A DNA stretch of 64,000 nucleotides from Podarcis cretensis (lineage: Eukaryota), in contig OX638155.1 in assembly GCA_951804945.1 (NCBI GenBank), forward strand, positions 34,162,001-34,226,000, given 5' to 3'. Shown here one piece after another: positions 1-64,000 of the stretch. The position numbers were made by a program, and so were the translations under genes. Each line of letters starts with the position of its first letter. Within the stretch, counting starts at the first letter, position 1. The notes under the pieces were generated by a model that searched no databases, was not told where the DNA came from, and saw nothing but the letters and a program-made list of their open reading frames with translations.

Positions 1-130
1 TGTTTGCCTTCATGTTTATATAGTTGAGAATATACATTCTCCTTATGTTAATTAAAACAAAAAAACAAACAAAAACCCCACAGAGCTTTCATAAGCAACC
101 TTCACTTTTTGTATTTTTAACATGCTGAAG

Positions 131-335
131 AACATTTATTTACTTACAACATTTGTATCCTGCATTTCCAAGAGGGAGCTTGGGGTTGCTTATATGTGGC
201 CATCTCATTTTATTCACACAATAAATAACCCTAGGAGGGAGATTGTGGCTTAGCTCAAAGCTGGTTGGTGAGTGTCACGACAGGTAGGGGGCATGAACCC
301 AGATCTCACTGATCAGGGTAAAATGCTCTACCACC
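131..335 (-). mobile_element. Degenerate MIR/CORE-like SINE
   Basis: Contains 'cattttattcacacaa...aaccctaggagg...gcatgaacccagatctc', the reverse-strand CORE-SINE pattern with a B-box complement; resembles 45075-45295. Confidence 0.5.
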
Positions 336-2781
336 TAAAGAAAATAAAGTGAATTCTGAAACTCTGAACTTTTATTTACACTAACCACACTAACATCACA
401 TTGTACTTCACTGGCAAGGCTAAAAGGAGGGGGAGGTTAAAAGTGCTTGTAACGGAGAGGTCCAGAGAGCTCTCCAAAGCACTTAGTATAACTACGAGAC
501 AGGCCCCCAGTGTTCTATTCTGCCCTAAGCGCTTTCATAGAAATCCAGTTGTACCATATCAAGGACAGATGTATGTGTGGATCAAAGGCACATTGTGCTC
601 CTTAATATCAGAACATGTGATTTTACAATCCCAAGCATTTTACCTTTCTGCCCCTCTCCAGATGCATTTTTAAAGTTGTTCAAAAACAAAACAAAACACA
701 GCAACAGCTGTGGTCTGATACAGAAGTACACAGCTTCTTGGAAATGTTTCTTCCCCATTTGGGTAACTGATGGAAGATATCACTTCAGGAGAGGGCTAGC
801 AAGTGTACCAGCAGTTTCTCTGAACTGTTTCCTTCTGTTCTTTTTCACAGTAAGCAAGATTTCTCTTTTCCAAGTGAAAATGCACATTTAGGGAGGAATT
901 ATTGAACATCTTGTTACATCTAGACACTTTATAAAACTGGTTGTCTGGCATACAGCAGAGTTATGTTCCTAGAGGTATGACAGTGTCACAATTGCCCAAT
1001 ATCTGCATATCGTAGTATAGGAATGGGGCTGTTTCTTTTCTCTGGTGACCCCATTTGAAGATCCACCAACTACAAAACGATCCAGAAGTGATCATAGAAA
1101 TTCTAGTCCAGCACAAACCCAATTCGTGCACCAAAACAATTTGGTAAGGATTGAAGTTAAGAGCTAAAGCAGAGATATACAGAATATTTTAACTTGGCTT
1201 TCGTCAAGAGAAATCCAGTTTCCCTCTATAGTTTCAGTGAAGTTGGTTTAGGCTCTTAATCATTTGTTTGAATTTCAAAAACATGACTTTTGACAGCAGC
1301 ACAAGTTCTTAAATGAAACAATGGTCATTGTGAAACAGTGATGACAATATAATTTCATCTAATGTCAGCTTCTTAAAAGACAAAAAGATGGAAGAACTAA
1401 AAGTCCCCTCTTCACCGTAATGAGAGATAAACAGTGGCTACTCCAAACACCTATGTAATATGCATTGAAACCTTTGGCATCTGTTGACCTGAAGTAAATC
1501 AGGATGTCTAACCAGGATGGCTGTTTCTGCCTCCTCCCTCATCTGTTTAGAACATAATTTAGGATTTAAGGAGGATTATTGCTGACTACTCTACAATTTG
1601 CCATCCTGTGCTCTAAATGAATACAGACATCCATATTTTTAGTGTGTCTAAGAAAAGCTAGTAGAAAGTCTATAGATTATTTTATTTTCTCACTTGGGCA
1701 TACATTAGGATGTTTCTTCACAATGAACAAGTGCTGGAAGAGTAATTCACTCTATTTTGCCAATAAACAACTATGTTGGATCTCCTCCATCAACATTTTT
1801 TTTTCCAGGGAGTAAAGTGTTTTTTATGGGTCTCCCCTGCCTCCCCCTAATTTAAGTTTTCTATAGTCAAACCCGGGTTGGCACAGTAGAGGTTAATTAG
1901 ATCAAGAAAAGCATGCAGAGCTGGAATTTATTGCACTCTCATTTATCAATGGCATGCAAGGGGAAAGTGTTCAAGGCTGTTATAAAACATGCTGCAAACT
2001 GGTGATTAACTCCAGAGCTGTCAACATTCTGACAGATGCTTGTTGAGCACCTGATCCTTTGTTGCGCTGTTAATTGGTTGCCCCTTCTACTCCCTCCCCC
2101 AAGCCAGTAAAACTACCCAACAAAGACCTAATTTCTCAAGTACATACTGCATTATTATTTTGCTATTACAAACCCATAAATGTAAGGGTTACACGCTAGG
2201 TCACCAGCATTGTTTGTATGAAATATTTTGCAGGTCTTTGCAGTCTTCATTAAATGTTCTGAATAGATACCGTTATAAATCTGATTACTTGCATGGAAAT
2301 GCTTAATGGATACACAGAAGTAATTTACTATTGTGCCCTTTCCCCCGGGGAGACTCATATTCATTACACTTGGGAAATTTTGTGCACTCAAAGGGGAAAG
2401 GGTAGTATATAATGGTGGTGACTTATTAGGTGCCATGCCTATGGGTTCCTCTCGAGAGGAGAGACGCAAAATCTTGCTGAGTAAAAATGTAAGTTTTCCA
2501 AAAGAGTTACAGGATTTGTTTAGTTACTTGGTTTTGCTTACCTAGCTCTGGGATGACTTCTCAGAAATGGCTTCCAACTATTCATGCTGAATATGTATTC
2601 AGGAAAAGAAAAGAGCCCTTCAGAAAATAAATCATTACAGTATATAGATATGGGATCAGATAGCATAAAAGCAGGGCATTAAAAGTTTGAAGACACAATA
2701 GTTGCCTAAAAATACCATGTAGTGTCTTCTTGTGATATCAGAGCGTGATGAAACCAGTTAAAAAATTAAACACAGGGCAAA

Positions 2782-2925
2782 TCCACACCATACTTTCAAT
2801 GCACATTTGAAGTGCATGACTTCCGCTTAAGAACTCTGAGGACTGTAGTTTTCCCCTCACTTAGCTACAATTCCCAGCACCTTTAAAAAAACTACAGTTC
2901 CTGTTATTCTTTGGGGAAAGTCATG
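2782..2925. mobile_element. Imperfectly palindromic non-autonomous DNA element (unclassified)
   Basis: Hairpin 'gcatgacttcc...actgtagttt...aaactacagtt...gaaagtcatgc'; related copies at about 19740-19890, 39310-39460 and 62310-62480. Confidence 0.55.
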
Positions 2926-2949
2926 CATCCTGGCCACACCTGCGCCCTG

Positions 2950-3545
2950 GCCAATCTAGAAATGGAGGCATGCAAACCATTGTGGAATATGGATATAAGA
3001 TTTACAGCGTGCTATGGCAGAAGAGAAGATTGCAGTATACGAAAATGTTTAATAGATAGTGCCTAACACCAACAGCATGGTAAAAAAGAATAAATCCAAA
3101 TCATGGATGAAATGGAAAGAGAAAGAAAGTACCGTACCTTTTCCCATGTTTTGTGGTCTTGCAATAAGGTTAAAACTTACTGGGAAATTATATATAATGA
3201 ACAGAAAAATATGTTTAAGATAACATTAGTAAAAAAAACAAACAAACTACAACAACCAAAAAAACCCAGCAACAACCAAAAAACAACAACCCCAGAAGCT
3301 TTTCTTTTGGGGATAATGGGATCAGAGCTGCCTGCATCCTGGCCACGCATGAGTCCTGGGAGACAAAAGACAAACAACTGAAATCTTCCATGATACATTG
3401 GGCAATAGATATTGGTCACAGTATAGAAATGGAGGTATGCGAACAATTGTGGAATATGGATACAGTATATGATTTATAGCGTGCTATGGTAGATGAGAAA
3501 ATTATATGAAAATGTTGCATAGATGGTGCCTAACACCTACTAGAA
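2950..3545 (+). mobile_element. Two decayed L1-clade ORF2 C-terminal fragments (partial duplication)
   Basis: Translates to 'TFSHVLWSCNKVKTYWEIIYNE...PEAFLLGIMG', homologous to the ORF2 C-terminus at 6125-6655; 2957-3072 is repeated at 3424-3540. Confidence 0.8.
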
Positions 3546-4060
3546 TGAAATCCCACCCAACAATAAACCCTATTGAATTCAATTCTTTCAGATAAATAGG
3601 TATAGTATTGCAGCCTTAGGCTTACAAGCAAGGAAGAAACTCCATAGAACTTGTGGGATTTTAGATTGCAATCTAAAATCCTCTGACTTCAGAGAACACA
3701 CATCAATATAAGGCTGCTTAGAATTACTGTGTTAAGTCATGCATAAGTTGACTTCTTAATAACCTTAATAATCCCTTTGAATATTTCCAGGACGCATCAG
3801 ATTTGAAAGTTCTTAGCTGACATTATATATTTCCACAGTGTGTCCAGGCAGATAGAACATAATGTGTGAGCTTTTCACATGTTGGTTGTTCATCATGGGC
3901 TGGTTCATGCATACATATGCACTGATCGATGAATGGGAGCTAAATGTGCACACTGTTTCATTGATAAACTTCACAGTGCATTTGAGCGACCTAGTTTGGT
4001 TGTGACAAGTATGTGAATTACCAAGGCCAGGTCTTGTTCTTTTGCTAAGGGCACAGTAGG

Positions 4061-4190
4061 CAGGGCTATTTTTCTAGAAAACTCTGGAACTCACCATGAG
4101 CACCTCCCTCTTTCTTTTAGAATGGCAATGGCACCCACCTAAGAGGTGCCGAAATTAGGTTCCAGTGAGTTCCCCCTGAACAAAAGCCCC
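4061..4190. mobile_element. hAT-like MITE
   Basis: Termini 'cagggctattttt'...'aaaagcccc'; same family as 47862-48017. Confidence 0.65.
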
Positions 4191-4202
4191 AACAACAGGT
4201 AT

Positions 4203-4206
4203 ATTA

Positions 4207-4245
<39 letters not shown>

Positions 4246-4345
4246 AATTTTATTTATATCCCACCCTCCCCAGCCAAAGCCAGGCTCAGAGCGGCTAACA
4301 ACAGTAAAATAACACAGCATTGTAAAATCAATTCATTATAAAATC
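4203..4345 (-). mobile_element. L2-type LINE/SINE 3' tail with (ATT)n microsatellite
   Basis: (ATT)n followed by 'tttatatcccaccctccccagccaaagccaggctcagagcggctaaca'. Confidence 0.6.
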
Positions 4346-5302
4346 ATTATAAAATATCATGACTCCAGGATCTTGCCTCAGTGCTTAGATGGAACAACAG
4401 CTGCCATTTTAATTCCCATTCAGCCTGTTTGGAGAGATCCTTCTGGAGCAACTCACAATCCCTTTTTGTTTAACTTTGAGCCATCATGTTCTATGCCAGT
4501 CCTCATTCCTGCTGTGTGCACTTATGGATCCAAAAAACACTTCAAAGCAGGTGTATTTTGGGAAGGTTTTCTAGAGTTGCAGGGCAATCACCAAGAATGC
4601 GACACTTTGCAGAGCCCTGGGGAGCATCTAACCAGATGGCTTTTACTGTAGCACAATTCCCTACAGGGTCACAGTGTTCCTGAAAATTAGCACCCCAGCC
4701 AGCCACCTAAAATGACTTTGCCTGGCAGAAAAAGCTTAATTTGATTTGTTTTTTTCCAGAACAGCTTGTAGAACAAATAGCTTTCAGAATATACAATTTG
4801 CTAGCTTGCCAGCTTATCGTGAATAAACCTGTTTGTAGTCTAGTCATATCATGCAATCTCCCAGGAAACACAAAGAAGCTGCTCACTTTTCACTTATGGC
4901 GGTTTTAAATTAATTTGAACGAAGCTCGCCTCATGAGTATGGTTTATGCTACTATGAAACAACTGATGATGATAAATTACAGCAGCTTCACTTGAGAGCA
5001 GCCTGGAACAACATACAGCAAACGGGTTGAGCTGGCTTAGAAACTGTGCAGAGATTATATATCCTGAGTCTGGATTTGTTGACTTGAGGTGAAATAGCTA
5101 TCATGGACAGGTCAAACAGTCCAGTTTTTTCAGCAGGCAGCTGAAAATCTGTTATAAATTATAAGAAATAAATTAGCAAAAAACAAATCATGAGCATGAT
5201 AATTTCCTCCTCCACTCTCAGCCACATTGGTTGCTTGTTTGTTTCTGGGTTCAATTTACATTGTTGCTGTAGACCTTTAAAGACCCATATAGCTTGGAAC
5301 CA

Positions 5303-5316
<14 letters not shown>

Positions 5317-5351
<35 letters not shown>

Positions 5352-5605
5352 ATACCACCCTATACTCAGAGGTCTCAGGGAGGTTCCCAGAAAATATCAA
5401 CATAAAAACCACAATATATATAATCAAAATAAAAACAACAACCCAATAACAGCCCCCCCCCCAAGAGCCACATTTTTAAAAGGGCATAGGATGTCAATCA
5501 GATCAACCAAAGGCCTAGTTAAAAAGGAACATTTTTGCCTGGCGCCTAAAGGTGTATAATGAAGGTGCCAGATGAACTTCCCTGGACAGACGGGGAGCCA
5601 CTGCA
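5317..5605 (-). mobile_element. L2-type LINE 3' fragment with (ATT)n tail
   Basis: (ATT)n then 'tataccaccctatactcagaggtctcagggaggttc...aaggcctagttaaaaaggaacatttttgcctggcgcctaaagg', typical of the reverse strand of an L2 3' end. Confidence 0.7.
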
Positions 5606-5818
5606 GAGATTATCTGAAGAACTGCCTGTACCCAGGTTTTAGGATTGGCCTTAGTGGTTCTGTTGATAAACCTGATGCCAAGAGCTATCAGACTGTTTGC
5701 CCTGACAGACAGGGCCATTGTTCAGTGGTCCCATCTTTTTAAAATTCTTTCCCCCAAAAAGTACATGTACCCCCGACCTTATTGGTTTGTAACCAAACCT
5801 TAAATCAAATGTGTTTTG

Positions 5819-6655
5819 TTTTTGTTTTTTTATAAATATTTATTAGGTTTTTCCAAATTAATACAAAACACAAACAAAAATAAAAAAAGAAAAACAAAAA
5901 TGCACAAAAAATAACAAAAATACAAAAAAAACAAAACAAATATAATTTTCATTACTTATTCCATTATCTTATTTCCTGGACCTCCCCTCACCTCCCCCTT
6001 TTGTATTCCAATTCAAATTCTTAACTCAACAAATCCATATTATAACTTATTATGACTTATTTTAACTTATTACTCGACCTTCACATTACAGCTGGAAACC
6101 AATTAATTTCTGTCCAACATCAATCTAACATTCATTAATTTTGCAATATTTCTGCAAATAGTCCTTAAATTTCTTCCAGTCTTCTTCCGCCGACTCTTTT
6201 TCCTGGTCTCGGATTCTGCCGGTCATTTCTGCCAGTCCCATGTAGTCAATCATCTTCATCTGCCATTCTTCCAGAGTGGGTAAATCTTGTGTCTTCCAAT
6301 ATTTTGCAATCAGTATTCTTGCTGCTGTTGTAGCATACATAAAAAAGGTTCTGTTTTTCTTTGGCACCAACTGGCCAACCATGCCCAGGAGAAAGGCCTC
6401 TGGTTTCTTCAAGAAGGTATATTTAAATACCTTTTTCATTTCATTATAGATCATTTCCCAGAAAGCCTTAATCCTTGGGCACGTCCACCAAAGGTGAAAG
6501 AATGTACCTTCAGTTTCTTTACATTTCCAACATTTATTATCAGGCAAATGATAGATTTTTGCAAGCTTGACTGGGGTCATGTACCACCTATACATCATTT
6601 TCATAATATTCTCTCTTAAGGCATTACATGCCGTAAATTTCAAACCGGTGGAAAA
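5819..6655 (-). mobile_element. 5'-truncated L1-clade LINE (ORF2 C-terminus with CCHC knuckle, 3'UTR, A-rich tail)
   Basis: Open frame contains CWKCKETEGTFFHLWWTC and ends at stop 6125; 13-bp TSD caaatgtgttttg at 5806-5818 and 6656-6668. Confidence 0.93.
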
Positions 6656-6848
6656 CAAATGTGTTTTGAACTGCTTCTGATGTTGTTTGGTTTTAAATTG
6701 CTGCTGTTTTGAGTTTTTGTAATTCAGTTGTTTTATCTGCATCTTTGCAGATTTTTACATTTTATGGTCCTAATGACTGTATTTTGTAAGCAGATTTGGG
6801 AGGGCTTTGCCTTGAAAGGTGGCCTGCAAGCACTTTAACAGAGTGATA

Positions 6849-7074
6849 CAGTGGTACCTGAGGTTACTGACGCTTCAGGTTACAAACTCTGCTAACCCAG
6901 AAATAGTACCTCAGGTTAAGAACTTTACCTCAGGATGAAAACAGAAATCGCACGCCAGCAGCGCAGCGGCAACAAGAGGCCCCATTAGCTAAAGTGGTAC
7001 CTCAGGTTAAGAACAGTTTCAGGTTAAGAACTGACCTTCAGAACGAATTCAGTTCTTAACCCGAGGTACCACTA
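6849..7074 (+). mobile_element. Tc1/mariner (Tigger/pogo-like) MITE, family A
   Basis: TIR cagtggtacct...aggtaccact(a), TA flanks, internal 'caggttaagaac' repeats; four copies in the window. Confidence 0.9.
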
Positions 7075-9021
7075 TACTATGGAGGTTGTGAGGTTGGGGA
7101 AGTCCACTTTGGATAAAATACACTTTAAGAGCCCTGCTGGACTTGCAAAGACCAGCACAGATNNNNNNNNNNNNNNNNNNNNNNNNNNNNNNNNNNNNNN
7201 NNNNNNNNNNNNNNNNNNNNNNNNNNNNNNNNNNNNNNNNNNNNNNNNNNNNNNNNNNNNNNNNNNNNNNNNNNNNNNNNNNNNNNNNNNNNNNNNNNNN
7301 NNNNNNNNNNNNNNNNNNNNNNNNNNNNNNNNNNNNNNNNNNAATTTCCCAAACAACTATGCTGTAGTTTCACCACTGTTCTGAGGGCATGTCCCACAAA
7401 CTGTCCCTGATACAACACCCAGAATGTCCCCTATTTGCCCTTACTACCCTGGGAGGTGTCCAGCCACTGACCTCCACCCTCCTAGGACACAGTCGACAAT
7501 ATCCAATGTCTCCCAGCTGTGCTTCCTGGAAACTTAGGACTGCTTAATAAGCAAACAATCTCTTTAAGCCATGCATATTAACTACATTTTAATCACCCAT
7601 ATCTATATTGTATTACCTTATTTCACATTAGTCTGCCATGCATTCTTCAGTCATTCAGGAAGGGCATTATGAGCAAGGTGTCAAAAAATCACAGACCTAT
7701 TATTTCTCCCTTTGCTTTTCCTGTCAAGTCAGAATGAATAATATGCAGCACAGTGGTAATTTTAGCACATTTTGAGATATAGCTTTGAAATTTTCCAGCA
7801 TTTTCAAAGAATGAATTTGCAAATGGTGATGTGTTGGCTTATTATTTATATTGATTTTTGATTGACTGATAGGCTTTTCTTTTAAGCCAATGCAACATGT
7901 GCTTGTTTTAATTTCTTGGGGAACCATTTGCTCTCACAGCAAGCAAAGTTATTTTCTAAATATTCATCCCTCTGGCAAGAAATTTTCATATGCCAGTAAT
8001 TAATCTGGGTGATTTGAATTGTTCCTGAAAATCTGTTCTGTATAAGCTGATTCCATGCTCATACACATACATTTTTACAGGAGACAAAATTCTGCAATGG
8101 AATGCATTTTGAATTCTGATTTCAGCCTAGCTAGCTATGACCTAGGAATGGTTATGTTCCCCATTACTTTTTAATGCTGACAAAATGCCTTGTTGTACAG
8201 CTGATTGTTAAATTAAATTATCTTTCAAAAGGGCTAGCCTTTTTGGCAGTTTATGGTTCAACTAGTTATGCTCCAAAGATGTGGTCAAGTCTGGGTCAGT
8301 TTGAACTCTCAATAAAGAGAGGCTTTTCACAAAGGGCAGGAAGATAATGTAGCCCACCTTTGAACTGAGCTGTCTTTCAGAGTGCCAAGAGATGTAACTT
8401 AATAACAGAATCCTGGAAAGCTGCAGTTATCAGTCCAACATATGAAGGAGGGAGGACTCGCTCCATTATTTCTGGATTGTAAAGGATAGACAGCAGATAA
8501 GTTGCAAACTGTCCTATTTCCAAGCTAGGAGATTCAGGATGAATTCCTGAAGATCGCTAACCTGGGATAGATGATTTCTTGAGATTAATTTGGCAACATA
8601 AAAGTATGGGATAAAAGGTAGCTGCTGGGATGTTCCCCCATGCACAGGAGAGATTCACAGTACCCAGCACTGCGCTTTAGGAATGTGAGTTGAGAAGCCC
8701 ATTGCTTTTAGGGTATAATAATTAATGTGACAGAATGCTTGGGGTGTTCTAAAGCGGGGGGTCATTAAGCTTTCTGAGCCTGTGGACACATTTGCAAACC
8801 AGAGGCACTTTCCATGACACCACACACAGATCACAACCTAGCACACCCCACAACTTACTGTACTGGCTACAACAAAATACTTTTCTTATGCCTAATTAAG
8901 TGCGGAAGAGGAAGAGGATCCTGTGAGCACTATGGAAGATCTCTGCAGATACCGTACATATGCACCCACATGCACCACCGTGATGACCCCTGTTCTAAGC
9001 AATATACAAGAAACGCATAAA

Positions 9022-9103
9022 AGCTTGTTTGGAGGTTTTAGCAGGGGAGCGCAGCTATCGTATACCCTTGACCGAAGAACAATACACTCCTTCTATCTGG
9101 GAT
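9022..9103 (-). pseudogene. RN7SK: 7SK snRNA retro-fragment (internal part, 3'-truncated, runs into gap)
   Basis: Reverse complement '...tcttcggtcaagggtatacgatagctgcgctcccctgctaaaacctccaaacaagct' closely matches the vertebrate 7SK segment TCTTCGGTCAAGGGTATACGAGTAGCTGCGCTCCCCTGCTAGAACCTCCAAACAAGCT (recalled, not searched). Confidence 0.92.
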
Positions 9104-9869
9104 NNNNNNNNNNNNNNNNNNNNNNNNNNNNNNNNNNNNNNNNNNNNNNNNNNNNNNNNNNNNNNNNNNNNNNNNNNNNNNNNNNNNNNNNNNNNNNNNN
9201 NNNNNNNNNNNNNNNNNNNNNNNNNNNNNNNNNNNNNNNNNNNNNCCAGCAATGGCTGAATTCCTCTGATCGGGAGGAATTTGCTTCGTGGAAATTAGGG
9301 TCTGGCCGCCACGGCGAAGGCAGGGACCCACCAAAAATCACAGGCGGGAGAAGCCTGTGAACATGGGATTCGGCTGGCACCTACTCACGGGGAAACCCGG
9401 TTTCGGGGATCCAGAGCGACGTGGGGTGAGTGGCGCGGTGCTTTGGATTGACTGCTTCTTTCACGGAGTGAAGCCGCATAGCTGTTGTCGGAGAGCGCTG
9501 ACTTTAATTATATGACAGAAAATATATATGACAGAAAATATGACAGTTAATTATATGACAGAAAATAGAGAAAGAGGGAAAGGAATTGCTGAAATAATTA
9601 ATAGAAGTGGAATACAAAAAGGGAGGCGAGAGGAGGTCGATGAAACGAGGGAATGAAAGATAGGGCATTGAAACGGTATGATGTATGTTTTTTAATTTTT
9701 TAAAGTTTTAATTTTTTATGTTTAGTTTAATGTGTTAATGTTGTGTTGTGCATTGTATACTGTATTGTATTGTATTGTATTTCTTTTGCCTTTTTTCTTT
9801 TTTTTCTTTTTTCTTTTTTTCTTCTTTTTTTTGTAAGATTTAAAAGTAATAAATATTATTAAAAAAAAA
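9025..9869 (+). mobile_element. Chimeric retro-insertion: antisense 7SK fragment + gap + L1 5'UTR-like segment + L1 3'UTR/polyA
   Basis: 17-bp TSD aagaaacgcataaaagc at 9008-9024 and 9870-9886; AATAAA and poly(A) at the 3' end; 3'UTR motif shared with the other L1 copies. Confidence 0.85.
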
Positions 9870-11611
9870 AAGAAACGCATAAAAGCAAATCTGAGTGTAC
9901 AAGAAATTGCCAACTGGGGAAAACAGTGGAGTTAAAAGCTCTGGTTTCAAGGTGGTTTCCAACAGCAGGTGCCATGGCTGCCAGCATCTGAACACTGACA
10001 GGATAGAGATGGAGCAGTAGGAAATTGTTGCTGCCTGGCATGTTTGATGCACCAAAACCTAGTAGGATATCAACCAAACAACCAAACAACCAATTATATG
10101 TAGCCTGCTCTTCATTAAAATAATATCTCCCCCTAAACCATTATAGATGTACCATCTTCATCCTTGTTTTATTTCCACTCTTAAGAGTCCAGGGTGACTA
10201 ACAATAAAAATACAACAGGTTTTGTACAAATTCCACAGAGTGATGGTCCTCAATTTATGCTCCAAAGCCTTGCTGGAAGAAGTCTGAAGCTGACTCCAAA
10301 ATACAAATTTTGTGTATGTGCGTGTGTGTTGTGGTGGGAAGTTCAATTCTGTTAGAAAATGTATAAACTACTTTATCAAAAAGTTCTCTAAGCAGTGTAC
10401 AAATAACTTGGGTGCCACCACAGAAAAGGGCCTACTCAGTGAGATCACTCCATCATATTCTGTTTGCTAGGAGGCACCTGGGGAATAAATGAAGAAAAAA
10501 ACAGAGGAACAGTGTACAACTTAAATTTAAAAAGGTGGCTTTGATCCAGATTTGTAGGGCAAACAAGGATCAGCAGTAAGGAATCACCACATTGGGGGGG
10601 GGGGGAGGGATGGGTCAGGGTTCCTGAAGTCTCTTACTGTAACGTCAGACTGCGATATGGAGTTACATCTGAACTGCCCCTGTGTGCAAGGAGAGATTTG
10701 AACAGCTGCGACTAACTTGTGTGGAAGTGAGAAATTCCATTATTGAACAATTAGGCACTGGGGAGGGCATTTTAACAACTCCATCCTATGCATGTTCTTT
10801 TGGGAGTACACCCTGCTGTGTTCAATGAGGTTTGTAGGTATACATATGATTGCAGCTTTAACATTATACAACAGCCTGGTGGGATTCAGACATCTTATTC
10901 TCCTGCTATTATCAAGAATGCAGCGCTAGTATATTTATAAGTACCTAGGGGTCCTTTACCTTTACTTTTTAAATCAGGGATGGGATTTTTGAAGGCAGCA
11001 TACAATGTTGTTTATCAATGGATCCATGCATGCTTTTGAAATGAATTTTCTTTCTAATTGGACACAAATCATTTGCACCATTATAGGTGGATTAAATGCC
11101 ATTAAGTTATTTTATTGTAAGTGTTGGGCACACCAGGAATTGTCTTCTAACCAAGATCCAATGTAGATGAATACTAAGTAATATTAATTTTAAATATTTA
11201 TATTTATATTATAATATGGATGTTCTAAATTAATACAGCAGCATTCTAAATTAATACAGCAAACCTGTTATCGCAAATGCAGTTCACATATTGAGAATCT
11301 GTCAGTTTCTACTATACAATGTGATGAAGTAGGGCATTTTCTAAATATAATTAAATAGTCAGATTTATCAACTTCAAAATAAGTTTAAAAAATAGGCTGC
11401 TAATCTTCATGTGTGTAATATATTGTTGACAGCTCTTTGGGAAGGCATATGCTTTTTGGGGGTTAAACATTAATGTAAATATTTCCTATGGTTACCTTGC
11501 ATACAGCTATAGACCACATCCATGCATATGTCAAACTGCCTGACTCACTTCCACTCCTAAGCAGATGACAAACTAGGTTCATGGTGATTGAAACCATTTG
11601 AAGACTTAGGG

Positions 11612-11667
11612 CAGGCGTGGGGAACCTCAAGCCTTCCAAAGCTCTTCATCTGGCCTTGGGACTCTTC
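11612..11667. mobile_element. hAT-Charlie-like element left part (interrupted by solo LTR, resumes about 12173-12250)
   Basis: Begins 'caggcgtggggaacctc'; the sequence on both sides of the LTR resembles 34019-34390. Confidence 0.55.
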
Positions 11668-12172
11668 TGTCATGGCGCAGTCAGGCCATGAATGTCCAGA
11701 ATGAGGAATTAGCTATTTATTGTCAAAGGTACGCTTACAAGTTAGGAAAAGGCATGTCCACCAGTCCTACATCTCCCAGCTACTCCTAGGTGGGCACCCA
11801 ATGCAGCATCAGCAGCCCCCAACATCACCTTATGTTTTTCCGCCATCTGAGCTATGTGCAAGCAGGCAAAGACTATGTGTAACCAGCTCCCTGCTCCTCT
11901 CATTTCAATCCTCTCCTGGTCCTTTGAGAAAGTGGAGCAAGAGAGGTGGGAAGATGAGGAGGAGGTGTGGAAGCCCTTGGCTCTGCACCAGCTTGACCTA
12001 TCACTCCTTCCTGCACCTGTTCTTGACTCTCCAGTCCTGCAGCTTCTCCTGCCTCTGACTCTCTTCTCCTGGCTGTTACAGCCTCCCCTAGATCTCTGAT
12101 TCCTTCTTCCAAGTCAGTCTGTACCCCCCTTCTTCCAGTACCCACTCATCAGTATCCAGCCAGTCCCTGACA
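11668..12172 (-). mobile_element. Gypsy-type solo LTR with decayed internal ORF
   Basis: TGTCA...TGACA termini; 5-bp TSD tcttc/tctcc; minus-strand AATAAA near 11716-11721; frame from nt 2 reads VRDWLDTDEW, then acidic tract and 'PLSQRTRRGLK'. Confidence 0.85.
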
Positions 12173-12392
12173 TCTCCCCGCATCACACACTCTCTGCTTG
12201 CACCCTCCTTGGATGTCCCCCCCCCCCCAAGTTGGAATCCACCCTTGAACTCTTGATTCTGCTTCTTGGTTGGGAAGTGGGGATGCAAAGGGAGCTGTTC
12301 CATTTTATCTAGTGCTGTGCCAGGCTCTTACAGGAAATGTGGAACTGACAGCTGAGGAGAGAGTTTCTGTGCTCCTCTGTTCTTTTCTAGCC

Positions 12393-12396
<4 letters not shown>

Positions 12397-12458
<62 letters not shown>
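12397..12458. repeat. (CT)n(CA)n compound microsatellite
   Basis: Directly visible. Confidence 0.95.
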
Positions 12459-12655
12459 CCCCCAAAAAAAATCTATGTCCCCATTGTGAATAGTGGGCAG
12501 GGCATAAAAGGGATGGATTTATACCAGCTTCCAGATTCTGGGGGGCTGGCGGTGCTGAGGTTGTTTTGGGAAAGGAATAGATCCTATGGAGCCAATGCCT
12601 TCCCCTGCTTCTCCCTCAGCGTGTCCTCAGCATGTTAAGTGCAAAGAAATGATAT

Positions 12656-13092
12656 TGTGATGGCCTGGGAATCCGATTCAGAGGCTGAACCGGAGGAATC
12701 CCAGCCTGCACAGGAGTCCCCGCCTCCAGGGCCGGCTGAGCTGGGGCAGGGCCTTGATTCTGAAGCGCCTGCACCTGTGCCAGATCCTCAGGAGCAGGCA
12801 CCAGGTGAATCCACTCTGGCTCCGGAGGTGGTTGAGGACTCAGTGCCTACAGGTGAGTCTCCCCCTGGGTCCAATAACCCTTCAGCCTCTCCTGAACTGC
12901 AGCGGCTCAGGGCAGAGAGGCGAAGGGAACTGGTTTCTCCCAGGAGGAGTGCTCGCCTTAAGGCCAGGAGAGGCGGGTCTCCTGGGGGCCGGGACCGCCC
13001 CTGGCCTCAGAGAAGATAAAGGCCAGTCAGCCTGGTCCCAGGTTGTGGGAGCAACGTCGTTGAAGAGCTGTTTCGGCCAGCATCCAGTCCTA
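12656..13092 (+). mobile_element. Gypsy-type LTR, 3'-truncated, GC-rich and apparently young
   Basis: Begins TGTGATGG; intact ORF; TATA-like 'gataaa' near 13015; no AATAAA, terminal CA or matching TSD found downstream. Confidence 0.7.
12657..13019 (+). CDS. LTR-encoded 120-codon ORF: acidic/Pro-rich tract plus basic 'SPRRSARLKARR' tail (TE-derived, not a host gene)
   Basis: Uninterrupted frame VMAWESDSEAEPEE...SPELQRLRAERRRELVSPRRSARLKARR; ATG at 12660; similar architecture in the LTRs at 11668 and 43369. Confidence 0.55.
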   Translation: MMAWESDSEAEPEESQPAQESPPPGPAELGQGLDSEAPAPVPDPQEQAPGESTLAPEVVEDSVPTGESPPGSNNPSASPELQRLRAERRRELVSPRRSARLKARRGGSPGGRDRPWPQRR

Positions 13093-14064
13093 TTCCCCCA
13101 GAGTTTTAATCTATTGCTGCTCTTTCTTAAAGAACAGCAAAGCTAGCTTCCAACCAGATAACTGGTGCATAGGCAGAGTGACAAAGCCAGAATTCAAAGC
13201 AAAAGGGACAGCGTTCTAAAAATGTGTCCCCTGTCCTGAAAGCAGGAGAGAGAGAGAGATGGAGAGCAGGTTTTTACAGGAATGTTTTGATCGTACACTG
13301 CAGCAAAGCGTTAAAAGCTTTGGTTTTTAATTATCAACTTGCTTGATCACCTCTCCACAAACGTTTTATCACCCTTCTTGCTCATTCTACATAAAAGCTC
13401 TTCTAGTCCTTGTAATTATATATAATTGCTCCCATGCATCAACCCTGTGTTGAGAATGTTTCCGTTTATGTACATGTTTATAGTGTAGGAAATAAATTAT
13501 GTCTCAGGGAAAGAAAACTCATACACCCAGCCTGAACTTCAAAACAATATAGAATGAAGCATGCCTTTGGTTTTCTTTCTTATCTACAAGGTCAACATCA
13601 GCCTAGTGGTCCATGACGGAAAGGTAGATGGCAGGATGCATGCTAAACGATGCTGCTGCATTCAATACGAAAATAATTGACAACAACAGAGGCTTGCATT
13701 ATATGCCCCATAATTAATGCTGGAGACAGAATCATATAGTACAACTCTTTTACAATCATTAGTCCTGGTTATTTCACCCATTCGCTCTCATTCGTAATGT
13801 GAAACAATGCTTCGATCTACATGTTTATGCAAAGCAGGGGAGTTTGGGAAAGGTGTTGCCATATTGTAAACAGCACATCTAAATATGGTTCCAAGGGCTG
13901 TTTCACCACATTAAATGGTTGCAGAGCTGGGTTTGCCATGAGGTATAGCACCCAACAAGTGAGTTGTAGCCATCCTCCCCACCCCAGTGTTTAGATAAGC
14001 ATACATATATGATTTGCCAATACATTTCCCAATACATGCTTGTTACATTTTATATTATATACCT

Positions 14065-14422
14065 AAAGGTAAAGGTAAAAGGGACCCCTGACCATTAGGT
14101 CCACTTGTGACCGACTCTGGGGTTGCGGCGCTCATCTCGCTTTATTGGCCGAGGGAGCTGGCGTACAGCTTCCGGGTCATGTGGCCAGCATGACTAAGCT
14201 GCTTCTGGTGAACCAGAGCAGTGCACGGAAATGCTGTTTACCTTCCCGCTGGAGTGGTACCTATTTATCTGCTTGCACTTTGACATGCTTTCGAACTGCT
14301 AGGTTGGCAGGAGCAGGGACCGAGCAACAGGAGCTCACCCCGTCGCGGGGATTCGAACCGCTGACCTTCTGATCGGCAAGTCCTAGGCTCTGTGGTTTAA
14401 CCCACAGCGCCACCCGCCATCC
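14065..14422 (-). mobile_element. Sauria SINE, full length
   Basis: (AAAGGT)n tail complement, 'cttccgggtcatgtggccagcatgac' body, 'gggattcgaacc' B-box complement. Confidence 0.93.
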
Positions 14423-14639
14423 TATAAAAGTAGGACATCAGTATTGTACAGTCATGGATAGGTGCTTCTCAAGGGAACATATGGTGGGATGAAACCAGCC
14501 TGCCAACACTGTCACCATTGCTCTTACCTGGATGGGGCTGCAGCAGGGAGTTTGGGACCGCATGGTTCCAACTGCAGGATGGCCATTGCCAATCCAGCAG
14601 TCTTGCCAGTGAAACCACACAGACCTGACTTCACACCAA

Positions 14640-14893
14640 CCCTGCCCCAGAGAGAAGCCAAGTTACAGGGAACCAGGCAGAGGGCCTTCTCGGTAGTGGC
14701 ACCCCCCTCCGGTGGAACACACTCCCACCAGATGTCAAAGAGAAAAACAACTACCAGACTTTTAGAAGACATCTGAAGGCAGCCCTGTTTAGGGAAGCTT
14801 TTAATGTTTGGTGCATTACTGTATTTTAATATTTTGTTGGAAGCCACCCAGAGTGACTGGGGAAGCCTGGCCAGATGGGCAAGGTATTAATAA

Positions 14894-14938
<45 letters not shown>
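14640..14938 (+). mobile_element. L2-type LINE 3' end with (TTA)n tail
   Basis: Encodes 'TRQRAFSVVAP..WN.LP' and 'FRRHLKAALFREAF', followed by 3'UTR and (TTA)n. Confidence 0.85.
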
Positions 14939-14939
<1 letters not shown>

Positions 14940-16694
14940 CCACAGGACATTAGTTATGGGGTTCCATCACAGAAAATAAGCCACCAGACCCACTTTCTCC
15001 CTCTGTGAATCAAGTAGGGGCTATGCTAGAGCCCACAGACCTCTCTAAGAGATATTATATGTTCATTCTATGTCGTTTGCAGGCAATTTTAGTTAAGAGG
15101 CTCTTGGCACACCAGACACTGCTTCAGACAGGAAAGAGAAAAAGTAGTGTGGCATACACCTGAATATCATTTGGCCTGGAAAGGTTTCGGCGAATGGTTT
15201 CTGGTCAGACTCTTAGTCTGATTTGTTGGAAGTTCTCCTAGCTGTCTGGGTAGTGCCTCTAGGGTCTTTCATTGTGTTTTGCCTTCAGCATGCGGTTTGA
15301 GACATCTGCATTTGCTCCGCAGGCACCTAACTACAGAACTCTGACTCTGTGCTGGTGGCTCACTGTGGTTTCGATAGTGTGGGTTGATCTGTTCAGGGCT
15401 GCTGTGTCTGTGTGTGGTCTCCCTGCCCCCAGATGCATTGGTTGGGCTTGGGAGATGTGGAGGACCTTTCATACTTTGTCATGCCATGAGGAGGAGGTCT
15501 CAGATGGGAATGCAGCAAATATGTGGTTTAAATTAAATGCACATCAAATAAGGGCAATAAAATGGACAAAACAGGCAACTCGGTAAATGTTACTATGGGA
15601 TACATGTTTAAAAAAGTAATTGGACAGGGTCAAATGGTTGACAACCATTGAATATTGACTTGGAGTTAATAATTTTTGATAATAATTTTAAAAACTAGAT
15701 CTGATTTCTTTTTTTAAAAAAATAAAAATCCAGACATAGTCATTTTATATCTTTTCAGATGTCATTATGATACCCAAATAGACCAGCTGTAACATCTCTT
15801 CAGTACAGGAGATAGTATTGTACATTAATATGGCACTGCAATGAAATATTAACTCTGCCTGCATTCCAGTATGACTTCATTTGGTTTTCCTTCTCAACTG
15901 ATTTTGATTTGAAACCAAAATCCAAAGGTTTGATTTAACTCAAGTCAAACTTCTCCCCCCACTCCTCCTGCTGCTTGCTCCATCTGTTCTCTCCCTATTC
16001 TTTTATAGTAAACCATTTGGTTATGTCTTTCCACTTCTTCCCAGTACTTAAAAAAAAAAAAAATGCTACAATATGCCAGAATAAACAAAGTCCCTTTATT
16101 TTAAAGAGGGCTTTGGGGAAAGTGACCATTCTTTCTAGCCCATTCAAATGGTCAGGGTCTCCAAAGCATGGGTCCACCCCAAATCATGATGCGCTCTAGT
16201 CATATGTGGGCAGGATAAGAAGAAGGCTTAGTGCAAATTAACACAACTGGGGTTTTTTTAAAATATGGAATAACTGCAGTTAGCTTGGATTTGGTGAAAC
16301 AGCTATTGAATTACTTTAACTGTGTTCATGGATAGGCTTTATTATCCAGTGGAGGCTGGGTGAGAATGGAGCACTGCCCCGCCAACCTCATTCTGCCTTC
16401 AGCCAGCCTCCACCTCTTTGCCTTCTTACTTACAATTAGCCCAGGCTGGTGTTAGTTGTCAGCTTCCTCCTCCTTAGTCTCAATTTTGCCCTCAACAGGG
16501 AAGAGGGTAAGAACAGAACAGAGCCCATCTCCATGGGCTCTGGCCACCTAATATAGTCCTCTTTTCCTTCCATCACAATGGACTACAACTGATCTTATGT
16601 GACCAAAGTAACCTTTTAATGGAGATGAGGGCGGAATGAGGAAGCTGATCAGCTAGAAAAAAAACCATTGATTGTGTACACCAGTTCATTAGAG

Positions 16695-16824
16695 CAGGCA
16701 TAGGCAAACTAGGCCCTCCAGATGTTTTGGAACTCCCATCATCCCTAGCTAACAGAACCAGTGGTCAGGGATGATGGGAGTTGTAGTCCCAAAACATCTG
16801 GAGGGCCGAGTTTGCCTATGCCTG
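16695..16824. mobile_element. Palindromic hAT (Charlie-like) MITE
   Basis: TIR caggcataggcaaact; near-perfect hairpin; 8-bp TSD cattagag/cattaggg. Confidence 0.9.
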
Positions 16825-17643
16825 CATTAGGGCAAATACCTCTGACCATCATGGCTGTGTAATTCTGTCATCTTGCTTACTGAATGCCAGATGTGCATAT
16901 ATATCTATATCTATATAGCATACCACGCAACTGTCCCACTTAAAGCAGGATCTCCCAGATTTACAGAAGCTGCCCTGGCTTCTGATCCCAATCCAGGATG
17001 TCCCGTTTTGGCTCCCATGCGCTGACTGTGCCAGAGTGCAGGATCCCAAGACGCATGTTCTTTGTTCTCATGCTGTGAGAGTCAAGTTGACTCACATCAG
17101 AGTGTGGAACCAAAAAATGGAACCAAATGATGTGCCAACTTAACTGGTTCCTGCATGTTGCCCACTTTTCTTCTACCAATGCTTTTCAGCTGATGGACGT
17201 CTGGAAGCCAGTACCACACTTCCAGAAGCAGTGGTGGCCACAGTAGAAGCAGTGGTGGCAGCGGAGGAGGCAGAGGTGGCAGGTGATAGTGGGAGGGAGC
17301 TGAGAGAAGGGGCGGGGTTGGAATGAAAGGTGTGTAACCTACGTCGAGGTCATGTTTTGATTATCCTCACTCTGGTGTTGGAGGGTATACACATAGGCTC
17401 AGTCTTCAAAGTGCTGTGCAACGCATGTTCATTATTAAATCATGATACTGTTTTCATAGGCACCACAGAGCAAGGCCCTGTTTCATCATGTGACACCTTT
17501 GGGCATCTTCTTGTCCTGCAGTGTCCATTGCTGACACGTTTTGGAGGCTTTTGTTTAAAATATTTTCCAGGCAACTGGGTCTGGGATGTACCATTTTAAT
17601 TCCAATGTATTGTTTTGAGGCATTGTGGGAGATTTAAGTAATG

Positions 17644-17965
17644 CAGGGCTGGATATAGGTTTGATAAGGCCCTAAGCTACTGAAAGTAGTAAGGCCCTTT
17701 ATATGTCCAGCTGTCCTTTCTCAACAACAGATTGCCGCTGTTTTTTGTGTTGAATATATGCTGTATGGTAATTTATGGACCTAATAGGTCCATACATAAC
17801 ACAAAACACTGTTGCTGTATGTAGGTTTTATTTTATTTGTTTTTTAGCTTATATTTTGGAAATGTACATCCAGGTTTTTTTTTCCTTTAAATTTTTTTTG
17901 GGGGGCCCCAAGAGAGTGGGGCCCTAAGCTATAGCTTGTTTAGCTTATATGTAAATCTGGCACTG
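17644..17965. mobile_element. Non-autonomous hAT element
   Basis: Imperfect TIR cagggctggatata / taaatctggcactg; perfect 8-bp TSD aagtaatg. Confidence 0.88.
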
Positions 17966-18779
17966 AAGTAATGGCTCCCAGCCATTCAACCTTTGGCTGA
18001 TCTTTGCTGCTCTACCATTAGGCAAGCCCAGGGGGGATCCCCCATACTGGCAGGACCCCACTCAAGGGCATTTTGCCGCAGACCCCCTTCAGTCCTGGAG
18101 TGGGCCTGCACAAATCGGTATTAACTATGGTAAGGATAGGAAAGGCTACAATGACTTCAGTAATTGAAATAATTGTGTCTGGCATTTCATCACATCAGGA
18201 TCTCAAGGTGGCTTCCAAAAATATAAATAAAATAAAATAAAAATACCATATACGAAAACATTAAAACATCAGAGCATATGCTAATCATACCCTCAGTCGG
18301 TTACCAAAACAGTGGGAGAAGAATTGCGACTGATCATTCCTTGTGTTTCTGCTTCCACGACTAATGCAAAGGGAGAAGCACATTTTCCTAGGACATGGAA
18401 CATGCGTCTCCATGTGGAGAATATGCCAATTTCTCCACTTTGCACATCAATAACTGGACACCATAATATGGAAACACAGGTTGATGGTATTTCTTCCCTT
18501 GCCACTTCAGTTAGAATAACAGAAGTCACTTTTAGGGCTTCCAAATGAATGCGTTTCAAGATCATTATGGACACTATAATCAAAAACGTATATGAATTAG
18601 TAAGACTCAAATCAGCTCCCGGAACGTCAAGATAACCGAGCAGAGGCAGTTTGGGGAATGAGTCATTTTTCACCATAGTGCTGTCTGAGAGGAGAGAATC
18701 TGATCCATTACTCATAGAGAATTTGATAACCCCCATAGGGCTGCAATCTTTCTGACTGACTGTGGCATTAAGGAACAAA

Positions 18780-19120
18780 AAAATATTGCAGTGCAGTTAA
18801 GCAATCAAATCAGCAATTATGTTTAGCATCACAGGTAACATTTCCAGACTAAATTATATTTAGGGATATTTATACTAATAACAAGTATGTTTAATTTTCA
18901 ATTTCACAGATTATTTTGCCTATCTCAATACTTCCCTTCATCCTGGCAATTTGCATGCAAATTAGAGCTCTTTAAGTGTATTTTAATTGCCATGCTATTT
19001 TCACAAATACAGAGAGAATGTAAAATATATATTTATTGCTGTGTATAGGGGGGAAATGTTAATATTCACCAAATAATTACCTAATTTGCATAGTGATTAG
19101 GCGCAATTGGAATAAAATCC
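18780..19120. promoter_or_regulatory. Candidate enhancer with POU octamer/homeobox cluster
   Basis: 16-bp palindrome aatttgcatgcaaatt (18948-18963) made of two overlapping ATGCAAAT motifs; another ATTTGCAT at 19084-19091; several TAAT motifs; no recognisable TE. Confidence 0.3.
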
Positions 19121-19965
19121 CTTCTAAATATAAGAAACTGAAAACTGAGTAAGTTGACAAGCAAAATAATAGAGTAAAATGTCATAAAGAAAAGGTACAC
19201 TTGCAGGTGAAAGACTTTCAGTACATTATTTTTAACCCCATCTACCAGGATTGCTAGAGTAATAAGTCAGGCCTATAAAATATTCAGTATGTGCCTTGTT
19301 TGCCAAGAAAGATGAAATAAAAGCATAGAGTCAAATACCTGCAAAACACACAAACCTGGTGATTTCCTCAGGGATCTTGTGCAATTACATAATTTAGAAT
19401 AGTCTCTGAACCAATTTTTTTATATTCATCAAAATATTGCTTCTTGTATGTGACCTTGAATGTTAAGTTTCAGCCCAGGGGGAATATTTACAACTTGCAG
19501 GTATGGAAAGATAATGGAAAAGCTGACATGAATTTCACAGTCGCAATGCCATTCCCTGTTATCTCGCCGCTCTGACTCCCTCCCTCCCTAATGAAAGCTA
19601 AGGATCTGAATAGACTTAAAATTCTTGTCTGGTCGCATTGACAGAATATCTGTAAACAATGGTGAACAGAATATTTCACTCCTATAACTATGCCCAAGAT
19701 GTATAAAATGGCCTTAAAATTATTTCTTTCAGCTGCACATTTAAGCACATTTAAAGCACATTACTTTCCCCAAGAATCCTGTGAGCTGTAGTTTACACCT
19801 CTCGGAGCTACAATTCCCAGAACCCTTTACAAACCACAGTTCTCATGATTCTTGGGGCAGAAAATGTGATTTAAAATTATGGCATGTACGCAACCTTAAC
19901 ACGAACATTCATTCATTCATTTATTCAGCGAGAGAGAAGATTTTGAATTGTAACACATACAATTT

Positions 19966-20224
19966 TAAGTTTAAGAACAGTCCTGCTTATGAACGATTTG
20001 GTTTACGAATGCCGCAAAACCAGAAGTAGTGTCCCTGTTGTGAACTTTATCTCAGTCTAAGAGCAGAATCCGAATGGTGGAAGGACACCGGCAGCGGGAG
20101 GCCTCATTAGGGAAAGCGCGCCTCCATTTAAGAACTGTTTCAGTTTAAGAATGGACTTTTCGGAACATGTTGGAAACTCATATTACAACAGAACGGACTA
20201 AGTTCGTAAACTGAGGTACCACTG
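19966..20224 (+). mobile_element. Tigger-like MITE, partial (left end missing)
   Basis: Right end 'gaggtaccactg'+TA; internal similarity to family A. Confidence 0.7.
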
Positions 20225-21336
20225 TATTGTATTTTTGTATTGTAAGTTTGGCAAATTTGCCTGAGAATTCTCACCTACCCCCACCTCAACTCTGGCTGAA
20301 GTGAACCTGAATTAAGAATGGGGAGGGGGAGAGAGAAACTGAATTGCAATGAATAAATATACAAGTTGTGGGTCAGCCATTCATATAAAAATATGTAGGA
20401 TGTGGAAATGGAACCAGCTGCAGCCAGACTTATGGAACAGCACATAAGTTTTTCCATAGCCCTAAGGAAGAACTTGATGCAAAGGAAATTTCCAAAGGTG
20501 TCAGAGTAGCCATACAGACATTAAAAAGCAGATAATTAGAAGGTTTTATTTGGGTGACTTTTTCTTTTGGTGGGGGGAAGGTTTACCAGATGGTTATACA
20601 GTTATAATTCAGCAACACTGTGTAAAGAGGGAGTGCATTTTGTGTGCAAAAGCAATTCAGCTGTATTTTTGGATCATATTGTTAATTGCACAGTTGTTAG
20701 TGACACTGTTGATCACAGTTACACCACTGTAGGTGCTTTAAGTATGGATAAAATTCTGATGGGCCTCACTTATGCCAGGGGAGTAAGCAGTGTCCAGCAG
20801 TTATACTACATTTAGCCAGGGCCAACCCAAGACACTTTGGCACCTGAGACAAAATGGCGCCTCCTTCCTACCAGTGAAGAAGAGGTGGGTGAAGATCTGC
20901 ATTGGGAACAAGGCGGGGAATCAAATCAATCTTACCCAATGGTTGAAGTGGGAATCAGTATGCGGAAGAGAGCCTAGGTCATTTGACCTTTCAATTAGTT
21001 CCCTTTCCCCTCCTTTAAAAACTGAGCAAGATAGTCTCTTGTAAAGTTTAAATAACAAATAACTTTCCTTCAGTTTTACTTGCACTTGCAGATTAGAATG
21101 TACAATGCAGGTAGGTGTTACTTATGTTGCCAATACGTTTTATGTAGATTTGTATAAATACTGTTACAGACTGACTAACTCTGAGGCAGACAGCGGCATA
21201 ACAGAACAGACCTGCTGCTTTGTTAAGATGGTTCATAACTGCAATAACTGTACCAGCTGATATAACTGCCTTAGGCATATGACACAACAGAGTTTTCTAG
21301 CCCTTGTGAACATTAACCATTTACTTAGCATCAGCA

Positions 21337-21478
21337 TATTATTATTATTATTAGTATTCCTACCCTGCCCATCTGACTGGGTTGCCCCAGTCACTCTGGG
21401 TGGTTTGCAACATATATAAAAACATAATAAAACATTACACATTAAAAAGCTTCCCTATAGAGGGCTGCCTTCAGATGT
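21337..21478 (-). mobile_element. L2-type LINE 3' end
   Basis: Reverse-complement match to 14770-14938. Confidence 0.8.
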
Positions 21479-21539
21479 TGGATGCTTTTCATTCCACATC
21501 AAGCACATACCTCCATCTACATTTCTGTTCTGTTCTCTG

Positions 21540-21540
<1 letters not shown>

Positions 21541-21605
<65 letters not shown>
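21541..21605. repeat. (CT)n(CA)n microsatellite
   Basis: Directly visible. Confidence 0.95.
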
Positions 21606-21607
<2 letters not shown>

Positions 21608-21642
21608 ATCTACCAACCTGTTAACGGATAAGGGCCAAATTA

Positions 21643-21940
21643 TCTATTCTTAAGGAAATCAGCCCTGAGTGCTCACTGGAAGGACAGATCCTGAAGCTGA
21701 GGCTCCAATACTTTGGCCACCTCATGAGAAAAGACTCCCTGGAAAAGACTCTGATGTTGGGAAAGATTGAGGTCACAAGGAGAAGGAGACGACAGAGGAC
21801 AAGATGGTTGGACAGTGTTCTTGAAGCTACCAGCATGAGTTTGACCAAACTGTGGGAGACAGCGGAAGCCAGGAGTGCCTGGCGTGCTCTGGTCCATGGG
21901 GTCACGAAGAGCTGGACACGACTAAATGACTAAACAACAA
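21643..21940 (+). mobile_element. Bov-B (RTE) LINE 3' fragment
   Basis: Encodes 'SILKEISPECSLEGQILKLRLQYFGHLM...DSLEKTLMLGKIE'; 3' end 'gacacgactaaatgactaaacaacaa'. Confidence 0.93.
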
Positions 21941-22403
21941 AAGGGGCATTAAATGCATGATTGCTTTTTAACATGTCAAGTCCCCCTCCCCATAAATAAC
22001 AGCTGGGGTGTGTGTGTGTGTGTGTGTGTGTGTGTAGGAGAGAGAAATCAGGATTGAAACCATGGTGTGTGGGAAGGGAAGTAAACTTTTCCCTACCACC
22101 TGTGGTCCTGATGAAAGCCTTCACCCCCGCCAAGCTGCTGTCAGCACCAGATTGGAAAATTCCCTTTAATGCAATGGAAATGTGCATGTGTAGGTCAGGC
22201 ATAAGCAGGAGCCCCTGATATATACACAGTGTTATTCCACTTAACAAAAAGAAGCCCGAAAGAAAGGTGGAAAAACCCCAACCAAGGGCCAATCAAACTG
22301 AGAGAAGAAAATCCTTTCTGACTCCATCAACTGGTGACTCCAATGCTCAGTGGAGGCTCTATACTGTGGGTGGGTGGGAAGCCTGGGAAGCAAAATTCTG
22401 GAG

Positions 22404-22493
22404 CATAGCTGTCAACATTTCCCCTTTTTAAAGGGAAATTCCCTTATTCCAAATAGGATTCCTCACAAGAAAAGGGAAAAGTTGACAGCTATG
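22404..22493. mobile_element. 90-bp hAT MITE
   Basis: TIR catagctgtcaac/gttgacagctatg; perfect 8-bp TSD ttctggag. Confidence 0.9.
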
Positions 22494-23904
22494 TTCTGGA
22501 GGGGGAAGCCTCCTAAAGGCTTCTCTCCCCCACCTTCTCCGATGAGGGCTCACAGGAGAATTCTGTCTTGTGGGTCCCCACAGAAACAAGACAAGAGTAA
22601 AACTTGCCCCATTTGCTGCTTCACTGTGCTTGTGCCACCAGTCAAAGCCATCTTGTGCAAATTGGACCTGGAACAAAGCTTGCAATGAAACCTTTGGTGC
22701 TGGGAACTTTACATTTCAGCTCTACTGATGGAGAGGACATTGGTGGCAAATACTTAACAAACTGGTGAGGCAAAAGCATCACCTGTGCTCCCCAATCTCC
22801 ACCACCCTTAATTTACTCAGCATAATTCCACCCAGATCCACAGACACACTAATACGTACAAAGACAATTGCAATATCTCTTCTCCTTGGTTTTTTCATAG
22901 CTGGTGTCAATCTTCATCCAGGATGATGATCACTACTCTAGAGGAGAGAAGTAAACATCTGCCCTCCTTCTCATCACACTCATGTACCACGTTTATTGCT
23001 AGATGATATATTTTAGCCTCATTCCATCTGCATGGCAATGCAGCAACCAGAATCCGTGCAAACGTTTTGAGAACTGGTGCACTAAGAAAGGTCAGCCGTA
23101 CAAAATTAAAAAGATTAATTGACCAACAGGAAGGAGATGGATTATCATTGATTATCAAGTGCATGTATTTCAGATGATGGATGAACGCGCACAGAATATT
23201 GATCTTTGCAAATTAGCTTGACTTTGGTCCTATACGATTTGCCTTTGGCCTTACCGCTACTAGGAAAATGATAAGAACTACATGGGCATATTACAGGGAA
23301 GTTTATCGTGGTACAAGGTTGACTCCAATTGCAAAGCAGGAAAGAAAGGTTCTTCAGTTATCAGAAGCCCGAGAAACACAAATGTAAGGTCTCAAGGCAA
23401 ACTCTAAAGATCCACTGGATATGGACAAGACCTTGAGTGTCTATATACTTCTCCCTGTGCCTTTAGTGTTTATCAGATATTATTTGACTTGGGGAAGATG
23501 AAAGTCTCTGTGCATTCATTATGAGGTCCAAAAGAGCCTGTGAAGGGGGGTGCCAGCCCAGCCCACACCACCGATGCAACCCCACCCCCACTGGAGCAAA
23601 GCTGGTCTGCATTGAGCCACCTGCCAGCCATATAGGGGGGAGCCTGGCCGGCCAACGCAGCCCTTGGTGGGCAGAGGGGAGCACAGGGGCAGGCCATGCT
23701 GTAGTCACCTATTTGGGGTGCTTGGTTTGTCCCCCTCAAAAATTGTGCACCTCTGGCACCCACACACGACACCCCTGCACAAAAGTAGGGAGGGCATAGT
23801 CTTCCAATTTCAGGTTGCTTGTTGGATAGACTGGCACCTTACTGCAATTCCTTTCTACTGTAGCCCTGAAAATATACTAGGAAGATACGACTTTTTGTTG
23901 TATA

Positions 23905-24030
23905 GAGGGGTGGCTAGCCTGTGGCCCTCCAGATGCTGTTGGAATACAACCCCCATCGCCCCCAAGCCATTGGTCAGGCTTGCTCAGGCTGATGGGAGCA
24001 GGAGTCCAGCAACAGATTAGTCAACCTCTG
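23905..24030. mobile_element. Degenerate palindromic hAT MITE
   Basis: 'gccctccagatgctgttggaatacaacccccatc...gatgggagcaggagtccagcaaca', related to the 16695 and 54693 hairpins. Confidence 0.65.
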
Positions 24031-24880
24031 CTTTATAGAATGGGATGGAATTAAGGAAGATGCTTTTAAAGAGGAACCTTAAAGACAGCTAAAATGTGAC
24101 AAATACCTGAAAGTACAAGCCTTTTTTTAAAAAAAATAATGGTGAGTTTCTCTGGTCATTTTTAATATATGTTTTATAAGGAGCTAAATGGTTAAGACCA
24201 ACTCTTTCTCCTTTCATTGCACCTGAAAAATCACAAGCAGAGTAGAATGGAGCTTGATTGTACAAAGTGCTGTGCAATCACAAAAGAAAATACAGGTCCT
24301 CATTGAAGTCTAATGTAATTTCTTCTAATGTCAACATTAAAACACCTGGCTTTAAATTAATGTAGAGTTTCCTGTGCGGCTAAATGGCTTGCTAATGTTA
24401 GTTTTCTAGCAGTCACTAAGGGAATTTCCTTGCCATCCAGCCCTGCAGTCAAGGCTGAATTTTAACAAATGTACAATCTATGACCCATGCACAGCATTTA
24501 AGAGCCTCTGGTTATAAGTTAATGAGACCTGAGTGGAGGAAATGCCACCATTTATAAGTGGAGAATGGAACCACATGCGTCGGCACCCTGATCTTAGGCA
24601 TCACTGCTAAGTGGCTTGTGATAATAGTTGCAGTGGCATCTTTTGCAAAGCGAAGGAGGCTTCCGTGAAGCTTTCGGTGGCAATTAAATTATATTCATCT
24701 GAACATGGAACCTTGTATTACACCCAAGTTGCTGCCTCAATGGTTTATTGGTTTAAAATGTCCTTAGGGGGAGGACTCTCTCAAGGCAGCCTACAAGAAA
24801 ACACTGGCTGTGTACACATTCAAGTTTACTCTGCAACCAGTGTACATCCCCCACCCTTAGTTTGGGAAGTGGTATACACA

Positions 24881-25247
24881 GACGCAGGTGGCGCTGTGGG
24901 TAAAACCTCAGTGCCTAGGACTTGCTGATCGTAAGGTCGGCGGTTCGAATCCCCGCAGCGGGGTGAGCTCCCGTCGTTCGGTCCCAGCTCCTGCCCACTT
25001 AGCAGTTCAAAAGCACTCCTAAGTGCAAGTAGATAAATAGGGACTGCTTTATAGCGGGAAGGTAAATGGCATTTCCGTGTGCTGCGCTGGTGCTGGCTCG
25101 CCAGATGCAGCTTCGTCACGCTGGCCACATGACCCGGAAGTGTCTTCGGACAGCGCCAGCTCCCGGCCTCTTGAGCGAGAAGAGTGCGCAACCCTAGAGT
25201 CGGTCACGACTGGCCCTGATGGGCAGGAGTACCTTTACCTTTACCTT
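24881..25247 (+). mobile_element. Sauria SINE, full length
   Basis: tRNA-like head with A and B boxes (gtggcgctgtgg; ggttcgaatccc), (ACCTTT)3 tail, TSD tatacaca. Confidence 0.93.
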
Positions 25248-28200
25248 TATACACATATTAGCCACAATCCATGGCTATCCTTTTTTTTTTATGAACTGCT
25301 GCCTTTTGATGCATTTTCCCCCAAACCAGCTTCAGTCCAAAGTGAGAAAAAACACAACCAAACTGCATTTTGAGCTGGTAATGTGTGCACATTGGCATTT
25401 AAAGCTATAAAATGATGAAACAACAGTCAGTCCCCTAAATTTAAAAGCTAATAGCAAGATGCAACTAAAGGCATCCATCCAACAAGGACACCTCAAGAGA
25501 AGCCCAGAAGAAGAGATGATGGCTTGAGATGCATTTTGGGCACCATAACAGCTCTAGCTCTATGCAGCAAAGCAGTGTTGCCCAATGCCATTGCAGATTT
25601 CTGCAGAGTTCTGTGCTTTGAAGAGTTTCCCTCCACCTCTTTTGCTCTGCCAGCCAAAATACTTAATACACAAGATGAATGCACTGTCGAATGTACAGCT
25701 GAGACAGGAATGGCAGCAAGAAGACAAACATTTGTTTACGGATAAATAAAAATAACATGGAAAGAGGTGGGTCTAGCCATTGCCCTAACCTGCATTTGGA
25801 AGCATGAAATATTTATCCTTGTCCTGTAGTCTCATGTGACCCTCCGCTGTGGTTAATTGGGAGCGTTTAGGCCTTCAGCTGGCTGCTCATATGATGAATA
25901 TTTAATCACAAAGGAAAGTTCTCCTTTGCAAGAGGAGACATCAGAGATGGGCTCCTGAAAATGAAATAAAGAGCTCCGTTACCTGGAAGGAGACTTTCAC
26001 ACACCATTCCAGAAGTCAAGAAAGGTCCAGCTAATTATCTCTGTGGTGAAGCAGCAAGCAAGCTTCCCCTCTTGGTGACTTTGACATTTATCCCTTCCTG
26101 TCGGAACAAAAAAATAAACCAAACAACAAAAGGCATTAGATCCTTCTGCTCCAATTGGTCTGGATTAAGCTTAAGTGACCGGTGACATGGTAGCTCATGT
26201 AGAAGGTTGAACTCTCTTTGGTTCCCTCTGGCTTCCCCAGCAAGTCACAATGAGAGTAAAGAAGCGGAGATAATCACAAAAGCTGTATACCTTCATGCTG
26301 TTTTAAAAACCCGCACTAGGAGAATAATACAGGGTGAAGCAACATTTCCTGTAAATCCAAAAGTCGTAACAGCACAGTCCCATTCAGATCTACTTATATG
26401 GAAGTTCCATTGAGTTCAGTGGACTTCATCCGTAAAGGTGGGTATAGGACACAACATAAGTTTTCCAAATTCAGGTTATAATTTTGACAATTAAAAGAAA
26501 AATATGCTAGAAATTGAACACTGAAAAGAGGTTACCTTAAGAAAGGTGTGTCTTACTGTTAAAGAGTTGTGTCATATTCAGTGTAGACCCACTAAAATCA
26601 TGTTAGTCAAGCTAATTAAGTGGGTCTATTTTGAGTATGATTTAGGAGGCAATCCTATGCCAAGATCGGGTGAGATGAGCAGTTTAGGATGCAAGCAGAT
26701 CTCTTGTTCAGCCGACTGATTCCCAGCTCATCTGGCATTGCATTCTCAACCAAGGCTCTCCTGAAGACACACTAGTATAACGTGCTCATCCTGTCTTAGC
26801 TGGGTCTCATTCAGCTGAACTGAAGCTGGCTGAGCCAAGGCTGGTGAAAGTCCGAACAAAGGGTAGTTCTGGGGGCATGGTAGATTGAAATTCACCTTAA
26901 GATTTCTTAACCTTCAATATGACAATAAAGATAAAGTGAAAAAGTTTCAAATGGAAATAAATTTTCTGCCTCTTGCATGCTGAGGGAAAGCACATTGACA
27001 TAGATATGTTTGGTTTAGGAATTGGGGGTGGGGGGTGGCCAATGCACAGAGCCCTCAACACATACTAATAGAAAGACAGAGCTAATACTTAGCACCTCAT
27101 GTGGTTTTGTGTATCCCAGGAACCTGCTACAGTCTATGATTCAAACCTCCATCTGGCCACTCAAATTAGAGCCCAATGTGGCAACTGTTTCACTCACAAA
27201 GCACAAAGGATTTGATTGTGATGTCTCTCCACAAGCCGATTTGATTATGGTGAAATATCTTTCTCTCCCCCTTCCCGCTTTCCGTTTTATGGCTTGTTTA
27301 TTTTGTTGTTTTCTAGTTTGCTACTAGAAGTATATGGATTGACAGTTGCTGCTGCCAAGAGGAAGCTGTGCCATGTTGGTCTCTGAAAGGCTGCTGTCTG
27401 TTTCGCTAATATTACTGCCAAGACCCAGCCATTTTACTCACTGCTCAGAAACTTGTTTTGCAGTCAGTCTGCTGCCTGCATTTCCAATACTGCTTGAACA
27501 TGTTCTGTGTGTGCTTCTCAAAGTAGAACGGGCACTTCACACGTCACCAAAAATTAGGAGAAAAGAGGGAATACTTGGAGGGCACCATGTTTCGATTATT
27601 TATCTGGAATATTTCTAATCCACCTTTCAATGCAACTGATCCCATGGGATGGTGGCGGACGACACAATGGAAACTTTGCATTAAGCAAAGTTAAGCAATC
27701 ACAATTAAAAACCACTTATTCACAAAGCAAGTGAGACAAATATGGTTAAAACCCAAAGCCTTAAAATACAAATCTTTAAAACACAGAGCAAACTACAACC
27801 TCTAACAATAACTGACTAAAACTAATATCCTGCAAATGCCTGGGCAAGTAGGTTTTCACTTGGCACCTAAATGCAGCGAGCATAACTCCTTAGGGAGGAC
27901 TTTCTACAAACAGGGCAGCAACACCAAGAAAATCATTTCCTGTGTTACCAGATAGTATATAGCTCCCATTGCCAAGACAGCAAGAAGGTCCTCCTCTGAA
28001 TGGTGGGGTGGGGAGCAGGAGCTCCTCAAGGTTGGTCAGATAAGCTCAATACATTGCACAGCTCTTTTGTTTCCAGATTTGGGATTTTCCTTGAGCAGGA
28101 ACCCTAATCTGGGGCAGTGCCTAGTTTCTTGAAGTCTTAAAAGCCAACCTTTCCATTTGCACATTTCCTTATAGAATGCTATAATTTCCATGGAGAAAAA

Positions 28201-28317
28201 GGAAAATGACAGAATTTTAAGGAAGCACAGTGAAAAGCACAGTGGGAAGCCTTTTCCTGAGAAGAAAAGTGAAAACAAAACAGAAAAGTCTGTTTTGGCT
28301 CAGCTATAAAATTAGTA

Positions 28318-28551
28318 CAGTGGTACCTCGGGTTAATTTGTTCTGGAGGTCTGTTCTTAACCTGAAACTGTTCTTAACGTGAGGTACCACTTTAGCTAAT
28401 GGGGCCTCCCTCTGCTGCTGCCCCACTGCCGCACAATTTCTGTTCTCATGCTGAAGCAAAGTTCTTAACCCGAGGTACTATTTCTGGGTTAGTGGAGTCT
28501 GTAACCTGAAGTGTCTGTAACCTGAAGTGTCTGTAACCTGAGATACCACTG
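28318..28551 (-). mobile_element. Tigger-like MITE family A
   Basis: TIR cagtggtacctc/gagataccactg; TA flanks. Confidence 0.9.
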
Positions 28552-28553
28552 TA

Positions 28554-29559
28554 CAGCCGTACCTTGGTTTTTTAACAGAATGACCACTCCCCACATCAAA
28601 TGGGGGACACCTTTTGTGTGGTCTGGATCTCATGCGGCTCCTGGCAGTACGGGCTGGCTTTGCCCTCCCCAGGCTGGATACCTGGAGGTCTTCACCTACC
28701 TCAGTCAATTGCCCAATCCCACCTGGGGAGGCGTTGCCAGGGGATCAGCAAGGTAGGGGGAGGCACCACCCTGCCCACACAACAGAGGGTGGATCTTACC
28801 TGGGAATCATCAGTTGGCTCCAGAGCTTCTCCCACCCTGCCCTCCCTCAGTTAATGGCTGGAAAGGAATTTTCCTGCATTGGCAGGTTTTGCCTTTCCCG
28901 TAGCAAAACGTCACAACTTTGGCGGTTTCAGGCCTTGGGCAGAATCCTTTAGTCTATCTTCCGTAAATGGGGGGGGGGTGAAGTGGTGACCCATGCCCCC
29001 CCTTGCAGCAGCGATCCCAGGGTTCCCCGTTAAAGGGGTCTTGAGCAAAGGCATTGGCCATATGCCGAGAAGTTGTCATTGCTCTCTCCTGCGACGGCGA
29101 TGAAACAGGGGGCGGGCTTTCTGCTTGAACATATGTTCTCCAGAGCCAGCCCAATCCCCACACATTCTGGATAACCCTGATGTCCTCCAGATCCCTGGCT
29201 GGGGACTAGGAAGGATAAATGCCCAATGCCTGAGGCAAGGTCTCCCTACATCTGAAATTTAATAAAGTTGTGGCCAATTTTAATCCCATAGCACGTTGTC
29301 TTGAGCCTGGGGTTGCCTGGGGTTGGCGGGGACTCCACCTGTCCACGCAATGCATTCCAGAAGTCAATTTGACTTCCGAAACATTCAGAAACTAAGGTAT
29401 GGCTTCCAATTGTTTGCGAATGTTTGTCAGTCGGAAGCCGTACTGGACGTTCAGCTTCCGAGGCAAAGTTCGCAAACCTGAACACCTACTTCTGGGTTTG
29501 CGATATCCAAGTTCCAAGTTGTTCGTGAACTAAGCTGTTCGAAAACCAAGGTACGACTG
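28554..29559. mobile_element. Tigger-like MITE family B, interrupted by a 766-bp insert
   Basis: TIR cagccgtaccttggtttt / aaaaccaaggtacgactg with TA flanks; homologous to 40951-41209. Confidence 0.85.
28583..29348 (+). mobile_element. Probable tyrosine-recombinase (Ngaro/DIRS-like) retroelement terminal unit
   Basis: Clean insert flanked by a 4-nt aatg repeat; GC-rich; 'aataaagttgtggcc' near the 3' end; decayed 'KWGTPFVWS/DLM' reading reminiscent of the Ngaro SGNH domain. Confidence 0.5.
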
Positions 29560-29561
29560 TA

Positions 29562-29795
29562 CAGTGGTACCTCTGGTTACGTACTTAATTCGTTCAGGAG
29601 GTCTGTTCTTAACCTGAAACTGTTCTTAACCTGAACCACCACTTTAGCTAATGGGGCCTCCTGCTGCCACCAGAGCACAATTTCTGTTCTCATCCTGAAG
29701 CAAAGTTCTTAACCTGAGGTACTATTTCTGGGTTAGCAGAGTCTGTAACCTGAAGCGTATGTAACCTGAAGCATATGTAACCCGAGGTACCACTG
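29562..29795 (-). mobile_element. Tigger-like MITE family A
   Basis: TIR cagtggtacctc/gaggtaccactg; TA flanks. Confidence 0.9.
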
Positions 29796-31624
29796 TATAT
29801 AGATTGGATTTGGAGAGAAAAATAGCTTGGCTTTTCAAATGATGTTTGCAGGTTGTAAAAATGCTAGTATGGGATTACTAGTATGGGATTAGTTCTACAG
29901 GCCTCATATTGCATCTCTACAATAGATAGTATTCATGTGTACATATGAAAAGTGTATTGTCCATTTTGAATAGTCTTTGATAGCTGAGAGTATGCAAGAG
30001 AGCATCCATAACTGGGAATGCAGAAACAAAAACAAGAAAACCACTATGCGAATGTTTGTCATCTAATTCAGGTGAGGACAAATTTCAGAAATAGGGAGCA
30101 TGCTGACATTTGCCTATATGTGTTAAGATTTGAAAAAAGCCAGAGAAAAATACCACCGGCAACTGAGTGCCTTTGGTAAATGTTCCAGTTGTTTCACATC
30201 ACTTACAGGTAAATGACATTTACTAGTCCACCAGTGTAAAGGGAGGAAAACAGGTTCATGATGCAAAAATAGCTGCTATTTCACATGGGGTCTCATAAAT
30301 TTAAAACACTGATGTATTTGTCAGCCTTTATTAAGTTCCTGACACGTAAGGTAACACATTTTTACACACTCTCATACGTTCACTATTCATCAACACAACT
30401 TTATACACATTTGACACAAAAGCAGGTATGTTCTTCTTGCACACATTTGCAACACTATTGTTCAGATTTGGAGGCATTTTACCTGCTACCATGAGGTTGT
30501 GTTATAGTTTTAGCTATCTTTTAATTACAGAATCAGTAGCTGGTGTTGCTTTATTGCAATTTTATTTTTAATTAGCTGTGGGGGTTTTTGTTATTAATTG
30601 CTCTTTTGTAAGCCATCCCACTCGGCCATGTGGTGGGATTTAAATACAAAACATTTCTCCTTAATTTCAGCGATTTAATAAAGATGTACTTTTTGGCACT
30701 CACAGGAAAAATCCTTGAAGGAAAAAACAATGCCTTCTTCTGTCTTGTTTCCTTTTATAGAAAGGCCATTCTCTGCCCACAGTGTATCACTTTCCTACCT
30801 CAGACTTGGCACTTCCGTGGTTCTTGAAGAGATTTGGCCTACAGTTCAGGCTGTACTTGAACCTTAGTCTCTGCTGATAAGTCTAATGAATTTTTCAACT
30901 CGTCGTGTTTTGGCTCCAATACAAAACTGTAAAGCAAAATCCATATTTGGGTCACAGTTCATCATGAAAGCAGTACTTAGAAGCACTCTTGCTCTGTTCC
31001 AACTAGTTCATGTTTCTGTATTTTCCTCCCTTCGCTTTTATCTACTAAGAGCACAAATTTAATTACTCAGAATACTTCAGTTCTGCTCCCACGCAGCAAC
31101 TCTACTGTGCTCATAGTGTTGTAACAAGCAGAGGTGGAAAATCTATGTCTATCTTCATTTCAACCAGATTAAGTCCCTCAGAATCAATCCTTCCTCCTCA
31201 GAATGTCTCGTAAACAACACCCTGTCAGCTTCACCTCCTTTTTCTTTTCCTTGTTGTTTGTTTTGTTTTTCATGAGCAATTTTTTGGGGGGTTGGTTTCT
31301 AAATTTCTTCCAAGAACTCATTGTACGTCTTGATGTTGAATTCACTTAAACATATACTAAATGTTTATTTATTTTCTTGCACAATGTATTTCCCCTTAAA
31401 CTGAGGAATTTAAATGTAAATGAGTTTTGAAGAACACAATCGAGCCTTATCAAAGCATGGTTTGGGCTAATTTATTTTAGGTTTTTAATTCCCCCCCCCC
31501 CAAAAAAAATCAATGATATTCATGGAGTTGTAGTCCAAAACATCTGGAGGGTACCAGGTTGGCAAAGGGAATTGTAAGGTCTTTGAGTTAGCCTACAAGC
31601 CACTGGTCAGGGCCATTTCTAAGC

Positions 31625-31830
31625 CTTGAGAACACCATAAGGATGCAAAAAGAGCCCTGCTGGATAAGGCCAGAATTTCAGTTAGCACAGCATCCTTTTT
31701 CCAATCTGATGTCTGTGTGAAGCGCACAAGCAGGACATGGAAGCAATAGCTCTCTGCCATTGCTTCCGGCAACTGCTACTCAGGGGAATATTGCCTCTAA
31801 ACATAGAGGTTGGAAATAGCTATTGTGTCT
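31625..31830 (-). mobile_element. Degenerate CR1-type 3' end
   Basis: 'aagagccctgctggataaggcc...cagcatcc', the reverse complement of the CR1-like tail also seen at 57125-57262. Confidence 0.5.
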
Positions 31831-31999
31831 AGCAAAAGTTCTGAATCTCTGAGCTTGCCTTACCAAAATCAAGTCATGACATGACTAAATGAAATGTCCA
31901 CAGAGTCCCAACCCTCTCTGCAAATCCATCCCGAAGCCCACATGACTGGTAACAGACCTGTCTAGCTGTGCCTCCACTCACTGAAACTGGGAAGAGAAG

Positions 32000-32580
32000 G
32001 CTTGCAAGCAGTATTCAATGGGACTTGGACTTGGTCTACAAGCTCAGAGATCTCTTGCAACCAAGACTTGGAATTCTCCCTAGACCCTGTGGTAGTCTGC
32101 AGGGGCTAGTCATAAGGGGCTCCACATTTTCTGCAAAAGTCAGAGACATTGGATTATTTCAATGGGTTCTATGTGGGGCTGCCCTTACGTTTGATCTGGG
32201 ATGGCATCTAGCATAGAATGGGGTGGCACAGCTTGTGACCGGGGTTGCCTTCTGTCAGGTTATAACTCCAGTGCTGAGGAAACTGCACTGGCTACCAGTA
32301 TGCTACCAGACTCACCTGCAAGATTCACCTGTTGGGATATAAAGTCCTAACTTTGGACCAGAATATCAGAGTGATATGCTCCCCAAAGACCCCTGCCTGT
32401 GGTATCACATACACTGGAGGTTCATTCCATGATTTCAGGCTAGGCCCCTTAGCACAGTCCAGCACTGGACTTGTAGAGCAATGGCTTGTTGCACTTAAAT
32501 TAGCCTTAGCCCCATTGCTTCATCAGATATTAAAATCCTCCCCCCACTCTTTTCTCTTGGCTTTCCTAGAAGAATGAGTT
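32000..32580 (+). mobile_element. Old L2 LINE ORF2 C-terminal fragment
   Basis: Decayed reading 'LDYFNGFYVGLPL...NGVAQLVTG...ITPVLRKLHWLPV', matching the L2 motif LHWLPV. Confidence 0.75.
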
Positions 32581-33853
32581 TACTTGTGGGCACTGCTTGA
32601 TGTTTGGTGATAACTTTTCTATCCATTTTTATCTTGCGTTTTTGCTGTTGTATCCCCACTATGGTATTACTTTAAGCTTTACAAATAACTCAAATAAATA
32701 AATCAGCTTTTGGGGCTTTTGCCTAGTTCCCTCTGATTTTGAGCCAAAATGAAAGGTACTGTTCTGATGTGATTTTATTAGCTGTCCCATGAAAGATTCC
32801 CCCTTGGTGGAAAATCCAAATATACAGATATAAACATGAAGATTTGGCTGATCTGTAGACCTAATCTGTTCCACACTGCGACCCTACACATTTTGACTCA
32901 CCGAGTTCAATGGGACATACTAGGATGTGTGTTTAGCATTAGGACTGTAGCCTGAATTGCATGTTTCATATGCCATATGTGCATGGGGAAATTAGCATGG
33001 GTCATGCAAAATTGACATTCTGAACACATCGTGCAGCCCTTTTTGATACATGGGCGGTGGCTTGTTTTTGAGGAAGTAGTGATATAACCTCCAGTATCTA
33101 TAAAAGGAATGTGTTATAGCAGCTGGCAACTGTTCAATTTGTTTAGCTCTGAGCTCAGAGAAGAGCAGACCTCAAGTTGTGTGACTGAAAGTGGTTATTA
33201 CAAGATTATATATGACGGCAGTAAACACAAGCAGGGCTCTTTAATGAACAGCTTGGGCAGAATACTGCCTTCCTTAGTTCTTAGGATTTTACCAGGTGCT
33301 CATTTGAATAAAGTAGGAGAAAACAAATGGATTAATATGACATGTTTACTTCCTGGAGCAGATCTACTAATTGCAGCTGTGAACACTTAGAAAAACCTAC
33401 CATCAGTTTGTATATATTCTTGTTACCGATTGGCATATATTAAAGAGAAGACTCAGATGAATATCTATGCATTTTATATGTTGCACGGATGCTGTTTCCA
33501 TGTTCCATTGTCACCCATAACATGCAGGAACATTTACCATGCCATGGCATGACAATATCGCGCTGAACTGCTGTAGTCTTATCACATGTGTCTTCAGGCA
33601 TCTTGATATCAGCCAAGAACTCTAGTCAGCAAGTCCACCACTTGGAGACAAGTAAAAGATTATTGCTTAGCTAGTTGTTTATTGAGGCGATGTTTTTTCT
33701 CCTGCAGAGTTTTGCTGCTCCTGCTCGGTCGGTTTTACAGTTTTGGAGTGAATTTATTGTAGCGTGTTGTCTGTTGTAATCTATACGTTGCCTCTTATTC
33801 CCCTCCCCCAAGTCATCTAGATATTTTTCTTTTGCATTAAATGACTTACAAGC

Positions 33854-33894
<41 letters not shown>

Positions 33895-33895
33895 C
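33854..33895. repeat. (CAA)n microsatellite
   Basis: Directly visible; source of the spurious polyQ ORF. Confidence 0.95.
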
Positions 33896-34018
33896 TCCCT
33901 GCTACCAGGCCATGCATGGAATTCCTCTTGTGGAGTCTACTAAATCACGCTACCACATTTATTCCCCTCATATTCCACATTGTCTCTTTTCTCAAAGCAA
34001 AACTAATTGGTTGTAGAA

Positions 34019-34390
34019 CAAGGGTGGAGAACCTCAGGGCCAGGAGCCAAATGTGGCCCTCCAGGCCTTTCTGTGTGGCCCTGGGACACTCTCATGTGAC
34101 ATCTCCTCAGCCACACACCCTCTCCTCAAGCCAATACCCCTCACAATATAGTTTACCCCTTTCTTGGGAGGTTCCCCCCCCCCCCGGATGGAATGTGATC
34201 CTGAGCTCTTGACTGGTTGCCTGGATAGAGAGGGGTGTCTGAGTGTGTAGAAACTGTCCCAAGGCAAATTTTACATCAATTGCTTCACCCACTTTTACAT
34301 CTGGCCCCACCACCAGTGGCTGTAGCCCTTGGAAGGTCACCCAGAAAAGAACGTGGCCCATGGACTAAGCAGGTTCCCCACCCCGTTGCA
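34019..34390. mobile_element. hAT-Charlie-like non-autonomous element
   Basis: Ends 'caagggtggagaacct' / 'aggttccccaccccg'; internal 'atgtggccctccaggcc'. Confidence 0.7.
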
Positions 34391-35883
34391 AAAGCTCTAA
34401 CCAGTCCTACTTTCTTTTCTGCATTGTGTGTTTGCCTCTGTCTCAGCACCGGTAGCAGAGGATGTGCTGTGAACTGTGGGCAGCAGGAGAACACAGAGAT
34501 TGAATCCCTGTGGGTGGTGTCCATTGCTCTTGCTAGAAATAATGTAAGAGCCATTCATAATATGCCCTATAATCATCTATAGCCTGTATTCTCTGGCTCG
34601 GGCTGTTATATACCATAAAATTAAGTGTAATATTCCTTGTGTTGGTCTCATCTGGAGGTCTTTTTCAGACATCTAAAATACTCTTTTTGGTATCAGAGAG
34701 AATCCTTTAACTTGTTCTTTTGTCTAAGAAGAGACTGAGTCAATTTGAACCCTCTTGCTTTTATATCATGCTGGGGCAAGGCCCTGCGCAAACCAAACTT
34801 TCCTGACTGTTCAACTTCATACCGTATTCTCTTTCACGGAAGATCTATCGCCCTTCCTCCATTCTCTGAAACTTTCAGTTTTGTTTGGGAGCCTTTCAAC
34901 GTGAGCCGACGCTGTCAAAGGGAAGAGAGAGCCACCTTTGATTCATGTCAAATGAATCACGTGATTCCTTGATTCACATCAAATGAATTAATGCCTTCCC
35001 CTTCTGCTTCTTGCAAGTATGTTTGGTATTAACTGTTTAAGGAATTCATCGCAAAGAGCTATATTTAGCCTTCGCCATTTGGGAATCAGACAGTTCGTAC
35101 TGTGGCACCAGCAAATGAATTAATAATCTCCTTATAATAAAGTAACCCATGCAGGCTCCATATATCACTGGTTGATCCCATCATTCCTTTCCACTTCACA
35201 ATACACCCTCACCCATTGTGTGATAAATATTTTATACGGCCTCTATCCGACCAGATCTTTTCCCCGCCCTTCTAGACAGAGTGTATTAAACAACAAATAA
35301 AATCCCAGATGAAATATATGCTATGAAAACCCAGGGCAGAAACAGATTTATGTAGGGAGAATAAATCTTAAACAAACAAGAGTTTGAAGATCACAGCAAG
35401 CACCTACAACTCTTGCAAGAGGTTACTCTCCCTTGGTTGATTTCATCCAGTGCCTCTCCCATCTCCTCACTGCTGTGGGCAGACTCAAGTGAGATGGCTT
35501 TGGAACCTCATAAACTAAAATGCAACCTGCCTTAAAGCACCCTTGGCAATCACATCTCTAAGCTTGTGTGTTATGTGAATGCTCAGCAAGTTGCATCTCA
35601 CAGGCAGAAGATTTAGATGTCCCTGGAGAACAATGTGGGAGCATACACAAAGGAAAGTGTCAGCCACACATTGTTCCAAATATACATAAAGTTCTACTTT
35701 GTACATTAACTAGGGTTGCATTCCGATGTGGGGATTCTTGTTTTCCTGATTATAGGGGCTAGCACTTCTATCCCAGATTCCAGTGTTCTGATTACACTGC
35801 ATTTTCCTGTTTCCGTTATGGTGCTGTGGCTTTTTTGATCAACGTGCCACCAGGTTGCACTAAATTTTAAATGGTGGGAAAGT

Positions 35884-36236
35884 TTGTTGTTGTTGTTTAG
35901 TCATTTAGTCGTGTCCGACTCTTTGTGACCCCATGGACCAGAGCACGCCAGGCACTCCTGTCTTCCACTGCCTCCTGCAGTTTGGTCAAACTCATGCTGG
36001 TAGCTTCTAGAACACTGTTCAACCATCTCGTCCTCTGTCGTCCCCTTCTCCTTGTGCCCTCCATCTTTCCCAACATCAGGGAAGTCTTCTCTTCTCATGA
36101 GGTGGCCAAAGTACTGGAGCCTCAGCTTCAGGATCTGTCCTTCCAGTGAGCACTCAGGGCTGATTTCCTTAAGAATGGATGCGTTTGATCTTCTTGTAGT
36201 CCATGGGACTCTCAAGAGTCTCCTCCAGCACCATAA
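35884..36236 (-). mobile_element. Bov-B (RTE) LINE 3' fragment
   Basis: Minus frame 'LWCWRRLLRVPWTTRRSNASILKEISPECSLEGQILKLRLQYFGHLMRR'; (CAA)n tail. Confidence 0.93.
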
Positions 36237-36662
36237 AGTACTGTATGCCAAAAAACAATCCCAAATTACAATGCACAATTCCTGGGATTTTTCAGGTTAT
36301 TTGGAAGCAAATAACATGGAAATGAACAGTAAACTTCCACTAAATTCTGCTACATTTCCAGAAGTGGTTTTTATGATGTGAAAGATCACATAAAATGTGG
36401 AAATTATCAGGTAATCACTGGGGAAATAGGACAAAGTGCTGTCTGAATGCAGCCTCTCCGCATTTTAAATGGCAGCTGCTTTTCTGGCTCTCTTGGGACC
36501 TTTAAAGGCCCACAATCACATCAGCCTGGTCAATTGCGTTGGAGGGGAATCAGCACACTGTCAAGAGAAGTGAGGGTGTCAATTCTATGAAAAGGGCTGA
36601 TGCACAGAATTATGAGGAGAGATGTTAAGGTGCAGGGGAAAGAAAAGAATAGAAAATGGATA

Positions 36663-36704
<42 letters not shown>

Positions 36705-37367
36705 TGTGCCCTGCTGCCTAAAATGGAAAAACAAAAAATTGGGAAAAACAGGGGGGAGAGAGCATAATGGTGAAATATTTTCTCTTTCATAATGAGGAAT
36801 GAAATGCTTTTTCATGTCATGCCTTAAAATAATATTGTTGCAGCCAAGTGACACAGTTGCAAATCTCTCAGATCAAAGCTTGAAATTTGGTGACGAGAGC
36901 ATTGCTAATGCCTTTGAATGGATTGCAAAACAAGCATCTCCCTTCAGACTAGATATTGCAAGAAGTACTTTCAACAAACATTGCCTGTCAACAATTTATT
37001 AACATGAGAAAGTATTGACAAACTTACTGTCGTTTATAGCACATTCAGCGAAGGTTGCAATTCCATAGATCTTTAAATTTGCAATTCTGTACCCACTATG
37101 TTCTGGTAGCTTTTTAATAGCTACGTATGGGATTCCAGCACTATTAGTCGCTGGAAGTACAATCCCAGGCATGGCTAGGATTCAGTGCAATCAGATTCAG
37201 TCTGACTTACTCCTAGGAAAGTTGATATAGGTTAGCAGCCTGATTCTGATTAGGAAAATGATATGATAGTATTCTGTAGGATATATTATATGTATACTAG
37301 TATATAAATAATACAAATATGGCTTGAGGGACCTAGTTTTGTCTTCTCCCACATGGTGGAATATAGT

Positions 37368-37752
37368 AGGGGTGGATGGATCAATATCTGTTTTGCATCT
37401 GGTTATTCATAAGTCCATTCCATCCAGTTGCTGCATTAATCTGCATATTTTTTGCAAAAAAGAAAAAGAAAGAAAAGTATTTAAATACAGAATTACATTT
37501 TCAAATGCATTTTTTATCACAAAACATGTATTTAAATTTATATTCCCAGCGTATGCATTTCTAAATATGCTTTTTTCTGAAATATATCATTTTTTTTACA
37601 CATTTTGCCACATTATTTGAGCCAAGAATTTTGCTGAAAATTCAGGAAAGCATGAAATCTGATCAGATTCCAATCCCTATATTAGTCCTGGTGGCATGAA
37701 TTAGATCACTTCACTTAAAAATGCAGAGCAAACTCAGTTCCCCTCCATCTCT
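37368..37752. mobile_element. Unclassified AT-rich interspersed repeat (probably DNA-transposon derived)
   Basis: Ends 'aggggtgga'...'tccatctct'; similar organisation to 41234-41822. Confidence 0.45.
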
Positions 37753-37904
37753 CAAATATGGTCACACTCCTCTTTTGAATGAACTCTGGAGAGTGTTGCC
37801 CCAACCAAAAGATTCTTACAACACTTCTCATAATTGTGAATGTGATGTGCTACTGTGAGCCATTATCCCTCTATTGAACTGCATACCACACACTCTGGCT
37901 AAGG

Positions 37905-38032
37905 CAGGCATAGGCAAACTTGCCGCCCCCCCCCCAATGTTTTGGGACTACAACTCCCATCATCCCTAGCTAACAGGACCAGTGGTCAGGGATGGTGAGA
38001 CCCATCTGGAGGGCTGAGTTTGCCTATGGCTG
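37905..38032. mobile_element. Palindromic hAT MITE (same family as 16695)
   Basis: TIR caggcataggcaaact; perfect TSD ggctaagg. Confidence 0.9.
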
Positions 38033-38612
38033 GGCTAAGGCTTCCTACAAATCAGTACTTGTTACTGTATCAGGATACCATGCCTCCCTGACTGTGGCCG
38101 TCATTTTCCACCCAGCTGCTTGACATTCTACACACACAAACACACACACACACACACACACACACGGGGAGAGGCCATTTCTTTTTACTCATAGCTGACC
38201 ACCTATCCTTCATTCTAGGTAGCTCTCCAGCTTTGCCCATCCTTGGCAGGAGAACAGGAAGACCAAAGTGGAAGGACAAAAGTCACCGTGCACTTAACCA
38301 GGCAAGACTAGGTTATTTGCTAAGTGTCACTTCAGATGAATGGCGTGTTGTCATACCTTACATAGCTGGGTGAGAGCCGCAGCCCAAGAAAATGATGAAA
38401 AGAAGCCATCAGCTCCCCAGTGCAATATAACTTGTCCTCTTTTTTCCCCCCTCACAGATAATAATAAATCTAGTAGTTCTGTTGCATTTGGTCTTAGAAG
38501 AGAATCATGCTTTAGATGATGCCTTAACTATGCTGTATTTTTACATATGTATTAATGATCAGTTATCCCCCAAACTACAGCTTGGGTTGTTTATGCAGTC
38601 AGACCAGCAATG

Positions 38613-38758
38613 CAGTGCTTTTTTTCTGGGGAGAAGCAGGGGTACACATACCCCTAAACATTGTGTGAATCTAAGTTTGGCCTCATTGAGGGGCATTCTT
38701 TCAATATGAGGAGGAAAATGAGAGTACTCCTAAACATTTTTTTAGAAAAAAAGCACTG
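38613..38758. mobile_element. hAT MITE
   Basis: TIR cagtgctttttttct/agaaaaaaagcactg; perfect TSD cagcaatg. Confidence 0.9.
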
Positions 38759-40674
38759 CAGCAATGTATGGAAGATGAAGGTAGTTGCAGTTTCCAACAC
38801 ATGCAGTCATTCATGGCTCTTGGCAATTTAACTACATGCATCAGAATTTAAATAAAATGAAACAATTTGCTGTTCTGTAGACAATTGAGCAATGGACAGC
38901 CACTATGCGAAAATTGCAGTGCGTGGAGCTTAGAATGGAAACAATACATTTTAATAAATGTATCTGTTTATTCGTGCACATTTTTTTAAAGCATAGTTGC
39001 TTCTGTGCTGACAGCAGGTATCAATGCTATTTTTTTCTTTTCTTTGCGGGTTAAAAGTCAGTATGTTTACATGAAGGAGGTTTCCCAGCTCAGTCAATTT
39101 GATTGAAACCTAATATGCCGACCTATTTGAGAATTTCAGGACTCAAAATCAGTCTGACAGCTAATCAGGAGAGCCACATCAGTAAAGATAATGATCATAT
39201 GTTCTATGAACTGCCCTGATATCTTTTGATAAAGGGTGGTATATAAATTTAATAAATAATAGTAGTAATAAATAATATGTTGCATTTCCAGTTAAAGAAG
39301 TCAAACCAAAGTCCCATCTGCATTATACATTTAAAATGGTATCATACCACTGTAAGTAGTCCTGTGCTCCCCCCAAATAATCCTGGGAACCGCAATTTGT
39401 TAAGGGTGCTGAAAGTTGTTAGGGGACCCCTATTTCATTTCACAGAGCTGCAATTCCCATAATTCCCTCATCCAGAATGAGTATGAGGAACATTTCCACA
39501 CAGACCTTGGTTTTGCATGGATCCAGTATCATGTCTGAAATAATGAAATGATGATCCGGTTTATTATTTCTTTACTAAATTTATACCCAACCCTCCCTCC
39601 CAGAGGAGCCCAGTGTGGAAAACACATAANNNNNNNNNNNNNNNNNNNNNNNNNNNNNNNNNNNNNNNNNNNNNNNNNNNNNNNNNNNNNNNNNNNNNNN
39701 NNNNNNNNNNNNNNNNNNNNNNNNNNNNNNNNNNNNNNNNNNNNNNNNNNNNNNNNNTTTAACAGGAGGGAATTCCAAAAGAAAGTGCCACCACTACTAT
39801 TCCAAGCATTGTGTGGAATAGACCTCCTGATAAGATGATATCTGCAGGAAGCCCTCTTCTCCAAAATGCAGTGTTCAATCAGCTATATAAGGGATGAAAT
39901 TATCTTTTTGGCATCCTGGTCAAAGTTGTTCAGGACTACATACACCAGAACCAAAACCTTGAACTTAGCCTTATAGCTAATAGGTTTGTTTGGGTAAAGC
40001 AGCAAGGGATGGCTTAGGGCAACCAAGATGTTAATTTCTCACTGATATACTTTTATGTTTTCTATCATTTCGTACTTGAAAAATCATTATTGGAGGTAGG
40101 TTAGGGGTGGAATGTAGCATTGTGAGTCAAGTTTCTGTTCCTATTTTACTGGGCTCTAAAAACATAATCCTTATCCAAAGCGACAAACAAAATATATTAC
40201 ATATTGCATTTTATTGTTGAAAAGGCTGAAGTGGAAGCATTTTACAATATCTCATAGTGAATTTTGTCTGTCAGTACATTTCTCCATGTAGTATATAAAT
40301 TATGTATAATATGACTGTGTTTTATAAATATTTATAATACATTCACTTAACCTCAATCCATCAAAGAAATTCGGTTATATGTGTAGAACTTGCAGAGGAA
40401 AGAAATGGCTTTGACACAATTGATAGAACTTCTAAATTCATTGAAACCATCACACATCTTTTTTTAAAAAAAAAGTTTATTCTCTTCATGAATACATTGT
40501 TATGCTCATCCTACTTTTCTGAGCGCTGAAAAGTTTCAGGGGCACAGAACTTACCCAGCTCTGGTTTCCTCTGGAAGGCCACTTGAGACTTATTGGATTG
40601 CCCCAGAAACTCCCAATACAAATACTGGGGCATGCAAGTCAGATGGGTAGGGTACAATTATTACTTACTTACTT

Positions 40675-40800
40675 AAAGGTAAAGGGACCCCTGACCGTTA
40701 GGTCCAGTCGCGGACGACTCTGGGATTGCGGCACTCATCTCGCTTTATTGGCCGAGGGAGCCGCTGTACAGCTTCCAGGTCATGTGGCCAGCATGACTAG
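40675..40800 (-). mobile_element. Sauria SINE 3' fragment
   Basis: Matches the tail end of 14065-14422. Confidence 0.88.
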
Positions 40801-40950
40801 GAGGAAGCATAGCTTAAACACTCTCCAGCACCACCAGCACACAAATAACTCAGCAAGCCTGGCAGCCTTGTGGTTTAAGGACACCTTCCATGCTGCAGTA
40901 CCAATGGTCAACTGACCGCATGGGCCAATCCTTGTTCACTAAGCCCTATA

Positions 40951-41209
40951 TAGTCGTACCTCGGCTCCTGAATGCCTTGGGAGTCAAACATTCTGGCTCC
41001 CAAACGATCGAAAACCAGAAGTGAGTGTTCCGGTTTTTGAAATTTGTTTTCTTTTTTTGGAAGCCGAACATCCAGCACAGCTTCCACTATTGTTTCCAGC
41101 ACGCCTGTGCAATTGGGAACCAATCAGAAGCTGTGCCTTGGTTTCCGAACTTTTTGGAAGTCGAACGGACTTCCGGAACGGATTCCGTTTGACTTCTGAA
41201 GTCCGTCTG
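40951..41209. mobile_element. Tigger-like MITE family B
   Basis: Ends '(t)agtcgtacctcgg' / 'gaagtccgtctg' with TA flanks; homologous to 28554-29559. Confidence 0.8.
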
Positions 41210-41233
41210 TACAGTATATCCTGGCTTCAGAGT

Positions 41234-41822
41234 AGGGGTGGGTGAATCTGTCAGTGTCCATTACTCTCAGTTTCTTATTTTTTTCCAGCCTTAATTTCAA
41301 TTCTCCATATTTCCACAACAGTTTGTACAGGTTGCATGTCTGGAGAATGGCATTGCAAAATTTCAAGAAGTACACATTTTGAAGGATGGCTGTGTCCAGT
41401 GCCATAGCATGGGTTGCCAGTGCCTGGGGCTGCGCGGAAAGGGTAGGTGGAAGGGAAGGAAGCGGATGGAGTATGCATGTGCATTCAACTCCCTAACAGT
41501 GTCCGTGTCACCCAGGAGATTGCAGGCGCAGAGATAAGAAAAGAAGAGTCATTCCATTGTCTGGAGAGGTCACTTCCTGGTTCACATGGAGAAGCCGTTT
41601 TCAACAGAGTCCAGTAATGGACGCCTACAGCTGTACTGAGGTAGCATCAGGTGTTGAAATTTTGCACCCCCTAACAAATTTGCACCCAGGGCAACCGCCC
41701 CTGTGGCCCCCCCCCCCACGCTATGCCACTGGCTGTGTCTCAGATATGCATAGTTTTCGAAGGTGTGAATTAAGTAGGTTCACCTTTAAATGTGAACTGA
41801 ACCAAATTCTACTCCATCCATA
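41234..41822. mobile_element. Unclassified interspersed repeat interrupted by a hAT element
   Basis: 'aggggtgggtgaatctgtcag...' resumes after the gctgtgtc TSD and ends 'ctccatcca'. Confidence 0.5.
41397..41731 (+). mobile_element. hAT element (335 bp), older relative of the 147-bp MITE
   Basis: TIR cagtgccatagcatggg / cccacgctatgccactg; perfect TSD gctgtgtc; subterminal 'tttgcaccccctaac'. Confidence 0.85.
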
Positions 41823-43368
41823 CCTCAGAGCTTTCTCCTTATACTGAGGAATTTGGCTTGCAAATGGAGATTCTGTTTACACACCTGTTCCCTTTCTCCT
41901 GACTGCTGCCTGATGCTGCTGCTGCTGCCTCTGGCCCCTGCTCAGAAATGAAACCTTCCCTCTGGTTCTGATCACATATGTCCCTGTGAGATACTTTTCT
42001 GGAACACAGCATTTCCTGATTAAAGCCAGGAACCCTTTTATGGACCCACACACCTAGAACAGACCCTTCTGGTGTCTGGTAGTCCTTTTACCAGGTTCAG
42101 GTATTTTCTAATGACAATTGGGAAATTGTGGCAGGGCTCAGTGTTGTTTCAGTCATGGCTTCATTTCAAAGCACTGAAAGTGGGCAGAGTGGGAAATGAG
42201 AGCTGTCCAGACCAAACTGACAAATAATTAAAGTTGAAAAACAAATTAGAGCCCAAACTGGAAGGTGATCAGGGATTGTTTTGTTAACAAGAAATATGGC
42301 GTTTGTGTACCTGTATACAACTAGCTGTTCCTTCTACTGAATCAGAAGTAGTGTAGTTTTAGCGTAGAGTTTTTTCCAAGTGTGGCCATTCTCTCTCACA
42401 TGACTTCTCTGCACCAATAATTCCTTAACTGGGATCCCTTTTCCTTGTTTTAATTCTGCCTTTGGTTCTGGCCTTCTGGAGCCCAGATGTCCACGATGAA
42501 ACCACTCCTAAACAATTCATTGCTGTTAGATTTTGGTTAAGAAGTACAATCCTGTTTATTCAATGAAAGTAATATGGAGGTTTGCTTTTCCAGCATTTAA
42601 GCAAGGGCTTAGGAGAAAGAAATCTGGGAGAGCTCCCTACATGCATTTCAAATCAATGCTGATTGAGAGATTAGGTTCACAACATTTATAGGAGAAATGT
42701 TCCCCAGCATTCTGCAACTTGACAATTTCTTGTGTGTGTGTATGTGTGTATATACTATATATATAGTAAACTGATGCTGTGTAATCCTGATCTCCATGTT
42801 ATTTTACAGTCTCTGAACAGCAGAATTGCATGACATTTTGAAAATGACACCTGGCAGGTGTCAGCTGCTGCTCAAGCCCGGTCAAGGGTGTTTTGTAATC
42901 CCAGGGGATTCATGGTAGCTGTTGCTTCAGAATTATGCAGAGGAGAAAGGAGAGCATCAGTGGCAAAGACAGCTTGAACAGATGGAGAGATGCTCTCTCA
43001 CCAAGGTTGCATTAGAAGACACAGGCACCCATGTGCCGAATTCTATTCTCTCTGGGCTCCACTGTTCCAAGCCTTCAGGCATGGCTTTCTTATCTGCCAC
43101 AACTCACAAGCAAAGGTAAACACAGAGGGTTGCAAACAGGCATTTTCATCACACTCTCCTTATCTCAGGCTTCTCTCAGGCAATATGGTTGGCAATGGAC
43201 CAGCAAAATGATTGGGCAGGCTCCTTTAACTAAGGCTGTGCATCAGATTTGGTGGAAACCAAAACTAAATTGGACTGATTCACGAGACTCTGGGCATCGG
43301 TCCAGATGGGTTGAAATAGCCCTGGATGACTATGGGTTGAATTGCATGGTCCAGAGTAATTCAGGGGA

Positions 43369-43934
43369 AGTCAAGGGACTGGACAGAAGGGGGTGAGATG
43401 GAGGAGGAATGATGGAGATTCACCCCCTTCTCCTGACGCTTCCAGAAAAGAGGGAAGCAGTATTGATTTACAGCAGGGGTTTGAGGAAGGTCACAGCGCA
43501 AGGACAGGCGAACAGAAGAGTTGGGAGGTGTTAGGAGAAGGGGGACAGGAGGCAGAGACAGGGGAGCAGAGACAGAACAGCCAGCTGACACGTTGTCAGT
43601 GGAGAGTATTTCTGACCCCCCTTCTCCCAGAACTCGGCATTTGTTAAGAGTGCAGGAACAGAGGACTCAGAGACAGTTGGCCACAGGCAGCCACCGTAAG
43701 GGGAAATGCTGTTGCTAGGAAAGGAGGGAGGAGGAGCTCAGTTGGAGCAACACCATTATTGGAGCAGACTGCATTCTTTTCTTTCTCTCTCTCTCTCTCT
43801 CTCTTTTTTTTTTTTTTTTTTTTTTTTTTGTCTCTCGCTATTATGAGTGAATAAACTCATTAGAAATGACTCTACCTTGTTTTTCTCTGTTTCTTGGTGC
43901 CACTGGTGGAGGGATAGAATTCCCAAGCCTGACA
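43369..43934 (+). mobile_element. Gypsy-type solo LTR with decayed internal ORF
   Basis: (a)GTCA...TGACA termini; ggga flanks on both sides; AATAAA at 43850-43855; acidic ORF remnant ending 'DPPSPRTRHLLRVQEQR'. Confidence 0.8.
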
Positions 43935-44239
43935 GGGATGGAGCATCAGAAGGAGAGACAGGTGTGGATGGAAAGAAGGAGAAACTGCAAAAAGGAGGAA
44001 TCTAACAGGTAGCTGCATCTTTGTGGGAGAAGTTGGGGAATGCCTTTGCTACCCAACTTTGCCTTCTTCCTACCAGCCTCTCCTTTTTCTCAGCCCCCTG
44101 AAGCAACACTGCACATGGTTCAGCCCTCCCACTTACCAGCTGATAAGCAAAGGGTTTGATCCTGTGTGGTGCTGGTTGCTGCTCCTTCACAAGCAGCCAC
44201 AATCTTCACAATTCTTAAGGCAATACTAATCACTAATTA

Positions 44240-44418
44240 GGTAAAGGTAAAGGTACCCCTGCCCGTACGGGCCAGTCTTGACAGACTCTGGGGTTGTGCG
44301 CCCATCTCACTCAAGAGGCCAGGGGCCAGCGCTGTCCGGAGACACTTCCGGGTCACGTGGCCAGCGTGACAAAGCTGCATCTGGCGAGCCAGAGCCGCAC
44401 ACGGAAACGCCGTTTATC
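44240..44418 (-). mobile_element. 5'-truncated Sauria SINE
   Basis: Same subfamily as 24881; 15-bp TSD actaatcactaatta. Confidence 0.9.
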
Positions 44419-45074
44419 ACTAATCACTAATTATCCACCCATTAAAACATTACAAAATGTTTTCGGCAGCATTGTGACTAGACTGATTCAGAGGCGAGAC
44501 CGATACCTCTTCTCCAAAGAGGACATGCCATGCAGACTGCTGTATGAAAGGGAATTAAATTGGTATTAACCTTGACAGGAACAAATGTTGCTTTAGAAAA
44601 GTAAGTGTACTTTTCTGACATGTACAAAAATGAAATGATAAACTGAAGCTCAAAAGACTAGAATGCGGACGGGGGCTTTCTAATGAGCAATTACCTGTGC
44701 GCAGCAATATTGATTAAGTTTTCAGACTGTCAGATGACTCAGGAGCGGATGGATTTAGTAAAATCAATCTTCTGACAAGCCAGATCTCACCCTACTGCTG
44801 AAACACACACTGGAAACAAACTGCACCAGGTCCACATCAATTCGAGACTGTATCTATAGACCTAAGTCAGAAAATGTTGCCTGCAGACATAAAGATTATA
44901 CTCATCATTGGCTATGGAAGGAATAGGATGGAAGGAATTTCTATGGAGGAAATGGTTTGCATCATTCTCTGTTCTGACTGTTACCCCTAGTCCAGTAAGA
45001 AACTTTTTTGTATCATAGATCACCGTACCTCTTTATTCTTTTCAGTGACATGTAGCAATGCCCATTTGTTTATG

Positions 45075-45295
45075 TAATTATCATTACACTGAAACTCCAC
45101 CTTTCCTCCAAGGTACTGAAAATGGTGCACACAACTCTCCCCCTCCCTATTTTATCCTCACAACAACCCTGCAGTGTAGGCTAGGCTGGGAATGGCCCAA
45201 GGTCACCCAGTGAGCTTCATGGCTGAATGGGGATTTGAACCCTGCTCTCTCAGGCCCTAGTCCAACACCCTAACTACTAAACCACACCACACTGA
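45075..45295 (-). mobile_element. MIR/CORE-like SINE
   Basis: 'ttttatcctcacaacaaccctg...gcccaaggtcacccagtgagcttcatggctgaatggggatttgaaccc'. Confidence 0.8.
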
Positions 45296-47122
45296 TTTCT
45301 CTGAGGAAAAGAATCTGCTTTGAAGGTGCTTTAAAGGTATATTGTGTATGCAGCCTAAGTATATGCATTGGGAGTGGGCAGGCAGTCAGGTTCAGAGCAT
45401 GAACTTACTGCAATAAACATGGTTTGAAAGGAATACAGTTCCAATGCTAGATAAGCTTTGGTACATGTCCTGGGGCTATCTGTGCATGCAGATCTAGCTC
45501 TACAAAGAAATCATGGCATGATGCTGCGTTGGCCTCCTGCCTGAAGCTCCTGTATTTGTCTAATCTGACCTTTCCGTTCACTTTGACAACCAAATCTCCT
45601 TAAGGCCTCATCTGTGGTCTCCAAGTCCAGCAGCTAAAGTGGGTTGGGGAGAGAAAAACCTTACATCGCGCATACACTACAATCTCTTCCAGACAACTGA
45701 CTGGGGTTTTTAGTCATTTTGACTAACCATTAACTGTGGTGGCAGTTTTTATTTTTTCGAACCATGAGCTTCAGAGAGCAGAGGTTTGACACACCAGTGG
45801 CAATTGTCAGAGAAGACTGAAAAGGGGAAGGAAGTGAAGAAGCGCCAGACGTAATAGTAGGGCATCAAAGAGCTTTCCTTTTTAAAAACAGAAACAGAAT
45901 GGCCAGCAGCATTTTCAGGAATTTCATTTGGCTTCATCCAAGAAATGACTAGACATTCTCTCTCTCCCTCCATCCCCAATACTGATAGGAGTTGTCAAGA
46001 CCCCTCACTGTGTTTCCTTTCCAGTACCTTTTTCAATCCAGTTGTTTTGTGACCAAGAAAAATTATATGTAATTTAAGCTCTAGCTATATTCACTGTGGG
46101 TATTTTTTATTCTCTTCACACCTGATACTCATTTCACCACCGACCTCTGGCCTCAGTGACCATTTGCAGAGATTTGCTGTTTTCAGAAGGTAATGAGTTC
46201 CCCTCCTTTTTCCTCCCCCTAAGCTCTCCTTCCTCCCAAACATTTCCCAGAAGCGTCTTCAGTTCTTCAGAACAGACAACTACATAATTAAGAACCGTAA
46301 AACCAACAAGCAAATATAATTGAACCTTCTAGATGAAGAAAAGAGGAAGAAAGCTTGATAAGTATGGGACATATTCTTTCAAATAATGGAGCTGGGATTT
46401 CTCTCCCTCTATCTTTCACACTTAATTTTTGCTTATGAACAAAAGATTTTCTCAGCGCTGGAAAACGGTGATGAGCTATATCAAATTTGCATTTTCTGTT
46501 CATTAATGGGTTGCGTTTTCTTGAATATAAAAAGATCGCCTGACTTTCAAATAGGAAAAAAAAAACTTGGGGGAAAATTCAAGCTTTTAAAAGTAAATTT
46601 AATTAATTTCCTGAAGCCTGACTGTGATATCCAGGGGCTAGTGGAAAAAATGCTAAGTCCTCATTTAAAGGTGTTCTTTCCAGTCTCTGAAGCCTACTTT
46701 TAAGCTATGGGCAAGAAAACACATTGAAGCATTTCCATTTGAAATAAAAACATTTTGGATCTGCCTCCCTTTTTTGTAGGTTACAGAAGCTTTCTAGCTG
46801 TCTCACTGTGTCTCTTCATGTGGCAATCTTACTTGTCGTGGGTATATCAATGTTTCCTGCAGTGCATAGATGTAAAGAAAAAGTGAATGAAAAGATATAT
46901 ACACCCTTAAATACTCAGGCACAGGTGTCAGGAAGCCACCAGGGGTGCACTTAGATAATTATAGATTTTGGGCTTTACTTTATTGAAACCTTTCTAAACC
47001 ACCACTGCCAAGGGTGGCTGACAACATATAACATTACAAGTTCATAAAACATTTACTGTGGGGAAGAAATGTGCTTTTCATTGTAATGAGGAACTACCTT
47101 ATTCACACTTCTCAAATCAATT

Positions 47123-47277
47123 CTGCTGCTGCTGCTGCTACTACTACTACTACTACTATTATTTTATACTCTGCCCATCTGAGTTGCTCCAGCCACTTTG
47201 GGCAGCTTTTACATATATAAGAACTCGTTATACAGCTTTGGGTGAATGCTGAAGACACACCTCTTCACCCTGGCTTC
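47123..47277 (-). mobile_element. L2-type 3' tail with (CTG)n(CTA)n microsatellite
   Basis: 'tttatactctgcccatctgagttgctccagccactttgggcagct' resembles the 21337 copy. Confidence 0.6.
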
Positions 47278-47293
47278 TGAAACCTCATATGCA

Positions 47294-47847
47294 ATAGACT
47301 ACATGGAACTGGCAGAAATGACTGGCAGAATCCGAGACCTGGGAGAGGAAGTGGTGGAAGAGGACTGGAAGAAGTTTAAGAACTATCTGCAGAAACACTG
47401 TAAAGTGTACGAATGCTAAAATGATGTTGGATATGAAATAATACGGCATCAGTGGTACAGTGTTAAAAAATATGTAAAAAATGTAATAGAAAAAGGGTGA
47501 AAAAACAAGGTTATATTATGTCAAAGCAAACAATATGTTAAAGGTGTTTAATTATAAGGAGGAAAGATTGGAGGCATAATAGAAGTGATTACAATAACCA
47601 GAAATAAGTTTTGAAGAAGGGTAAGTATTTGCTGTATTTGATTGGACAAAGAGGAACACAAAAAAGGGAGGCGTGAGGAGGTCAAGAAACAAAGTTTTGT
47701 AAACATGAGTCTGAAAATTGGAGTTTTTGTTTTTAACTTTTTATTTTTTTCTTATTTTTTATTTGGTGTATTGTCTTTGCTGTTTTGTGTTGTTTTGATG
47801 TTTTCTTTTGTTTTTGGAAAAATAAATAAATATAATTTTTTAAAAAA
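47294..47847 (+). mobile_element. 5'-truncated L1-clade LINE
   Basis: 'IDYMELAEMTGRIRDLGEEVVEEDWKKFKNYLQKHCKVYEC*' plus 3'UTR; 16-bp TSD tgaaacctcatatgca. Confidence 0.93.
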
Positions 47848-47861
47848 TGAAACCTCATATG

Positions 47862-48017
47862 CAGTGCTATTTTTTAATTTTTTATTTTGAAAAATAGGTG
47901 CCAAAACTCACAATGAACACCTCCCTTGTTCTCTTATAATGGCAATGGCACCCACCTGAGAGGTGCTGGAACTGAGTTCTGGTGAGTTCCGGCTTAAATG
48001 AAAAAAATAAAAGCCCT
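47862..48017. mobile_element. hAT-like MITE (same family as 4061)
   Basis: Shared core 'aatggcaatggcacccacctgagaggtg'. Confidence 0.7.
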
Positions 48018-50999
48018 AGTGAGATGTTTATTTTTAATGGCATATTGTTCATTTTTCAAACTGCCCACTGCTTAGAGATTTTTGGAACTTTAAGTGCTTA
48101 AAAATAAAGAAAATGGGGGGGGGGTATCCTGCTCTATACTATAATGAAGCACATCCAGGTGGCAGCAAGGGAAGGCAGGGCAAGGGTTAGGCTGTGCTCC
48201 AGGACCACAGAACTCTGATGTTGTTCCAGTAAGAAACAGAGATGGGGAGGTGCAGAGCAACAGCAGGAGCAGCAACTACATCCTAATCGTTAGCTCTGCC
48301 CATACTGGAAAGTGCTGCTTTAATTAAACAGGTCCAGCCCTCTCCAGTGGTCTAATGTGAAGAAGCAGAGGAGGAGTCTCTGATCTACCTCAGCCTTCTG
48401 CAGTGGATACCTCGAAGACCAAGGATGGCAGTGCCATATTCTTAGGCTGGAGGGGTTTTGACCCATAGGCTTGTCAGGTAGCAGCACTTCTGGGGTTGGT
48501 CTTTTGGTCCATCACCTGAAAAACAGGAGCCTATGACTCCTGGTCCCTGACATTTCCCTGTCTACATTCTGGACCATCTGCAGCTTCTGGTGGGAGCAGG
48601 GAAAGGAAATTCAGAGTGTGGTGATGACATTGTGTCCTACATTTTAGAGCTCTGCTCACAGGGACTCTGGATCCAAGTTGGTGTGCTTCGACATGAGAAG
48701 GAGTTTTACGTTGGTAGCTTTAGTTCAAAATTGGTTTTTAAGTGGCCGTTCCAATTTCTCCTCTCCTCCCCGCTTTAATTACTGAAAGTGGTTTCTAAGT
48801 ATGTGGAAGAACTTTTGATACAACCTGATTTTGAATGCATTCCAAGTCCCAAATAGACACCTATTTTAAAAGGCACAGCATGCTTGGTGCGGCTTCTTGC
48901 CAGTCAAACAGTTGCCATTTACTAGACAGCTCTAAACTATGTCTGCTACCTTCCTTTTGCTGTCAATTTGACTGATGGGACTAGCTGGGCTGTTTTTTCT
49001 TAATTCCACTGCCCAGCACCACCATGGCCAAAAAGACAAGAGAAAATTTAGCAATGGATGCTAAGACGATGCTAGAATAACAGGAATTGAATGAAGCCAC
49101 TCAAGATGGATTAGAGTAGATTAGATAGCATAATACCTAGAATCATCTGCTTTACATTCCTAAAGACAGAGAAAGCCTCTTTTGTGTGCTCTGTTTTACT
49201 GCAAGCAGGTCGAAAGATGCACGCAATTGCCAAAATAGAAATATGGTTCGGATCTCTGCTACTGTGGAGTTTGTACAAAATAATGCAGTCTGCCAGGGGC
49301 AGTTTTGGGTAATATGGCACTCTGAGTGAGGACAAAATCTGCCCACTGCCACCAGTATTTCTTATTTGCTTAGTAATTCCGTTTGGTATAGGACAACAAA
49401 TAGCTGGTTGAGGCAGTCTGACTCAGATCAGAAGCATGGCATAGGAGGAGGAGCGTTTGTTGTTTTGCCTCCACCATAGTCCCAATCCAAATCCATGTCT
49501 CCCCACACCTGCTCTCTGCAATAGGGGGAAGCACCCATTGGTCCTGGGTTCAGCTCTGGGTTGTGCTGGGGGCAGGGGGTTAAAATTCTGCCCTCAGCAC
49601 CATGGCCCAGATCCAGTTCAGAAGCCCAGTGCTTGTTAACTGTTTTTAAAAATTCACACAAGGCCAAACAATAAGAACCATGGGTTGTAGCCAATGGCAG
49701 TCTTACTCACAGTTGACCCATTAAAGCTAATAAACAGGACTACCCATTTCTATGCTGAGTAGGACTAGCACTGCATGCAAAACTCTATCTTTTCTGGTTT
49801 GGCCCTAAGCTGAAACAAGCACCGTGAACTAATAACCAAACTTAGACACCAAAAAACTTTCAACTCAAATTTGGGAGGCAGGTAAAAATCACCAAACTGT
49901 GTGGTGGATTTTTAATGAGGAACCTGTTGGCCTCTCCATTAAAAGAAGCAGAGCTGATTGTTCCTTTATTTTGTAAAGCCTATTTTCCCCTGAAGGTGGC
50001 AGCAAAGCAGCACCTGCCATTAACCCTGTAGGCTTTTTCTCTCCTGGACATGGTGTTGTTCCAGAACATTATGAGGAATGAAAATGGCAGCCAACAGAAA
50101 AAAGGCTCCCTCAAGTGAGGTGGCAAATGTGAGGTGGATTTCCCAGCAGCTCTAAATAACGTTATTTGGGGGAGCAAAAGTAATGTCATACTGAGTCCTA
50201 TCAAAGGTCTTTCAAGATCACCATTCCAGATAGGCAGGTAGTTCAGAGCTTAGTTTAACTAGTTTGGAACATTTCCCATTTAACTGAAATGCATCAGTGA
50301 TGACTACTTTAGATGAATGAGAACATAATAACATTAATAAAGAAATAAAGAAAAGCTTTACTAAAGAGGCAGATGGCTTAGTTACTTGCAGTTTTCAGTA
50401 ATACTTCCTATTGGCATTCTTAAGAACCCAGCACAAGGGAATTGCATCTAAATTCTATCATCATAATGTTTCCCCTCTGAATAAAGCAAGAACGAAGGAG
50501 GAGAGGTCGGTGGTACATTGCTATGAAGTAAACTTGTTTCCCATTCAATTGTCTGGTCAACATCTCAATGGCTCAGTTCAGAGGAAACTGGAAACCATGG
50601 TTTTAACCTTACAAGAACATGCCACTGGCAGAGTCTCTTAATCCTACATGCATGCAGTGGTAGTAGCTGTTAGAAAAACTACAACTCCCAAGAGCCATTG
50701 GGAGAGCTTACTAGAGAGGAAGGGGACCAAGAGATCCAATCTGTTTTCATCTCTTATCATGGCTAGAATAGTTGCTGCTATTCCCACTACACTGCCCAGT
50801 AACAATGATTTGAAAAGAAGGTGAAGAGTTTTGAGGGGGATAGGGTGTTTCTGTTAGTATTCTTCTCCAGCACAATTTTAATCTGAATTTGAGAAGAATT
50901 TGAGGGTTTTATAAAGCTCATCTGTCATTTGAGAGGTTCATAAAGCTTTCCCCCTCCCTTATATCCCAGCTGAAGATCAGAGATCTTCACCAGGATCTG

Positions 51000-51322
51000 T
51001 AATCGAAAATGTTATTAACACCCTGTCTTTCACAACGCTTTTTGAGATATATGTGTATTTTCATAACTTCCATAACCACCCCACTTGAAATTCATTTATT
51101 GGGGTTATTTACACATGTTTTCCCAAGGAACTTGGTTGTAGCAGAGCCAAAACATTTGCCTGTAGTTCTTTAAATCCCTCCTCACAAGTAAAGCACTTCA
51201 AAAACTCTTGATAATTCTTTGTCATTTCTCTGAACTCCCTCCAGCCATTCAATATCTTTCTGGTAATGAGGTGTTTAGAAAGAAATGAAATATACCAAGT
51301 CTGGACTTATCGCAGTCTTTGA
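51000..51322 (-). mobile_element. Ancient CR1 LINE ORF2 C-terminal fragment
   Basis: Minus reading 'KTAISPDLVYFISF*TPHYQKDIEWLEGVQR' resembles the CR1 motif '[27 protein letters not shown]'. Confidence 0.7.
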
Positions 51323-51682
51323 AAAGAATTTTGAGCATTTCATATCGAGTAGTAATGTGTTTGCGCAGTGATAAGATACAATATGACTTGCTGCACAAAG
51401 TCGTTTTTGGAAGTGGGTGGTGGTGATGGTGGAATTGCTATTTCAAAGTAATCAAGAAGCTCATATAAAATTGTTATTCTCCAATTCCAGGATTAGTGGT
51501 GCTTTGGGATAAGACTAATCTCCTGACCCCTTGGTTTATATGGCAAAGCAAGTTAAAGTGGGAGGTAAGGGCCATGTCACCAACGCACAGCAATGAGTCA
51601 AGATATCACTCTGGTTTGGCCATGTGGGATGGTGCACAGCAGCAGGGATCTCTTGAGCATCCCATGAAGCAGGAAGCTAGGG

Positions 51683-51815
51683 CAGTTTTATACATCCTTG
51701 GGTCCCCAGGTGTTGCTGAACTACAACTCCCATCCTCCCTGACCATCAGCTAGGCTGCTTGGGGATGCTGGGCATTGTGGTCCAGCAACATCTGGGAACC
51801 CAAGGGTGAAAAACA
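51683..51815. mobile_element. Palindromic hAT MITE
   Basis: 'cttgggtccccaggtgttgctgaactacaactcccatc...cagcaacatctgggaacccaaggg' hairpin. Confidence 0.75.

Positions 51816-64000: not shown

Follow-up and report, generated by a model that had tools for sequence, protein, structure and literature searches.

A single insertion of antisense 7SK and an ORF1-only, L1-derived element in Podarcis cretensis, likely formed by twin priming on two separate RNAs

We found that a single insertion in the genome of Podarcis cretensis (1.5 Gb) joins nucleotides (nt) 27-236 of 7SK, in antisense orientation, to an ORF1-only element, and that it was likely formed by twin priming on two separate RNAs, a reading to which we give a probability of roughly 0.8. 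It lies in a 64-kb stretch of DNA at 34,162,001-34,226,000 of contig OX638155.1, here called the window, to which all positions refer. The evidence consists of the anatomy of the locus with its single target-site duplication (TSD), an empty site in a related organism, the recurrence of the same layout in this genome and the statistics of the junctions. The mechanism as such is already published (PMC4476161), and antisense 7SK/L1 chimeras are known from human (PMC13174262).

Results

Structure of the insertion

The insertion is bracketed by a 17-bp TSD, as had been predicted from the window alone. Its two copies are identical at 17/17 nt, the identity ends with the repeat at both edges, and nowhere else in the whole window is the 17-mer found. 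The features between and including the two copies are as follows.

9008-9024, plus strand: left TSD copy; starts with the A-rich, endonuclease-like site AC/AAGA; the last 3 nt overlap the 7SK copy
9022-9231, minus strand: retrocopy of 7SK nt 27-236, in opposite orientation to the LINE part; Rfam RF00100, 172.6 bits (scored on the genome copy of the locus, L061)
9231-9505, plus strand: 5' end, nt ~5 to nt 295, of a ~2.15-kb ORF1-only, L1-derived (HAL1-like) family; CpG-rich
9506-9544, plus strand: filler of 39 nt where ~1.6 kb of the element is deleted internally; composed of partial copies, nested in one another, of the adjoining downstream sequence
9545-9869, plus strand: 3' UTR of the HAL1-like family with a T-rich tract, AATAAA at 9848-9853 and poly(A) at 9861-9869
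9870-9886, plus strand: right TSD copy; the tail/TSD/flank junction is spanned by a contig of run X15

In the window as shown, an Rfam scan gave no 7SK match because a run of 142 N splits the 7SK copy; a porB match (E 0.66) was discarded as chance. The genome's own copy of the locus is free of N and matches the window there at all bases that are not N. In this copy, the N run is replaced by 128 nt of further 7SK plus 14 nt from the 5' end of the element. The suggestion that the gap represents the missing 5' part of 7SK was therefore nearly right, except that 14 nt belong to the element and that no assembly gap exists. Across this stretch the genome copy is continuous: 7SK and the element are joined directly and head-to-head, with an overlap of 1 nt, since both parts reach position 9231.

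The 7SK copy differs from the probable 7SK gene of this genome (L111) by 4 mismatches in 210 nt (98.1% identity). L111 scores 360 bits to the Rfam 7SK family and has a TATA-like box upstream, a T run and no poly(A). In agreement with the earlier reading as a reverse-complement 7SK without its last ~95 nt, the copy lacks ~95 nt at the 3' end and, in addition, 26 nt at the 5' end. Its 3' end, nt 236, lies at the 5' edge of the apical loop of SL3, which comprises gene nt 235-245 in the Rfam structure line, and across 7SK nt 191-280 pairing is lowest in nt 231-240. The overlap of the last three nt of the left TSD with 7SK, also noticed earlier, is real. Around 7SK alone there is no TSD; the right copy follows only after the poly(A), at a distance of 638 nt. 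The cut site, AC/AAGA, is A-rich and differs from the TT/AAAA consensus. The segment 9246-9503 is CpG-rich, as had been noted, with 18 CpG and an observed/expected ratio of 0.86 versus 0.13 in both 2-kb flanks. A Pfam search with five long ORFs of the window identified no family and no host gene.

The partner element

Both element pieces come from one abundant family, for which the searches with the two pieces gave 2961 and 6190 first-look candidates. Its copies are mostly ~2.1 kb long (1.6-4.4 kb in 12 measured copies) and have a poly(A) and repeats at their flanks; many of them carry one conserved ORF of ~248 aa and no ORF2. This ORF is 28.5% identical to the ORF ahead of the endonuclease/RT ORF in L140 and 35% identical (E 7e-43) to P0004, a protein named as L1 RRM-domain; searched by itself, it gave no Pfam match above the cut-off, no Atlas match and no direct homologue. 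The RT of L140 matches human L1 ORF2p (E 7e-97). Its ORF1 had 20 homologue matches, all six named ones being Podarcis proteins, and no meaningful match in the PDB. Moreover, the family shares ~115 nt, at 83-84% identity, with the ORF2 end of autonomous elements. Judged by its sequence, the family is non-autonomous and L1-derived, and it is HAL1-like by the definition given in PMC5753468. The segments in the window had been taken for L1; an origin from L1 holds, while the assignment to a standard L1 does not. With HAL1 as described there, the family shares the descent from L1, a length of ~2.15 kb, one ORF related to L1 ORF1, the lack of a reverse transcriptase, poly(A) and TSDs. It differs from HAL1 in being independent and non-mammalian and in having an ORF without ~40 residues of the RRM region.

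Compared with 29 family copies, the copy in the window starts ~5 nt from the family 5' end. It stops near family nt 295 and resumes near nt 1865, so that the ORF is lost altogether, and its 5' piece is 14 nt shorter than in other family copies. The deletion junction with the 39-nt filler occurred only at its own locus among the best 40 of 1787 candidates; a short non-autonomous subfamily sharing this deletion was considered and was not found in these 40 scored candidates. The element pieces are 0.9-2.9% diverged from the nearest family copies, and 7SK is 1.9% diverged from the gene. By this measure of divergence the two parts are of similar age, which is consistent with both cDNAs having come from one LINE-enzyme reaction.

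An empty site in a related organism

We compared four sequencing runs with the locus, and one of them (X3), from a related organism, shows the empty site that the original prediction had suggested looking for. A 3.6-kb contig of this run aligns to 9870-10330 with 17 substitutions, and its loose end corresponds to the left flank 8980-9007 with one extra base, running straight into 9870. The X3 relative thus carries the TSD sequence once, and 7SK and the LINE part are absent together. The empty site is compatible with one event or with two events close in time and cannot separate them. X19 and X1 had no coverage of the junction. A contig of run X15 (9846-10330) covers tail, TSD and right flank with 0 differences; this read-level support concerns the right junction only, and X15 may be the source of the assembly.

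Recurrence of 7SK/LINE chimeras

Four genome searches returned 279, 3264, 69 and 305 candidates, and the best 40 of each were scored. After merging duplicates, 66 distinct 7SK loci were obtained, which represent the best-scoring, youngest part of ~300 candidates. Antisense head-to-head chimeras, with a LINE 3' part or a LINE-like tail and one TSD of 13-23 nt, make up 15 of these 66 loci, a fraction that describes a top-scoring sample and is not a genome-wide estimate. A further 26 loci are plain tailless 7SK copies with their own TSD, 11 are copies carrying the 3' end (nt 249-331), and 11 were left unclassified for want of a TSD scoring at least 12. The remaining loci are the 7SK gene, a probable chimera with mismatches in its TSD (L218) and a copy with a 30-nt AT-rich filler (L084), the latter two not being counted among the 15. 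Before counting, L086, L087 and L132 were merged into L085, and the C8 array into L160. L085-087 and L132, the sole multi-copy case, share a duplicated block no shorter than 7-9 kb. For L183, TSD and overlap were read separately, since the end of the locus cut off the scripted measurement.

The partners of 7SK are diverse. The HAL1-like family was found in five of the 15 chimeras, including a complete 2.1-kb copy in L090, and 3' parts of autonomous L1 in six. Two chimeras have short tails with AATAAA and poly(A) and no match in the library. In the last two (L075 and L085), the partners are apparently full-length LINEs of 5.3 and 6.4 kb from another lineage, whose ORF2 products are 25-28% like L1 RT and 35-37% like each other, and which end in short-repeat tails. 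The genome-wide search, proposed earlier as a means of telling a one-off event from an amplified family, thus revealed recurrent independent loci. An amplified chimeric family, i.e. a 7SK-headed SINE, was rejected as breakpoints, partners and sites vary among the 15 chimeras; likewise, the junction of L090 had no second copy among the best 40 of 3264 candidates.

These data incline us slightly towards the view that capture of 7SK at the second nick is routine in this genome. About one quarter of the young 7SK copies would then be head-to-head LINE chimeras, and their partners would comprise autonomous L1, ORF1-only elements mobilised in trans, and complete LINEs from a different lineage with short tandem repeat ends.

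Junction statistics

The overlap between 7SK and the target has a mean of 2.5 nt in the 15 chimeras and of 2.3 nt in the plain copies versus 0.68 nt expected, and neither observed mean was reached in any of 5000 simulated runs. The 3-nt overlap in the window is weak when taken alone (chance p=0.056), and two of the 15 chimeras have no overlap at all.

The two classes differ in the position of the A-rich end of the TSD. In 11 of the 14 chimeras for which it was computed, the A-richer end lies on the side of the LINE tail (2 ties, 1 opposite). Among the 26 plain tailless copies, it lies on the 7SK side in 13 and on the far side in 8. The mean number of A in 4 nt is 2.5 for chimeras versus 1.2 for plain copies (p=0.0006). 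This suggests that the first nick is used more often for plain copies and the second more often for chimeras.

In 14 of the 15 chimeras 7SK ends at nt 231-246, around the SL3 loop, a clustering that is partly built in, given the preference of two queries for copies that extend to nt ~236; a neutral query also returned 7SK ends at 176-231. At the other end, 7SK starts beyond nt 5 in 6/15 chimeras and in 0/26 plain copies (p=0.001). Such a loss would be expected from trimming of cDNA ends as they are joined.

Discussion

The original prediction held that the second-strand end was primed on 7SK and that both parts were inserted in one event. The closed junction, the single TSD, the empty site and the 14 further loci all speak for it. 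From these observations we infer the acting enzyme and an order of events. An L1 ORF2 protein, supplied in trans, would nick the A-rich site, and the half-L1 RNA would be reverse-copied from the poly(A) to just short of the 5' end. A second nick, 17 nt away, would free a 3' end that pairs, over 3 nt, with 7SK RNA in its single-stranded SL3 loop and is extended toward the 7SK 5' end, after which the two cDNA ends would be joined with the 1-nt overlap. The 1.6-kb deletion and its stuttered filler may reflect template jumps during first-strand synthesis or a later break repair. The chimeric product is without predicted function, an inert by-product.

We considered whether 7SK could instead have been added by repair. 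A normal half-L1 insertion would then have had a free 7SK cDNA, or later a tailless 7SK copy, patched into its 5' junction by end joining. Suitable cDNAs seem to be made often, as 23 of the 26 tailless 7SK copies with their own TSD end at nt 230-250; at L081 a 7SK copy has landed inside a LINE, and the filler at 9506-9544 indicates repair-like activity at the locus. Nevertheless, we regard this origin as improbable. No separate TSD surrounds the 7SK part, and patching should give both orientations, whereas all 15 chimeras are antisense. The microhomology at the junction of target and 7SK 3' end is at the level of that in target-primed tailless copies, and 7SK and element are of similar age.

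Twin priming in cis appears improbable as well. Here 7SK, or a fragment of it, would have been joined in sense to the half-L1 RNA by ligation or read-through, and the fusion would have been inverted afterwards. It is established that U6 and L1 can be fused in sense by ligation or template switch (PMC13174262), one of the four human 7SK entries in the same work is co-oriented with L1, although in an SVA-containing locus, and the pattern of TSD and microhomology expected from such a process is identical. However, with a pre-joined RNA the inverted part should be separated from the LINE by the 3' part of 7SK in sense, and this sequence (nt 237-331) is retained in none of the 15 chimeras. For both this insertion and L090, the LINE part reaches to ~5 nt from the family 5' end with no sense 7SK between, which, together with the missing 3' part, argues against a pre-joined RNA. 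A pre-joined RNA further predicts un-inverted sense chimeras, but a LINE in sense behind 7SK was found at none of the 66 loci with a library of eight LINE sequences, the 11 copies that carry nt 249-331 included. Moreover, inversion breakpoints in cis are usually 1-10 nt apart according to PMC11702581, while a loss of at least 95 nt would be needed here nearly every time. The position of the 7SK end opposite the cut motif, the extension of the LINE to its own 5' end and the lack of sense fusions together favour two separate templates.

An assembly artefact, i.e. a mis-join across the N run uniting an unrelated 7SK pseudogene with a repeat, could draw on the N run that separates the parts in the window and on read support at the right junction only, but it is hardly credible given that the genome sequence is continuous across this stretch, that the flanks are contiguous in the X3 relative with the TSD present once, and that a like layout exists at 14 other loci and at three human loci (PMC13174262).

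Overall, our data place the insertion among inverted chimeras of a kind described before. It had been assumed that known snRNA/L1 chimeras are co-oriented. This is wrong, since inverted U5, U1, U2 and U6/L1 chimeras were explained in 2015 (PMC4476161) and antisense 7SK/L1 is listed for human (PMC13174262), and the claim to surprise falls with it. Doucet et al. 2015 (PMC4476161) described inverted, 3'-truncated U5, U1, U2 and U6/L1 chimeras and presented an snRNA twin-priming model in their Fig. 1. Their chimeras and ours have in common a 3'-truncated RNA in opposite orientation and one TSD, as well as complementarity at the junction and truncation in a single-stranded loop. The published chimeras also show the cut motif when read from the L1 side; in this genome the LINE side is A-richer in 11 of 14 chimeras, and the AC/AAGA in the window is A-rich but off consensus. 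The main text of that study contains no mention of 7SK, and it describes U6 chimeras of the anole with L1, L2 and RTEX as template switching. Opposite-orientation insertions of two RNAs also arise de novo in cells (PMC11702581). In the U6-type sense chimera, the small RNA is co-oriented with L1, whereas 7SK in the window is antisense.

The closest known cases are human. Table S3 of Law & Burns 2026 (PMC13174262) lists four 7SK loci, three of which have antisense 7SK directly 5' of L1, with assigned TSDs and 7SK spans of 15-238, 10-235 and 12-238. 7SK is named there as a chimera type, and twin priming is proposed for antisense-biased chimeras and extended to 5S and tRNA. The layout matches that in the window and the breakpoints are similar. 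The TSDs listed for human measure 7-9 nt and are less clean than the 13-23 nt seen here. Unlike the human L1, the partner in the window is an ORF1-only element with an internal deletion, and the host is Podarcis cretensis. We count at least 15 chimeric loci versus three listed for human, numbers that come from different pipelines and are not strictly comparable. In the open-licence literature, we found no paper on 7SK/LINE chimeras in lizards.

The modest gain from this genome lies in the high frequency of chimeras, the half-L1 partner and the two non-L1 LINE partners. So far, the way in which the second end is resolved in LINE insertion has been deduced mainly from a few human loci. Many young and clean examples are available here, all with a single RNA and a single priming loop. 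Should the two non-L1 cases hold, the mechanism would not be restricted to L1. If capture at the second nick is indeed routine, twin priming on two RNAs would belong generally to target-primed reverse transcription, whatever the LINE lineage, and this genome would hold enough natural examples to tell it apart from inversion in cis.

The plain tailless copies correspond to the tailless retropseudogenes that Noll et al. 2015 (PMC5322556) and likewise PMC2912911 report, in therians and the anole. As here, tailless 7SK retropseudogenes are 3'-truncated with ends in single-stranded regions, which has been attributed to internal priming (PMC5322556). They have their own TSD and no LINE part, whereas 7SK in the window is fused to a LINE and its priming region was used at the end of the TSD opposite the cut motif.

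Other 7SK chimeras in the genome

Two independent chimeras of antisense 7SK and a LINE, at 36.23 Mb of contig C16 (L134) and at 22.27 Mb of contig C15 (L103), were found to have an identical 16-nt TSD, and they differ in their 7SK ends and in their partners. The TSDs are identical because the same position was struck in separate copies of one dispersed repeat, and this position is likely to be an endonuclease hot spot. In a further chimera (C17, 9349507-9352607), where 7SK ends at nt 204, we found a 22-nt duplication at the junction of 7SK and LINE, which resembles in kind the filler at 9506-9544 of the window.

On C7 (26097300-26106800) and on C8 (13.8-14.5 Mb), antisense 7SK is fused to LINEs from a lineage other than L1, which have two ORFs and appear to be full-length; the C8 chimera is present in four duplicated blocks. 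At both places the LINE tails are short repeats and the TSD cores are 13 nt long; from a C-terminal motif, we take these LINEs to be candidate RTEX-like elements.

The ORF1-only partner family

The ORF1-only, L1-derived family of about 2.15 kb (copies L091-L102) is abundant, with thousands of candidates in the genome. Its 248-aa ORF is well conserved and lacks about 40 RRM residues, and database searches with the protein gave no match. Older relatives are contained in L103 and in the stretch L150, and three older fragments resembling the 3' end of the family (74-86% identity over the three) lie in the window:

5815-6014, older 3'-end fragment
47649-47760, older 3'-end fragment
60548-60758, older 3'-end fragment

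Other 7SK copies

A tandem array on C8 (91432171-91584489), with units mostly of 2.93 kb, accounts for 29 of the 40 scored matches (from 69 candidates) of one 7SK search. Each unit carries diverged 7SK pieces, nt 107-307 and nt 95-231, in opposite orientation, and a related arrangement was found on C17 (L162). C17 also holds, within 1294155-1297236, a 7SK retrocopy that is full-length and polyadenylated and has a TSD; TTAGGG repeats lie about 230 nt away from it.
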